DNA of 64,000 bases from an uncultured bacterium (GTDB lineage: Bacteria > Oederibacteriota > Oederibacteriia > Oederibacteriales > Oederibacteriaceae), in the NCBI GenBank assembly GCA_965112635.1, contig OZ218778.1, positions 1,376,001-1,440,000 on the forward strand, given 5' to 3'. A program made the position numbers and the translations under genes. Shown piece by piece: positions 1 through 64,000 of this stretch (the stretch's first letter is position 1; every line of letters starts with the position of its first letter). The notes under the pieces are model-generated. The model was not told where the DNA came from. It saw only the letters and a list, made by a program, of their open reading frames with translations, and searched no databases.

Positions 1-6
1 GACAAT

Positions 7-1032
7 ATGCACTATTTCTCGGCTTACCAGCATATCCCCCTGACTGATCCCATCGAAAAGGATGTCCAGTACATGCTGATGCCCGTCTATGGGGCCTATC
101 TCGACCTGCTCAGGTACTATTATCCGGGCGGGATCTTCACCAGAGTGAACGACCTTTGGGGAGAACCGTTGTTCTATATCTATACCGTCAAAAAAGGGGA
201 GGCCCTGGGGCAACAGGGACTTCAGGGGGTCTTTTCCCAGGCCGGGCGGACGGTCAAAAAGATCGTGCCCGCGGCCCTCACCTGGAAGCAGCTGGGCCTA
301 GCCTGGTCCGGGCCTTTCCGGGTAAAACTGACCGGATGCCTTGAGGCGCCGCGAACTTTGCTCTACAAAATGAGGTTGGAAAGCGCCTATCCCTATGCCA
401 TCAAGATAGACGGCAAGAAGACCGTGTGGAGCGGCAAGCAGGGCATCGGCGTGCAATCCCTGACCGCCGGACTGCATGAGATCGAGATCACGACCCAGGG
501 CGACGACCAGTCCGGATTGGTGCTTTCGATGGACTACGATGAAAAGCTCGCCCCTGTGCCGGCCCGCCTGGTCAATCCCAAGCCGCTCTTTGGCCACGGG
601 CTCCTGGGAACCTATTTTAACAACGGACATTTTAACGGAATGCCGGAGTTCGAGATGGTGGACCCCGTGGTGGATATGCAGTGGTGTTACCAGCGGACGT
701 CCTCCATCGGGGCCGTGGAGTGGAACGGGGAGATCTACGCGGACAAGGCAGGGTCCTATACCCTGGGCCTGGACGGAGTGGAAGCCGGGTCGATCATGGT
801 CGATGGGCTAAAGTTCTGTTCCAATGCGGGGGACGGGGACAAATGCGCGGGGACGCGGAATTTGAACCGGGGATGGCACCTGTTGCAAGTCCGCTACGAC
901 GCGGAGGACCCCTGCGCTTCGGTCCATCTATGGTGGATACGGCCAAGTTATCCCTACAAAGTGACCGTGGAGACCGCGTTTTTGAGGCCCAAACTGGGCG
1001 AGGCCGGTATTTCCGCCTCCCGTTTTCGTTGA
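7..1032 (+). CDS. PA14-domain protein, probably the C-terminal part of a gene starting before the window
   Basis: Two PA14-like units (GHGLLGTYFNNGHFNGMP...DPVVDMQW...WNGEI...GSYTL...L.RGWHLLQVRY); no signal peptide at the listed Met. Confidence 0.65.
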   Translation: MHYFSAYQHIPLTDPIEKDVQYMLMPVYGAYLDLLRYYYPGGIFTRVNDLWGEPLFYIYTVKKGEALGQQGLQGVFSQAGRTVKKIVPAALTWKQLGLAWSGPFRVKLTGCLEAPRTLLYKMRLESAYPYAIKIDGKKTVWSGKQGIGVQSLTAGLHEIEITTQGDDQSGLVLSMDYDEKLAPVPARLVNPKPLFGHGLLGTYFNNGHFNGMPEFEMVDPVVDMQWCYQRTSSIGAVEWNGEIYADKAGSYTLGLDGVEAGSIMVDGLKFCSNAGDGDKCAGTRNLNRGWHLLQVRYDAEDPCASVHLWWIRPSYPYKVTVETAFLRPKLGEAGISASRFR

Positions 1033-1073
1033 ACTTTTTCAGGGCAGAGCAAATGCCAGGAGGAGTTTCTACA

Positions 1074-2351
1074 ATGAAGTTTTTATCACCCCTTTTGCTA
1101 GGTGTGGTCCTGTTGAGCCAATCCCAGGTCTGGGCCGGGGAGGCCTTGACCCTTAACGACTGTTTTAAGGCCGCCCTAAAGAGAAGCGAAGTCCTGGCCA
1201 GCCAGCAGGAACTTGTCGTGCAGGCGGAAGAGCATTACAGCCAGGCCTGGGGCAGCATACTCCCCAGCTTTAACGGCTATTACTCCTACTTTAAGCAGGA
1301 TACTACCGGTCAGGACAGCACCTCGTCATCCCCGACGCAGACGACCCTGAAGATCACCGGGGATCAGCCCTTGTTCAGGGGTTTCAGGGAATACGCAGCC
1401 ATTGACCAGACCAAAAAACTGATCACGGCCCAAAAAGAGGCCAGGAACTGGGCTGGGATGCAGCTCTATATGGACACGACCAGGGGTTTTTATACGCTTT
1501 TAGCTGCCCAAAAAGACCTGCGGATCGTGGACGAAGAAATAGGCCTGTACCAAACAAGGATCCAGGATCTGCAGGACAGGGTGGACATAGGCCGTTCCAG
1601 GATCACCGAGGTGCTCACCGTAAAATCAGCCAAGGCTATCCTCAAGGCGCAAAGAGAACAAGTTTTAGGACAGATCAAGACGGCCAAAGAAGTATTTGCC
1701 TTTCTTACGGGCCTGGATAAAAACATCACTTTGGACGATACCGAGGATGTTCCTAGCCAAACCGACACACTGGACAGGTATTTAGCCAGGCTGGAATCAA
1801 GGCCGGATGTTATCGCAGCCAGGAGAAATGTAGAGGCGGCCAAATCCAATATTTCCGTGGCTAGCGGGGCGCATCTTCCCTCGGCCGACCTGCAGGGTGA
1901 CTATTATTTCCAGGGCTCGGGATTGACCCCAAACCCTTCCTGGGACGCACAGATTGTCGTGACCCTGCCTATTTTCCAGGGAGGCATTATTTCTTCCAAC
2001 GTCAAGATCGCGGAGTCCCAGGAAAGGCAATACGAGCAGGGTCTGAGCAGCGTCCTAAGGATAGCTGCAGAGGATATCGGCACTTATTATGGTGACCTGG
2101 AATCAGACCTGGCCCAAGTGGCAGCTCTGCAGGACGCCTATAATGCTGCGGAGAAAAACTATAAAGCCAACCTCGCCGATTACAACCTGGGATTGGTCAT
2201 CAACCTCGATGTGCTTCAGGCGCTGACCTCTTATAAGGATACGGAGCGGTCCCTGGAAAAAGCCCGATTTACCGCCAAGATCGACTTTAACCTCCTAGAG
2301 GCAGGGGCGGCCAAACGCCTGGATCTTATAGATGAGGGAACCAAGCCATGA
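1074..2351 (+). CDS. TolC-family outer membrane efflux protein
   Basis: AGGAGG RBS before ATG 1074, signal peptide, two OEP-like helical repeats (RPDVIAARRNVEAAK; TLPIFQGG); overlaps the RND start. Confidence 0.85.
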   Translation: MKFLSPLLLGVVLLSQSQVWAGEALTLNDCFKAALKRSEVLASQQELVVQAEEHYSQAWGSILPSFNGYYSYFKQDTTGQDSTSSSPTQTTLKITGDQPLFRGFREYAAIDQTKKLITAQKEARNWAGMQLYMDTTRGFYTLLAAQKDLRIVDEEIGLYQTRIQDLQDRVDIGRSRITEVLTVKSAKAILKAQREQVLGQIKTAKEVFAFLTGLDKNITLDDTEDVPSQTDTLDRYLARLESRPDVIAARRNVEAAKSNISVASGAHLPSADLQGDYYFQGSGLTPNPSWDAQIVVTLPIFQGGIISSNVKIAESQERQYEQGLSSVLRIAAEDIGTYYGDLESDLAQVAALQDAYNAAEKNYKANLADYNLGLVINLDVLQALTSYKDTERSLEKARFTAKIDFNLLEAGAAKRLDLIDEGTKP

Positions 2352-5300
2352 TCCTGTCCGACCTGTCCATCAAAAAACCTGTTTTTGCTTGGATGCTCAT
2401 GGCCGGGCTGATCGTGTTTGGGGGCATTGCCTTTATGCGCATGGGGATCAGCCAGCTCCCGGACGTGGATTACCCGGTGGTGTCGGTCAATATCCGCCTG
2501 GAAGGAGCGGCTCCGGAAGTCATTGAAACCTCGGTCGTGGATTTTGTCGAAGACGCGGTAATGAGCATCGCCAGCGTGCGCAGTGTCACCTCCGAGTCTG
2601 AGGACAGCGAGGGGACGGTCACCATTGAGTTCGAACTGGACCGCAATATCGACCTGGCTGTCCAGGATGTCCAGGCCAAAGTGGACTCCATCCTGCAGAA
2701 ACTGCCCCGGGAGATCACGGCGCCCACCATCCGCAAATCAAATCCCGAGGACCAGCCCATCATGCTCCTGACCCTGGAAAGCGACAAGTATCCCCTCAAG
2801 GACCTGATGACCTACGTGAACGACCGCATCAAAGACCAGTTTTCGACCGTGGCCGGGGTTGGAGACATCACCCTGGGAGGCTACCGTGACCCCAACATGC
2901 GCATCTGGGTGGACGACAAAAAACTCAACCATTACAGCCTGGCGGTGGACGACGTCATCAATACCATTCAGAACGAACACCTGGAATCCCCGGCCGGCCA
3001 GCTCGTCAACGGGAAGCTACAGCTCAATGTCAGGACCATGGGCGAGGTCGCCACTCCCCAGGAGTTCAGCGACCTGATCATCAACCAGCGGGGGGGACAG
3101 CCGAACTACCTGCGCCTGCGCCTGGGGCAAGTCTGCCGGGTCGAGGAAGGCATGGCCGACGCCCTTCGAGTCAGCCGGGCCATGGGGACGCCCTGCGTGT
3201 CGCTCAACATCCTGAAACAGCGCGGTTCCAATGCCGTGGCGGTAGCCAAGGCGGTCCGGGCCAAGGTCAGCCAGATCCAAAAAGGACTTCCCGAGGGCAT
3301 GAAGCTGGAGATCAATTTTGATAGTACCCGCTACATTGAGCAAGCTGTCCGGGAACTCAACTTTACCCTGATCCTGTCCGCCCTGCTCACGGCACTGGTC
3401 TGCTGGATGTTCCTGGGTTCCTGGTCGTCCACCCTGAACGTGCTGCTGGCTATCCCTACCTCGGTGGTAGGGAGTTTCATCGTACTCTATTTCGCGGGAT
3501 TCACGCTCAATACCTTTACCCTGCTGGGCTTGAGCTTATCCATCGGGATCGTGGTGGATGACGCCATCATGGTGCTGGAAAACATCATCCGGCACCAGGA
3601 ACGGGGCAAGAGCAGGATACTGGCCGCCCTAGTCGGGTCCAGGGAGATCACTTTCGCGGCCATGGCCGCGACCATTTCCATCGTGGCCATATTCCTGCCC
3701 GTGGCTTTCATGAGCGGGGTCATCGGCAAGTTCTTTTTCCAATTCGGGGTGACCATTACCGTGGCGGTCCTGCTTTCCCTATTGGAAGCTTTGACCTTGA
3801 CTCCCATGCGCTGTTCACAGTTCGTGGAGGCGGGGGAGAGAAAGACCCGTTTGGGCAGGCTGATGGAAATGATCATGGGGACGACTACCCGCGTTTATAC
3901 CCGGACCCTGGGCTCAGCCCTGAACCATCGCCGTACCGTCATTATTGGGGCGCTGATCATATTTGCCCTGAGTTTTTCGGCCCTGTGGCGGCTCAACAAG
4001 GAGTTTATACCGCCCGAGGACCAGAGCCGGTTCAATATCCGTCTCTATACCCCGGTGGGCTCGGCGCTTTCTTATTCAGACCTCAAATTCAGCGAAGTAG
4101 AAAAGTTCCTGGCTAGCCGGCCGGAGGTAGACCGCTATGTACTCCAGGTCGGCGGAGGCTCTCCCGGTGATTCCAATTCCGGGTCGGTGCTGGTCACCAT
4201 GAAGGACCGGGGAAAAAGGGGCGTCGATCCCAGCTCAGGGCACGAACTGAGCCAGCAGGAACTGATGGATGTGTGCAGAAAAAATATCAAAAAAATACCG
4301 GATGTGCGAGTGGTGATCCAGGACCTTTCCACTAAAGCTTTCACGGCTTCGAGAGGTTTTCCCGTGGAGTTCCTGATCCAAGGCCCGGATTGGGGCAAGT
4401 TGGCAGATTATTCACAGAAGATGATGGACGAGCTAGCCAAGACAGGCCTGGTCACCGACCTGGACACCAATTACTCCCTGGGCCAGCCTGAGCTGCATGT
4501 GGTGCCTGACCGGCAAAAGGCCGCGGCGCGCGGGGTGAGCATTGCCAGTATCGCGGAAACGGTCAATGCCATGATCGGCGGAGTGCAGATCGGCACCTAC
4601 CAGAAGGGAGGCCACCGTTATGATGTCCGGGTCAAACTGGAAGAGAGCCAGGAAAACCCCCTGGCCAAGATAAAGAGCCTCTTTGTCCGCAATAACCGCG
4701 GCGAACTGATCCGCTTATCCGAATTGGTGAGCATGGAAGAGAAAAAGGCCATGGTGTCTATCTGGCGCAGCAACCGGGAGAGGTCTATCTCGGTTTACGC
4801 CAATGTGAAGGCAGGAGAGTCCCAGCAAAAAGCCCTCCAGTCAGTTCAGGATATTGCCAAGTTCATCCTGCCGCCTGATTATCACATTACCCTGACCGGC
4901 AGTTCCCAGACCTTTTATGAATCTTTGCAAAGTCTGATTTGGGTGCTTATCCTCGGTATTTTCGTGGCTTATATGGTTCTGGCTTCCCAATTCAACAGCT
5001 TTATTGATCCCTTATCCGTACTCATGGCCCTGCCTTTCAGCGTCTCGGGCGCGCTGGTAGCCCTGTATGTTTTCCACCGGTCAGTCAATATCTACAGTGT
5101 CATCGGCCTGATCCTTCTTATGGGCATAGTCAAGAAAAACTCGATTTTGCTTGTGGATTTTACCAATCAAGTCAGGGCCAAAGGGGAGCCGTCAGTCCGC
5201 AAGGCGCTCCTCACCGCCTGCCCGATCCGGCTGAGGCCGATCCTGATGACCTCCGTAGCTACCGTGGCCGGTGCTGTCCCTTCGGCCTTGGCCCTGGGCC

Positions 5301-5494
5301 CGGGGGCAGAGAGCCGGATACCGATGGCTATTGCCGTCATCGGCGGAGTCATCTTTTCTACCCTGCTGACTTTATATGTGGTGCCCTGTTTCTACAGTGT
5401 GATGTCACGTTTTGAGAAGCGCAGGGAATATGAAAATTTTCTGGCAGAAGCGGTCAGGGAAGAAACAAAGCTCATGGAAGAGAGCCGGAAGTAG
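2348..5494 (+). CDS. RND efflux permease, AcrB/AcrD/AcrF family
   Basis: 1048 aa; GIVVDDAIMVLEN, GIVKKNSILLVDF and RLRPILMTS motifs. Confidence 0.95.
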   Translation: MILSDLSIKKPVFAWMLMAGLIVFGGIAFMRMGISQLPDVDYPVVSVNIRLEGAAPEVIETSVVDFVEDAVMSIASVRSVTSESEDSEGTVTIEFELDRNIDLAVQDVQAKVDSILQKLPREITAPTIRKSNPEDQPIMLLTLESDKYPLKDLMTYVNDRIKDQFSTVAGVGDITLGGYRDPNMRIWVDDKKLNHYSLAVDDVINTIQNEHLESPAGQLVNGKLQLNVRTMGEVATPQEFSDLIINQRGGQPNYLRLRLGQVCRVEEGMADALRVSRAMGTPCVSLNILKQRGSNAVAVAKAVRAKVSQIQKGLPEGMKLEINFDSTRYIEQAVRELNFTLILSALLTALVCWMFLGSWSSTLNVLLAIPTSVVGSFIVLYFAGFTLNTFTLLGLSLSIGIVVDDAIMVLENIIRHQERGKSRILAALVGSREITFAAMAATISIVAIFLPVAFMSGVIGKFFFQFGVTITVAVLLSLLEALTLTPMRCSQFVEAGERKTRLGRLMEMIMGTTTRVYTRTLGSALNHRRTVIIGALIIFALSFSALWRLNKEFIPPEDQSRFNIRLYTPVGSALSYSDLKFSEVEKFLASRPEVDRYVLQVGGGSPGDSNSGSVLVTMKDRGKRGVDPSSGHELSQQELMDVCRKNIKKIPDVRVVIQDLSTKAFTASRGFPVEFLIQGPDWGKLADYSQKMMDELAKTGLVTDLDTNYSLGQPELHVVPDRQKAAARGVSIASIAETVNAMIGGVQIGTYQKGGHRYDVRVKLEESQENPLAKIKSLFVRNNRGELIRLSELVSMEEKKAMVSIWRSNRERSISVYANVKAGESQQKALQSVQDIAKFILPPDYHITLTGSSQTFYESLQSLIWVLILGIFVAYMVLASQFNSFIDPLSVLMALPFSVSGALVALYVFHRSVNIYSVIGLILLMGIVKKNSILLVDFTNQVRAKGEPSVRKALLTACPIRLRPILMTSVATVAGAVPSALALGPGAESRIPMAIAVIGGVIFSTLLTLYVVPCFYSVMSRFEKRREYENFLAEAVREETKLMEESRK

Positions 5495-5553
5495 AAGTGG
5501 CGCGGCCAAGGCGGCTGTCTGTGGAAAACACTCATGGAGGAGGGGGTCCACCA

Positions 5554-6501
5554 ATGAAGATTAAAAACATTTTAGTCACCGGCGCCAGCGGCAAAATAGG
5601 CCGCAACCTTATTCTCAGCCTGGTCCAGGCCGGCTACCGGGTCAGGGCAGTGCAGTTCAGGACACCCCTGCATTTCAAAAAAGTTGAGGTGTTCAAAGGC
5701 AGGGTCGAGGATGAGGCGTTCATCAAAAAAGCCGCAAAAAATATGGACGCCATCTGCCATCTGGCCTCCTGCAAGGAAGACAGGGAGCATTTTATTGAGG
5801 TCAGTTTGCGGGGGACTTTCAATCTTTTAGAAGCCTGCCGGAACAATCCCATCCAGCAGTTCATTCTGGCCGGAGGAGACGCCAGCCTGGGTATTTATTA
5901 TTATCCCCATCCCAGACCCCTGGACGAGCAAGCACCTCTGGCCGCTTATCCCGGATATTATGCTTTTTCCAAAGCTATGGAAGAAACCATGTGCCGCCAG
6001 TATGAGATCCAATATCATGTAGCCGTTACCATCCTGCGTTTTTCGTGGATATTGGAAAAGGATGAATTCTTACGGCATCTTTCCGTCCAGGAACACTGCG
6101 GAGTTCCCCATTGGAGGTCTTTAGCCAAAACCCCAGCCCAAAAATCGTTCCTGGCCTCCGGCAAACCCGGGGTAGCCTGCCTGATGCACCCCAGCGGCAA
6201 GCCATATCTCAGGCATGTGGTGGACATCCATGACGTGGTGCAATCTTTTTTGCTGGCCCTGGGAAACCGAAAAGCGCTTGGACAGACCTTTAATATCGCC
6301 GCGCCAAAACCTTTTGCCTACGACCAGGCTGCCGAATATATTTCTAAAAAATTGGGTTGGCCAGTCGTGAAATTCACCCAAGGAACCTACCATGACTTTT
6401 GCATCAACATAAACAAGGCCAAAAGGGTCCTGGGTTATAATCCGCAATACGATTTTCGCAGGATGTTGGACGAAGCCATGGAATTCCGAACAAAAGGATG
6501 A
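5554..6501 (+). CDS. NAD-dependent epimerase/dehydratase (extended SDR)
   Basis: ILVTGASGKIG Rossmann motif, YAFSK catalytic motif; GGAGG-rich RBS region before ATG 5554. Confidence 0.85.
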   Translation: MKIKNILVTGASGKIGRNLILSLVQAGYRVRAVQFRTPLHFKKVEVFKGRVEDEAFIKKAAKNMDAICHLASCKEDREHFIEVSLRGTFNLLEACRNNPIQQFILAGGDASLGIYYYPHPRPLDEQAPLAAYPGYYAFSKAMEETMCRQYEIQYHVAVTILRFSWILEKDEFLRHLSVQEHCGVPHWRSLAKTPAQKSFLASGKPGVACLMHPSGKPYLRHVVDIHDVVQSFLLALGNRKALGQTFNIAAPKPFAYDQAAEYISKKLGWPVVKFTQGTYHDFCININKAKRVLGYNPQYDFRRMLDEAMEFRTKG

Positions 6502-6669
6502 AGGTTACCCTAGGCTTATGCAAAAGCGGATGGGGTAGGAGAAGAGCAGCAGAAAACCGGACGGGGGGCGACTATTATTATCCGTCCAAGATCCTTTTAG
6601 CGGACACCATCAAACAAACCGGGCAGGTCCCGCCTGTGCCTTAAAAAGTTACTAGGCGAAAGAGAAAAA

Positions 6670-9510
6670 ATGAGGAACGGGTCTGATATTTTAAAAGGTG
6701 AAAACAACATCCCCAGGGAAAGCGCGAAGGTTTGGACCGTTTTCATGCTTTATTCAATACTGGTCCTGGGCTATTTCAGCTATTCAATTTTTCACGGCCT
6801 GGTCCTGGCCCCGGGTGACGCGGTTGATTACTACTATCCGCCCAGGATATTTTTATCCGATACCATCAAGGACTCGGGAACCTTTCCTTCATGGAACCCC
6901 TATATATTCAGCGGATGCCCAACCCTGGGAGACCCTATCCTGACCCATTTTTATCCCTTTTCCATTATTTTTATCTTTCTTTCCTATCCCGTGGCCATGA
7001 ATACCGCGATCATTCTGCACTATGTTTTATGCGCGTTTTTTACTTTTCTTTATTGCCGGGCTATCCGGTGCACGGTCTTCGCTTCTTTTTTCGCAGGGCT
7101 GGCTTTCGGCCTGGGCGGATTTATGACAGCCCGAATTTACTATCCCAACCTTATCCAGGCCTGCACCTGGTTCCCCCTACTGTTATTTTTGCTGGAAAAA
7201 ATGATATCGGAAAAACGAGCGGTATATTTCGGCCTTGGCGCGGCCGTATTAGGATTGTTCCTCCTGTCTTCTTTTTTGCAGATATTTACCTACGGAACAC
7301 TGTTTTTGATCTTTTATTTTATTTTTTTCCGCCGACCCCGGGAGCTGTGGTCCCGAGAACAGAGAAGAGGGTCCCTTAGTTTATTAGGAGGTTTTTTAAT
7401 CGGCATCTTACTCTGCGCGGTGTGGCTGGTGCCCCTTTATGAATATCTTTTCAGCCAGGAGGTGAGAAAAAACATTGATTACGCTTATTTTACCTATTTT
7501 AGTTTTGCTCCCCAACAGCTTTTGACCCTCATCTTCCCGTATTTGTTCGGGGCTTACGGACCCAACCCCCTTTATAAAGAATTGTTCAGCGGTTCCCATA
7601 CCAGTTTCGTGGAAACGGCCTGTTACGCGGGCTGGCTGCCGCTCATCCTGGGAACGGTAGCCATGACCTATTGGAGGAAGAACAGACGAGCCGTGTTTTG
7701 GACCCTGGCCCTGCTGGGGGTTCTCCTTCTGGCTTTCGGAAAATACGATCCCCTGACCAAGGTTCTTTACCATATTCCCATTTATAACCGTTTCAGAGCC
7801 CCAGGAAGATGGCTTTTCATTTTCAGTTTTGCTTTGGCGGTACTTTCGGCCCTGGGGCTGACCCGTTTAAAGACCGATCCCGGCTGCAGTCGCCGTGTCC
7901 GGATCGCGGCTGGTTCGCTGGTCTTACTGACAACCGCAGCGGTAGTGGTCATGGAGGCGGGATGGGCCAAGGCGGGGAGATGGAGCCAGCCGGCTATTCT
8001 CATTCCTGTGGTCATGGCGGTTATCAGTGGAGGAGGACTATGGCTGTATCTTAAATCCGACCATTTTTTCTCCAAGATCGTTCTTATCCTGATCCTTTTT
8101 CTTGACCTCAACCTTTACGGACAGTTCCATGGCTGGCAGTCCATGAGTCCCGATAAATATTTCATCAACCAAGTCAGGCTGGAAGGAAGGACCCTGGTCC
8201 AACGGATCTGCAAACAAGACCCCCGGAGTCCCGGGGAGTTCCGGATGTTCAGCCCCAATTTTTTACAGGAAAATTACGGGTTCGTCAGCCGTATTGAAAG
8301 CGTCAATGGTTACGGGGCGCCCCTTTCGCGTTACTCTAAAATTAACCCAGACCTGGTCTACCATTTCTACAACCAATATTACTCCAGCCTTTTGCTGGAC
8401 TTTCCATGGATCTTGGACATGTTGAACTGCCGGTATATGGTCAGCCGGACGGAAGGGCAAAGGATACAAGAAGGGAATTTTCAGTTCGCTGAATGGGAGC
8501 TACCGTGGGTGCTGGGAGATGACAAGAAAGAATTCTTCGTGGACCTTGGTAAAAGCACGGCTGCCAACCATCTGGGAATCGTCTCCTCCATGCTGCAATC
8601 CACTTCACTTCAGGACGGAACCCCGGTGGCCGGGATCACATTGGTCACGGAAAAGGGAGAGGTTGTTTATAAAGAGCTTGTCGCTGGCCGGGATACCTCG
8701 GAATTCGCCTATCAAGAAAAGGCCCAGGAAGGATTTGTCAGGCACCGCCAGGCCCGTATCGTAAGCACCCAAGCGACTGCCGAGAGCAGGGGAAATTATT
8801 ATTTTACTGACTTGTCCTGGGGCGCCGGGAAAAAGATCAAAAGCCTTTCCGGCCGTCTCCTGGTCCCGGGAATCTATTTGAAGATCGAGGGTATGAGCCT
8901 TCTGGACAGCAGTACAGGCCGGTCCAGCCCGGTCCCTTGCGGACTGTTGACCCTGGACAAAAATCGGTGGAAACCCCTGGGCCGGTTTTACCAGGCTGAA
9001 GTTTATCAAAACAAGAAAGCCCTTGCCAGGGCCTGGCTGGTGAGCGAGGTCAGGTCTTTGCCGGAACCCGCCCTTTATCACACCCTGCGCACAGGGCGCC
9101 TTCCGGAGGGAGGATCTTTTGAGCCAGGGCGGACGGCCCTGGTCGAACAGGGAGGCAATCAGGTCTGGAAAAAAGACCCCCAGGCCGGAATAAAGATGCA
9201 GTCGTATCATCCTGATGACATAGAAATGGAGGCGTATTCCCGGGCTCCCAGTTTTTTGGTCCTCAGCGAAATATATTATCCAGGCTGGAAAGCTTTTCTG
9301 GACGGACAGGAGACCAAAATCATTCCCACAGATTATCTTCTGAGAGGGTTGCCGCTTCCAGCCGGCTCACACCGGGTGAAGTTCATCTACCGTCCTTTTT
9401 CCTTGATCCTAGGTATCGTAGTGTCAGCCCTGACCCTAATTTTATTGGGAATCCTGGCCGTCCTGATCCGTATAAAAGTTTTGAAACATGATCTTCCCAG
9501 GGTGCCGTAA
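6670..9510 (+). CDS. YfhO-family polytopic membrane protein (GT-C-like)
   Basis: N-terminal WNPYIFSG.P, many TM segments, C-terminal LVLSEIYYPGWKAFLDG...G.HRV.F.YRP. Confidence 0.8.
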   Translation: MRNGSDILKGENNIPRESAKVWTVFMLYSILVLGYFSYSIFHGLVLAPGDAVDYYYPPRIFLSDTIKDSGTFPSWNPYIFSGCPTLGDPILTHFYPFSIIFIFLSYPVAMNTAIILHYVLCAFFTFLYCRAIRCTVFASFFAGLAFGLGGFMTARIYYPNLIQACTWFPLLLFLLEKMISEKRAVYFGLGAAVLGLFLLSSFLQIFTYGTLFLIFYFIFFRRPRELWSREQRRGSLSLLGGFLIGILLCAVWLVPLYEYLFSQEVRKNIDYAYFTYFSFAPQQLLTLIFPYLFGAYGPNPLYKELFSGSHTSFVETACYAGWLPLILGTVAMTYWRKNRRAVFWTLALLGVLLLAFGKYDPLTKVLYHIPIYNRFRAPGRWLFIFSFALAVLSALGLTRLKTDPGCSRRVRIAAGSLVLLTTAAVVVMEAGWAKAGRWSQPAILIPVVMAVISGGGLWLYLKSDHFFSKIVLILILFLDLNLYGQFHGWQSMSPDKYFINQVRLEGRTLVQRICKQDPRSPGEFRMFSPNFLQENYGFVSRIESVNGYGAPLSRYSKINPDLVYHFYNQYYSSLLLDFPWILDMLNCRYMVSRTEGQRIQEGNFQFAEWELPWVLGDDKKEFFVDLGKSTAANHLGIVSSMLQSTSLQDGTPVAGITLVTEKGEVVYKELVAGRDTSEFAYQEKAQEGFVRHRQARIVSTQATAESRGNYYFTDLSWGAGKKIKSLSGRLLVPGIYLKIEGMSLLDSSTGRSSPVPCGLLTLDKNRWKPLGRFYQAEVYQNKKALARAWLVSEVRSLPEPALYHTLRTGRLPEGGSFEPGRTALVEQGGNQVWKKDPQAGIKMQSYHPDDIEMEAYSRAPSFLVLSEIYYPGWKAFLDGQETKIIPTDYLLRGLPLPAGSHRVKFIYRPFSLILGIVVSALTLILLGILAVLIRIKVLKHDLPRVP

Positions 9511-9640
9511 CTAGGAACTTTTTTTTGCTTTTTTTGTGCGCGCACGTTGGAAAATAGCAATTTGTATTATTAGACTTTGACTAAGGAAGATAGATAGGCT
9601 AAAGTTTTACTGTTTATTTATTAAAGAAAATGGAGCGGAC

Positions 9641-11116
9641 ATGACAGATATCGCGGACTTGATGGGACAGCGCCGGCAAAAGGCGCAGGAACTCAAGGAC
9701 AAAGGCGTTAATCCTTACCCTTACCGTTTTGAGCCAACCCACCATGCCAAGGACATACTGGACAAGTACTCTTCCCTGGAAACAGGCGCCAAAAGCGGGG
9801 TCAAGGCCAAGGTCGCCGGAAGGGTCATGACCGTCCGGGACCACGGCAAGTCCGGTTTCGCCCATATCCAGGACGCGACCGGCAAGATACAGGTCTATTT
9901 CAAGCAGAGCGACATGCCGGCCGAGGAATATTTCGTTTACCAAAAGCTGGACCTGGGAGATTTCGCGGGGGTGGAAGGGGAGATCTTTAAAACCCGGACC
10001 GGCGAAGTCACCCTCCACGCCACCCACCTGACCCTTTTGTGCAAGGCCCTAAGACCCCAGCCGGAAAAATGGCACGGTCTGCATGACGTGGAGCTGCGCT
10101 ACCGCCAGAGGTATTTGGACCTGGTGGTCAACGAGCCGGCCAGGGACACCTTTGTCCTGCGGAGCAAGGCCGTCAAAATGATACGGGAGTTCCTGGACAG
10201 CAGAGGTTATCTCGAGGTGGAGACACCCATGATGCAGTCCATCCCAGGAGGCGCCGCGGCGCGGCCTTTCATCACACACCATAACGCCTTGGGGATAGAC
10301 CTGTACCTGCGGGTGGCCCCGGAACTTTATTTGAAAAGGCTGCTGGTGGGCGGGCTGGAAAGGGTTTATGAGATCAACCGCAATTTCAGGAACGAAGGTA
10401 TTTCCATCAAGCATAATCCCGAGTTCACCATGCTGGAACTTTACCAGGCCTACGCCGATTATCAGGACATGATGGCTATCACTGAGGAGATGGTCTGCAC
10501 CCTGATGCTAAGCCTAAGAGGTTCACTTAAGGTCACCTACCAGGGGCAGGCGGTCGATTTTACCCGTCCCTGGAAAAGGGTTTCCGTGACCGACGCGGTC
10601 AAGGAATGCACTGGATTGGACGTGGAAAAAGTCCCGGAAAAGGAGCTCGCCAAAATGATCAAAGGCTACGGCCTGGAGATCAAGGGCTCCCCGAGCCGGA
10701 ACGAGATGATCTTCATGATATTCGAGGAAAAAGTGGAGTCCACGCTGATCCAGCCGACTTTTGTGGTGGACTACCCGATCGAGGTGTCACCTCTAGCCAA
10801 AAGCAGCCGTAATAAACCCGGATTTACCGAGCGTTTTGAGCCAATCGTGTGCGGCAGGGAACTGGGTAACGGGTTTTCCGAGCTCAATGACCCCGACGAC
10901 CAGCGCCGGAGATTTGAAATGCAGCTCAAGGCCAGGGAATCCGGCGACGAGGAGGCTCAGCGCATGGACGAGGAGTTTCTCAAGGCCCTGGAATACGGCA
11001 TGCCGCCAGCCGGGGGCCTTGGTATAGGCATCGACCGGCTCATCATGTTATTGACCGACCAGCCTTCCATCCGGGAAGTGATCTTTTTCCCCCAGCTCAA
11101 GCCCCAGGCAGATTAA
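9641..11116 (+). CDS. lysS: Lysine--tRNA ligase (class II)
   Basis: [41 protein letters not shown]. Confidence 0.98.
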
Positions 11117-11119
11117 ACC

Positions 11120-12343
11120 ATGCTCCCTTTTCCCATTTTTGTCAGCCTCCGATATTTAAGGGCCAAACGAAAGCAGTTTTTCATCTCCATCATCACCGTC
11201 ATCTCCATCGCCGGGGTGACCCTGGGCGTGGCTAGCCTGATGGTGGTGCTGTCCGTGATGAACGGGTTTGACCGGGACCTCAAAAACAAGATCTTGGGGA
11301 CCCGTTCCCATCTCCATATCGGGGCTTACAGCGGCGGGATTAGTCAGGTCGACCAGGTTTTACAGACCATCGGCCAGGAGCCCGGCGTTGTGGCGGCCTC
11401 GCCCTATGTCACGGAGCAGGCCATGCTGCGCAGCAAATACGGGGCCTCCGGGGCAGTGGTGACGGGGCTGGATTTCCAAAAATTCGCCAAGATCACCGAC
11501 ATCCCCAAGATGATCACCCTGGGAAAACGGAACGTGAGCGACGCCGACGGCAAAGATTGCCTGGTCCTGGGCGTGGACCTGGCGGCGAGGCTGGGGGTCA
11601 GCTTGGGCGACCCAATCACCCTGATCACGCCGCATTTCATCGACACGGCCAGCGGGCCGATGCCGCGCATGGCGGTCTTTAAGGTTGCCGCCATCTTTGA
11701 CGCGGGGATGTACGAATACAACTCCACTTTCGTCTATTTGCCCCTGGGGGCCATGCAAAAGGTCATGCAGCTTGGGCAAAAAGTCCAGGGGATCGAGATC
11801 AAGGTGGAGGATGTTTACAAAGCCAAAGAGATCGGCAGCAAACTGATCGCCAAACTGGGGACCTCTTACTGGTACCAGGACTGGATGTCCATTAATCGCA
11901 ACATTTTTTCGGCCCTCGCGCTGGAAAAGGTCGTGATGTTCCTGATCATGACCATCATCATCCTCGTGGCTGCCTTCAATATCCTGAGCTCGCTGGTCAT
12001 GGTGGTCATGGAAAAGACCAAGGAGATAGGCATCCTTAAGGCCCTGGGCGCGACCCACCGCCAGGTCATGGGGATCTTCATTTTCAACGGGTCCGTGATC
12101 GGGGCCGCCGGGACGCTGCTGGGAGTGATTTTGGGCAGCGGCCTGTGCTGGGCCCTGGACAAATACCAGTTCATCAAATTGCCGGGGGATGTCTACTACC
12201 TGACCACCCTGCCCGTCTATATGAAATGGGAGGACACCCTGGTCATCATCCTCTCTGCCCTGGTCCTGAGCTTTGTAGCCACCATTTATCCGGCCTGGCA
12301 GGCGTCCCGGCTGGACCCTGTGGAGGCGATCCGCTATGAATAA
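11120..12343 (+). CDS. lolC: Lipoprotein-releasing ABC transporter permease LolC/E
   Basis: RYLRAKRKQFFISII, VLSVMNGF, EIGILKALGA, DPVEAIRYE. Confidence 0.9.
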   Translation: MLPFPIFVSLRYLRAKRKQFFISIITVISIAGVTLGVASLMVVLSVMNGFDRDLKNKILGTRSHLHIGAYSGGISQVDQVLQTIGQEPGVVAASPYVTEQAMLRSKYGASGAVVTGLDFQKFAKITDIPKMITLGKRNVSDADGKDCLVLGVDLAARLGVSLGDPITLITPHFIDTASGPMPRMAVFKVAAIFDAGMYEYNSTFVYLPLGAMQKVMQLGQKVQGIEIKVEDVYKAKEIGSKLIAKLGTSYWYQDWMSINRNIFSALALEKVVMFLIMTIIILVAAFNILSSLVMVVMEKTKEIGILKALGATHRQVMGIFIFNGSVIGAAGTLLGVILGSGLCWALDKYQFIKLPGDVYYLTTLPVYMKWEDTLVIILSALVLSFVATIYPAWQASRLDPVEAIRYE

Positions 12344-13016
12344 CCATTTTCTGATCAGCGCCAAGGGGATGGACAAGTCCTTTATCCGGTTCAAGCAGGT
12401 GTGCCCGGTCCTGACCGGGATCGACTTGAACGTCAAACAGGGCGAATTCCTGGCGGTGGTCGGCCCTTCGGGTGCGGGGAAGAGCACCCTCCTCAATGTG
12501 CTGGGAACCCTGGCCATCCCTACGGCCGGCCAAGTCCTCTGGGAAGGCCAGAAGGTTTTTGAGCTGTCGAGCGACGACCTGGCCCTTTGGCGCAACCGCA
12601 AGATCGGTTTCGTATTCCAGTTCCACCACCTGCTCCCGGAATTCACAGCTATGGAAAACGTGCTGATGCCCAGCCTGATCTGTCCGGTAAGTCCGGAAAG
12701 CGTGCTGCAAGACAAGGCCGCCGGCCTTTTGAAAAAGGTGGGACTGGGACACCGGTTGAATTACCGGCCCATCGAATTGTCCGGCGGGGAACAGCAAAGG
12801 GTGGCCATCGCCAGGGCCCTGATGAACGACCCTCTGGCCCTGCTGGCGGACGAACCGACCGGCAACCTGGACCGCCATACCGCAGAAGAAGTTTTTGAAC
12901 TCATCGAAGAATTGCATCGTGAAAAGGGGCTTACCGTCATGTTGGTTACCCACCAAGAATCTTTTGCCAAAAAGGCCCAAAGAATGGTATATATGGAGGA
13001 CGGAAAAATAGTTTAA
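12336..13016 (+). CDS. lolD: Lipoprotein-releasing ABC transporter ATPase
   Basis: GPSGAGKST, GFVFQFHHLL, LSGGEQQRVAIARAL, ADEPTGNLD. Confidence 0.92.
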   Translation: MNNHFLISAKGMDKSFIRFKQVCPVLTGIDLNVKQGEFLAVVGPSGAGKSTLLNVLGTLAIPTAGQVLWEGQKVFELSSDDLALWRNRKIGFVFQFHHLLPEFTAMENVLMPSLICPVSPESVLQDKAAGLLKKVGLGHRLNYRPIELSGGEQQRVAIARALMNDPLALLADEPTGNLDRHTAEEVFELIEELHREKGLTVMLVTHQESFAKKAQRMVYMEDGKIV

Positions 13017-13028
13017 CGGGAGGATTCG

Positions 13029-13898
13029 GTGGGCCTTAAGGTCAATCTGAACGGCAAACTGGTGGATAAATCCAAGGCGGTTTTACCTGTTTTTGACCAT
13101 GCCGTGCTTTACGGGGACGGCGTGTTCGAGGGGATCCGCGCTTATAACGGCAAGGTTTTCAAGCTGGACGAGCACATCAAGCGATTGTACGATTCAGCCA
13201 GCGTGTTGATGCTGAAGCCCACTCTTTCACCGAAACAATTCAAACAGGAAATCCTCAGGACCCTGCGCGCTAATAAAATGAGGAACGCCTATATCCGGCC
13301 GGTCATCACCCGAGGCGCGGGAGACCTCGGGCTTAACCCCAAGAACTGCCCCAGGTCTTTTTACTTCATCATCACCGACAAGCTGACCCTGTATCCCAAA
13401 GAGTTCTATAACAAGGGTCTGGCGGTGGTCACGGTCCCGACCCGCGTGGCCCCGGCCAAAGAACCCAGGGCCAAATCGTGCAACTATCTGAACAATATAT
13501 TCGCCAAGATCGAAGCGAATAACGCCGGTGTCTTGGAGGCCATCATGCTCACCGACCAGGGTTATGTCGGGGAGTGCACAGGGGACAATATCTTTTTTGT
13601 CAAAAACGGTAAACTGGTCACCCCTCCGCTTTATTTGGGTATTTTGGAGGGGATCACGCGGGACACCGTCATGGAGCTAGCCACTTTGAGCGGAATGAAA
13701 GTAAAGGAAGTGCCTTTTACCAGGTACGATCTCTATACGGCTGATGAATGTTTTATGACCGGAACCGGCGCAGAGATCATCCCAGTGGTCAAAGTGGATG
13801 ACCGGACGGTCGGTAGCGGCAAACCTGGTCCGTGGACCAAGATGCTTATTAAAGATTACGCCGAGTTGACCAGGACCACCGGAATCCCGATTTACTGA
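13029..13898 (+). CDS. ilvE: Branched-chain amino acid aminotransferase (class IV)
   Basis: YGDGVFEGIRAY, AKSCNYLNN, ILEGITR, ECFMTGTGAE. Confidence 0.92.
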   Translation: MGLKVNLNGKLVDKSKAVLPVFDHAVLYGDGVFEGIRAYNGKVFKLDEHIKRLYDSASVLMLKPTLSPKQFKQEILRTLRANKMRNAYIRPVITRGAGDLGLNPKNCPRSFYFIITDKLTLYPKEFYNKGLAVVTVPTRVAPAKEPRAKSCNYLNNIFAKIEANNAGVLEAIMLTDQGYVGECTGDNIFFVKNGKLVTPPLYLGILEGITRDTVMELATLSGMKVKEVPFTRYDLYTADECFMTGTGAEIIPVVKVDDRTVGSGKPGPWTKMLIKDYAELTRTTGIPIY

Positions 13899-13918
13899 GC
13901 CTACCTTAGGAGAAGCCT

Positions 13919-14545
13919 GTGCAGGAAGCTGGTTTTGTAAAAAGATACTGCCATTACAGATTGCTTGTTTTTGAAAGGCGGGAACACCTCGTTATTGCCC
14001 ATAAGCTGGGTTTGGTCCTGACCATGGCCTGTTTGACCGGTGTGTTGGCCCAGGTGAGGTTTGTACTGCCCTGGACGCCGGTGCCTTTGACCGGCCAGAC
14101 CTATGCCGCCCTGATCGCAGGGGTTCTATTGGGCCGTAGATGGGGAGGTCTCAGCCTTGCCTTGTATGTCTTGCTGGGCATGATGGGGATGCCCTGGTTC
14201 AACGGCGCTCAAGGCGGGCTGGCGGTGGTTTTGGGTCCCACGGGAGGATACTTATTGGGTTTTGTTCTGTCGGCCTTTGTGATAGGCAGCTTGGTTGACC
14301 ATCATGCCAAGATGCGTGGTTTTCTTCCCATGCTGGCGATCATGACGCTGGCTAATTTTATCCTTATTTACGGACTCGGCCTGCTTCAGCTGGGATTGTG
14401 GTCAGGGATGGTCAAAGGTTCGGCCTTTTCCCTGCGCCAACTCCTATGGATGGGAGCTGTTCCCTTTGTTCCCGGCGACCTTTGCAAGATCGTTCTGGCA
14501 GCCGCCACAGCCGGGTTGGTCACCCCCAAAGAAAAATATCTTTAG
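13919..14545 (+). CDS. bioY: Biotin transporter S component
   Basis: PWTPVPLTGQT, GPTGGYLLGF, PFVPGD. Confidence 0.92.
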   Translation: MQEAGFVKRYCHYRLLVFERREHLVIAHKLGLVLTMACLTGVLAQVRFVLPWTPVPLTGQTYAALIAGVLLGRRWGGLSLALYVLLGMMGMPWFNGAQGGLAVVLGPTGGYLLGFVLSAFVIGSLVDHHAKMRGFLPMLAIMTLANFILIYGLGLLQLGLWSGMVKGSAFSLRQLLWMGAVPFVPGDLCKIVLAAATAGLVTPKEKYL

Positions 14546-14696
14546 GCTGTTCATCCAGCTAGAAATCATTTGGTTTCCCTTGCCGATAGCAGCTTTACTA
14601 AACCGTTGTTAAAAACGCCTGTTTTCATATTATAATAAAGAGAGGAGAGGAATATCCTCTCCCCGATCGTTGAAAATGGACGGGAAAGAGAAAACT

Positions 14697-17183
<2,487 letters not shown>

Positions 17184-17316
17184 ACGGCTAATTTATGACA
17201 AAAACAGGTTGAAGCAAGCGCCTATGAAGAGACGTTGTTCCTGGAGTTAAAAGGAAGCGTCTCTTTTTTTGTGGGTTATAATTGAAGACATCTATGGGTC
17301 AAAGGAAATCCGGCTG

Positions 17317-20300
17317 ATGAAAACAAAAAATTTGATCTTAGAAGTGTTGGGCATCCTGTTGTTCATCGCTGCGTTAGTTGGTTTGAGTCTGCGTTTTGGG
17401 TTACTCACCGCGCCTTTAAAGGCTTCTATCCAGTCCGAACTGCAAAAAGAACTCCACAGGGAAGTTTCCATCGGGATCGTAGAAGGCGGTTTTATCCATC
17501 CCCTGGTCTTGAGGAATTTCAAAATCAGCCAGGGCCAAAAATTGTCCGGTGGGTTATGGGTCAGCGTGGATACGGTGATGCTGGATTTCTCCTGGTGGGA
17601 CCTTTTGACGGGCCGGGTGAGCCTCAAAAAAAGCTTGAAACAGATAAGCCTGATCAACCCGACCCTTTACTTAAAGTCTTACGACCTTCAGGGAGTCCTC
17701 AGTCCTGGTTCCTCTTCGCCTTCATCGTTTTTTGGCTTAACCACGCACTGGGTCGTCGTGGGCGGCAAAGTTTTTGTGCAGGATAAGGTCAAACCCTACC
17801 CCTATTCCCTCCAGGCCGTCAACGGCACCGCTCAGATCCGCGGGCAAAAGGTCAGCGTGCAGCTTTCCAGCAAGGTGTCGGGCAGTAACCTCCAGGTCCT
17901 AGAGGGACAGCTGTCCTATGATCTTCTGACCAAGCAGGGAGAGGCGAGGGTGTTAGGGAAGAGGCTGGACGGAAGGATCTTCAACTCTTTTATGCCCTTC
18001 AGCTCTCCGTTCCCGGTCAAGGCGACCGTTACGGCCGGATCCGTTGACTTGGCCCTATATTGTCCCCTTGAACCAGACAAAGCGTTGTCTCCTGTGGTCA
18101 ATTTTTCATTGACCAAAGGCGAGATCCTGATCCCTTCCTTGCCTAAACCCCTCTCGCAGGTCGAGCTTCAAGGTGTCTACCGGGACCGCGGAGTCATGGT
18201 CGAACAGGCCAAAGCCCTTTTTATGGACAGCACCTGGTCCGGCGCCTTCCGATTGACGCTGACCCCCAAGATCTATTTGCAGGGAGAGTTCACCTTGGAG
18301 GAAGGCCATGTAGACCAGTTGGCCGGCCTCATTCCGGCCTTGCGAAAATTTCATCCGATGGGAAAGGTATCGGGGCATTTGACGGCCAGTGGGTTTCTTC
18401 CCGATTTCAGCATTTCCGGGAAAATAATTGGCCAGGATGTCGGTCTAGGGCTTGTGGCGAGCGACCAGCTGGACTTTTTATTCAAATGGGACCACTCGTC
18501 CAAAAAGGATGACCTAGACCTTTCGAACATCCAGGGAAAGTTTTGGGGAGGAGGGTTGAGCGGCAAAGCCAGGCTCAAAGGGGGAGCCCTTGAAGGGGAG
18601 TTAAAAGCTCTGGCGTTCTCTCTTTCCAAAACCGCAGGCCTTTACGGCTGGGACCAGATCGGAGGCTGGGGAAGCGCCGAGGCAACGCTGGGCGGGTCCC
18701 TGAACGAACCCAAATGCCAGGTGACCCTGCGGGGATATAACATCACCTATCAAGAACGCCCCATCCCTGACTTGTTCGTCCAGGGAAGCTGGTCCAAAGA
18801 AGCGGTGAATTTAAAGATCGACTCGTCCAATTCAATGATACAGGGCAGGGGAAAATTGAGGCTGTCCCCTAAAGGGCAGGAAATCGAAGGCAGGATCTCG
18901 CTCAAAAAGGCTGATTTGGCCACCCTGGGTTCTCTGGTCCCTCTTCCGCCGAGCCTATCTGGGGAGGTCTGGGGCAGTACAGAGTGGTCGGGCACCTTGG
19001 CATCCCCGCGCGTGGAAGGGAGTTTTACCGTCAAACCCTTTTTATGGAGAGGACGGCCGCTGCAGGAGGTCCAGGCCGGGTTCAGTTACGCAGAACACCA
19101 ATGGTCGATTAGAGATGGATCGGTCAGCGGGATAGGGTCCGGACGGATCGATTACAGCGGGACCATACAGACGCAGGGTGACCATTACGCTTTTAAAGCT
19201 GTTTTTAAAGGGTCTGATTGGGATGCCGGTTATGTGCCGGGCCTCATCGACCTGTATCCGCATGCGCAGGGGAAACTAGCCCTTTCAGGACAGGTCCAGG
19301 GTAACTGGGATGATCTTACCATTGCCGCAGATATTTTCTCGGACTCTTTCGTGTTCGACAAGGGTGTGGAGTCTCCACTCTCCACCCGACTGGTCTGGAG
19401 CAAGGATAGGCTCAAGATCAGCTCGGTCTCTTTGGGCGGAAAGATCCTGGGTTCGGGTGAGGTCAACTGGAAAAAGGACCTTATCCTGGATGTCAAAGCC
19501 GAGAGTAAAGCGGCTCCGCTGCCGTTGTGGTTGGCTCTGCTGAGGTCGAGTCCAGCGGGAAGCCCCGCGACCGGTACCGTGGACGGCGAAGCGTCTTTGA
19601 ACGGTTCCTTGGACAAGCTCCAAGGCAAAGGACGCATCCGGATCAAGGACGGGAAATGGGGAGGGTTGGCGTTCCAAAAAGTGACCCTGGAAACCTCAGG
19701 CGAAGAAGGCCGGTTCCCCTTCACCGGCTTGGTCCAGCAAGACCAGGGCTTGTTGAAAATAACGGGTGAAGGCGGGGTCGCTGCTGGAGAAAAAGAGATC
19801 AGCCTAAAAAAACTTAACGTATTGTTTGGGGGCGACCATTTTATTTATGCCGACAATTCTTGGAGCGGGCAGCTGGACCTGGTCAGCAACGGGAACTGGA
19901 GCTTGGCCAGAGGGCTGGAATACAGCGCTGAGGGAAAAATGAAAGGCTGGTCGCTGAACACCCACAAGGGCCCGGACCTGGACTTTTCCTTCCAGTTGGA
20001 CCGGAATGAGTATGTTCTAAACTACCTCCATTACGGGAACGTGCTGCAGGCCGAGGGGCGCTGGGACGCGAAGGAGAACGCGCTGACCCGTTTGCAGTTG
20101 GCGACCGACGGCCTGGACCTGGAAAAGGAATGGACCCTGTTCATGAAGGACAACCCGCCTTGCCAAGGAGTATTGCGCTGCCGTATCTCCTTTGAAGAAG
20201 GCCTGTGGAAGGGAAACGGAGCGATCGTCTCGGGCCAGTGGGGAAATATTCCTTTCAGAGTGGCTTCGGTGAATTTTTCGGGGGATACCAAGGTGATCCA

Positions 20301-22800
20301 CCTTGACCAAGTCAGGGTCCAGCAGGAGGAAGGGACGCTACTCTTACAGGGAACCCTGCGCCAGCAGCCAGAATGGCTAAATTCCAGTTTGCAGCTGGGA
20401 GGGTCGGTTTACAGCCTTCCTTTGAAAAGCCTGCTGGAAGTCTGGATAAAGTCTCCAGAAAAAAGGCCGTCCCTGGATGGCAGGCTGAGCGGAAGCGTCC
20501 TGGTCACGGGCACCCTTTTGGAACCACAGTGCAAGATCTTTGCCACCTTGAACAACCTATCCTTGGGACAAGAGCTGGAAGGGGAGGCCAGCGGAAGCCT
20601 TTATTTAGAAAAGAACAAGATCGAGATCACGGATTTTAAATGGAGGAAAAACGAGGGGGTGGTCCTGTTCGGGGTGGAGGCCCAAAGAGGCGGAGAGCAG
20701 GCCTGGGCCGTCACCACGACCGGCCAAGTGCAATCCTGGGGGGTCGCGAACGGTTCGCTCAGCGGTTCCTGGAGTTATCAGGGCGCCCTATGTCTGTCCG
20801 GAGACAAGGAGAACGGTTGCGGGGACGGTCTTACGGCGCAGGGGTTGTTGACCTTGCAGAATATCACCTATAACGACCTGGTCCTGCTGTCCAGCAGGGT
20901 CAACCTATCGCTCAAGGACCGTGAACTGGAATTTTTACCCAATCCCGATGAGGAATCCAAGAAAGCCGACGATTTTTGGAAAGGCAAAGTCTCCTGGGAT
21001 GAGACTGGCAACGTCACTTTTAACAAATTCGTGCTTCCATGGGGGAGCGGAACCTTGCTCATGGATGGACAGATAGGAGGCCAGTCAATAAGACCTTTGG
21101 TGGTCGAAGGCAAAGACATTGGCGCCGACAAATTGCTCGGTTTATTGCTGCCCAAACTTTCTCCCCATAAAGGCAGCAGCAGCTTCCACCTGATCTTAAG
21201 GAGCAGTGGTGAAAATCCGGGTTTCCAAGGTTCCTTTAAGGTGGTCCAGGGAAGCTTTAGCAGCATCCCCTATGACCTTTTGACCGGATGGGTCAGTTGG
21301 AGCAAGAATGCTTTGGAGTTGAAAGAGTTCCGCGTCAATCAGGTCAAAGAATATGAGATTGACATGAAAGGCTCCATCCCTCTGACTCTGCCTTATCTTT
21401 TCAGCCATATCCAAGGGAACCTGGAGCGGGAATATCACTTGTCGGCGAGCGTCAAGGGAAAAGCTTCCTATCTGTCCCTGATCCTGCCGGTCAAGGCGGT
21501 CCAAGGTGAGGGAAACGGTGATTTCAGGATCACGGGCACTTCCCAATATCCAGTGCTCAATGGTTCTTATGTCTTGGACCAGGGCAGTTTCGACACCGAC
21601 TGGCCTTTCAAGCATTATAGCCAGGTCCAGGCGAGCCTCTTGATCCACGATAACCATGTGCTCATCAGCCGTGCGGTGGGACAAGTGGAAGGCAAAGAGG
21701 TCACCCTGAGCGGGGAAGTGCTTTTAAAGAAATTACAGGTGGATGGGTGGAACATAAAATTTGCCAGCCAGCCAGGGACTTTTATCACGGTCGACCAGTG
21801 GCCGGAGGTGTTCTCCCGCGGCGCCGCCGCTTTTACGGTCTCTCTGACGGGCCCGGCTTACCAACCCCTGGTGCAGGGAGAGGTGACCCTCACCCAGGCT
21901 GACGTGAGTTATCAAGCCCAGAGCAGCCAGGAGGTCTCGCCGTTCAAAGATTTCAGGTGGCAAGTCAAAGTGACCGCCGGCAGGAGCGTCCGGTATTACA
22001 GAGGCAATATGGTGGATATCGAAATACCCGAGAACAGCAGCCTTGTTTTCGAAGGGCCCACCGAGGATCTCCAGATCAACGGCGCTATCGACTGCAACCG
22101 GGGTACTTTTGATTATCTTAACACCACTTTTGATGTCAGAGAGATACTTCTGAAATTCAGCCGCCATAAGGTCCTGGTCGACGCCCTAGGTCAGGCCACG
22201 GTCATCGAGACAGACCGGCAGGGCCAGGAGAACCAGATCCAAGTGCGGGCCAAGGTCGAGGGGGAGCTGCCCAACCCCGTTGTCACCTTAAGCTCTGTTC
22301 CCGAACGGGACCAGCGCGAGATCGCTTCCCTTCTGATGGTGGGAGATGATATCACCCAGATGTCCGAAAATGACCTGCAGAAGAGGCTGGTCATGGAGGT
22401 TCTCAAATACCTGGGTTTCAACAACCTTCTTCCGGTGCTCAAGGAAGCAAAAAAGAAGACCGGTCTGGACGTGCTGAAGATAGGCAGCAGCAGGCAGGCC
22501 ACCACCAATAACAACCAGGGCAACAATGCGCACGGCGTGGCGCAGGTCGACTTGGGCAAATATCTTTATCCGAACCTTTATCTTGATTACAGGACCACTT
22601 TGGGTAACCGAGGAGATACTTCCCTGGGTCTGGGTGTGGCCCAGGAGCTGGGCCTGGAATACCAGCTCACCGAGAGCGAGAGGTTAAAGTTGAGATACCG
22701 CGGCATCAACGGTGATTTTTTTGGCGGCATCGAGACCCAGTTCCCCATGAATTGGGGTTCGCCCCTTTCACCTACAGCCACACCGGAGCCGGCTGAATAA
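17317..22800 (+). CDS. TamB/AsmA-like large periplasm-spanning protein
   Basis: About 1827 aa, N-terminal membrane anchor, Gly-rich beta-taco repeats, DUF490-like C-terminus (LSSVP...EIASLL; GKYLYPNLYLDY), directly upstream of bamA. Confidence 0.75.
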   Translation: MKTKNLILEVLGILLFIAALVGLSLRFGLLTAPLKASIQSELQKELHREVSIGIVEGGFIHPLVLRNFKISQGQKLSGGLWVSVDTVMLDFSWWDLLTGRVSLKKSLKQISLINPTLYLKSYDLQGVLSPGSSSPSSFFGLTTHWVVVGGKVFVQDKVKPYPYSLQAVNGTAQIRGQKVSVQLSSKVSGSNLQVLEGQLSYDLLTKQGEARVLGKRLDGRIFNSFMPFSSPFPVKATVTAGSVDLALYCPLEPDKALSPVVNFSLTKGEILIPSLPKPLSQVELQGVYRDRGVMVEQAKALFMDSTWSGAFRLTLTPKIYLQGEFTLEEGHVDQLAGLIPALRKFHPMGKVSGHLTASGFLPDFSISGKIIGQDVGLGLVASDQLDFLFKWDHSSKKDDLDLSNIQGKFWGGGLSGKARLKGGALEGELKALAFSLSKTAGLYGWDQIGGWGSAEATLGGSLNEPKCQVTLRGYNITYQERPIPDLFVQGSWSKEAVNLKIDSSNSMIQGRGKLRLSPKGQEIEGRISLKKADLATLGSLVPLPPSLSGEVWGSTEWSGTLASPRVEGSFTVKPFLWRGRPLQEVQAGFSYAEHQWSIRDGSVSGIGSGRIDYSGTIQTQGDHYAFKAVFKGSDWDAGYVPGLIDLYPHAQGKLALSGQVQGNWDDLTIAADIFSDSFVFDKGVESPLSTRLVWSKDRLKISSVSLGGKILGSGEVNWKKDLILDVKAESKAAPLPLWLALLRSSPAGSPATGTVDGEASLNGSLDKLQGKGRIRIKDGKWGGLAFQKVTLETSGEEGRFPFTGLVQQDQGLLKITGEGGVAAGEKEISLKKLNVLFGGDHFIYADNSWSGQLDLVSNGNWSLARGLEYSAEGKMKGWSLNTHKGPDLDFSFQLDRNEYVLNYLHYGNVLQAEGRWDAKENALTRLQLATDGLDLEKEWTLFMKDNPPCQGVLRCRISFEEGLWKGNGAIVSGQWGNIPFRVASVNFSGDTKVIHLDQVRVQQEEGTLLLQGTLRQQPEWLNSSLQLGGSVYSLPLKSLLEVWIKSPEKRPSLDGRLSGSVLVTGTLLEPQCKIFATLNNLSLGQELEGEASGSLYLEKNKIEITDFKWRKNEGVVLFGVEAQRGGEQAWAVTTTGQVQSWGVANGSLSGSWSYQGALCLSGDKENGCGDGLTAQGLLTLQNITYNDLVLLSSRVNLSLKDRELEFLPNPDEESKKADDFWKGKVSWDETGNVTFNKFVLPWGSGTLLMDGQIGGQSIRPLVVEGKDIGADKLLGLLLPKLSPHKGSSSFHLILRSSGENPGFQGSFKVVQGSFSSIPYDLLTGWVSWSKNALELKEFRVNQVKEYEIDMKGSIPLTLPYLFSHIQGNLEREYHLSASVKGKASYLSLILPVKAVQGEGNGDFRITGTSQYPVLNGSYVLDQGSFDTDWPFKHYSQVQASLLIHDNHVLISRAVGQVEGKEVTLSGEVLLKKLQVDGWNIKFASQPGTFITVDQWPEVFSRGAAAFTVSLTGPAYQPLVQGEVTLTQADVSYQAQSSQEVSPFKDFRWQVKVTAGRSVRYYRGNMVDIEIPENSSLVFEGPTEDLQINGAIDCNRGTFDYLNTTFDVREILLKFSRHKVLVDALGQATVIETDRQGQENQIQVRAKVEGELPNPVVTLSSVPERDQREIASLLMVGDDITQMSENDLQKRLVMEVLKYLGFNNLLPVLKEAKKKTGLDVLKIGSSRQATTNNNQGNNAHGVAQVDLGKYLYPNLYLDYRTTLGNRGDTSLGLGVAQELGLEYQLTESERLKLRYRGINGDFFGGIETQFPMNWGSPLSPTATPEPAE

Positions 22801-23021
22801 CTCATCGTGGGGCGATACGATTGAGTTAAAAAGCTCCTTTCGCTGCATCCTTGTTCTTCTTCTGCGCTTGAGAAATCAAGGGTTACCATAAATACAATAA
22901 ATCGTTTGTAACTCCCCCTTTGCCTAAGGATATATCCATATTAAGCCATTTCTTTACTTTAATAATAAAACATGCTATTTTTATCTTCTATTTTCAGCAA
23001 AAAGTAATATTCGGAGACCTG

Positions 23022-25343
23022 GTGATTTTAAAAACTTTAAAAATCTTCCTAAAAATATACCTGCTTATCGCTTTGCCCTTGTTTTTGGCCCCGGCCCTGC
23101 AGGCTGCCAAGCAGGCGCCAAGCTTGCCGGTCCTGACCAGGAACGCGGCAACGAGCAGCAATGTTCTGGTCAAAGAGGTAAAGGTCAAAGGCAATAAAAA
23201 TACGAACAAAGATATCATCCTGTCCATCATCCAAACCAGGCCTGAGGAACCCCTGAGCAACGCCTTGATCACCAAAGACGTTAAATCCGTCTATTCGTTG
23301 GGTTATTTTGACGATGTTTCCGTGGACAGGGAAGATGTGGCCGGTGGGTGCATTATTACTTTCATCGTGTCTGAAAAGCCCCAGATCAAAGAGATTAAAT
23401 TTGTGGGCAATCATGATTATCAGGAAAAAGACCTTTCGGAAGCCATCCGGATGGCAGTCGGGCAGGCTTATGACGAAAAGGTTTTAAGCGACACGGTTGT
23501 CACTTTGAAGCAATTTTATATAGATAAAAGTTACAACAATATAGCAGTTAAGGCCGACCACAAGCTGTCTCCTGACGAAGGCAAGGTGTCCGTCACGTTC
23601 ACCATTTCTGAGGGGGAACGCATCCATATCAAAAAGATAGCCTTTAAGGGCAATAAGATTTTCAGCGAAGGACAGCTCAAAGGGCAGATGGAGACCCAGG
23701 AGGCTGGATGGCTGGGAGGCGGGGTTTACAAAGAGGATGTTTTTAAAGAGGACCTGGATAAGATCACGGAATTCTACCATACCGAGGGATATGTCAAGGC
23801 CAAGGTGGTTTCCCACGATGTATCCATGGAGCCGGACGGTAAAAGCATGGATATCACCATCACGGTGGAGGAAGGCCAGCAGTTCAAGATGGGCAAGATC
23901 ACGGTTTCCGACAACCTGGTGTTTACCAGTTCCGACATCATGGACCGTGTTTCTTTCAAAGAGGGCGATGTTTTCAATACGAAAAAATTCTCGGAAGACC
24001 TGCGCAACGTCCAGGAGCTATATGGTGAAAAAGGGTACATCTATACGTCCGTCAACCCCCTGACAGAATTTCATTACGATACAAACAAGGTGGACGTCAA
24101 TCTGCAGGTCGTCGAAGGCCCGTTGGCCTATATCGAGGACATCAGGATCGAGGGGAACACCCGCACCAAGGATAAGGTCATCCGTCGTGAACTTTTGGTC
24201 CAACCGGGCGATATTTTCGACAGTATCAAGGTGCAGCGGAGCCGCGAAAAGGTATATAACCTCGGGTTTTTTGACGAAGTGAACGTCGACACGGAACCGG
24301 GGAGTGAACGGGGCAAAGAGACCCTGGTCCTCTCGGTCAAAGAAAGATTGACGGGGACCCTGAGCCTGGGGGCCGGGTTCAGTTCAGTGGACGGGTTGCT
24401 GGGCTTTTTGGAGATTTCCGAGAACAATCTTTTTGGCAACGCCCAGCGCATCAGTCTGAGCACTCAGTTCGGCCAGCGAGCCCTCAATTACAATATTGGT
24501 TTTGTGGAACCCTGGCTTTTTGACACTCCCACCTCCCTGGGGCTGGACATTTACGATACCCAAAGGACGGACCTCAATTCCTACTACACTGAAACCCATA
24601 TCGGGGGCGATATCAGGCTGTCGCGAAGGTGGAGCGACTATTACAGCAGCGGTATCACCTATCGTTTTGAACAGATCAATATCTCCGATGTTTCGTCCTT
24701 GGCCACGAATATCATAGCCGGGACCAACACTGTCAGCAGCATCACTTTGACCCAGACCTACGATTCCAGGGACAATGTTTTTGATGCCAACCGCGGAATC
24801 TACACTTCTTTGTCCAATGAGTTGGCCGGAGGATGGCTGGGTGGTGACACCAGTTTTACCAAGCATGTTTTCGACTTCAGCAGATATTATCCGACCATAT
24901 GGAATGAGGCTTTGGGTCTGCATTTGAGGTTAGGATATGCCTCGGGTTTTGGCGATACCCCTGAAATCCCCATTTATGAGGCGTTTTTCATGGGAGGTAC
25001 GGATACGGTCCGGGGTTATAATGAGAGAGATATCGGGCCCAAAAACCCTTACGGGGTGCCTTTGGGTGGCTCGGTCATGGCCTTGCTCAACGCGGAGTAT
25101 AAATTCCCCATCGTTCCGAATATCCTGAAATGGATATTTTTCTACGACTCAGGGGATACATGGACGGATGTGTCGAGCGCTTTAAGTGAAAGCCTGCCGT
25201 ATCCCGACAGCCTTGGGACCGGTTTCCGGGTTTCCATCCCGGGCATGGTGATCGTGATCAGACTGGATTACGGCTGGGCCCTCAGGGCGCCGATGGCCGT
25301 TCCAGGCGGGAAGTTCCATTTCAATATCGGAAGCATGTTCTAA
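23022..25343 (+). CDS. bamA: Outer membrane protein assembly factor BamA
   Basis: POTRA repeats (GNTRTKDKVIRRE), VRGY motif, terminal FNIGSMF; GTG start after GGAG. Confidence 0.95.
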   Translation: MILKTLKIFLKIYLLIALPLFLAPALQAAKQAPSLPVLTRNAATSSNVLVKEVKVKGNKNTNKDIILSIIQTRPEEPLSNALITKDVKSVYSLGYFDDVSVDREDVAGGCIITFIVSEKPQIKEIKFVGNHDYQEKDLSEAIRMAVGQAYDEKVLSDTVVTLKQFYIDKSYNNIAVKADHKLSPDEGKVSVTFTISEGERIHIKKIAFKGNKIFSEGQLKGQMETQEAGWLGGGVYKEDVFKEDLDKITEFYHTEGYVKAKVVSHDVSMEPDGKSMDITITVEEGQQFKMGKITVSDNLVFTSSDIMDRVSFKEGDVFNTKKFSEDLRNVQELYGEKGYIYTSVNPLTEFHYDTNKVDVNLQVVEGPLAYIEDIRIEGNTRTKDKVIRRELLVQPGDIFDSIKVQRSREKVYNLGFFDEVNVDTEPGSERGKETLVLSVKERLTGTLSLGAGFSSVDGLLGFLEISENNLFGNAQRISLSTQFGQRALNYNIGFVEPWLFDTPTSLGLDIYDTQRTDLNSYYTETHIGGDIRLSRRWSDYYSSGITYRFEQINISDVSSLATNIIAGTNTVSSITLTQTYDSRDNVFDANRGIYTSLSNELAGGWLGGDTSFTKHVFDFSRYYPTIWNEALGLHLRLGYASGFGDTPEIPIYEAFFMGGTDTVRGYNERDIGPKNPYGVPLGGSVMALLNAEYKFPIVPNILKWIFFYDSGDTWTDVSSALSESLPYPDSLGTGFRVSIPGMVIVIRLDYGWALRAPMAVPGGKFHFNIGSMF

Positions 25344-25372
25344 TCCTAAAAACAAGATCAAGAGGAGGTTTT

Positions 25373-25903
25373 ATGAAAAACATTCTGAGAATCGGGGCAG
25401 CGGTTTTGGCGCTTTTGTGGCTGGCGGTGCCGGCTCTCCACGCCAGGGCCAAGTCCACAGTTTTTAAGGTCGGATTTGTGGACGGCAAGAAGGTGATCTC
25501 CCAGTATTCTGGGAGCAAGGACGCCCAGAAGGCCATGGCCGAAGCGGAGAGCAAGGGTGTGGCTGAATTGAAAGAAAAAGACGCCGACTTAGAGAAGCTC
25601 AAAGAAGAGTTCAAAAAGAAAAAGCTCATGATGAGCGATGAACAGAAAAAGAAAGCCATGGACGAGATCGAAACCAAGACCCTCGAGCTGGAGCAGGCAA
25701 AGCAGAGCATCCAGCAACAGCTGGCGAACAAAGAAAACATCCTTTTGGAAAATCTGGTCAGCAAGATCAATGCCGCGGCCAGCGTCGTGGCTGACGCCAA
25801 AGGGTACGATCTGATCCTGGACAAGAGCGCCGCTTATTACGGGGCGGACGACCTCACGGACGACGTGATCAAGGCGCTGGAAAACCAGAGCACCTCCAAG
25901 TAA
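25373..25903 (+). CDS. skp: OmpH/Skp periplasmic chaperone
   Basis: Signal peptide, KVGFVD, coiled coil, GYDLILD...DLTDDVIK; located between bamA and lpxD. Confidence 0.9.
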   Translation: MKNILRIGAAVLALLWLAVPALHARAKSTVFKVGFVDGKKVISQYSGSKDAQKAMAEAESKGVAELKEKDADLEKLKEEFKKKKLMMSDEQKKKAMDEIETKTLELEQAKQSIQQQLANKENILLENLVSKINAAASVVADAKGYDLILDKSAAYYGADDLTDDVIKALENQSTSK

Positions 25904-25941
25904 CAGCTCAATAAAAGCGGTGATTCCATAAGAGGCTCGCC

Positions 25942-26985
25942 ATGGGAATGACATTAGGGGAATTGGCCCGTATCGGGGACGGCACTTTGGTCGGAAACGC
26001 CAGCCTTGTGATCAAGGGCGCAGCAGCTCTCCAGGAAGCGGGCCCGACGGACATTTCGTTCCTGGCCAAGGAACAGATGAAAGACCACCTGGAAAAAACA
26101 AAGGCCGGGGCTGTCGTGGTCCCCAAGACCATTTCGTCCGGCCCCTGCGCCCTGATCCAGTGCGACAACCCACCCCTGGCATTTGCCATGATTGTGAACT
26201 CCCTTATGCCCGATTCTGTCCCGGTGCCGGGCATCCACCCGACTGCAGTTATCGAAAAAGGCGCTGTTTTGGGAAAGAACATTACGGTTTCGGCCTTTTG
26301 CTATGTCGGCAGCCGGACCATCCTGCACAACGGAGTCGTGCTTTATCCCAACGTCTATATTGGGGAAGATTGCGAAGTGGGAGAAAAGACGGTCGTCTAC
26401 CCGCAGACGGTCGTTCTGAACAGGATCAAGATAGGACAACGAGTGATCCTGCATCCGGGGGTGATTTTGGGATGCGACGGATTTGGTTTTACCAGCGACG
26501 GCAAAGTTCCCTATAAAGTACCTCAGGTGGGTACCGTGGTCATTGAAGATGAGGTTGAAATTGGGGCCCATTCCACGGTGGACCGGGCCGCTTTGGGGGT
26601 CACTCTGATCAAAAAGGGCAGCAAGCTCGACGACCAGGTGCACATCGGCCACAACACCCAGCTTGGCCAGAGCTGCCTCATAGCCGGGCAGACCGGAGTT
26701 TCCGGCAGCGTTACGGTCGGGGACGGCGTGATCATGGGCGGACAGGTCGGCATCGCGGACCATGTCAAGATAGGCTCGGGGGCGATGATCGGGGCCCAGT
26801 CCGGGGTGATGAAGGATGTCGAGCCAGGCGCCGCGGTTTCGGGCTATCCCGCCAGGCCGCACCACGACACTATGAAGAACTGGGTGCTCCAGGAAAAATT
26901 GCCGGAGATGAGAAAAGAGATCAAGGCGCTTCAAAACAAGATCAAGGAATTGGAAGAGCGCCTGGGTAAAAAAGGCAACCCCTAA
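25942..26985 (+). CDS. lpxD: UDP-3-O-acylglucosamine N-acyltransferase
   Basis: Hexapeptide repeats, GCDGFGF, VPQVGTV, VHIGHN. Confidence 0.95.
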   Translation: MGMTLGELARIGDGTLVGNASLVIKGAAALQEAGPTDISFLAKEQMKDHLEKTKAGAVVVPKTISSGPCALIQCDNPPLAFAMIVNSLMPDSVPVPGIHPTAVIEKGAVLGKNITVSAFCYVGSRTILHNGVVLYPNVYIGEDCEVGEKTVVYPQTVVLNRIKIGQRVILHPGVILGCDGFGFTSDGKVPYKVPQVGTVVIEDEVEIGAHSTVDRAALGVTLIKKGSKLDDQVHIGHNTQLGQSCLIAGQTGVSGSVTVGDGVIMGGQVGIADHVKIGSGAMIGAQSGVMKDVEPGAAVSGYPARPHHDTMKNWVLQEKLPEMRKEIKALQNKIKELEERLGKKGNP

Positions 26986-27030
26986 AAGACCCGCGTTAGC
27001 CCCTGCCTTTGGTTCATCCAGGGAATATCA

Positions 27031-27882
27031 TTGAACGAGGAAGCCGTGGATAATAATTACCAACGGACATTAGCCGGGGAAGCCGCCTGTTCAGGGGTCG
27101 GCATTCACTTGGGGAAAAAGGCCACAGTCAAGATAAAACCAGCACCGGCCGACCAGGGCATTTGGTTCGCCCGGGTGGACCTGGGCCCGAAAGCCCTCAT
27201 CCCGGCGAGGTCCGGTTCCGTGTTCTCCACGGCCCGAGGCACCCATTTGGCCAAAGGCAAGGCCAGCGTCCACACGGTAGAACATCTGCTGGCCAGTCTG
27301 TCCGGCCTGGGGGTGGATAATGCCCTAGTCGAGATCAGCGGCCCGGAGGTGCCTGTTTTGGATGGCAGCGCCGAGCCATGGTGCCGGTTGATCCAAAAAG
27401 CCGGATTAAAAGTACTGCCAGGTCATCTTCGGAGAACCCTGGTCCTGAAGCGCTCTGTTCTTTTGACGAGAGGGGAAGGGAGCCTGCTGGCCATGCCCTG
27501 TAACCGGTTAATCCTGTCCACGGTCATCGGGTATAAACACCCTTACCTTTTGCAGCAAACGGTGTCGGTCGAGGTCAGCCCTTCAAATTTCCCGCACCAA
27601 CTGGCCAGGGCCAGGACCTTTGGTTTTGCCGAAGAGGTGGAGGTGTTGCGCAAAAGGGGCCTGGGCCTGGGAGGCAGTTACAAAAACGCTCTGGTGATCG
27701 GCCCCAAAGGGATTTTGCATAACACCCTGCGTTATCCGGATGAATTCGCCCGGCACAAAGCCCTTGACTTACTGGGCGATCTGGCGCTGTTGGGAAGGCC
27801 TTTGCAGGCCCACGTGATCGCCGTCAAATCCGGCCATACCAGCCATGTGGCGCTTGTTAAAAAGCTAGAAAAGCTATTTTGA
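27031..27882 (+). CDS. lpxC: UDP-3-O-acyl-GlcNAc deacetylase
   Basis: GVGIHLG, TVEHLLA, PVLDGSA, ARARTFGF, HKALDLLGD. Confidence 0.95.
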   Translation: MNEEAVDNNYQRTLAGEAACSGVGIHLGKKATVKIKPAPADQGIWFARVDLGPKALIPARSGSVFSTARGTHLAKGKASVHTVEHLLASLSGLGVDNALVEISGPEVPVLDGSAEPWCRLIQKAGLKVLPGHLRRTLVLKRSVLLTRGEGSLLAMPCNRLILSTVIGYKHPYLLQQTVSVEVSPSNFPHQLARARTFGFAEEVEVLRKRGLGLGGSYKNALVIGPKGILHNTLRYPDEFARHKALDLLGDLALLGRPLQAHVIAVKSGHTSHVALVKKLEKLF

Positions 27883-27933
27883 TTTTTGGGCCAACAATGT
27901 TAAATTAATTGATATTCTTTTTTTGGGGGGACC

Positions 27934-28377
27934 ATGGACAAACCGCTATTGGACGTCAACCAGATCATGGAATTGCTGCCGCATCGTTTCCCGATGCTGC
28001 TAGTCGATAAGATCGTCAAAATGGAACCGGGAAAGAGCGTGACCGGCATCAAATGCGTGACCTACAATGAGCATTTTTTCCAGGGGCATTTTCCCGGACG
28101 GCCCGTGATGCCGGGCGTGCTGATCCTTGAAGCCATGGCCCAGACCGGCGGCATCCTGCTGTTGAGCACTTTCCCGCAAGCCAAGGGAAAGCTGATCTTT
28201 TTTATGGGCATTGACGCGGCCAAGTTCCGCAGGCCGGTTGTTCCAGGAGATGAATTGAGGATGGAACTGACCGTCCTCCGCTTGAAGGAAAAGGTTTCCA
28301 AGATGGCCGGCAAGGCCTATGTCGGCGAAGAACTGGCCGCAGAAGGCGAGTTCACCTGCATGGTCGTGGATAGTTGA
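27934..28377 (+). CDS. fabZ: 3-hydroxyacyl-ACP dehydratase
   Basis: LPHRFPMLLVD, FQGHFPGRPVMPGVLILEAMAQ. Confidence 0.96.
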   Translation: MDKPLLDVNQIMELLPHRFPMLLVDKIVKMEPGKSVTGIKCVTYNEHFFQGHFPGRPVMPGVLILEAMAQTGGILLLSTFPQAKGKLIFFMGIDAAKFRRPVVPGDELRMELTVLRLKEKVSKMAGKAYVGEELAAEGEFTCMVVDS

Positions 28378-28400
28378 TAATTTTGAAAGTGTAGGAAATA

Positions 28401-29183
28401 ATGACTTCTTTGATCCATCCAACGGCGATCATCCATGAAAAAGCAAAGATAAGCGAGGGGACCCAGGTGGGACCCTTTGCCGTGATCGGTGAACATGTCA
28501 CGGTAGGGTCCCAATGCGTGGTGGGGCCCCATGTCGTCCTGGATGGTTGGACCACTGTAGGCGACAACACAGAGCTCGGCGTGGGAGCCGCGATCGGTGG
28601 CAAGCCCCAGGATTACCACTACCTGGGCGAGGAGACCCGCGTCGAGATCGGCAGCCATTGCGTCATTCGAGAGTACGCCACGGTGCACCGCGGGACCGTC
28701 AAGGGTGGCGGGGTGACCCGCATCAGCGACAAATGTTATATCATGGCCTATGGCCATGTGGCCCATGACTGCCAGCTCGCCGAAGGGGTGCTTATCGCCA
28801 ACGGTGTGGCCATGGCCGGGCATGTGACCCTCGAAAAGTACGCCAATATCTCGGGTCTGGTGGTGATCCACCAGTTCGCCCGGATCGGGGAATACTCCAT
28901 GGTCGGCGGAGGCGGTAGGGTCAGTAAGGATATTGTGCCCTACGCTATGGCGGTGGGCAGCGATAATATGCACATCGTCAATGTCAATCTGGTGGGGCTG
29001 CAAAGGCACGGGTTTACCAAAGATAAGATCAACGCTTTAAAACAGGCGTTTAAACTGCTCTTCCATTCAGAATTGAACGTGACCCAGGCCCTGGAAAAGA
29101 TCAAAAAAGAATTAACCATGACCCCGGAGATAGCGCATTTGTGCGAGTTTATTGATAATTCCACGAGGGGCATCATCGTTTAG
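28401..29183 (+). CDS. lpxA: Acyl-ACP--UDP-GlcNAc O-acyltransferase
   Basis: IHPTAII, PQD, IREYATVHRGT, HVAHDC, HQFARIG, RGII. Confidence 0.96.
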   Translation: MTSLIHPTAIIHEKAKISEGTQVGPFAVIGEHVTVGSQCVVGPHVVLDGWTTVGDNTELGVGAAIGGKPQDYHYLGEETRVEIGSHCVIREYATVHRGTVKGGGVTRISDKCYIMAYGHVAHDCQLAEGVLIANGVAMAGHVTLEKYANISGLVVIHQFARIGEYSMVGGGGRVSKDIVPYAMAVGSDNMHIVNVNLVGLQRHGFTKDKINALKQAFKLLFHSELNVTQALEKIKKELTMTPEIAHLCEFIDNSTRGIIV

Positions 29184-29260
29184 GGTGGTCGATGGAAGGT
29201 AGAACAGAAAGTTCTACATAAATTCCCTGGCAAGGATAAGCATTATTAAATAAGGTCTGG

Positions 29261-29298
29261 TGGCGGCGTAGCCAAGCGGTAAGGCAGAGGTCTGCAAA
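29261..29298 (+). repeat. att direct repeat: displaced 5' half of tRNA-Cys
   Basis: tggcggcgtagccaagcggtaaggcagaggtctgcaaa is identical to 51046-51083 and ends at the last base of the anticodon loop. Confidence 0.95.
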
Positions 29299-29661
29299 TT
29301 CTTAAAGCCATTTTTTGATAGTCTCAGGAGATTAAGCCTTTTTGTTTTCCTGTCTAATCTTTATGCGATTTTTCTCGTACACCAAGAGACACCAAAAAAC
29401 ACCTACCGGTGCCAGGAGATGGCAATTTTTGGACACTGAAATTTCATTTCCTTAACTAATAAGATTTATCCGTCAAATGTAGAAGACCTAGATAAGACCA
29501 TTCATTTTATCCCTGTAAAATAAGAAAAAAGGTACCTGTTTTTCAGGGTCTGCTAATTGAGAATTAACTTGCTATAAGGATAATACGGGAATAAACTTCC
29601 TTTATCTTTTAAAAGAGACAAAATGGCAGTTTCAAAACTAAAAGAGATCGGGTTTTAGCCG

Positions 29662-31331
29662 ATGCGGAAAATGGAAAAAGTCTTTTCTGGAAAATATCTT
29701 TCCCCAAAAAATCCCACCAACAAACAACTTTTCTTTTTTGGTTTTGTAATTTTTTTTCTTTTGCAATTTACCATCCTTAATATCTTCGCCGATATAGCCA
29801 CTCCCACACCTATCTATATCACTGCAACAGCAACAATAGCACCGACAAATAGCAATACGTTCACAGTTTCCTATACCTTTACAAATACGCCCACGCTGTC
29901 TGTCACGTTTGCGCCTCTGCCTATAAAAATTTCTATAAAAGGGGAAACTTCGGAAATCACGGGGACAACCAACGGTTCAATTGTTAATCCCTCGGTAGGA
30001 CCAGTTGGAACGCTTGTTGTGAATGGCACAGGTTCGGTTAATTTCGCTCCAGCCCAGGTAGGAGATGGAGTTTACTTTACTCAGGGTGGCCAGCAAAACA
30101 GTAATACCGCTTATTATAAATGGACCGGGGCCCAAATTGGAGATATCTTTAATTTTAATATGGACCCGGGGGAAATAAATTTTTATTTAAAATCCAATTA
30201 CAGTTTTGCCCAAAGGCAGGCGCTGCCTAGACATAATAGAAGAACCGTTTTTACGGTCAAAGATGATAGTCAGATTTTATTTACTTTCAATACTGAAGCG
30301 GATCCAGAAGTTGGGAGATTGGTTTTAACTTACCAAACTGGGGGGACAAGTCAGCAAACTTATTATATTCCTGCAGGGCAAGAAGACGCATTGTTTGGAC
30401 AGGGAGTAATTTTAAAAGTAACTTTGGATTGGAATGGGTCTAACAATAATTTATATTTAAATGATAATTTAGTCAGCTCCCAGTCCTATTCCATTGCGAC
30501 GAGTAACTGGACTGCGAACTCAATGTTTTGTTTTGGCGCTGATATTGACCCAAATTATGGCCCGGGTTGGTCCTCTTGTGATGATATAGTGGATGAGTTT
30601 AATTTAGCTATATTTAAAACACCAAAATATTTTATGGATCATGTAGCAGTCGAGTTTCAAAGTTCAGCAACCGAAGCGCAAATGGCTCAAGTTGCCGCCG
30701 CTCATCAATGTGAACTTGAACCAGTCCCGGACTCAGTTGTTCAATATAACATCAGAAGACTCAAGCTATTATCTCCCCAAGATATTCATACTCTGGTTGA
30801 TCAGCTAAAAACAGACCCCTTGGTTCTATATTCAAGTCTTGATTATATGGTTGAGTCTTATTTAACACCTGATGACCCATGCTTCAATTCACAGTGGGGC
30901 TTAAATAAAATTAAAGCACCAAATTCTGGCTGCGGCTGGGAAATTTTAGGGACCGGAGATTCAAATGTAACTATAGCAATTGTAGATACTGGTGTTGATC
31001 CCAACCACCTTGATCTAACGCCTAATCTAATCATGCTTCCTGGAGCAAATTTTGTACCATCCGCTCTTAAAACACCTCCGTATACCACTAGTTTTGCAGT
31101 TGATGATAATGGTCATGGTACGCATGTTGCCGGAATTGCTGCAGGGGTGGGAAATAATCATAATGGAATTGCTGGGACTGCATGGAATTGCAAGATATTA
31201 CCAGTAAAAGTGCTTCCAGCAAGTGGTGGATACCCTATTGGTTATCAATCTGTAAGCCATACATTAGTTTGTCAAGCAATAAAATTTGCGGCTGATCAAG
31301 GGGCAAAAGTTATCAATTGCAGCTTGGGATG
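29662..31331 (+). pseudogene. S8 (subtilisin-like) peptidase with N-terminal beta-sandwich domain, 3'-truncated by IS
   Basis: IAIVDTG (Asp), GHGTHVAGI (His), VINCSLG, then reads into the IS end and stops at 31362; no catalytic-Ser GTS motif. Confidence 0.85.
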
Positions 31332-31358
31332 TGTAGTGCCCACGATATTTCTTCCGGC

Positions 31359-32522
31359 TTAGCCAGCTAGGGAAGTCGACCGCAGAGGGGTTTGTAACCC
31401 ATATGCTACGACTTGCCGGACAGCAGTAACGCCATCCTTGAAAACAACTAGAGCCTTTCTGACGCCGTTTGACGCCTCCAATGTATCCCTTTGCATCTCA
31501 GAATGCAAGACGCTCATCTTTGGTCTGATGACTTGTGCCAGGCCGTACGCCTCAAGTAGGTCGTAGACGGCGATGCGCCAGGCATAATGCAACTGCCTTT
31601 TAGTCATACCGGGACGCTCAACATCACGCATGGCAGCCTTAGCGCGTGCGTAGAACTCATCCCTTGTGACGCGTTCTTGCCAGTGAGGCATCGTGCGGTG
31701 GAGACATGAGGCGGTTTGATATCCCTTAGATGCGCGCAAGCGACCATCGTCCAGCGTGTGGATGGCCTGGAACAGCCTGGTTTGCGCTTCCAAGAGATTC
31801 GTGAATATCACCCCCTTTCCGAGTTGGGATTCGGCTTTGAGTTCGCCGAAATATCTTTCAACAGCGCCGTTGTCCTGGGCGCAGTAAGGCCGGGACGGCA
31901 GGGCAATGACCTTATGCCTGGCCAAGTAGGACAGGACAGCATCACTGCGATACGCTGAGCCGTTGTCAGTCATCCAAACCAGAGGCAGGCCGTTCGTCTG
32001 CCTGATCAGCTCAAGGAGCTCGATGATATCCTGAGCAGAGCCTGAGTCATGCAGGGACAACCCTACGGTCTTGAGCGAGCCCCGGTCTTTGACGAGCTCA
32101 GTATCCACCGGCGCTTGGCCCATCCTGCCCAGATGGGTGCGGTCCTGGGCGTAGACGGCGCCTTTAACTTGAACCCGTAAGCCGAGATGATGGTCCCGGC
32201 GGTGCTTTTCCAGCCTGTAGCGGTGCCTTTTCTTGATGGCCGAAAGAGTATGCTGGACTAGCCGGGTCGGGAGCCAGGGGAGGTTTCTGCGGATGCTATC
32301 GCATCCTGCGTTCCACCCCTGGCGTTTGACCTCCCGCCTGACCTCCAAAAGGGCCTTTAACTTCAGGGCCGGGGAGTGGCCTTTTCGACCAGGGTTTTGT
32401 GGTTCCTGGACAAGCCAACTCCTCACGGTCCTGTCGCTGACATGGAAAAAATCAGCTGCCACGCGTTTTGCCTCCCTCGGGGTTGGATGGCTCTGGAGCC
32501 ATTGTTTTAGGCTTAGGCGCAT
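31359..32522 (-). CDS. IS ORF3: second DDE/rve integrase-fold protein
   Basis: N-terminal HTH (VSDRTVRSW), YAQD, WMTDNGSAY, QDNGAVER; stop codon abuts the terminal repeat. Confidence 0.85.
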   Translation of the reverse strand: MRLSLKQWLQSHPTPREAKRVAADFFHVSDRTVRSWLVQEPQNPGRKGHSPALKLKALLEVRREVKRQGWNAGCDSIRRNLPWLPTRLVQHTLSAIKKRHRYRLEKHRRDHHLGLRVQVKGAVYAQDRTHLGRMGQAPVDTELVKDRGSLKTVGLSLHDSGSAQDIIELLELIRQTNGLPLVWMTDNGSAYRSDAVLSYLARHKVIALPSRPYCAQDNGAVERYFGELKAESQLGKGVIFTNLLEAQTRLFQAIHTLDDGRLRASKGYQTASCLHRTMPHWQERVTRDEFYARAKAAMRDVERPGMTKRQLHYAWRIAVYDLLEAYGLAQVIRPKMSVLHSEMQRDTLEASNGVRKALVVFKDGVTAVRQVVAYGLQTPLRSTSLAG

Positions 32523-33045
32523 TTCTTTGGTGAGTCTTTTTTTTTCCCTTGGCCTTGCCTGGTTTAGAGTCCTCCCGGTAGGCTGGGAAGGATTTCAGGA
32601 GGTCAATGAGCTCCTGCTGGATTTTCAACTGGACCTCCATTTCCCGCAGTTTCTTCTCCATGGCCTTGGCTGAGTTGCAGGCCATCAGGGCTGTGGCTCC
32701 CTTGCGAGTCCTGGGCTGGGTCAACAGACCCGAGAGCATCCCTGAAACAGCCTGCTGGGACAGCTGCCATATCCGCAGGGGGGATATTTCCAGCTGTTGG
32801 GCTGCTTCCTCCCGGGAAATCTGGCCCAGCCACACTTGCAGGAGGGCCACTCCTGTCCGGTGCGCCAGCTGTTTCTCCTCTTCGGTCGCCGCATTCCACA
32901 GGGCTTTGACTGGAAAGGGAAATTTCGCTGGGATCTTGAACTGGGGGCGTTTCTTGCGGACCTTGTGCGGGGGCTTGAGGCTGTCCGTTACCGTCTGGGG
33001 CTGCAGGTCTTTCTGCGGTTTCTCTGGTGTTGGTTTCTCGTCCAT
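32452..33045 (-). CDS. IS ORF2: HTH plus coiled-coil protein
   Basis: AAGGAGG RBS before ATG 33045; ISREEAAQQLEISPLRIWQL HTH-like segment followed by a coiled coil. Confidence 0.75.
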   Translation of the reverse strand: MDEKPTPEKPQKDLQPQTVTDSLKPPHKVRKKRPQFKIPAKFPFPVKALWNAATEEEKQLAHRTGVALLQVWLGQISREEAAQQLEISPLRIWQLSQQAVSGMLSGLLTQPRTRKGATALMACNSAKAMEKKLREMEVQLKIQQELIDLLKSFPAYREDSKPGKAKGKKKTHQRNAPKPKTMAPEPSNPEGGKTRGS

Positions 33046-34438
33046 TTTGATCCTCCTTAGGTTGTTGATTTTGTGATTGGATATGCACTTCTTCACAAGC
33101 AATTTCCCGGCGTTCTCCATCCGGGGTCAGTAATATCATTTTACCCTTTTCTCCGTGAAGGCTGACCTGTTGTTCACCAATTTGCCCCACCAGATACACG
33201 GGTTTACGCGGCTCTTCGTTGATGGCCAGGCGCAATTCGTTGTCAGTAATGGCTTTTTGGATGGATTTTCTGACTTCGGATTCGGCCTCAAAATACCGGT
33301 CAGCAGGGATCATATTATCAATTCCCTGATGCTGGCGAAAATGGTTGTAATACGCAAAGAAATGGGCCAAACGCTCCCGGGCATCGGTCAGGTCTCTAGG
33401 CTCCACTCTGCACCAAAACTCTTCGTCAACTGTTTTCCAAAAACGCTCGCATTTACCCAGGGTTTGCGGGTGGTGGGAGCGAGCCACGACATGTTTGATG
33501 CCCTGTTTTTTGAGCAGTTTCTCAAATTTGCTATGACCTCTCCAGGCAAAATATTGCCGTCCCTGGTCGGTCAGGACCTCCAGGGGTTTGCCGAAGCGGG
33601 AAACTCCTTCCTGATAGGTCTCTATCAGCGCGGCTGCAGTGGCATTGCTGAAAAGACCCCAGGAGACGATGTAGCGGCTGAAGTCGTCCATGAAAACGAC
33701 CAGGTGAACCCGCTGGCCCACCCGGTGCAAGACAAAGCTGGTGAAGTCACTTTGCCATAGTGCATTGGGGCGGCTCCGCTCAAACCGGCGGGGGAGATGC
33801 CTTTTCCGAGGACGGGCAGGGGCGGGAGATGGGGAAAAACGGCCGGACCGGTACAGGATCTTTTGGATGCTTCCAGCGCTCACCTTGAGAGCCCTGAAAC
33901 GCTTTAAAAAGTGGCCCAGACGCTTGAATCCGAACTGTGGGAATTGGTCCTTGGCCGCTATCACTGCCTGCTGAAGACCGATGGACAGGCGGCTGGTTCT
34001 TGGTTTACGCCGCTCACCTTGGTAGGGGCGCTCCAAGCCGTCAGCTCCATGGGCCTCATAAGCTATGATCCACTGGCGAAGGGTTCCCCGCGCGATACCC
34101 CAAACTTGGGAAAACGCGTCCAAGGTCATTCCTGATTTCAGGAACGCCTCACAGGCTTGCTTTCTCTGGTCCAGGCGATAGTGTGTCTGGCTGTATGCCT
34201 GAGAAAGGCTCTTGGTGAACCTAGGCTGGAGACCTTGCTCCCCATAGGCTCCATACTGCCTTTTCCACTTGTACAGGCTGACGGGAGTGATGTGGTGCTC
34301 TTGGCAGAACTCTCTGACCGGCCCTGTTCTATGCTCCAATGCCTGGAGCAGTGCCAGTTTCTGTTCTGGGGTTATGATCCTGCCTGTTACAGGGCCCCCA
34401 TGACCCTCTTCTGGCTGTGGTGCTAAAGTGCTTACCAT
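32603..34438 (-). CDS. IS ORF1: DDE transposase (tandem HTH plus rve core) with low-complexity tail
   Basis: RRFERSRPNALWQSD, DDFSRY, LTDQG, HPQTLGKCER, YNHFRQHQG; AGGAG RBS. Confidence 0.9.
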   Translation of the reverse strand: MVSTLAPQPEEGHGGPVTGRIITPEQKLALLQALEHRTGPVREFCQEHHITPVSLYKWKRQYGAYGEQGLQPRFTKSLSQAYSQTHYRLDQRKQACEAFLKSGMTLDAFSQVWGIARGTLRQWIIAYEAHGADGLERPYQGERRKPRTSRLSIGLQQAVIAAKDQFPQFGFKRLGHFLKRFRALKVSAGSIQKILYRSGRFSPSPAPARPRKRHLPRRFERSRPNALWQSDFTSFVLHRVGQRVHLVVFMDDFSRYIVSWGLFSNATAAALIETYQEGVSRFGKPLEVLTDQGRQYFAWRGHSKFEKLLKKQGIKHVVARSHHPQTLGKCERFWKTVDEEFWCRVEPRDLTDARERLAHFFAYYNHFRQHQGIDNMIPADRYFEAESEVRKSIQKAITDNELRLAINEEPRKPVYLVGQIGEQQVSLHGEKGKMILLTPDGERREIACEEVHIQSQNQQPKEDQNGRETNTRETAERPAAPDGNGQPQAPAQGPQETPPVQDPSEISLSSQSPVECGDRRGETAGAPDRSGPPASVAGPDFPGGSSPTAGNIPPADMAAVPAGCFRDALGSVDPAQDSQGSHSPDGLQLSQGHGEETAGNGGPVENPAGAH

Positions 34439-34566
34439 GATCCGTCTCCTCTCTTTGACCTTGATTCCCCTCTGGAGACGGTCTAAACTTCACTCATGCT
34501 GACACAAAAACCGGAAGTATTTTCGTTAGGCACTACAGAGCCTATAATCATTAGATTGAGGTAACC

Positions 34567-35988
34567 ATGTCTAAGATACTCCAAACACAATTAAGGGTTT
34601 TCCTGAGCATCCTGCCTGTTACTTTAGCACTTGTCCTTGGGATTTCCCTGGTCTATGGCGGCGATGCCCAGACCCATTTTCAAAAAGGGAGCCAGCTGGA
34701 AGCTACCAAGGATTATCAGGGTGCCCTGACCGAATTCCAAGCGGTTTTGGCCGCCCAACCGGATAATACGACCGCCCGAGAGCAGCTAGGTAATTGCTAT
34801 TATTATTTGGGCGATATTCCTCAAGCTCTACAAACCTATACCACCTGCCTAAAAGCTGACCCTTCCAATACCAAACTGAAAGAAATGGTAGATTATTTGA
34901 ACACCAAAGTGGCTGCTGACGCGACCTCAAACAAGGGAAACGATAACCCAACGGCGGGTATGGCAAATTCCGACCAAACGAGTGATAAAGACACAAAAGA
35001 AGTGATCAATGATTCGGACGAAGCGGACACCGATATGGATCACGAGATAGCAGATGCCTTGGGTGAAAAAGGGATTAAAAAAAAGCCATTCCATTCCCAG
35101 TGGGGCATCCGTTTACGAGGAGGTTATGGCTGGGGCCTGACCAATAATGTTTATGGACAACAAGCCACGGCGGACAACACGAATCCTATCCAATTTCCTT
35201 ATGGTTTGGGCGAAGGCATTTCCTACGGAGCCGAGATCACCTATAGCATCTCACCCAGCTTTGAAATAGGGCTAGGGGTTTTCCCTTTATCCATCAATAC
35301 CAGCGATCAAGCTTACATCCAAACGACCCTTACCGCGCAGTCTTATAATCCATCCGTCCTGCTGAACGAATTCCCGGTCATGGCCCATCTGTATAACAGC
35401 ACCCCGCTGTCCAAAGACCTGAATATTTTTACAGGTTTTGGGGTAGGAATCGTCCTAGGGCAGAATTATGTTCAGAACTCCACGACCAGCACTACGGATA
35501 TATTAACTGGGAGACTAGCTACCACCACCGGGACTTTTACGGCCAGCTACGACCCAACCGCAGCATTCCGGGGCGTTATCGGGGCTGAATACAAGCTCAA
35601 TAAACATTTCTCTTTGGCTTTGGATGTAGCTCTTTTGCTGGCCAACCTGACCGCCAACCAAACGGTTAACCAAGAAATTACCACCCATAGCGGCGGGGAG
35701 GTGGACACGACCCTCATCACCAATAATTTTGTTGCCAGTCCTCCGGTCGCTGTAGGGGCCACAACGACAGAAACCACTTCTCAAACCGGCAATAGGACCA
35801 CCACGGTCGACACCTCGGACAACGGAGTCACTCAAATCGTCACCACGACGGTAACCAACACAGCACACCCTAATATCGTCTATAGCAAAAATACGATCGA
35901 AACGAGCACGCTCCTAGCAGGTTCCAGTACGGATAATTTACATTTCAACCAGCTTTCTACCGCCTTAACTTTGATCTATAGATTTTGA
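34567..35988 (+). CDS. Secreted TPR protein with C-terminal outer-membrane beta-barrel
   Basis: Signal peptide, TPR pair (ALTEFQAVLAAQPDN...LGNCYYYLGD), amphipathic strands, terminal LIYRF. Confidence 0.7.
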   Translation: MSKILQTQLRVFLSILPVTLALVLGISLVYGGDAQTHFQKGSQLEATKDYQGALTEFQAVLAAQPDNTTAREQLGNCYYYLGDIPQALQTYTTCLKADPSNTKLKEMVDYLNTKVAADATSNKGNDNPTAGMANSDQTSDKDTKEVINDSDEADTDMDHEIADALGEKGIKKKPFHSQWGIRLRGGYGWGLTNNVYGQQATADNTNPIQFPYGLGEGISYGAEITYSISPSFEIGLGVFPLSINTSDQAYIQTTLTAQSYNPSVLLNEFPVMAHLYNSTPLSKDLNIFTGFGVGIVLGQNYVQNSTTSTTDILTGRLATTTGTFTASYDPTAAFRGVIGAEYKLNKHFSLALDVALLLANLTANQTVNQEITTHSGGEVDTTLITNNFVASPPVAVGATTTETTSQTGNRTTTVDTSDNGVTQIVTTTVTNTAHPNIVYSKNTIETSTLLAGSSTDNLHFNQLSTALTLIYRF

Positions 35989-36004
35989 TATAAAAGGCTA
36001 AAAA

Positions 36005-36976
36005 ATGTCCTTTAGAGCTTTGCGTTTGAATAACCTAAAATTCATCGTCTACTCAACAGGTATCTTTATTCTGGTCTCCCCCGGGCATACCTCCAGCTCT
36101 GCAGGCGTTATCTACAGTTGGGGGGTGAATTATTACGGTGCAGAAGCGACCGCCTCCCTAGACCTGGACAAAGATGCGGTCTGGAACACCGGCTTGGACT
36201 ACAGCTACGGCAACAGCACCGATTCCACCACCCCGAGTATCACGAACCAGATCACTCTCAGTCTGACGCGCAGTGTGGAAGAGACCTGGGAATATGAAAG
36301 TTCCGCAACCTACTCCGCCGACACCACCAACGGCATTTATTTTGCCGGCCCCAGCTTGGAGGTCTCCTACACGGCGAACAAGTCCTCCGCCAAAGACGAT
36401 GAGAACCTCTTGTCCGATGACGCGGACGATGAGCTTTGGAGCTGTTCGCTCACAGGTAACATCTATGGGTACCAGGCCAATGTGGGCCAATATTCCGCTA
36501 CGGGCCTTAACAAAAAGGGGCTGGATTATACCTATATGGAGGGGACGGGCGTACTTTACGACACCCAGTTTAATCCCCGCCTTGATCTTGAAGTCCCTCT
36601 CTGGGCCGGCCTGCTGACCCCGTCCGTTTCTTATAGTCATTATTTCTACTCATCGGACCCGGCCGTCATCGCGGGCATCATCAATAAACGATTCAGTTCC
36701 AGTCCGGCAGCAGCTCAGATCAACAACCTGGTCGGAAGGTTGTACTACAACTCCTGGCAAGGGGTCCTTATGGCTGAACTGCCCTGGAATATCATGGTGG
36801 ACGGAAACTATGGACAGCAGGAGTTGGTCAGCCCGGATACCTGGATCAGTTCGTATGGCGCTGACTTTGCGGTAAAATTCCTGGATAAATTGCGTGCCAA
36901 ATTGTCCTTCTCCGAAACGGATCAGACCGGCACTTTTCAGGATGTCTATTCGGCGGGTTTGACCTACACCTTTTAA
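36005..36976 (+). CDS. Putative outer-membrane beta-barrel protein
   Basis: Alternating aromatic/polar strands, terminal YSAGLTYTF BAM-type signal. Confidence 0.6.
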   Translation: MSFRALRLNNLKFIVYSTGIFILVSPGHTSSSAGVIYSWGVNYYGAEATASLDLDKDAVWNTGLDYSYGNSTDSTTPSITNQITLSLTRSVEETWEYESSATYSADTTNGIYFAGPSLEVSYTANKSSAKDDENLLSDDADDELWSCSLTGNIYGYQANVGQYSATGLNKKGLDYTYMEGTGVLYDTQFNPRLDLEVPLWAGLLTPSVSYSHYFYSSDPAVIAGIINKRFSSSPAAAQINNLVGRLYYNSWQGVLMAELPWNIMVDGNYGQQELVSPDTWISSYGADFAVKFLDKLRAKLSFSETDQTGTFQDVYSAGLTYTF

Positions 36977-38532
36977 TGTAAGATAACGAACTTTCCCATC
37001 ACCCGGTAATCGACGCTCCCTTTTTTCGCCTCCACCCAGTAGTAGTACACGCCGTTGGATAGCGCATTGCCCTGGCCATCCTTGAGGTCCAACGGCAGGG
37101 TATAAGCATACTGGGCGATCCCGTTATTGATCACTCCCTGCAGATTGGACGACCCATTGAGGTCGGTAAGATAAATGGACCGCACCATCCGGATGGAGAG
37201 CGTATAGATCCGTACCGTGAGATTATCCGGAACATCGGTCATCCTCATATAAAGCATGATCTGCTTTGAATATTTGACCGGATTAGGATACGGGCAGTGT
37301 TCCACGATCTGCAGGATATCGCTAGGCGTGGGCGTGAGGGTTGAGGTCAAAGTAACCGTCCCAGTCTGGGTCGGTGTGCAGGATGCGCTCAGTGTATTGG
37401 TGATGGTCGCGGTCGTAGAGCTGGTCAAAGTCTGGCTTGATGTCACGGTCTGGGAAAAAGTCAGCGTGGCTGTTTTTGTCGCGGAAGGGGTCGGGGTCTG
37501 ACTGATGGTAAAAGTTTGAGTGTTGGTATAAGTGGTGCTCGGGGTCAACGTCTGAGTAAAGGTGGAGGTCACGGTGGGCGTGGATTCTACGAGCTTCCAC
37601 ACACCGCCGCCGTCGGTCCCAAGATATAAAGTGCTGTTGGCCGTATCAAAAGTAATGCGCTGGGGACTGCTGTAGGGCACTCCTGTCACACGCGCCCAGC
37701 TCGTCCCTGCATTGAGGCTTTCGTAAAGGCCCTGCGCCTCGGTGGAAAGGAAGACCCGGTTGGTGTTTTGAGGATCGATCAGAGGCGACATCCCGTCATA
37801 GTAAGGAAAATCGCTCGGCAAAGTCAACTTGGCCCAATGAGTCCCGCCATCCGACGTTTTATAAATGCCCCCCTGAGCTTGAAAATGGGAACCAGGCGGC
37901 GGGTCATAGACTCCGTCGCTCGCCGCAATGTAGATCACACTGCTATGATTGGGGTCCACATCGAATTGCATCGGCGAATACAAAGGAATACCGCCGTGCA
38001 GGGTATCCACACTGGTCGCGATGTTCTGCCAAGTGGTCCCTCCATTGGTGGATTTAAAAAGACCGCCGGCATCCGCGTAGGTGTACGGTGAGGAAGAGGT
38101 CGCTCTCGGCCCCAACAAGCAGAACAAAGTGCCGTCCTGGTGCAGCTTAAGCAGGTAGGTGTGATGATTCTGGCCGATGGAGATCGCCGCGGTCGCGTTC
38201 CAGGAAGCGCCGGAGTTGGTGGACTTATAGACTCCGCCTCCCCACATGGACACATAAAGGGTCGCCGGCGAACTGCTCGTATCCGAAATAATAGAACAAG
38301 CCGGATAAGGTTCAGGAGGGTTGGGACCGGCAGGCAGGCCGCTGGACGAATCAGACCAGGTCACTCCCTGGTCCGTACTTTTCCAGACCCCTCCGTATCC
38401 CCAGGTCCCCGAAGCCGTGGCGTCAAAAGGCTTGTGGGGAATATCGTGCTGGCCCGACATGGCCGCGTAGACCACATTAGGCTGTGAGGGATCAAAAGCC
38501 AGCTGGTAGATCGTATTGGCCAGATTAGGTTT
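36973..38532 (-). pseudogene. BNR/Asp-box beta-propeller protein with Thr-rich linker and T9SS-like CTD, 5'-truncated by IS
   Basis: Repeated GG.(W/Y/F)KST.GG.TW, TPT linker, PYPNP...NGVYYY...GKFVILH; the listed start codon lies inside the IS end. Confidence 0.8.
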
Positions 38533-38559
38533 TGTAGTGCCCACGATATTTCTTCCGGC

Positions 38560-39723
38560 TTAGCCAGCTAGGGAAGTCGACCGCAGAGGGGTTTGTAACC
38601 CATATGCTACGACTTGCCGGACAGCAGTAACGCCATCCTTGAAAACAACTAGAGCCTTTCTGACGCCGTTTGACGCCTCCAATGTATCCCTTTGCATCTC
38701 AGAATGCAAGACGCTCATCTTTGGTCTGATGACTTGTGCCAGGCCGTACGCCTCAAGTAGGTCGTAGACGGCGATGCGCCAGGCATAATGCAACTGCCTT
38801 TTAGTCATACCGGGACGCTCAACATCACGCATGGCAGCCTTAGCGCGTGCGTAGAACTCATCCCTTGTGACGCGTTCTTGCCAGTGAGGCATCGTGCGGT
38901 GGAGACATGAGGCGGTTTGATATCCCTTAGATGCGCGCAAGCGACCATCGTCCAGCGTGTGGATGGCCTGGAACAGCCTGGTTTGCGCTTCCAAGAGATT
39001 CGTGAATATCACCCCCTTTCCGAGTTGGGATTCGGCTTTGAGTTCGCCGAAATATCTTTCAACAGCGCCGTTGTCCTGGGCGCAGTAAGGCCGGGACGGC
39101 AGGGCAATGACCTTATGCCTGGCCAAGTAGGACAGGACAGCATCACTGCGATACGCTGAGCCGTTGTCAGTCATCCAAACCAGAGGCAGGCCGTTCGTCT
39201 GCCTGATCAGCTCAAGGAGCTCGATGATATCCTGAGCAGAGCCTGAGTCATGCAGGGACAACCCTACGGTCTTGAGCGAGCCCCGGTCTTTGACGAGCTC
39301 AGTATCCACCGGCGCTTGGCCCATCCTGCCCAGATGGGTGCGGTCCTGGGCGTAGACGGCGCCTTTAACTTGAACCCGTAAGCCGAGATGATGGTCCCGG
39401 CGGTGCTTTTCCAGCCTGTAGCGGTGCCTTTTCTTGATGGCCGAAAGAGTATGCTGGACTAGCCGGGTCGGGAGCCAGGGGAGGTTTCTGCGGATGCTAT
39501 CGCATCCTGCGTTCCACCCCTGGCGTTTGACCTCCCGCCTGACCTCCAAAAGGGCCTTTAACTTCAGGGCCGGGGAGTGGCCTTTTCGACCAGGGTTTTG
39601 TGGTTCCTGGACAAGCCAACTCCTCACGGTCCTGTCGCTGACATGGAAAAAATCAGCTGCCACGCGTTTTGCCTCCCTCGGGGTTGGATGGCTCTGGAGC
39701 CATTGTTTTAGGCTTAGGCGCAT
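38560..39723 (-). CDS. IS ORF3, copy 2 (second DDE protein)
   Basis: Translation identical to 31359-32522. Confidence 0.85.
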   Translation of the reverse strand: MRLSLKQWLQSHPTPREAKRVAADFFHVSDRTVRSWLVQEPQNPGRKGHSPALKLKALLEVRREVKRQGWNAGCDSIRRNLPWLPTRLVQHTLSAIKKRHRYRLEKHRRDHHLGLRVQVKGAVYAQDRTHLGRMGQAPVDTELVKDRGSLKTVGLSLHDSGSAQDIIELLELIRQTNGLPLVWMTDNGSAYRSDAVLSYLARHKVIALPSRPYCAQDNGAVERYFGELKAESQLGKGVIFTNLLEAQTRLFQAIHTLDDGRLRASKGYQTASCLHRTMPHWQERVTRDEFYARAKAAMRDVERPGMTKRQLHYAWRIAVYDLLEAYGLAQVIRPKMSVLHSEMQRDTLEASNGVRKALVVFKDGVTAVRQVVAYGLQTPLRSTSLAG

Positions 39724-40246
39724 TTCTTTGGTGAGTCTTTTTTTTTCCCTTGGCCTTGCCTGGTTTAGAGTCCTCCCGGTAGGCTGGGAAGGATTTCAGG
39801 AGGTCAATGAGCTCCTGCTGGATTTTCAACTGGACCTCCATTTCCCGCAGTTTCTTCTCCATGGCCTTGGCTGAGTTGCAGGCCATCAGGGCTGTGGCTC
39901 CCTTGCGAGTCCTGGGCTGGGTCAACAGACCCGAGAGCATCCCTGAAACAGCCTGCTGGGACAGCTGCCATATCCGCAGGGGGGATATTTCCAGCTGTTG
40001 GGCTGCTTCCTCCCGGGAAATCTGGCCCAGCCACACTTGCAGGAGGGCCACTCCTGTCCGGTGCGCCAGCTGTTTCTCCTCTTCGGTCGCCGCATTCCAC
40101 AGGGCTTTGACTGGAAAGGGAAATTTCGCTGGGATCTTGAACTGGGGGCGTTTCTTGCGGACCTTGTGCGGGGGCTTGAGGCTGTCCGTTACCGTCTGGG
40201 GCTGCAGGTCTTTCTGCGGTTTCTCTGGTGTTGGTTTCTCGTCCAT
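39653..40246 (-). CDS. IS ORF2, copy 2 (HTH/coiled coil)
   Basis: Translation identical to copy 1. Confidence 0.75.
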   Translation of the reverse strand: MDEKPTPEKPQKDLQPQTVTDSLKPPHKVRKKRPQFKIPAKFPFPVKALWNAATEEEKQLAHRTGVALLQVWLGQISREEAAQQLEISPLRIWQLSQQAVSGMLSGLLTQPRTRKGATALMACNSAKAMEKKLREMEVQLKIQQELIDLLKSFPAYREDSKPGKAKGKKKTHQRNAPKPKTMAPEPSNPEGGKTRGS

Positions 40247-41639
40247 TTTGATCCTCCTTAGGTTGTTGATTTTGTGATTGGATATGCACTTCTTCACAAG
40301 CAATTTCCCGGCGTTCTCCATCCGGGGTCAGTAATATCATTTTACCCTTTTCTCCGTGAAGGCTGACCTGTTGTTCACCAATTTGCCCCACCAGATACAC
40401 GGGTTTACGCGGCTCTTCGTTGATGGCCAGGCGCAATTCGTTGTCAGTAATGGCTTTTTGGATGGATTTTCTGACTTCGGATTCGGCCTCAAAATACCGG
40501 TCGGCAGGGATCATATTATCGATCCCCTGATGCTGGCGAAAGTGATTGTAGTGCGCGAAGAAATGGGCCAACCGTTCCCTGGCTTCGGTCAGATCCTTAG
40601 GCTCCACCCTGCACCAAAACTCATCATTGACGGTTTTCCAAAGCCGCTCGCATTTGCCGACTGTCTGGGGGTGGTGGGAACGGGCCACGACTTGCTTGAT
40701 ACCCTGTTTTTTGAGCAGCTTTTCAAACTCCCCATGGCCTCTCCAGGAAAAATATTGCGGTCCCTGGTCGGTCAAAACCTCCAGTGGTTTGCCAAAACGG
40801 GAAACACCCTCCTGAAAGGTCTGTATCACGGCATCCGCAGAGGCACGAGTGGTAAGGCCCCAGGAGATGACGTAGCGGCTGAAATCATCCAGGAAAACGA
40901 CCAGGTAGGCCCGCAGTCCCTGCCGGTGCAGGACAAAGCTGGTGATGTCGCTTTGCCATAGCTCGTTGGGACGACTTCGCTCAAACCGGCGGGGGAGATG
41001 CCTTTTCCGAGGACGGGCAGGGGCGGGAGATGGGGAAAAACGGCCGGACCGGTACAGGATCTTTTGGATGCTTCCAGCGCTCACCTTGAGAGCCCTGAAA
41101 CGCTTTAGAAAATGGCCCAGGCGCTTGAACCCATAGTACGGGAATTGGTCTTTGGCCTCTATCACCGCCTGCTGAAGACTGCTGGGTAGACGGCTTGTTT
41201 TTGGCTTGAGGAGTTTGCTTTGAAATGGCCGCTCCAAGCCACGAACTCCATTGGCCTCATAGGCTTTGACCCACTGCCGCAGGGTGGCCTGCCCGATGCC
41301 CCAAACCTTGGAAAAGGCATCCTGGGACATACCTGATTTTAGGTATGCTTCGCAGGCCTGTTTTCTTTGGTCCAGGCGATAGTGTGTATGGCTGGGTCTC
41401 TGAGAAAGCTTCCCCTTGAAATTGGCCTGAAGCCCTTGAGCACCATAGGCCTCAAACTGCTTTTTCCACCTGTACAGGGTTGTGGTGGTTATACCGTGCT
41501 CGCGGCAAAAGTCCTTGACCGAACCTTGTGTGCGCTCAGATGCTTGGAGAAATGTCAGCTTCTGTTCTGGGGATAGGAGCTTAACGGCTCCTGGCACTCC
41601 CTGATCCCCTCCCGTCTGTTCGTTCTGGATGTCTGTCAT
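39804..41639 (-). CDS. IS ORF1, copy 2: DDE transposase, divergent allele
   Basis: Same length (611 aa) and motifs as copy 1; N-terminal 60% substituted, C-terminal part identical. Confidence 0.9.
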   Translation of the reverse strand: MTDIQNEQTGGDQGVPGAVKLLSPEQKLTFLQASERTQGSVKDFCREHGITTTTLYRWKKQFEAYGAQGLQANFKGKLSQRPSHTHYRLDQRKQACEAYLKSGMSQDAFSKVWGIGQATLRQWVKAYEANGVRGLERPFQSKLLKPKTSRLPSSLQQAVIEAKDQFPYYGFKRLGHFLKRFRALKVSAGSIQKILYRSGRFSPSPAPARPRKRHLPRRFERSRPNELWQSDITSFVLHRQGLRAYLVVFLDDFSRYVISWGLTTRASADAVIQTFQEGVSRFGKPLEVLTDQGPQYFSWRGHGEFEKLLKKQGIKQVVARSHHPQTVGKCERLWKTVNDEFWCRVEPKDLTEARERLAHFFAHYNHFRQHQGIDNMIPADRYFEAESEVRKSIQKAITDNELRLAINEEPRKPVYLVGQIGEQQVSLHGEKGKMILLTPDGERREIACEEVHIQSQNQQPKEDQNGRETNTRETAERPAAPDGNGQPQAPAQGPQETPPVQDPSEISLSSQSPVECGDRRGETAGAPDRSGPPASVAGPDFPGGSSPTAGNIPPADMAAVPAGCFRDALGSVDPAQDSQGSHSPDGLQLSQGHGEETAGNGGPVENPAGAH

Positions 41640-41738
41640 TATCCGTCTCCTCTCTTTCCCCTTGAATTCCCTCTGGAGACGGTCTAAACTTCACTCATGC
41701 TGACACAAAAACCGGAAGTATTTTCGTTAGGCACTACA

Positions 41739-41980
41739 TGAGCTATTTCCTTCCTACTTCGGATGCAGATCAAGTCACTATCAGGATTTACACGCTCTCC
41801 GCCAGACTAATCAGGGTCATTGGAAACTGCCCTAAGGATTATGGGACCAACTCCTGCACTTGGGATGTTAAAGATGCCAACGGCTTTGGGCTGAGTAACG
41901 GGCTTTATTTCTATAGCGTTGAAGTTGTCCGTGGTTCCACCCATGTGAGGCAGGCCGGGAAAATCGCTATCACCCGCTGA
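41739..41980 (+). pseudogene. Orphan FlgD-Ig/T9SS-like C-terminal domain fragment
   Basis: IRIYTLSARLIR...WDVKDANG..LSNGLYFY...GKIAITR; the apparent ATG uses the last base of the IS. Confidence 0.75.
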
Positions 41981-42032
41981 GCTTCAAGCACGCTCAGCGG
42001 AAAAATTCAAAAACAGGTCAGGGGGTAAAAAA

Positions 42033-42290
42033 ATGAAAAAGATTAAGGCTGGTTTAGTAGGGGTATCCCTTTTATTGGGGGGGATTACTTTTGGCTTTAC
42101 ACAGACTACTAAAGCACAAATTCAGCAGACCATTGTGCAGGACAGAGCAACTGTCAAGGCTGACTTTGCAAAGCTTAAGCTGGATAGGAAGAGCGGCAAT
42201 AAGAGCCTGTTAGCTCAGGACTTAACCACCCTCAAAGCAGATCGAAAGAAAATGAGAAGTGACATGAAACTTTTGAAGGGCGCGAAATAA
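42033..42290 (+). CDS. Small secreted helical protein, unknown function
   Basis: Signal peptide, Lys/Asp-rich helical repeat, GGGGG RBS-like run. Confidence 0.6.
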   Translation: MKKIKAGLVGVSLLLGGITFGFTQTTKAQIQQTIVQDRATVKADFAKLKLDRKSGNKSLLAQDLTTLKADRKKMRSDMKLLKGAK

Positions 42291-42423
42291 TAGAGAGACT
42301 GCCCCCTGGTATTTAAGAAAACCAAACCCTTCAAGTGGAGGAGTAACAAACATAATAGACTCTTCCCTACGAAAACCACGGGCGTAATCCCGTGGAAGTT
42401 TATTTGATAATGAGAAGGATAAG

Positions 42424-44883
42424 ATGAAAAGAATCTCTTTTTTTCTCTTGTTTACCCTGTTCCTACTGCCAATATTTCTGCACGCACAGAACTCTTCGCA
42501 AAACCGGATAATAAATACCTACGGCAATCTACCCCTGATATTTGAGCCCAATGTGGGACAAACCGACCCACCGGCAAAATTTATTTGCCGGGGAGCAGGG
42601 TATAGCTTGTTCCTCAAACATTCCGAGATGGTGCTGGTACTGAGGCATCCCAAAGAAGGGAATACAGATAAAAAAGACTTGATGCTCAAACACCATAAAC
42701 CAGAGGCAGAAGAGGCCGGGGTTTTGCGGGTAAAGTTGGTAGGAGGCAATGAAAACGGGCAGACTGAGCTGCTGGACCAGCTGGAGGGGAAGAGCAATTA
42801 TTTCATAGGCAATGACCCAGGCAAGTGGCATACGGACATACCCAATTACTCCAAAGTGAAATTGCATGAGGTTTATCCGGGCATAGACCTGGTTTATTAC
42901 GGCAACCAAAGACAGGTGGAGCATGATTTTGTAATCAAGTCCGGAGCCGACCCAAAGAATATCCAATTTAGTTTTACCGGTGCGGATGGCCTAAGCTTGG
43001 ACCAGAGCGGTAACCTCATCATCAAGACCAAAAAGAGCCAGGTGATATTCAAAAAGCCGGATATATACCAGGAGATTGGTGGGGTCAAAACAAGCGTGGT
43101 AGGACGATATTTTCTGCAGGGAGGAAGCCAGGCTGGTTTTGAAATAGGAACTTATGATCGATTAAGAGACTTGGTTATTGACCCTGTGCTGGTTTACTCA
43201 ACTTATTTAGGTGGAGGTGGAAATGATAATGGAGCCGGTATAGCTGTAGACAGCTCAGGAAATGCCTATATCACAGGTAATACATCTTCAACCAATTTCC
43301 CAACTCTCAATGCTATACAATCATCTAATGCTGGGGTTGTTAACGTTTTTGTGACCAAGATTAATAACACCGGCAGTGGCTATGTCTATTCCACATATCT
43401 TGGGGGGAACGGTAGTGATGGGGCTGGGAGCATTGCTATAGACAGCTCAGGAAATGCATATATAACTGGCGCGACTACTTCGACCAACTTCCCCACCCTC
43501 AATCCAATCCAGGGATCTTTAGGGGGATCGGGGGCCACGAATGCTTTTGTAACCAAGATCAATGCCGCAGGAAATGCATTGGTATATTCCACCTATCTAG
43601 GAGGAAATAGTATTGATAACGGTTTGGGTATCGCAGTAGATAGTTTAGGAAATGCTTATATCACTGGTAATACACGTTCACCTAACTTTCCCACCCTCAA
43701 TCCAATACAGGCGAGTTTTGGAGGAGACCAGAATGCTTTTGTTACCGAGATCAATGCTGCAGGAAATGCCTATGTTTATTCTACTTATCTTGGAGGTTTT
43801 AATACAGGTTTTGGACCTAGTAATACAGATTGTGGAGTTGGCATTGCCGTTGACAGCACTGGAAATGCCTATGTTACAGGTTTTACTAATTCATCTAACT
43901 TCCCCACCCTCAATCCAATCCAGGGATCTCTTGCAGGATCCATTAATGCTTTTGTAACCAAAATTAATGCGTCAGGATCTGCTCTGGTATATTCCACATA
44001 TCTTGGTGGAGGCGGTGGGGATGATGGATCCGGTATAGCTGTAGATAGTTTAGGAAACGCTTATATCACTGGTTGTACAAGTTCAACCAATTTTCCCACT
44101 TACAATCCAATCCAGGGTTCTTTAGGGGGATTGGGGGGCGGGAATGCTTTTGTAACCAAGATCAATGCCGCGGGTACTGCCCTGGTTTACTCCACCTATC
44201 TTGGAGGGAACGGTAGTGATGCAGGCTCTGGTTTGGCTATAGACAGTTCAGATAATGTTTATGTCACTGGTTGGACTACCTCAACCAATTTTCCCACACT
44301 CAATCCAATACAAGGAAGTCTCGGTGGAACGCAAAATAGCTTTATGACGGAAATTAATTCCGCAGGTAATGCTCTTGTTTTTTCCACCTATTTTGGAGGG
44401 AACGGTACGGATTATGGGTTTGGGCTTGCTCTGGACAGCTCAGGAAATGCATATATAACTGGCGCGACTACTTCGACCAACTTTCCCACGCTCAACCCTA
44501 TCCAGGGAACTTTTGGAGGAGGTACAACCCTTGGAGATGCTTTTGTGGCCAAGATTAGTTCAACTTTTCCGACACCGATACCAACTCCGAGTATAGCCCA
44601 GCCAACAGCTGGAACGACCTTTATTTACCCCTCACCAGCCACGGGGGATACGGCCACGGTTGTTTACACTATGGCTGGAGCGGGGAATGTTCATATCAAT
44701 ATCTATAACGAAGCAGCCCAACTGGTTGAAACCGTAGATGACACCAAACCAGCCGGGCCCCAGATGAATATTATTAATACCAAGAGTTTAGCCACAGGTG
44801 TTTACTTGTATGTTATCAAGCTGGATTACAACACTCTGGGTTCAACTAAAATTGGCCCGAAGAAGTTTATGGTGGTGAAATAA
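42424..44883 (+). CDS. SBBP-repeat (beta-propeller) secreted protein with T9SS-like CTD
   Basis: LPLIFEPNVGQ N-domain; seven YSTYLGG...IAVDSSGNAYITG.T.S.NFPT repeats; IYPSP...GVYLY...KKFMVVK. Confidence 0.88.
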   Translation: MKRISFFLLFTLFLLPIFLHAQNSSQNRIINTYGNLPLIFEPNVGQTDPPAKFICRGAGYSLFLKHSEMVLVLRHPKEGNTDKKDLMLKHHKPEAEEAGVLRVKLVGGNENGQTELLDQLEGKSNYFIGNDPGKWHTDIPNYSKVKLHEVYPGIDLVYYGNQRQVEHDFVIKSGADPKNIQFSFTGADGLSLDQSGNLIIKTKKSQVIFKKPDIYQEIGGVKTSVVGRYFLQGGSQAGFEIGTYDRLRDLVIDPVLVYSTYLGGGGNDNGAGIAVDSSGNAYITGNTSSTNFPTLNAIQSSNAGVVNVFVTKINNTGSGYVYSTYLGGNGSDGAGSIAIDSSGNAYITGATTSTNFPTLNPIQGSLGGSGATNAFVTKINAAGNALVYSTYLGGNSIDNGLGIAVDSLGNAYITGNTRSPNFPTLNPIQASFGGDQNAFVTEINAAGNAYVYSTYLGGFNTGFGPSNTDCGVGIAVDSTGNAYVTGFTNSSNFPTLNPIQGSLAGSINAFVTKINASGSALVYSTYLGGGGGDDGSGIAVDSLGNAYITGCTSSTNFPTYNPIQGSLGGLGGGNAFVTKINAAGTALVYSTYLGGNGSDAGSGLAIDSSDNVYVTGWTTSTNFPTLNPIQGSLGGTQNSFMTEINSAGNALVFSTYFGGNGTDYGFGLALDSSGNAYITGATTSTNFPTLNPIQGTFGGGTTLGDAFVAKISSTFPTPIPTPSIAQPTAGTTFIYPSPATGDTATVVYTMAGAGNVHINIYNEAAQLVETVDDTKPAGPQMNIINTKSLATGVYLYVIKLDYNTLGSTKIGPKKFMVVK

Positions 44884-44906
44884 AGAATAATTTAAAAGGT
44901 ACCGGC

Positions 44907-45815
44907 ATGAAGAAGTTATTTTTGACAACAGCAATCCTTCTATGGCCTTGTATAATTTGGGCTCAAACCACAGTGCTGTCCTCGGCGGGATACGCAATCC
45001 CGTTAAGTAATTTGGGGCCTTCGGCGAGGGCCAATGTGATGGGGTCGGCGTTCGTGGGAGTGGCGGACGATTCTTCGGCGCTGTTTTGGAACCCGGCTGG
45101 GCTGGGTTTACTGGATGATGGGGAAATAGCCCTGCACCACAATAGCTGGTTGACGGATATTACGGAGGATACGGCGATATTGAGCCTGCCCTTGGAATAC
45201 GGGAGCGTGGGGGCAGCCATAGATTTCTTGAATTACGGAAGTTTTGAGGGAAGGGACAGCGGAGGAGGCTTGACCTCGAGCTACACGGGACAAAACATCC
45301 AGGGAGCTCTGGGTTGGGGCCTGGAACTGGCGGACAAATATTTTGGGGGTGTGACCATGAAATTCGCGCAGTTGACCCTATCGAGCCAGACGACCACGGT
45401 GATAAGCGGAGAGGCCGGGTTGATCAAGCAGTTAGGAAAAAACTTTAGGCTGGGACTATGCTACAACAATCCGGGAACAGCGGTTAATGGGAGCCAGATA
45501 GACAGCACGTTAAGTTTAGGCGGGTCCTACCGGGCCGAGCGGGCTAAGATGAACAGGGTATTGGTGGCAGTGGGGGCGCAAATAGGATCCAATAATGTGA
45601 ACCAGATCCAGGTTGCGGCAGAGGATGTTTTGTATTCATTAATGTCTTTGCGGATGGGATATCAGTTGAACCTGAGCGACATGCGGTTAGATGGGCTGAC
45701 AGGTTTCAGCGTAGGGGTAGGATTTAGCATCCAGGGATTTGTGGTGGACTATGCCTACCAGCCCTACGGAGACCTGGGGAATTCCAACCGAGTGAGCATG
45801 AGTTATCTATTTTAA
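44907..45815 (+). CDS. PorV/PorQ (UPF0164/FadL-like) beta-barrel protein
   Basis: GPSARANVMGSAFVGVADDSSALFWNPAGL and VDYAYQPYGDLGNSNRVSMSYLF. Confidence 0.8.
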   Translation: MKKLFLTTAILLWPCIIWAQTTVLSSAGYAIPLSNLGPSARANVMGSAFVGVADDSSALFWNPAGLGLLDDGEIALHHNSWLTDITEDTAILSLPLEYGSVGAAIDFLNYGSFEGRDSGGGLTSSYTGQNIQGALGWGLELADKYFGGVTMKFAQLTLSSQTTTVISGEAGLIKQLGKNFRLGLCYNNPGTAVNGSQIDSTLSLGGSYRAERAKMNRVLVAVGAQIGSNNVNQIQVAAEDVLYSLMSLRMGYQLNLSDMRLDGLTGFSVGVGFSIQGFVVDYAYQPYGDLGNSNRVSMSYLF

Positions 45816-46281
45816 AAAGCCATAAAACCGAGAACAGGACACGTGTCCTGTTTTGTCAAGAAAAGGCTCTTAAATACACAAAAAGACACGCTTAGTAGAG
45901 CTTAACACCTGAAAAAATTATAAACCAATTACCCATTCCTATCATTTTTTACATTTTTTCCTTAGATTTACATATAAATAAAACATACCACCCTCCCGCG
46001 CATCAATACTCCGAAGATTCTAGAAACCCACCCAACACAGTCACAATCAGTTACAGTGAGTGGGTTGGGTGGGTTACGTTTATCGCCTTTTCGGCGATAA
46101 AGAATCGAGGAAATAAGGATTTTTGCAAGAGGGGGGGGATAGTATAGACTATCCCCCCTATAGTCCAAAAAATGAGTTAAACTCTGAACCCGACACGTGT
46201 CGGGTTCGGATTAAAAAAGGCTTCTAAAAACAGAAAAACCACGACCTTGGAGCCGTAGCTTTTTCCTGGTTTGACAAAGTA

Positions 46282-46602
46282 TTAGCTGTGAAGGGTTTCT
46301 TGGAACATATTTATTGGATTGAGCTGTTTGCCGCAGGCCTTGGCGAATCTATCAAGAAAGTTATAAGTAGGGTTATCTTCACCCTGGCCGGTCTCATATT
46401 TGGCTATCACACTCTGTGTAGTACCCATTTTTTTTGCGACCTGAGCCTGGGTGAGTTTGGCTTTTTTTCTAACAGTTAACAGTGCCATGGCCAGCTCTGA
46501 CCGCTCCCTGAGCATTTCAGCCCGTTTTTTCACCACGGGGTCTTTTAACATCTTCTTGAAAAAGGGTTCCGGGTCCATCGTATATTTAGAATTATATTTC
46601 AT
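46282..46602 (-). CDS. HigA-like XRE HTH antitoxin
   Basis: LTQAQVAKKMGTTQSVIAKYE; overlaps the upstream toxin stop. Confidence 0.8.
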   Translation of the reverse strand: MKYNSKYTMDPEPFFKKMLKDPVVKKRAEMLRERSELAMALLTVRKKAKLTQAQVAKKMGTTQSVIAKYETGQGEDNPTYNFLDRFAKACGKQLNPINMFQETLHS

Positions 46603-46930
46603 TGATGACCTCCTTCATTCTTTTAATGGCAGTTTTCAAATCATTACTGTGTGTTTTCTGTCTTGTTTTTTTGAATATATGAAGCCAGACCATAACCTCT
46701 GCTTCTACCAGCATATAGGCTATTCTGTATCTTCCGCCTTTTGTTCTAAACTTAATTTTCCAAAGCTTTCCCTGAAGCTGACGAAATTCAACCTCTGAAA
46801 AAGCCAACCCCCACTTTTCAACTCCACGCCTCACCTCATAGAAGTCAGCGTATTCAGACTTAGGTAAGCCTTCAATAAAGTCTTGAACGGGGCTTCTACC
46901 AGAAGGATTTTTATAAAAGATAACTTTCAC
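46592..46930 (-). CDS. RelE/HigB (Gp49-like) toxin
   Basis: FYKNPSGRSPVQDFI...LQGKLWKIKFR...LHIFKKTRQKT; toxin-first order; GTG start after GGAGG. Confidence 0.82.
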   Translation of the reverse strand: MKVIFYKNPSGRSPVQDFIEGLPKSEYADFYEVRRGVEKWGLAFSEVEFRQLQGKLWKIKFRTKGGRYRIAYMLVEAEVMVWLHIFKKTRQKTHSNDLKTAIKRMKEVINEI

Positions 46931-46952
46931 TATGTTTCTACCCTCCATAGTC

Positions 46953-46980
46953 ATTATAGTTTATAAGCTATAATTGTCAA
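46953..46980 (-). promoter_or_regulatory. Sigma70 promoter of the higBA-like operon with palindromic operator
   Basis: Minus strand TTGACA-N16-TATAAT; near-perfect palindrome attatagtttataagctataat (46953-46974) covers the spacer and -10. Confidence 0.75.
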
Positions 46981-47451
46981 TCAATTAGATCAGAAAAAGC
47001 TATGACCTTTTAAAATTGCAGCCTTTTTCCTTGTTTCCTGTTTGCTACGAGTTAAAACCTAAAATATTCAAATCATGAATCATTAATCAAAAAATAAAAT
47101 ACTGCCCCCCTGTGTTGTTTAGACCCTTTTCACCGTCTCGATACCCGACCAACGCACCCTTCAACCTACTAATAATGTTACTGAGGGGGCGTTGGTCGGG
47201 GGGCCACGAGCACAGCGAAAGTGGCAGAGACGGTGAAAAATAAAGGAGAAAATAACAAGAGGGGGTCACTAACCCTTTAGTGGGGGGGATTAGTGGGTTT
47301 AGACCCTAAAGGGCTTAAAGGACTTATTCTAAATTCCTAGTTAAGAGACCTCTCACTGGTTATTTATAGGCTTGCTAATGTTACATATGGAAACTATACT
47401 TTAATTGGAAGCACAAAATTACAAAGGAATTTTGCAAGGCAGGAGGATATT

Positions 47452-47676
47452 ATGGAAATTGCACATGGTATTAGTGTGAAAGAGGGTGTCAGGTTCGGGA
47501 AACCGGTTATTACTGGCACAAGAGTTCCTGTTGATCTTATCCTGGGAAAATTGGCGGGTGGTATGACCTATGAGCAAGTAATGGCTGAATATGAGATAAC
47601 TCGGAAAGATATATTGGCTGCCCTGGATTATGCGGCAACAACGCTATCCAATGAAGAAGTCAGGGCAATAGGATAA
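47452..47676 (+). CDS. DUF433 antitoxin
   Basis: GKPVITGTRVPV...IL...AGGMTYEQVMAEY.ITRKDI.AALDYA. Confidence 0.88.
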   Translation: MEIAHGISVKEGVRFGKPVITGTRVPVDLILGKLAGGMTYEQVMAEYEITRKDILAALDYAATTLSNEEVRAIG

Positions 47677-48048
47677 ATGGTAAAAATCGTCCTTGATGAG
47701 GACATGCCCCGCTCTATCAAACAGGTTTTAACAATCCTTGGTTATGAGGTAAAGGATATCCGCGATCACGGGCTTCGCGGTGCAGATGACAATAAGATTT
47801 TCCAGTTTGCCCAGGATAACGGGGCCGTCTTAATGACCGGGGATCAGGGCTTTGGAAATCCCCTCCAGTTCCCTTTGGAAAGCCATAATGGAATTGTCAT
47901 TGTTCATTTTCCCACTGAAATTCCCACTGAAAAGATAAATCTTGAGGTTGGACGAAAGCTTAATGGCTTAAAAGAAGAAGATTTTAGAGGTAGTTTGATC
48001 GTGATTGAACCTGGAAAGGTCAGGGTTAAAAGGGCTTCCCATTCCTGA
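47677..48048 (+). CDS. DUF5615 / VapC45-like PIN toxin
   Basis: KIVLDEDMP, GADDNKI, LMTGDQGFG; adjacent to DUF433. Confidence 0.82.
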   Translation: MVKIVLDEDMPRSIKQVLTILGYEVKDIRDHGLRGADDNKIFQFAQDNGAVLMTGDQGFGNPLQFPLESHNGIVIVHFPTEIPTEKINLEVGRKLNGLKEEDFRGSLIVIEPGKVRVKRASHS

Positions 48049-48132
48049 GCATTTACTTGAAGAAATCGGAGATGTCTGCTAACTACCCCGGGTTTTAAAA
48101 ATAGATGAGAGAGCCAGGAGTTAAAGGTTGTT

Positions 48133-49008
48133 TCAACTTTCCGAATTATCCGGTCTTGGATTGGAGATAAGCACTAAGAGGTCGGAGGGAGTGGCTAGGG
48201 AAATACATTCCGCGTCAAAGTTCATCGGCTTTAACAGTCTCTTTTTTAATTGAAATTCCGAACTGGAAAGAATGCCCTCAAAATCTTCACCAGCCATCCA
48301 GGCATCAAAGAACGAACCTTGCTTTTTAATCCCATCTCCTGCTGAGAAAACACTAGGGAATCTGGCTGAGGTCACGAAATTTCTGACTTTAAAGCACAGT
48401 CCTGGCTCAGAGCTATCTTCCATGATAAGGACAGCACATTTGTCCTGATGTAGTTTGGCATACCGGATAGCTGTAGCTTCCTTAGAAGCGATATAGCGTT
48501 TGCCCAGTTTTTCGATGGAATCCATTTGAATGGGTAAGGCCAAGGCATCCTTTAAGAATATCTCCTTAGGCATGAGAAACTCAAAGGCGCAGTCAAAGGC
48601 TTCCTGCTCAATGATCTTCTGGACCTGGGAATCTGTCTCCAAATCGCTGAAATCAATGTCCTGATGCCAGGGCAGGATGGCATGGCCGCATTCGTGGAAA
48701 ATACTAAGGCGGGTGCGTTCTTCAGCCATATTTCTATTAACCCAGATGCAAGACCTGCCGTCCGGTTCTCTTTGCAGCCAGGCGCAGGCGGTACTGAGCG
48801 CAGGGCTTAATTCATGGCTTTCAGGGTTGTTACGCTCAAAAGCCCTGATTTGTTCCCTGGTGAACTCATTAAGGTCAATTCCCAGGTGGTTCAGGATAAC
48901 CTTTTCATCTATAGGAGGTTCTTTTAAATCACATTCTTGGAGGATTTTCTGGGCATAGGAGGTGGGGTTTCTTTTGTGTCGGTCGTTTAGTATTGAAGAA
49001 AAGTCCAC
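48133..49008 (-). CDS. ImmA/IrrE-family metallopeptidase
   Basis: RTRLSIFHECGH (HExxH), EQEAFDCAFEFLMP; translationally coupled to the HTH gene. Confidence 0.85.
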   Translation of the reverse strand: MDFSSILNDRHKRNPTSYAQKILQECDLKEPPIDEKVILNHLGIDLNEFTREQIRAFERNNPESHELSPALSTACAWLQREPDGRSCIWVNRNMAEERTRLSIFHECGHAILPWHQDIDFSDLETDSQVQKIIEQEAFDCAFEFLMPKEIFLKDALALPIQMDSIEKLGKRYIASKEATAIRYAKLHQDKCAVLIMEDSSEPGLCFKVRNFVTSARFPSVFSAGDGIKKQGSFFDAWMAGEDFEGILSSSEFQLKKRLLKPMNFDAECISLATPSDLLVLISNPRPDNSES

Positions 49009-49367
49009 TACTTATCCTTTTTCTCTTTATCTTCTTTCTTTTTGAGGAAATTAATAAAGTCCATTACCTGTCTTTTGCTGGAAGGGGAGAGCTTTTCATA
49101 GCCCCTGAAATGGGTTGGTTGTTTCTCATTATTGTCCAGGAAGCCTGCTTTGTGTAGCAGATCGGATACAGGGACATCAAAGAAATCGGCCAGCCGTTTG
49201 AAGTATTTAGGGTCAATTAAGGCTTTTTCCCCACCCTCGAGCTTGTAAAGATAGGTGTCAGAGATTTTCACAGCCTTAGCCACTTCCGTAACTGAAGCTC
49301 TTTTATCAGCTCTAAGGTTAGCGAGGTATTTTCCAAACTCTTTCATTTTTTGTTCTTTGTTAGTCAT
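49008..49367 (-). CDS. XRE-family repressor (ImmR-like)
   Basis: SVTEVAKAVKISDTYLYKLEGG HTH; divergent from xis-int. Confidence 0.85.
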   Translation of the reverse strand: MTNKEQKMKEFGKYLANLRADKRASVTEVAKAVKISDTYLYKLEGGEKALIDPKYFKRLADFFDVPVSDLLHKAGFLDNNEKQPTHFRGYEKLSPSSKRQVMDFINFLKKKEDKEKKDK

Positions 49368-49420
49368 GGTGGCTCCTTGATAGGTATTTTACCCTGACAA
49401 GATACCAGAAGCAAATAAAG

Positions 49421-49479
49421 TTGTACTTATGGTGTTGACAGGGAACAAAAAAGTATTATAATTTATACCAATAGTACAA
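49421..49479 (+). promoter_or_regulatory. xis-int promoter flanked by inverted operator-like repeats
   Basis: TTGACA (49435-49440)-N16-TATAAT (49457-49462); ttgtacttatggt (49421-49433) and accaatagtacaa (49467-49479) are near-inverted repeats. Confidence 0.7.
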
Positions 49480-49523
49480 GACATGAAGGAGGTGGGCAGG
49501 GGTAAGCAAGGAAAGGATAGGAA

Positions 49524-49838
49524 GTGGAAACAAGCAGTAAAGCAACACAGACGAATGGGAGGAGATTGGACGATATGGGCAGCCTGGAGCGAGAGAGCGG
49601 AACAAGGCTCTTAAAAAGAGAAGAAGTGGCATTTCAGTTGAATGTAAGCAGATATCAGGTCAGGGATTTAACCTATGAGGGTAAGCTTCCTGTGGTTCAT
49701 TTGGGGCGGTGTGTAAGATACGATCCCAAAGACGTAGAAACCTTTATCCTGAACGCAAAGGAAAGTTCGAGGGGATATAATAGCCATAGTGTACTTAAAT
49801 TAAGGACTGCGGAAAGCAGTCTGAAAGAGGGGAGGTGA
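49524..49838 (+). CDS. Excisionase-like HTH_17 protein
   Basis: LLKREEVAFQLNVSRYQV..L...GKLPVVHLGRCVRYDPKDVETFI; overlaps the integrase start. Confidence 0.8.
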   Translation: METSSKATQTNGRRLDDMGSLERESGTRLLKREEVAFQLNVSRYQVRDLTYEGKLPVVHLGRCVRYDPKDVETFILNAKESSRGYNSHSVLKLRTAESSLKEGR

Positions 49839-50944
49839 AAAAAATGAATATTATTCAATTAGCAGACGGTTCTTTTAGGGTAGATTACAGGGATGGTTTT
49901 GGAAAAAGGCACCGTGCCAACCTAGGTAATGTCAGAAGGATTGCCGAACGCAAAATGCAGGCGATTGACGAACAAGTCCAAAGACAAAAACTAGGACTAT
50001 CTCCCCAAATGGAAAGATGCAAACTCACATTGACAGAACTTTTGGAGCAATGGATTGCACAAAATCCCAGGGAGAACAGAGGGAGCACACTGAAGAGAAA
50101 GCGGTCGGTTTTAAATAACATCAAAAACTATCTGGGTCAGCGCCCCATTGTTACTCTGCAAAGCTCAGACTTTGAGAATTATTTAGACAGCCGGAAGAAT
50201 AAAGGTGTTGCTCAAAAAAAAGGTGTCTCTATTTCTACACGCAACAGGGAAATAGCGATATTAAAGGCATGTCTGGCTTACGCTGTAAGCAGAAAGTATC
50301 TGGTCTATTCACCAACAGCTGCCCTAAAGGTTCAAAGCGAAAAACATTTGCGGAGAACAAGGGTATTAGGTCTAGAGGAAGAAAAGCTGCTTTTGGAAAA
50401 GGCTAACCCCTATATGGCCGAGATCATCCGTTTTGCCATAGCTACAGGCATGAGGAAATGCGAGATATTAAGCCTGCGGTGGGATAGGGTTGATATGAAT
50501 AAAAGGACGGCGTTTATACCTGCTGAACTGTCAAAATCCAAAAAATGCCGAACTGTGCCCCTCGTTGGCCAGGCCTGGGAGGTCATCCAGAGACAATTTG
50601 AGAAGCTTCAAGAACCTGTCTCTATGACTAACACAGGTGAGATCAAAACCAAAGTCAAACCTGGAGCATTGCAGCTCCCTGTATTCTGCTATAAAAACAG
50701 AACAGAATGGAGATTCAGGGAAAAGACATTTAAGGATATTTGCGAGTGTGCTAATATATCTGGCCTATGGTTCCATGACCTTAGAAGAACCTGCGCCACG
50801 AGGTTATTAGCGGCAGGGGCTGATTTTAAGACCGTTTCGGAGTGGATAGGTGATGAGCCTAAAACCACGGTAGAGGTATATTGTCAGACTTCTCCTGAGA
50901 GGCTCCGTGAAATGGGTGAGAAGATGGCAAAGATGTTCATTTAG
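49835..50944 (+). CDS. Tyrosine recombinase / phage-type integrase
   Basis: ATGMRKCEI, SKSKK, FHDLRRT, terminal Tyr in TTVEVY; N-terminal arm-binding-like domain; about 100 bp from att. Confidence 0.93.
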   Translation: MKKMNIIQLADGSFRVDYRDGFGKRHRANLGNVRRIAERKMQAIDEQVQRQKLGLSPQMERCKLTLTELLEQWIAQNPRENRGSTLKRKRSVLNNIKNYLGQRPIVTLQSSDFENYLDSRKNKGVAQKKGVSISTRNREIAILKACLAYAVSRKYLVYSPTAALKVQSEKHLRRTRVLGLEEEKLLLEKANPYMAEIIRFAIATGMRKCEILSLRWDRVDMNKRTAFIPAELSKSKKCRTVPLVGQAWEVIQRQFEKLQEPVSMTNTGEIKTKVKPGALQLPVFCYKNRTEWRFREKTFKDICECANISGLWFHDLRRTCATRLLAAGADFKTVSEWIGDEPKTTVEVYCQTSPERLREMGEKMAKMFI

Positions 50945-51046
50945 GTTAGGACATGGCAAGAAATGGACACTAGTATAAAATAGCAAAAGCAAGGTAAGAG
51001 GGTAAGAGGCAAAAAGGCTTAATTCATAATGAGATTATCCAAGGAT

Positions 51047-51121
51047 GGCGGCGTAGCCAAGCGGTAAGGCAGAGGTCTGCAAAACCTTTATACATCGGTT
51101 CAATTCCGATCGCCGCCTCCA
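51047..51121 (+). tRNA. tRNA-Cys(GCA)
   Basis: Cloverleaf GGCGGCG/CGCCGCC, anticodon loop CTGCAAA, GGTTCAATTCC T arm, encoded CCA. Confidence 0.95.
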
Positions 51122-51201
51122 AAAAAATAGATGGAAGCAAGAACCGCGATGCGCTTCCGTGAGAGAAACTGACAGTTGGACGTATGTTGTCTGGCAAACA
51201 T

Positions 51202-51278
51202 GGGCGGTTAGCTCAGCTGGTTAGAGTGCCAGCTCGACAAGCTGGAGGTCACTGGTTCGAGCCCAGTACCGCCCACCA
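51202..51278 (+). tRNA. tRNA-Val(GAC)
   Basis: GGGCGGT/ACCGCCC acceptor stem, CCAGC-TCGACAA-GCTGG anticodon arm, ACCA end. Confidence 0.92.
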
Positions 51279-51370
51279 GAACAATGCAGGCAATGTTATT
51301 AATGCAATACCTTGCCTGCGTTGTTCTGGTCAAATAGCTGAAAATTAAATCATTTAAATTGGAGATTCCT

Positions 51371-53137
51371 TTGCCCCAGCAAGCATCTCAACCTAATTCG
51401 CCGGAAAGCCTGGAAACCTTACGGCACAGCACGGCCCATTTGATGGCCCAAGCTGTCCAGGAGCTTTTCCCGGGCACGCACCTGACCATTGGCCCAGCCA
51501 TTGAGGAGGGCTTCTATTATGATTTCGACTCGTCCCACAAATTCCTGCCTGAGGACCTGCCGGTCATCGAAAAAAAGATGAAGGAGCTGGCCAAGAAAAA
51601 GATCCCTATCGTTAAAAAAGAAATGAGCAGGGAAGAATATGCCAAGCTCATGGAAAGCAAGGGAGAGAAGTTTAAGTTGGAGCTTTTGGCGGACATCCCG
51701 GCCAATGAAAAAGCCACCATTTACCAGCAGGACTGGTTCATTGACCTGTGCCGAGGCCCCCATGTGCCGGATACCAGCTACCTCAAAATTTTTAAGCTCT
51801 TAAGCGTGGCCGGGGCCTACTGGCGGGGGGACGAGCACAACCCCATGCTGCAGCGCATCTACGGCACCGCCTTTTTTAGTCAGGAAGAGCTGGACAGCCA
51901 TCTCAAAATGCTTGAAGAAGCCAAGCTCAGGGACCACCGCAAGCTGGGCAAGGAGATGGAAATATACTTTTTTGACGACGAGGTCGGGCCGGGCCTGCCC
52001 CTGTGGCTGCCCAACGGCGCCATCATGATGGAAGAACTGGAAAAACTGGCTAAGGAGACCGAATTCAAAGCCGGTTATGTCAGGGTGCGGACCCCGCACC
52101 TGACCAAGGAGTCGTTGTTCCTCAAGAGCGGCCACCTGCCCTACTACGCCGAGAGCATGTACCCTCCCATGGAGATGGATGGGTATCGCTATTACATCAA
52201 ACCCATGAACTGCCCCATGCATCACAAGATCTTTTCGTCCCGCCTCAGGTCCTACCGGGAGCTGCCTTTGCGGCTGGCCGAGTACGGCACCTGTTACCGC
52301 TACGAAAAGAGCGGCGAGCTCTTCGGCCTGATGCGGGTGCGTTCCATGCAGATGAACGACGCCCATATCTACTGCCCGGAGGAACTTTTTGAGCAGGAAT
52401 TCATGGCGGTCATCGAAATGTACCGTTACTATTTCAAGTTGTTCGGCATTGATAAATATGTGATGCGCCTTTCCACGCACCACAAGGACGGCCTGGGAAA
52501 GAAATACGTGGACAATGAGAGGCTGTGGCTGCACACCGAGGACCTGGTCCGCCGCGCTATGAAGAACGGCAAGGTCCCCTTCCAGGAAGTGCCGGACGAG
52601 GCGGCCTTTTACGGTCCCAAGATCGACGTGCAGATCTGGAGCGCCATCGGCAAGGAGTTCACCCTCGCCACCAACCAGGTGGATTTCGCCCAACCCAGCC
52701 GGTTCGGACTCAACTTCATCAACCGGACGGGCAAGGAAGAGACGCCGCTGTGCATCCACCGGGCGCCTTTGTCCACCCACGAGCGCATGGTCGGGTTCCT
52801 TTTAGAACACTACGCGGGTGCGTTCCCGGTCTGGCTGGCGCCGGTGCAGGCGCGTGTCCTGCCCATCACGGACAGCCAGTTAGCCTACGCCAAAAAAGTC
52901 TGCGAGACCCTCAAAGACGGAGGCATCCGGGCCGAAGTGGACGAGCGCAACGAAAAGCTCGGCGGCAAGATCAGGACCGCCCAGATGGAAAAGATCCCCT
53001 ACATGCTAGTAGTCGGCGACAAAGAGATGCAGAGCGGCCAGGTGGCCGTGCGCACCCGCAAGAGCGAGGACCTGGGGCCCATGCCCCTGGCCGGCTTCCT
53101 CCAGAAGATCCAGAAGGAAATCGCCGAAAAGGCGTAG
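51371..53137 (+). CDS. thrS: Threonine--tRNA ligase (short form without TGS domain)
   Basis: LRHSTAHLMAQAV, DLCRGPH, KPMNCP, AFYGPKID, IHRA; TTG start after GGAG is inferred. Confidence 0.96.
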   Translation: MPQQASQPNSPESLETLRHSTAHLMAQAVQELFPGTHLTIGPAIEEGFYYDFDSSHKFLPEDLPVIEKKMKELAKKKIPIVKKEMSREEYAKLMESKGEKFKLELLADIPANEKATIYQQDWFIDLCRGPHVPDTSYLKIFKLLSVAGAYWRGDEHNPMLQRIYGTAFFSQEELDSHLKMLEEAKLRDHRKLGKEMEIYFFDDEVGPGLPLWLPNGAIMMEELEKLAKETEFKAGYVRVRTPHLTKESLFLKSGHLPYYAESMYPPMEMDGYRYYIKPMNCPMHHKIFSSRLRSYRELPLRLAEYGTCYRYEKSGELFGLMRVRSMQMNDAHIYCPEELFEQEFMAVIEMYRYYFKLFGIDKYVMRLSTHHKDGLGKKYVDNERLWLHTEDLVRRAMKNGKVPFQEVPDEAAFYGPKIDVQIWSAIGKEFTLATNQVDFAQPSRFGLNFINRTGKEETPLCIHRAPLSTHERMVGFLLEHYAGAFPVWLAPVQARVLPITDSQLAYAKKVCETLKDGGIRAEVDERNEKLGGKIRTAQMEKIPYMLVVGDKEMQSGQVAVRTRKSEDLGPMPLAGFLQKIQKEIAEKA

Positions 53138-53218
53138 TTTTTGCCTTCATTTCCCGCAGTGTTTCCCTTAACCAATCTTGGTAAATCTATCAACGGCTGG
53201 TAAACTATCCCTATCGAT

Positions 53219-56016
<2,798 letters not shown>

Positions 56017-56035
56017 ATTAGGCTTAACTTATTAC

Positions 56036-58681
56036 ATGCGGAAAGGGTTTATTCCGTTGAAGAACCTTAGAAACAAAAAGCTGGTCCTGATTGACGGGCA
56101 TTCGCAGGCCTACCGCTCCTTTTACGCCCTGCCGTCCCTGACCAATTCCAAGGGCCAGCCCACCAATGCCGTTTACGGGTTCCTTACCACGATTTTCAAG
56201 ATCATTAAAGAGCAGGAGCCGGATTACCTAGCCGTGTCTTTTGACCTGGCCGGCCCCACTTTCCGCAAGAAAAAATTCGAAGCGTACAAAGCCCACCGCA
56301 AACCCATGCCTGACGAGCTGGTTTCCCAGATACCGCTTTTGCGGAAATGCCTCCAGGCTATGGGCATCCCCATTTTTGAAAAAGAGGGTTTTGAGGCTGA
56401 TGACTGCATGGCTACTTTGGCTAAAAAAGCCGAGAGCGAGGGACTGGAGGTCCTCATTGCCACCGGCGACAAGGATATCCTGCAGCTGGTGGATGAAAAG
56501 ATAAAGGTCCTGCGCGTGCACAAGAGCGAGCTGTCTATCTATGACAAGGACAAGGTCAAGGAGCAGTACGGAGTGGGGCCTGAGGGAATCGCGGACCTCT
56601 TGGGATTGATGGGAGATGCCAGCGACAACATCCCCGGCGTCAAAGGGGTCGGCGAAAAAACAGCGGCCGGGCTGATGGAGCAGTTCGGTTCCCTGGACAA
56701 GATTTATGGCCATCTGGACAAGGTCAAAAGCGACAAGATGCGGGAGAACCTGCAAGCGCAAGAAGAATCTGCCCGGATGTCGCGTGATCTGGCCCGGTTA
56801 GACCTGGCCGTTCCTTTGGAAATTAAGTGGGACGACTGCAAGGTCGGCGCTTACAACACACCGGAATTTTATAATTTCCTCAAGGAAATGGAGTTCAAAA
56901 GGCTCCTCTCCGAGTTCACGCCTCCAGCCCCGGCAACTCCCGAGGGTATGGCTATGGCCTCGTCTGTGTTTGAGACCTTTACCCAGGCCAAAGAAATCCA
57001 GGCGCTTGTCAAGGAAATGAAAAAACAAAAGGCCCTTAGCCTGGCCCTGCTGCAGGGAGAGGGCCATCCTTTGGAAGCGCCTTTGCTGGGTCTGACTTTT
57101 TGTTTTGGTCCGCAAAGCACTTACTTTATTCCCGCGGGCCCTGTACTGGAAAAGACCCTGCCAGACCTTAAAACCATTCTGGAAGATGAGGCTATCTGTA
57201 AGGTCGGGCACAACTTAAAAAGTAAACAACTGGGACTGTTCTCTCTTGGCGTTGTGCTAAAAGGCCTTTGTTTTGACACCATGCTGGCCGGGCACCTCTT
57301 GGATGAACAGCAGGCGCCAGGAAGGGAACTGGGAGGATTGACCCTGGCTTATCTGTCCGAAGTGTTGGAGAAAAGCGAACCCAGCCCGCAAAGCGCTGCG
57401 ACCGAGGCGTTATCAGTATGGAAATTGGTCCCCCTGATGAAGGAAAAGTTAAAGGATAAAAGGCTGGAGGAGCTTTATTTAACCTTGGAGATGCCGCTCT
57501 TAAAGGTGTTGGCCCGGATGGAGCAGAGGGGCGTGGCTGTGGACAGGATGGTCCTTAAAAAGATCTCCATTGAACTGGAAAGGGAGTTGGAGCGTTTGAC
57601 CGGAGAGATCTACGGACTGGCCGGAGAGACCTTTAACATCAACTCCACCCAGCAGCTGGCCAAGATACTCTTTGAAAAATTAAAGCTTCCCACAGTCAGG
57701 AAGACCAAGACCGGATATTCCACGGATGTGGAGGTCTTGGAAGAGCTGTCGGACAAGCACCCTTTACCGGCCAAGCTGCTGGACTACCGCCAATATAACA
57801 AACTCAAGAATACCTATGTGGATGCCCTGCCCGAGCTCGTCCTCAAAAGCACAGGAAGGATACACCCGGTTTTCCACCAGAACGGCACGGCCACAGGCAG
57901 GCTTTCCTGCAGCGACCCCAACCTCCAAAACATCCCCATCAGGACCGACTGGGGCGTTAAGATACGGGAGGCTTTTGTGGCGGGCAAAAAAGACCAGACG
58001 CTCCTGTCCGCGGACTATTCCCAGATTGAGCTGCGGGTCCTGGCCCACCTGTCCCAGGACCAGGGGCTGATGGAGGCTTTCCAAAAGGGCGTGGACATCC
58101 ATACCCAGACCGGCCAAAGGATATTCGGAGTCAAGGAGGTCAGCAAGGATATGAGGCGCAAGGCCAAAGTAGTCAACTTTGGGGTCATTTACGGTATGAG
58201 CCCTTTTGGTTTGGCCAAAGAGCTGGAAATACCAGTAGGCCAGGCGCAGGACTATATCGAGGGTTATTTCCGGACCTATCCCAGGGTCAGGGAATATTTT
58301 AACGGCGTCATCCTGCAGGCCCAAAAGAGCGGGTATGTGTCCACGCAGGGAGGCAGGAAAAGATATTTGCCTGACCTGTTGTCCCAAAACAAGAACAAAA
58401 GGGATCTGGCCGAGCGCATGGCTTTTAACACTCCTATCCAGGGCACAGCCGCGGAACTTATCAAAAAGGCCATGCTGGATATCGAGGCAAAGACGGACAA
58501 GGACAAACTGCCCCTGTCCATGATCCTGCAGGTGCATGACGAGTTGGTCTTTGAAGTCCCTAAAACGCAGGCGGAAGAAATGGCCAAGGTCGTCAAATCA
58601 ATTATGGAAAAGGCCATGCCTTTGTCCGTGCCCGTGGAAGTGGAAGTCAAATCCGGGGCTAACTGGCGGTTAGCACATTAG
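56036..58681 (+). CDS. polA: DNA polymerase I
   Basis: 5'-3' exonuclease (LIDGHS, EADD, GDASDNIPGV), TATGRLS, DYSQIELR, LQVHDEL. Confidence 0.97.
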   Translation: MRKGFIPLKNLRNKKLVLIDGHSQAYRSFYALPSLTNSKGQPTNAVYGFLTTIFKIIKEQEPDYLAVSFDLAGPTFRKKKFEAYKAHRKPMPDELVSQIPLLRKCLQAMGIPIFEKEGFEADDCMATLAKKAESEGLEVLIATGDKDILQLVDEKIKVLRVHKSELSIYDKDKVKEQYGVGPEGIADLLGLMGDASDNIPGVKGVGEKTAAGLMEQFGSLDKIYGHLDKVKSDKMRENLQAQEESARMSRDLARLDLAVPLEIKWDDCKVGAYNTPEFYNFLKEMEFKRLLSEFTPPAPATPEGMAMASSVFETFTQAKEIQALVKEMKKQKALSLALLQGEGHPLEAPLLGLTFCFGPQSTYFIPAGPVLEKTLPDLKTILEDEAICKVGHNLKSKQLGLFSLGVVLKGLCFDTMLAGHLLDEQQAPGRELGGLTLAYLSEVLEKSEPSPQSAATEALSVWKLVPLMKEKLKDKRLEELYLTLEMPLLKVLARMEQRGVAVDRMVLKKISIELERELERLTGEIYGLAGETFNINSTQQLAKILFEKLKLPTVRKTKTGYSTDVEVLEELSDKHPLPAKLLDYRQYNKLKNTYVDALPELVLKSTGRIHPVFHQNGTATGRLSCSDPNLQNIPIRTDWGVKIREAFVAGKKDQTLLSADYSQIELRVLAHLSQDQGLMEAFQKGVDIHTQTGQRIFGVKEVSKDMRRKAKVVNFGVIYGMSPFGLAKELEIPVGQAQDYIEGYFRTYPRVREYFNGVILQAQKSGYVSTQGGRKRYLPDLLSQNKNKRDLAERMAFNTPIQGTAAELIKKAMLDIEAKTDKDKLPLSMILQVHDELVFEVPKTQAEEMAKVVKSIMEKAMPLSVPVEVEVKSGANWRLAH

Positions 58682-58746
58682 TAGAGGGTTGATCTAGTCG
58701 GCAGGTACAGAAAAGGTCAAAACCGAATTTCAAAAGGAGGAAATAA

Positions 58747-59187
58747 ATGGCTGAGTCTGGTGAAAAACTCACAGCCAAAGTAACGATAGAGATCAAGGCT
58801 CCCGTGCACAAAGTCTGGGAGGCCCTGACTAGGCCGGACCTGATACGAAGATACCTGTTCGGGGCAGAAGTAAGAACTGATTGGAAAGTTGGAAGCCCTA
58901 TTATTTACAGGGGGGTTACGGAGGGGGATAAGTTTGAGGATAAGGGAGTAATCCTCAGCTTGGAGCAGAATAAATTCCTGCAAATAACCCAGTGGAGCAA
59001 CATGTCCGGCCTGCCCGATGAGGAAGAGAACTATACTAAGATAACTTATACCCTTTCTTTTGCAGAGGGCATCACTTCCTTGTCTGTTATCCAGGACAAT
59101 CTTCCCTCCGATAAGATGCGGATTTATCTGGAGCATAATTGGAAGCTTGCGCTTAATAAAATGAAAAGGCTTTTGGAAAGAAGGTAG
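58747..59187 (+). CDS. SRPBCC/AHSA1-like protein
   Basis: IKAPVHKVWEALTRPDLIRRYLFG...DWKVGS; AGGAGG RBS. Confidence 0.85.
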   Translation: MAESGEKLTAKVTIEIKAPVHKVWEALTRPDLIRRYLFGAEVRTDWKVGSPIIYRGVTEGDKFEDKGVILSLEQNKFLQITQWSNMSGLPDEEENYTKITYTLSFAEGITSLSVIQDNLPSDKMRIYLEHNWKLALNKMKRLLERR

Positions 59188-59389
59188 CGGTGTGGTATTT
59201 CCAAAGGCTTTCAATATTATTGATAACCTGATAAGATGAAACACTCTTAAATGTTAATAACGATGAGTCTGTTAGTAATAGAGCCGGGGTGGCTGGTGAC
59301 AGCTTCTTTAAAAATTTAAAGGAAAGCGGCCTCCGCCACTTTGAATGCCGGCATATTATGTGAATGTTGGTAGGTCCGATAGTTTAAGC

Positions 59390-59478
<89 letters not shown>

Positions 59479-59581
59479 TAAAGAAAGTTCAGAGTTCAAG
59501 GTTCGAAGTATATTGTTCCTGCCAAACGGCTGTTTGGCACGCTCACTTTTGAGCGGGAACGCATATAACAAAAGTTCACGA

Positions 59582-59658
<77 letters not shown>

Positions 59659-59662
59659 AATG

Positions 59663-59701
59663 AAGCCCCAGTCCTATCAAGGGACTGGGGCTTATTTTTT
59701 T
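59663..59701 (+). terminator. Rho-independent terminator
   Basis: aagccccagtcc / ggactggggctt stem followed by a T tract. Confidence 0.85.
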
Positions 59702-59757
59702 GAAAAGTTAGGCTACAATTGGGAACGGTTGTTCAACCTTAAGCGACAGGAGGGGGC

Positions 59758-60654
59758 GTGCCCCAGAATATCCCGGTACTTTTTGTCCAGGAAAAGACCC
59801 TGGCCATGGCCTATGAAAAGGCCCTGGTGACACTTTATAAAAACGGCATCCGGATGCAGACCCAGTACGACAAGCCGGGCGATCCCCTGAGCATTGATTC
59901 CACGATGGATATCACGGTACTGGAGCCATTGGCCGACCCGATGATCCATAAAGCTTTCCCGGGCGGCATCGAGGACCTGAGGGAATATGTTTACGAACTG
60001 ACGGGCGCCAAGGACCACTGGGTCAAGAACATGAACGATCCCAAGGACACCCGGTGGGAATATACTTACCACGGCCGTCTGGCTTCGTATGGCACCTGGA
60101 AAGAACTTAAGGAGGGCCGTTCGGTCAAGACCGGAACCATGGACATCAACCAGGTGGAAAAGGTGGTCGAGAGCCTGGCCAAGTCGCCTTTTACGCGCAG
60201 GGCGCAGATGATCACCTGGATGCCCAACCTGGATTTTGACTGTTATGACCCGCCCTGCCTGCAGTCTTTGTGGTACAGGATGCTGGAGGACGAAAAGGGC
60301 GGGCTATGGCTCAACTGCAACGTGCGGTTCAGGAGCAACGACGCCTGGGGCGCCAACTTTATGAACATGTTCGGGTTCGTCCAGTTCAACAAAGAGGTGA
60401 TCGCGGAAGGCATCGCCAAAAAACTGGGCCGGCCGGTCAGCCTGGCCCGGATGAACTGGCACGCGGACTCGTGGCATGTGTACGGCAAGGATATCAAGAG
60501 CTTAGAAAGCATGCTGATTGAAAGGTTGGACAAGACCGCTTTCGAGCGCAGGGTCTATAACTTTTACGACCCGGCCATCCAGGAAATTTACCATGGCGCC
60601 GAAGAGGATATCCAAAGAAAGATCAGGGAATATGACGCGAGCCACAAAGTGTAA
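59758..60654 (+). CDS. Thymidylate synthase family protein (archaeal-like ThyA)
   Basis: YTYHGRL, TRRAQMITW, DPPCLQS (catalytic Cys), FRSND, SWHVY. Confidence 0.8.
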   Translation: MPQNIPVLFVQEKTLAMAYEKALVTLYKNGIRMQTQYDKPGDPLSIDSTMDITVLEPLADPMIHKAFPGGIEDLREYVYELTGAKDHWVKNMNDPKDTRWEYTYHGRLASYGTWKELKEGRSVKTGTMDINQVEKVVESLAKSPFTRRAQMITWMPNLDFDCYDPPCLQSLWYRMLEDEKGGLWLNCNVRFRSNDAWGANFMNMFGFVQFNKEVIAEGIAKKLGRPVSLARMNWHADSWHVYGKDIKSLESMLIERLDKTAFERRVYNFYDPAIQEIYHGAEEDIQRKIREYDASHKV

Positions 60655-61189
60655 CGAAAAAAAAGGCTGCTGTTCCTGTTGTGAATGCGGGCCCGTGGTC
60701 CGCATCAGGAAGGCCGTAGCGGCCGACCTGGGGGCCATTACCCGCATCTATAACGAGGTGGTGCGGACGACCACGGCGACCTTTGACACCAAACCCAGGA
60801 CCGTAGGCCAGCAGAAAACATGGTTCAAGATGCACGATGCCAAACATCCCATCCTGGTGGTTGAACTCGATGGCCGGGTGGTCGCGTGGGCTTCTTTGAG
60901 CCGCTGGTCTGAACGGTTGGGTTATGCCAGGACCGCGGAAATATCGCTCTATGTGGAGAAAAAGTTGCGCGGCCTGGGCCTCGGCAGGCTGCTGGGGCAG
61001 GCCATCCTCGAGAAGGGGAAAGAGCTGGGGCACCATACCGTCATCACCCGCATCACGGACGAAAATAAAGCGAGCCTGCGCCTGCATAAAGAGTTCGGTT
61101 TCCGGAAGATCGGGGTGATGAAGCAGGTGGGCTTCAAGGCTGGCCGTTTTCTGGACGTGTATCTGATGCAGTTGATCTTTAAAAGGTAG
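60632..61189 (+). CDS. GNAT acetyltransferase, phosphinothricin/YncA type
   Basis: IYNEVVRTTTATFD, AEISLYV, RGLGLG, N.ASLRLH..FGF, VGFKAGRFLDV. Confidence 0.88.
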   Translation: MTRATKCNEKKGCCSCCECGPVVRIRKAVAADLGAITRIYNEVVRTTTATFDTKPRTVGQQKTWFKMHDAKHPILVVELDGRVVAWASLSRWSERLGYARTAEISLYVEKKLRGLGLGRLLGQAILEKGKELGHHTVITRITDENKASLRLHKEFGFRKIGVMKQVGFKAGRFLDVYLMQLIFKR

Positions 61190-61328
61190 TTTGGATGATC
61201 GGGCCGAACATCTGTTCGGCTCAATTCAATACGAGGGCTATCCTGAACCGGGGCAGACCCCAAAAGACCACGGCAGATGGGGTGCACTCGCCATCATGCC
61301 GTAATCTTCAGAACAACTTCTTGTTTTT

Positions 61329-61637
61329 TTAAGACTTATTTTGCTTGCCGCATTTGCAACCTACGCAGGTGCAAGCCTTGCCGCAGCAGCAGGACATTGC
61401 CGGATTGGCCTTTGTCTTGCCGGTGGCTTTGACGCAACCGCAGACGCATTTAGCTGGATCGCAGGTCTTGCTTCCCGGGGCGCAGCATTTGGCGTTAGGG
61501 CCGCAACAGGCTTTGTTTACACAGCAGCTTTTACCATTGGCCGCCTTGGCGCAGCATCCGGGGTCAGCAGCCAGGGTCAGGCCTGTCATGGATACTACAA
61601 AGGCCAGGGCCAGCAGACTAATGAACAGTGTACGCAT
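61329..61637 (-). CDS. Exported Cys-rich metallothionein-like protein
   Basis: GGAGG RBS, signal peptide, 19 Cys in CC/CxC/CCC motifs within about 78 mature residues. Confidence 0.75.
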   Translation of the reverse strand: MRTLFISLLALAFVVSMTGLTLAADPGCCAKAANGKSCCVNKACCGPNAKCCAPGSKTCDPAKCVCGCVKATGKTKANPAMSCCCGKACTCVGCKCGKQNKS

Positions 61638-61658
61638 GTGATTCACCTCCTTCCTGAA

Positions 61659-62111
61659 TTATTCAAAGCTTTTTTTCAACATTTCCACGAACTGTTTTTT
61701 CTGGTCTGGTTTCAATAGTTTTTGCACTTTGAGGATATGCCCCAGGCTGGCTATCTCCAGGTCGCTCCGGTCCTGGTTAAAAACGCGGATGACCCGGGAC
61801 ACTTCTTTTTTATCTATCCTGGAGGCATCCAGGAGGTCAGAGATCTTTTGGCGGTCCTTATCCACCTTTTCCTCATAAGCCTCTTTCTTGGCGTCAAAAT
61901 CCTTGTCCAGTTCGGAGAGCCCTTTGGTCTGTTCTGGGGAAAGGCACAGCTGCTTGCACAGGTACGGTTCCATGGCGCAGCAGCTCATATTGCAGTTGGC
62001 CATGCCGCAGCAGGAAGACTGTCCCTTGCCGCAGTAATACCGGCACAGGCCGAAAGTCCCCGCTCCCACGGCGATAAAAAGCACGATCAGGATGAGCCAT
62101 TTGTATTTCAT
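61659..62111 (-). CDS. Periplasmic heavy-metal sensor-like protein (CnrX/ZraP/CpxP type)
   Basis: N-terminal TM, Cys-rich segment, LSPEQ and LKPDQ LTxxQ-like motifs flanking a helical hairpin. Confidence 0.72.
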   Translation of the reverse strand: MKYKWLILIVLFIAVGAGTFGLCRYYCGKGQSSCCGMANCNMSCCAMEPYLCKQLCLSPEQTKGLSELDKDFDAKKEAYEEKVDKDRQKISDLLDASRIDKKEVSRVIRVFNQDRSDLEIASLGHILKVQKLLKPDQKKQFVEMLKKSFE

Positions 62112-62120
62112 ATCGTCTCC

Positions 62121-62582
62121 TTAATTCTTTTGATCGAGTTGGAAATAAGCTTTTTCCAGCATGCTGTCGGACGAGGCCGACAAATCGGACAGGCCCAGGC
62201 CGGAACTTAAACGCTGGTCTTCCAGCAGCTTGCTCTGCTGACGGGCCGTGAGGATGGCGCTGGACCCGGCACCGATGGCCAGGGCCAACAGTATTGCGAC
62301 CATAACGGGAAAAGGGGCAGGCAGCCACCAAGGGCCCAGACCCTGTTTTTCCTGTACGGTTTTTCTCCGGGCCACCTTGTTCCAGAAGGTCCGTTCAAAA
62401 TCCGGGGAAGGCGTGAATACAGGCAGCTGTCCCAGTTTGGCTGCGCTTTCGGCTAGGCGGTCATATTCCGTCTGGCACGCTTTGCAGGTCTGCAGATGAG
62501 CCTCTATTTCCTTCGTTTCTTCCTTGGACAGCTCCTTATCCAGATAAAACACCAGAACGGAGCTGACTGCCTTGCATTTCAC
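62121..62582 (-). CDS. Anti-sigma factor with zf-HC2 domain
   Basis: HLQTCKAC (HxxxCxxC), single TM segment. Confidence 0.85.
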   Translation of the reverse strand: MKCKAVSSVLVFYLDKELSKEETKEIEAHLQTCKACQTEYDRLAESAAKLGQLPVFTPSPDFERTFWNKVARRKTVQEKQGLGPWWLPAPFPVMVAILLALAIGAGSSAILTARQQSKLLEDQRLSSGLGLSDLSASSDSMLEKAYFQLDQKN

Positions 62583-62604
62583 TTAATATCACCCCCTGCT
62601 GATA

Positions 62605-62632
62605 TAGACGAGTGGGTCCCCCAAAAGTTACA
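62605..62632 (-). promoter_or_regulatory. Putative ECF-sigma promoter
   Basis: Minus strand TGTAAC-N16-CGTCTA between the sigma and anti-sigma genes, matching the general AAC/CGT ECF pattern. Confidence 0.6.
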
Positions 62633-62645
62633 AGCAAAGGACCTT

Positions 62646-63203
62646 TTATATCCCCAGTTTTTTGAGCCGGGTTTTTGCCCTGTAAATAAGCACTTTGACC
62701 TTTGCCAAGGAGCAGCCCATGACTTCGCTGATCTCCTGGTAGGCCATCCCTTCGAAATGGCTCAGGAATAGCGCCATCCTCTGTTGCTCCGGCAGTTTAT
62801 CCAGAAGGCCGGCCACCCGTCCGGATTCCTCTTTTTTCTCCAGGGTTTGTTCGGGGGTAGGCTCCGGGCTAGGGACGGTTTCGGACAGAGCGTGGTCTTC
62901 CTGGGACCGGCCTTTGGATTCCCAGGGCAACCAGGTGAATTTAGGTTTTTTGATCCTGTCCAGGCAGGCGTTCCGGGCGATGGCGAGAAGCCATAGTTTG
63001 AAGGAGGAGCGGCCCTCAAAAGAGGCCCGTTTAAAATAGGCCTTGAGGAACACTTCCTGGGCCAGGTCCTCAGCCTCAGCCCTGTTCTTGACCATGTAAA
63101 AGATAAAGTTGAAAACAGGGCGTTTGTACTTTTCAAAAAGGGTCTCAAAAGCCTTTTCGTCGCCGTCTTGATAGCTTTTTATGATCTCCGGGCTGTCCTG
63201 CAT
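62646..63203 (-). CDS. ECF RNA polymerase sigma factor
   Basis: AEDLAQEVFLKAY, FKLWLLAIARNACLD, LPEQQR...GMAYQEISEVMG. Confidence 0.93.
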   Translation of the reverse strand: MQDSPEIIKSYQDGDEKAFETLFEKYKRPVFNFIFYMVKNRAEAEDLAQEVFLKAYFKRASFEGRSSFKLWLLAIARNACLDRIKKPKFTWLPWESKGRSQEDHALSETVPSPEPTPEQTLEKKEESGRVAGLLDKLPEQQRMALFLSHFEGMAYQEISEVMGCSLAKVKVLIYRAKTRLKKLGI

Positions 63204-63312
63204 GGCTCCTCCCGCCTGTTAAGGCCACTCTTTTTATCCTATCACTATTGGAAAAAAATTAAGATGGATATTGAAACCATTGCGCATTAAGAATACTATT
63301 TGAAAGACCATT

Positions 63313-63561
63313 GCGGAGGGCCGCTGGCGCGTCTAACGGTAAGCGCCGAAAAGCTTTTCGACGCAAAAGTCATGGGAAGGGAACGCATCATTGGGTAAAG
63401 AGGCCATGACTTTTGACCCCAGACAAGGCCTTGGGGGCTGTAAATGCCTGAATGGCATTTACAGAGGCGGAAGCCGCCTGGGTCCCTGAGGGGGAGGCGG
63501 CTGAGCCCGGCCTGCAGGCGCCGCGTATCATAGCGGCGACCGGAAGGCAAATCCCTCGCCC
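63313..63561 (+). repeat. Hairpin-rich mosaic containing colinear fragments of the downstream tRNA-Ser
   Basis: Five 9-14 nt blocks matching 63611-63691 in order, separated by inverted repeats. Confidence 0.7.
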
Positions 63562-63612
63562 AACATCGTTAATTTAGTATGGTATGTTAAGGATAGGTTC
63601 AAGGTATTAAGC

Positions 63613-63698
63613 GGAGGGCTAGCTCTAACGGTAAGACACCAGACTTGAAATCTGGCGGCCGCAAGGCCTTGGGGGTTCAAATCCCTCGCCCTCCGCCA
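63613..63698 (+). tRNA. tRNA-Ser(TGA) with irregular D stem
   Basis: GGAGGGC/GCCCTCC acceptor stem, G73, CCAGA-CTTGAAA-TCTGG anticodon arm, GGCC-GCAA-GGCC variable arm, CCA. Confidence 0.88.
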
Positions 63699-63734
63699 TT
63701 CAGTAGTGTGCCGTAATGCGGTACACTACTGAAT
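63698..63734 (+). terminator. Hairpin immediately 3' of tRNA-Ser
   Basis: attcagtagtgtgccg / cggtacactactgaat stem; no clear T tract. Confidence 0.45.
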
Positions 63735-63947
63735 AATGAATGACGAAGAGGGATTTGAAGCCAATCCGAGTCAAAATCGCTTTTTGACACAATCGCATTG
63801 GAGCGGAAACGCATTATTATAAATTTCCAATGCTTTTGAGCGCTGCCTGTGGCAGATGAAGCGAGGATGGCCGGCTTCGGAGGAGCCTGCGAGAGCAGGC
63901 GGGAGAGAAGAAATCCCTCGCGGTATATGAGCTTTTCCTGAGGAGTT

Positions 63948-64000
63948 ATGAAAAGAGCGCTAGTCTTATTTGTTCTATTTTTTATCTTATGGCCTCGTTT
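63948..64000 (+). CDS. Start of a probable secreted or membrane protein running off the window
   Basis: GAGGAG RBS, MKRALVLFVLFFILWPR signal-like start. Confidence 0.55.
   Translation, partial: MKRALVLFVLFFILWPR

What the first reader, a model, noticed from the sequence alone, without database searches (positions are those of the whole stretch)
31332..34537. 3.2-kb IS481-like element encoding two different DDE transposase-fold proteins plus an HTH protein
Seen: one pair of TGT-starting TIRs encloses three overlapping co-oriented ORFs. ORF1 has an apparently complete triad (WQSD / LTDQG / KCER), ORF3 has a separate one (YAQD / MTDNG / AVER), and ORF2 is an HTH-coiled coil with a strong RBS. 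The whole unit recurs with the same ends and length at 38533-41738, and I see no internal TIR pair. Known: IS481 elements normally carry one transposase in about 1-1.5 kb, and IS21 pairs a DDE enzyme with an ATPase, not with a second DDE enzyme. Inference: a heteromeric two-transposase system (for example one enzyme per end, or excision versus integration), or a stabilised fusion of two IS.
Basis: partly seen in the sequence, partly recalled or inferred. Interest (0 to 1): 0.8.

Follow-up and report, generated by a model that had tools for sequence, protein, structure and literature searches.

The report
Insertion sequence with two transposases
This is a real 3.2-kb jumping gene, present twice in the window, that belongs to a widespread but apparently undescribed family whose members all carry two different, intact cut-and-join enzymes inside one pair of ends, which is unusual for such simple elements.

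Summary
Two 3206-bp copies (31332-34537, 38533-41738, minus strand) are each bounded by one TGTAGTGCC... inverted-repeat pair. Each carries ORF1 (IS481-like HTH+rve), ORF2 (small HTH plus long helix) and ORF3 (divergent rve).

It is one element, not a nested pair:
- The ORF1-ORF2-ORF3 order recurs in 26 of 27 related loci; the 27th is cut by a contig end. It also recurs in distant relatives at 28-33% ORF1 identity.
- Peat metagenome contigs end exactly at 31332 and 34537 with other flanks.
- There is no internal repeat pair.

All three genes are under purifying selection (dN/dS 0.18, 0.03, 0.20). The ORF3 triad D127/D186/E222 is invariant in 143 of 143 representatives.

New here: ORF2 and ORF3 look like an IS3-type OrfA/OrfB pair. 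A G-flanked A8-A10 run sits in their overlap in 18 of 21 loci. One GC-rich relative has an in-phase C_CCA_AAA heptamer instead, and another has the two genes naturally fused.

Also new: none of 11 complete copies has a target duplication of 3 bp or more, and several copies sit at deletion or rearrangement junctions.

Whether the two enzymes act as a heteromer is untested. Five literature searches found no description, but ISfinder could not be queried.

The parts
31332..34537 (-). Element copy 1, 3206 bp, complete
   Evidence: Metagenome contigs break to other flanks exactly at 31332 and 34537 (table 7).
34511..34537 (-). Terminal inverted repeat at the ORF1 side (TGTAGTGCCTAACGAAAATACTTCCGG)
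   Evidence: The same motif type (TGT[A/G]G.G..AAC.AAA..TTCC) is seen at the ends of relatives.
32603..34438 (-). ORF1, 611 aa: two HTH regions, an rve DDE core (D231, D291, E331), a conserved C-terminal region to about residue 445, then an unconstrained low-complexity tail that overlaps ORF2
   Evidence: dN/dS of the core is 0.23 (W1/W2) and 0.18 (L092/L094); in the tail frame it is 3.2.
32452..33045 (-). ORF2, 197 aa from the ATG that has a strong RBS: basic N-terminus, conserved core R.WQLSQQAVSGML.GLLTQPR (HTH-like helices), and a long helix
   Evidence: dN/dS is 0.03 in its frame within the overlap.
32537..32545 (-). A9 run (GGG AAAAAAAAA G) in the ORF2/ORF3 overlap; proposed slippage site joining ORF2 to ORF3 (+1 frame)
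   Evidence: A homologous A8-A10 run is present in 18 of 21 loci. L117 has the two genes fused in frame and L098 has an in-phase C_CCA_AAA.
31359..32522 (-). ORF3, 387 aa: N-terminal HTH/helical region, an rve DDE core (D127, D186, E222, K229) and a helical C-terminal region; its stop abuts the end repeat
   Evidence: dN/dS is 0.20.
31332..31357 (-). Terminal inverted repeat at the ORF3 side (reverse complement TGTAGTGCCCACGATATTTCTTCCGG)
38533..41738 (-). Element copy 2, 3206 bp: ORF3 38560-39723, ORF2 39653-40246, A9 run 39738-39746, ORF1 variant 39804-41639 (84% aa identity to copy 1)
29662..31331 (+). Subtilase (S8) gene cut by copy 1; only model positions 2-119 of 288 remain and the rest is not on the other side of the element
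36973..38532 (-). Sortilin/BNR-like gene whose 5' end is cut by copy 2

Best explanation
A member of a widespread, apparently undescribed IS group of the IS3/IS481 (rve) superfamily. One TGT...ACA inverted-repeat pair encloses two complete transposase modules. Module 1 is ORF1, an IS481-type single-ORF transposase (HTH-HTH-DDE). Module 2 is IS3-type: ORF2 corresponds to OrfA (HTH plus long helix) and ORF3 to OrfB (HTH plus DDE). ORF2 and ORF3 are joined into an OrfAB-like fusion when the polymerase or ribosome slips on a conserved A8-A10 run in their overlap.

Shown:
- It is one mobile unit with exact ends.
- The layout is conserved.
- All three frames are under purifying selection.
- Both triads are invariant.
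- ORF1 and ORF3 co-diverge.
- The A-run is conserved, and one relative carries a natural in-frame ORF2-ORF3 fusion.

Inferred:
- Both enzymes are needed for movement and act on the same pair of ends, with some division of labour such as different chemical steps or different strands.
- The ORF2:fusion ratio set by slippage regulates activity, as OrfA and OrfAB do in IS3.
- The pathway differs from classic IS3/IS481 copy-out-paste-in, because insertions carry no target duplication and often lie next to deletions or rearrangements.
For: Single unit:
- Same ends and length in both copies.
- Contigs of coded runs X1 and X4 leave the element exactly at 31332 and 34537 into other sequence.
- No internal TIR.
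- In many relatives the last ORF3 codons and the stop (..EDIL*) lie inside the end repeat.

Conserved layout:
- ORF1-ORF2-ORF3 order in 9 of 9, 9 of 9 and 8 of 9 loci holding an ORF3 homologue. Some places were fetched twice, and the one miss, L115, has only 217 bp upstream.
- All 16 ORF1 matches at E<=1e-87 in 99 genomes of the phylum lie beside an ORF3 match.
- Relatives at 28-33% ORF1 identity (L106, L107) have the same three genes, with Pfam HTH_Tnp_1/HTH_28 for ORF2 and rve at 42-58 bits for ORF3.

Selection:
- ORF1 core 0.18 and 0.23.
- ORF3 0.20, against 1.2-1.4 in the off-frames.
- ORF2 0.03, with 18 of 20 substitutions synonymous.

Catalysis:
- ORF3 D/D/E invariant in 45 of 45 and 143 of 143; spacing D-59-D-36-E.
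- AF2 model pLDDT 86; the core superposes on retroviral integrase cores (HTLV-2 CCD TMt 0.84; MMTV intasome E 2.8e-9) and on TnsB. The profile hits MMTV integrase at 1.7e-13.
- ORF1 D/D/E invariant in 12 of 12.

Other support:
- Co-divergence: the ORF1 and ORF3 trees share their main clades.
- Recoding: A8-A10 run in 18 of 21 loci, including GC-rich ones. A/T runs of 9 or more occur only 16 per Mb in this genome. L098 has C_CCA_AAA in phase with ORF3 in the -1 frame, and L117 has one continuous ORF2-ORF3 frame.
- Reading the window through the run in +1 gives one co-linear match to the IS3 transposase model, positions 7-327 of 369.
- Precedent: IS1447 (IS3 family) uses a run of nine A for transcriptional slippage (PMC6211511, abstract read).
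- Family size: 365 clusters (50% identity) at E<=1e-30.
Against: - No experiment or RNA data bears on expression, slippage or activity.
- Nothing shows that the two enzymes interact or that both are required.
- ORF1 scores just below the NCBIfam IS481 cut-off (213.6 and 221.1 against 224), and ORF3 or the read-through scores far below the IS3 cut-off (74.7 and 79.5 against 160).
- The read-through adds only about 5 bits over ORF3 alone.
- ORF2 of the main group is not significantly similar to ORF2 of the distant group (hhalign E 0.15), so their equivalence rests on position and architecture.
- In some relatives (for example L015) ORF3 has its own ATG upstream of the A-run, so a separate ORF3 product is also possible.
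- One GC-rich locus (L114) shows no obvious recoding site.
- The missing target duplication is not explained by any step of the proposed mechanism.
- ISfinder could not be searched, so prior description cannot be excluded.
Confidence: 0.55

Rival explanations
1. Only one enzyme is the transposase (ORF1, or the ORF2-ORF3 fusion). The other module is an auxiliary or regulatory protein, such as an inhibitor, an end- or target-binding factor, or an immunity function, that happens to derive from a transposase.
For: IS3 elements already use truncated products (OrfA, OrfB) as regulators (recalled knowledge). The two end repeats are alike, so one DNA-binding specificity could serve both ends. ORF3 evolves faster than ORF1: 33-41% against 41-45% identity to the same relatives.
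Against: A purely regulatory protein need not keep its active site. Yet D127/D186/E222 and N218 are invariant in 143 of 143 representatives at 50% identity or less, and ORF1 D/D/E in 12 of 12. Both cores show dN/dS near 0.2.
Confidence: 0.2
2. The two transposases are redundant. Either can mobilise the element on its own, and the pair is kept because each works under different conditions or hosts.
For: Both are complete (DNA-binding plus DDE) and both belong to the same superfamily with TG..CA ends. In the window the ORF1 part has been exchanged independently of the rest: 100% against 62-96% identity, which shows some modularity.
Against: Redundant genes in a selfish element are usually lost quickly. 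Here, no locus with an ORF3 homologue and enough upstream sequence lacked ORF1 (26 of 27 loci), and no close ORF1 relative lacked ORF3 (16 of 16). The pairing persists down to 28-33% ORF1 identity.
Confidence: 0.15
3. It is a chance nesting or juxtaposition of two independent IS, an IS3-like element inserted in or next to an IS481-like one, with no joint function.
For: The two modules resemble two different named families.
Against: There is one TIR pair only and no internal ends. The same layout, overlaps and frame relation (ORF1 to ORF2 always +1, with 170-530 nt overlap) occur in divergent relatives. The trees are congruent. ORF2-ORF3 was never seen alone. Contig breaks fall at the outer ends only.
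Confidence: 0.03

Closest known systems
IS481 family (ISfinder family; features recalled from the ISfinder/TnPedia descriptions, not retrieved here)
   Same: ORF1 is an HTH+rve DDE transposase whose best NCBIfam model is IS481 (E 3.9e-63 and 2.1e-65). The ends begin TGT and finish ACA.
   Different: It has three genes and 3.2 kb instead of one gene in about 1-1.5 kb, and a second DDE enzyme. ORF1 scores just below the curated cut-off (213.6 and 221.1 against 224). No target duplication was seen in 0 of 11 copies, whereas IS481 members are described as making 4-15 bp duplications (recalled).
IS3 family, especially the IS1447 subgroup that uses an A9 run for transcriptional slippage (PMC6211511, abstract read)
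   Same: ORF2 (HTH plus long helix) followed by an overlapping ORF3 (rve) mirrors OrfA/OrfB. A conserved A8-A10 run lies in the overlap. ORF3's best NCBIfam model is IS3, and the read-through aligns co-linearly to model positions 7-327. The ends are TG..CA.
   Different: Scores are far below the IS3 cut-off (74.7 and 79.5 against 160). The shift needed is +1 in most members. An extra full-length IS481-type transposase lies upstream inside the same ends. No 3-5 bp target duplication is present.
IS21 (IstA DDE transposase plus IstB AAA+ helper)
   Same: It is a multi-gene IS in which a second element-encoded protein is needed alongside an rve-type DDE enzyme.
   Different: The second protein here is another DDE enzyme, not an ATPase; no ATPase domain was found in any ORF.
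Tn7 heteromeric transposase TnsA+TnsB
   Same: It is a precedent for two different nucleases sharing the cleavage work at transposon ends. The ORF3 model also resembles TnsB structurally (ranks 27, 38 and 48).
   Different: TnsA is a restriction-endonuclease-fold enzyme, not a DDE. Tn7 also needs TnsC and target selectors and makes 5-bp duplications (recalled). None of these is present here.
IS26/IS6-type behaviour (cointegrate-forming IS; recalled)
   Same: Two directly oriented copies bracket a 4-kb segment. Copies lack flanking duplications and lie next to deletions.
   Different: The transposases are unrelated (ORF3 of L106 gives only a sub-threshold DDE_Tnp_IS240 hit), and the ends are different. 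This is a resemblance in footprint only; the mechanism was not tested.

Membership tests
IS481 family | Transposase reaches the curated NCBIfam IS481 model cut-off (NF033577, 224 bits) | tested here: inconclusive
   ORF1 copy 1 scores 213.6 bits and copy 2 scores 221.1 bits. IS481 is the best model but both scores fall just below the cut-off.
IS481 family | Terminal inverted repeats starting TGT / ending ACA (recalled definition) | tested here: met
   TGTAGTGCC... is at both ends of both copies and TGT[A/G]G.G is at the ends of relatives.
IS481 family | A single transposase ORF, element about 1-1.5 kb (recalled definition) | tested here: not met
   There are three selected ORFs, two with DDE triads. 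Elements are 3055-3206 bp.
IS481 family | Short target-site duplication (4-15 bp, recalled) | tested here: not met
   0 of 11 complete copies have a direct repeat of 3 bp or more at the junctions; the longest is 2 bp, in 1 copy.
IS3 family | OrfA (HTH plus zipper) and overlapping OrfB (rve) joined by programmed frameshift or slippage | tested here: met
   Met at sequence level only. A8-A10 run in the ORF2/ORF3 overlap in 18 of 21 loci, in-phase C_CCA_AAA in L098, and a natural fusion in L117. Expression was not tested.
IS3 family | Transposase reaches the curated NCBIfam IS3 model cut-off (NF033516, 160 bits) | tested here: not met
   ORF3 scores 74.7 bits and the ORF2-ORF3 read-through 79.5 bits.
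IS3 family | One transposase module only; 3-5 bp target duplication (recalled) | tested here: not met
   An extra ORF1 transposase lies inside the same ends, and there is no duplication in 0 of 11 copies.
IS21 family | IstB-type AAA+ ATPase helper gene | tested here: not met
   No ATPase family hit for ORF1, ORF2 or ORF3 in Pfam or NCBIfam.
Tn7-like transposons | TnsA-type endonuclease, TnsC ATPase and target selector alongside the DDE TnsB | tested here: not met
   Only HTH and rve domains were found. The TnsB likeness is of the shared fold only.

The most novel reading that the evidence does not exclude
The family moves by a pathway not yet described for DDE insertion sequences. An obligate two-enzyme transpososome (IS481-type ORF1 plus slippage-made IS3-type ORF2-ORF3 fusion) acts on one pair of ends, with the two active sites carrying out different steps. 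The outcome is insertion without any target duplication and frequent adjacent deletion or rearrangement.
Probability: 0.2. Interest if true: 0.85.

Novelty: new variant of a known kind. Interest (0 to 1): 0.68.

Why it matters
Simple insertion sequences are textbook one-enzyme machines. The known multi-protein cases pair a DDE enzyme with an ATPase (IS21, Mu, Tn7) or with a different nuclease fold (TnsA). A large family (at least 365 clusters at 50% identity) that has kept two intact rve-type DDE enzymes inside one pair of ends, down to 28-33% identity, raises an open question: why would a selfish element pay for a second transposase? It could also be a natural system for studying division of labour between related active sites.

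It also adds a clear set of A-run recoding sites, with a natural fused control. And it provides a DDE element whose copies consistently lack target duplications and sit at deletion junctions, which bears on how these elements reshape genomes of uncultured peat and sediment bacteria. In practice, annotation pipelines will call these elements two or three unrelated 'transposase/hypothetical' genes and miss the unit.

Tried and rejected
Searches and predictions that gave no usable answer:
- Complex prediction of ORF1 (1-450) with ORF3 (1-340), each with its alignment: 'no answer', score 0.00 in two runs, controls not run. This is no evidence either way.
- RNA evidence: the look-up of sequencing runs listed no RNA holder, so expression and slippage could not be examined. 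All four runs laid were contigs and showed no joints, circle junctions or empty sites.
- Empty-site searches. The L091 flanks are repeats in G061. The L096 flanks gave nothing usable. The L094 left flank is part of a group II intron copy, and its other flank does not continue the intron. The two L092 flanks match two different contigs of G061, each exactly up to the element boundary. No simple filled/empty pair was obtained, so the target sequence before insertion is unknown.
- Plasmid collection: tblastn with ORF3 gave no match. The phage and E. coli collections were not searched.
- ORF2 fold: pLDDT 70 and no PDB match with E<=0.001; the best were small HTH proteins at E 0.3-0.6. 'HTH' for the main-group ORF2 is therefore an inference from the helices and the Atlas leads.
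- hhalign of the ORF2 profile against ORF2 of L106: not significant (E 0.15).
- A -1 frameshift at the window's A-run was considered and rejected. The -1 frame stops after 8 codons (read from the sequence); ORF3 is in +1.
- An ORF1-ORF2 fusion was considered. ORF1's tail frame is unconstrained (dN/dS 3.2) while ORF2 has its own strong RBS, so it was not pursued.
- Promoter and terminator scan: nothing above shuffles worth using.
- Hairpin over the ORF1 start: z -1.73, and 14 of 200 shuffles fold as well; weak.
- Literature: searches found no two-DDE IS. For PMC10045372 I read two passages, for PMC6211511 the abstract and outline, and for the rest only the listings.
- Atlas taxa (Planctomycetota, Myxococcota, Verrucomicrobiota, Elusimicrobiota) are leads only. 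Cross-phylum synteny was not tested.


Full report
**Observation.** The window holds two 3206-bp copies of one element at 31332-34537 and 38533-41738. They are the only two in the 2.876-Mb single-contig genome. The genes are on the minus strand:
- ORF1: 32603-34438, 611 aa.
- ORF2: 32452-33120. Its likely start is the ATG at 33045, preceded by AAGGAGGA, which gives 197 aa; this is also the form found in the protein collection.
- ORF3: 31359-32522, 387 aa.

Both ends start TGTAGTGCC and stay similar for about 26 nt. That 9-mer occurs exactly only at the four ends, and the long end pattern occurs only at the two ORF1-side ends. There is therefore no internal repeat pair.

ORF1 carries HTH_28, HTH_32 and rve domains, and its best NCBIfam model is IS481 (213.6 and 221.1 bits; cut-off 224). 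ORF3 is a weak rve (26.7 bits, cut-off 32.6) whose best NCBIfam model is IS3 (E 7.8e-21). ORF2 has no family.

The two copies are mosaic. The ORF3-ORF2-ORF1-tail part is 100% identical, while the ORF1 DNA-binding and catalytic part is 62-96% identical per 100 nt.

**One element, exact ends.** When contigs of four coded metagenome runs were laid on copy 1, contigs of X1 and X4 matched the element at 99-100% and left it exactly at 31332 and at 34537 into unrelated sequence (tables 7 and 8). The same unit therefore sits in other contexts with the same termini.

Relatives have the same kind of ends (TGT[A/G]G.G..AAC.AAA..TTCC), with lengths of 3055-3206 bp. In many of them the last ORF3 codons and the stop lie inside the end repeat (..GAAGATATTTTGTGAACACTACA, reading ..EDIL*). 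ORF3 is thus built into the end of the element and is not a passenger.

**Conservation of the layout.**
- ORF3 has 68 relatives in the 90%-clustered collection, many on contigs of about 3.0-3.3 kb.
- tblastn with the three window proteins found ORF1-ORF2-ORF3 in that order in 9 of 9 loci, 9 of 9 and 8 of 9. The ninth, L115, has only 217 bp upstream. Some places were fetched twice.
- In 99 genomes of the window's phylum, 10 hold ORF3. All 16 ORF1 matches at E<=1e-87 lie on the same contig next to an ORF3 match.
- The next ORF1 relatives (28-33% identity; L106, L107) again show an ORF1 with a low-complexity tail, an overlapping small HTH ORF (Pfam HTH_Tnp_1, HTH_28 and HTH_29 above cut-off in L106) and an rve ORF (42-58 bits).
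- ORF1 to ORF2 is always a +1 frame change, with 170-530 nt of overlap.
- The ORF1 and ORF3 trees share their main clades.
- Named records holding the family are four contigs of a 'candidate division FCPU426' MAG and one 3.4-kb contig binned as Solirubrobacteraceae.
- A profile search of 1.84 billion representatives gave 365 clusters at E<=1e-30.

**Selection and catalysis.** All dN/dS values come.

| Region | Pair compared | dN/dS |
|---|---|---|
| ORF1 core | L092/L094 (94% identical, ungapped) | 0.18 |
| ORF1 core | the two window copies | 0.23 |
| ORF3 | L092/L094 | 0.20 (off-frames 1.2-1.4) |
| ORF1/ORF2 overlap, ORF2 frame | L092/L094 | 0.03 (18 of 20 changes synonymous) |
| ORF1/ORF2 overlap, ORF1-tail frame | L092/L094 | 3.2 |

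All three genes are therefore selected, and the long ORF1 tail is not constrained in sequence.

- ORF3 D127, D186, E222 and N218 are invariant in 45 of 45 and in 143 of 143 sequences (the window plus 142 representatives at 50% identity or less). K229 is K or R in 137 of 143.
- ORF1 D231, D291 and E331 are invariant in 12 of 12.
- The ORF3 model (pLDDT 86) has an RNase-H-like core that matches retroviral integrase cores (HTLV-2 CCD TMt 0.84, rmsd 3.0; MMTV intasome E 2.8e-9) and TnsB.
- Its profile hits MMTV integrase at 1.7e-13.

**ORF2-ORF3 is an IS3-type pair.** In the window a run GGG-A9-G (32537-32545) lies in ORF2 about 20 nt before the ORF3 ATG. It falls inside the stretch where the ORF3 frame (+1) is already open.

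- A homologous A8-A10 run is present in 10 of 11 elements and in 8 of 10 further loci, 18 of 21 in all. This includes loci of 55-57% G+C and the distant L106/L107 group.
- In the window's genome, A/T runs of 9 or more occur only 16 per Mb.
- The three loci without the run have 69-71% G+C. L098 has C_CCA_AAA in the correct phase with ORF3 in the -1 frame. L117 has ORF2 and ORF3 as one continuous frame through an A6 run. L114 is unresolved.
- The protein segment right after the run (KKR.P.YPRELTRK.G.WL) is conserved in the ORF3 frame across the family. In the window it extends upstream of the annotated ATG.
- Reading the window through the run with one +1 step gives a protein that aligns to the NCBIfam IS3 transposase model in one stretch, positions 7-327 of 369. 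It scores 79.5 bits, which is still below the cut-off and only about 5 bits above ORF3 alone.
- An IS3-family element, IS1447, is reported to use a run of nine A for transcriptional slippage (PMC6211511, abstract).

Because the same kind of run serves members that need +1 and members that need -1, transcriptional slippage is the simplest reading. This is inference; no RNA data were available.

**Insertion footprint.** None of 11 complete copies (W1, W2, L015, L091, L092, L094, L096, L098, L110, L113, L116) has a direct repeat of 3 bp or more across the junctions. Where the context can be read, the interrupted sequence does not continue on the other side:
- Copy 1 cuts a subtilase gene at model position 119 of 288, and copy 2 cuts a sortilin-like gene.
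- The left flank of L094 is part of a group II intron copy whose remainder is missing.
- The two flanks of L092 match two different contigs of a congeneric genome, at 94% and 99%, each exactly up to the element boundary.

This pattern fits adjacent deletions or rearrangements, by recombination between copies or by an intramolecular replicative pathway. No filled/empty pair was found, so the cause is open.

**Mechanism and rivals.** The best-supported reading is one IS with two co-evolving, catalytically intact transposase modules that act on one pair of ends, the second module being expressed IS3-style. The conclusion that both are needed is inferred from three observations:
- Neither is ever lost.
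- Both triads are invariant.
- The two enzymes co-diverge.

How the work is divided is unknown.

The rivals are that only one enzyme is catalytic for movement and the other is regulatory, which is weakened by the invariant triads; that the two are redundant, which is weakened by their strict co-occurrence; and that this is a chance nesting, which the data contradict. The origin is most simply an ancient fusion or duplication within the IS3/IS481 superfamily.

**Comparison and novelty.**
- ORF1 and the ends resemble IS481. ORF2/ORF3 resemble IS3.
- The element fails the defining features of both families on gene content, length, target duplication and curated scores.
- It has no ATPase (so it is not IS21, Mu or Tn7-like).
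- Five full-text searches found no IS with two DDE transposases.

I rate it a new variant of a known kind, with a moderate chance that the two-enzyme, duplication-free behaviour reflects a new pathway.

Noticed in passing
window 31332-34537 vs 38533-41738: The two copies are mosaic. The ORF3/ORF2/ORF1-tail 1.9 kb is 100% identical, but the ORF1 HTH and catalytic part is 62-96% identical per 100 nt (84% at protein level). This suggests gene conversion or recombination between two diverged lineages with a breakpoint near the end of the ORF1 core. An X1 metagenome contig shows a variant that diverges from about 33302 onward.
   Followed up: partly
window 34538-38532: The two directly oriented copies bracket a 4-kb segment with a TPR/OMP-like gene (34567-35988), an unassigned gene (36005-36976) and a 5'-truncated sortilin-like gene. 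Outside them lie a truncated S8 peptidase gene (left) and an 80-aa FlgD_ig-type C-terminal domain ORF (41738-41980, right). This looks like a composite or translocatable-unit-like arrangement with adjacent deletion.
   Followed up: partly
L094 3501-3795 (G059:C82): The element's ORF1-side end abuts a fragment of a group II intron (Rfam RF00029, 48.6 bits, minus strand). The same roughly 300-bp piece occurs twice in G060, and its 55-bp core occurs 11 times in G058.
   Followed up: partly
L117 (metagenome contig, 71% G+C), about 1140-2771: ORF2 and ORF3 form one continuous open frame through an A6 run. This is a natural fused form of the proposed slippage product.
   Followed up: yes
L096 (G058:C10) and L095 (G008:C35): These are decaying copies. 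ORF1 of L096 is split over three frames. The G008 copy has a TGA in ORF1 and a TAG between ORF2 and ORF3.
   Followed up: no
P0102 (718 aa): This ORF3 homologue continues into HEAT repeats (PF13646), probably by read-through into a disrupted host gene. Four other long forms (445-503 aa) have no extra domain.
   Followed up: partly
window 34437-34486 (minus strand): An inverted repeat GACCGTCTCC / GGAGACGGATC could pair over the ORF1 ribosome-binding site and start codon. The fold is -18.9 kcal/mol with z -1.73, and 14 of 200 shuffles fold as well, so it is weak.
   Followed up: partly
L091 flanks (G060:C3): Both flanks of this copy are themselves repeated in the sister genome G061. The left flank occurs three times at 86%, and the right flank gives 183 weak matches that look like a repeat-rich coding family.
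   Followed up: no
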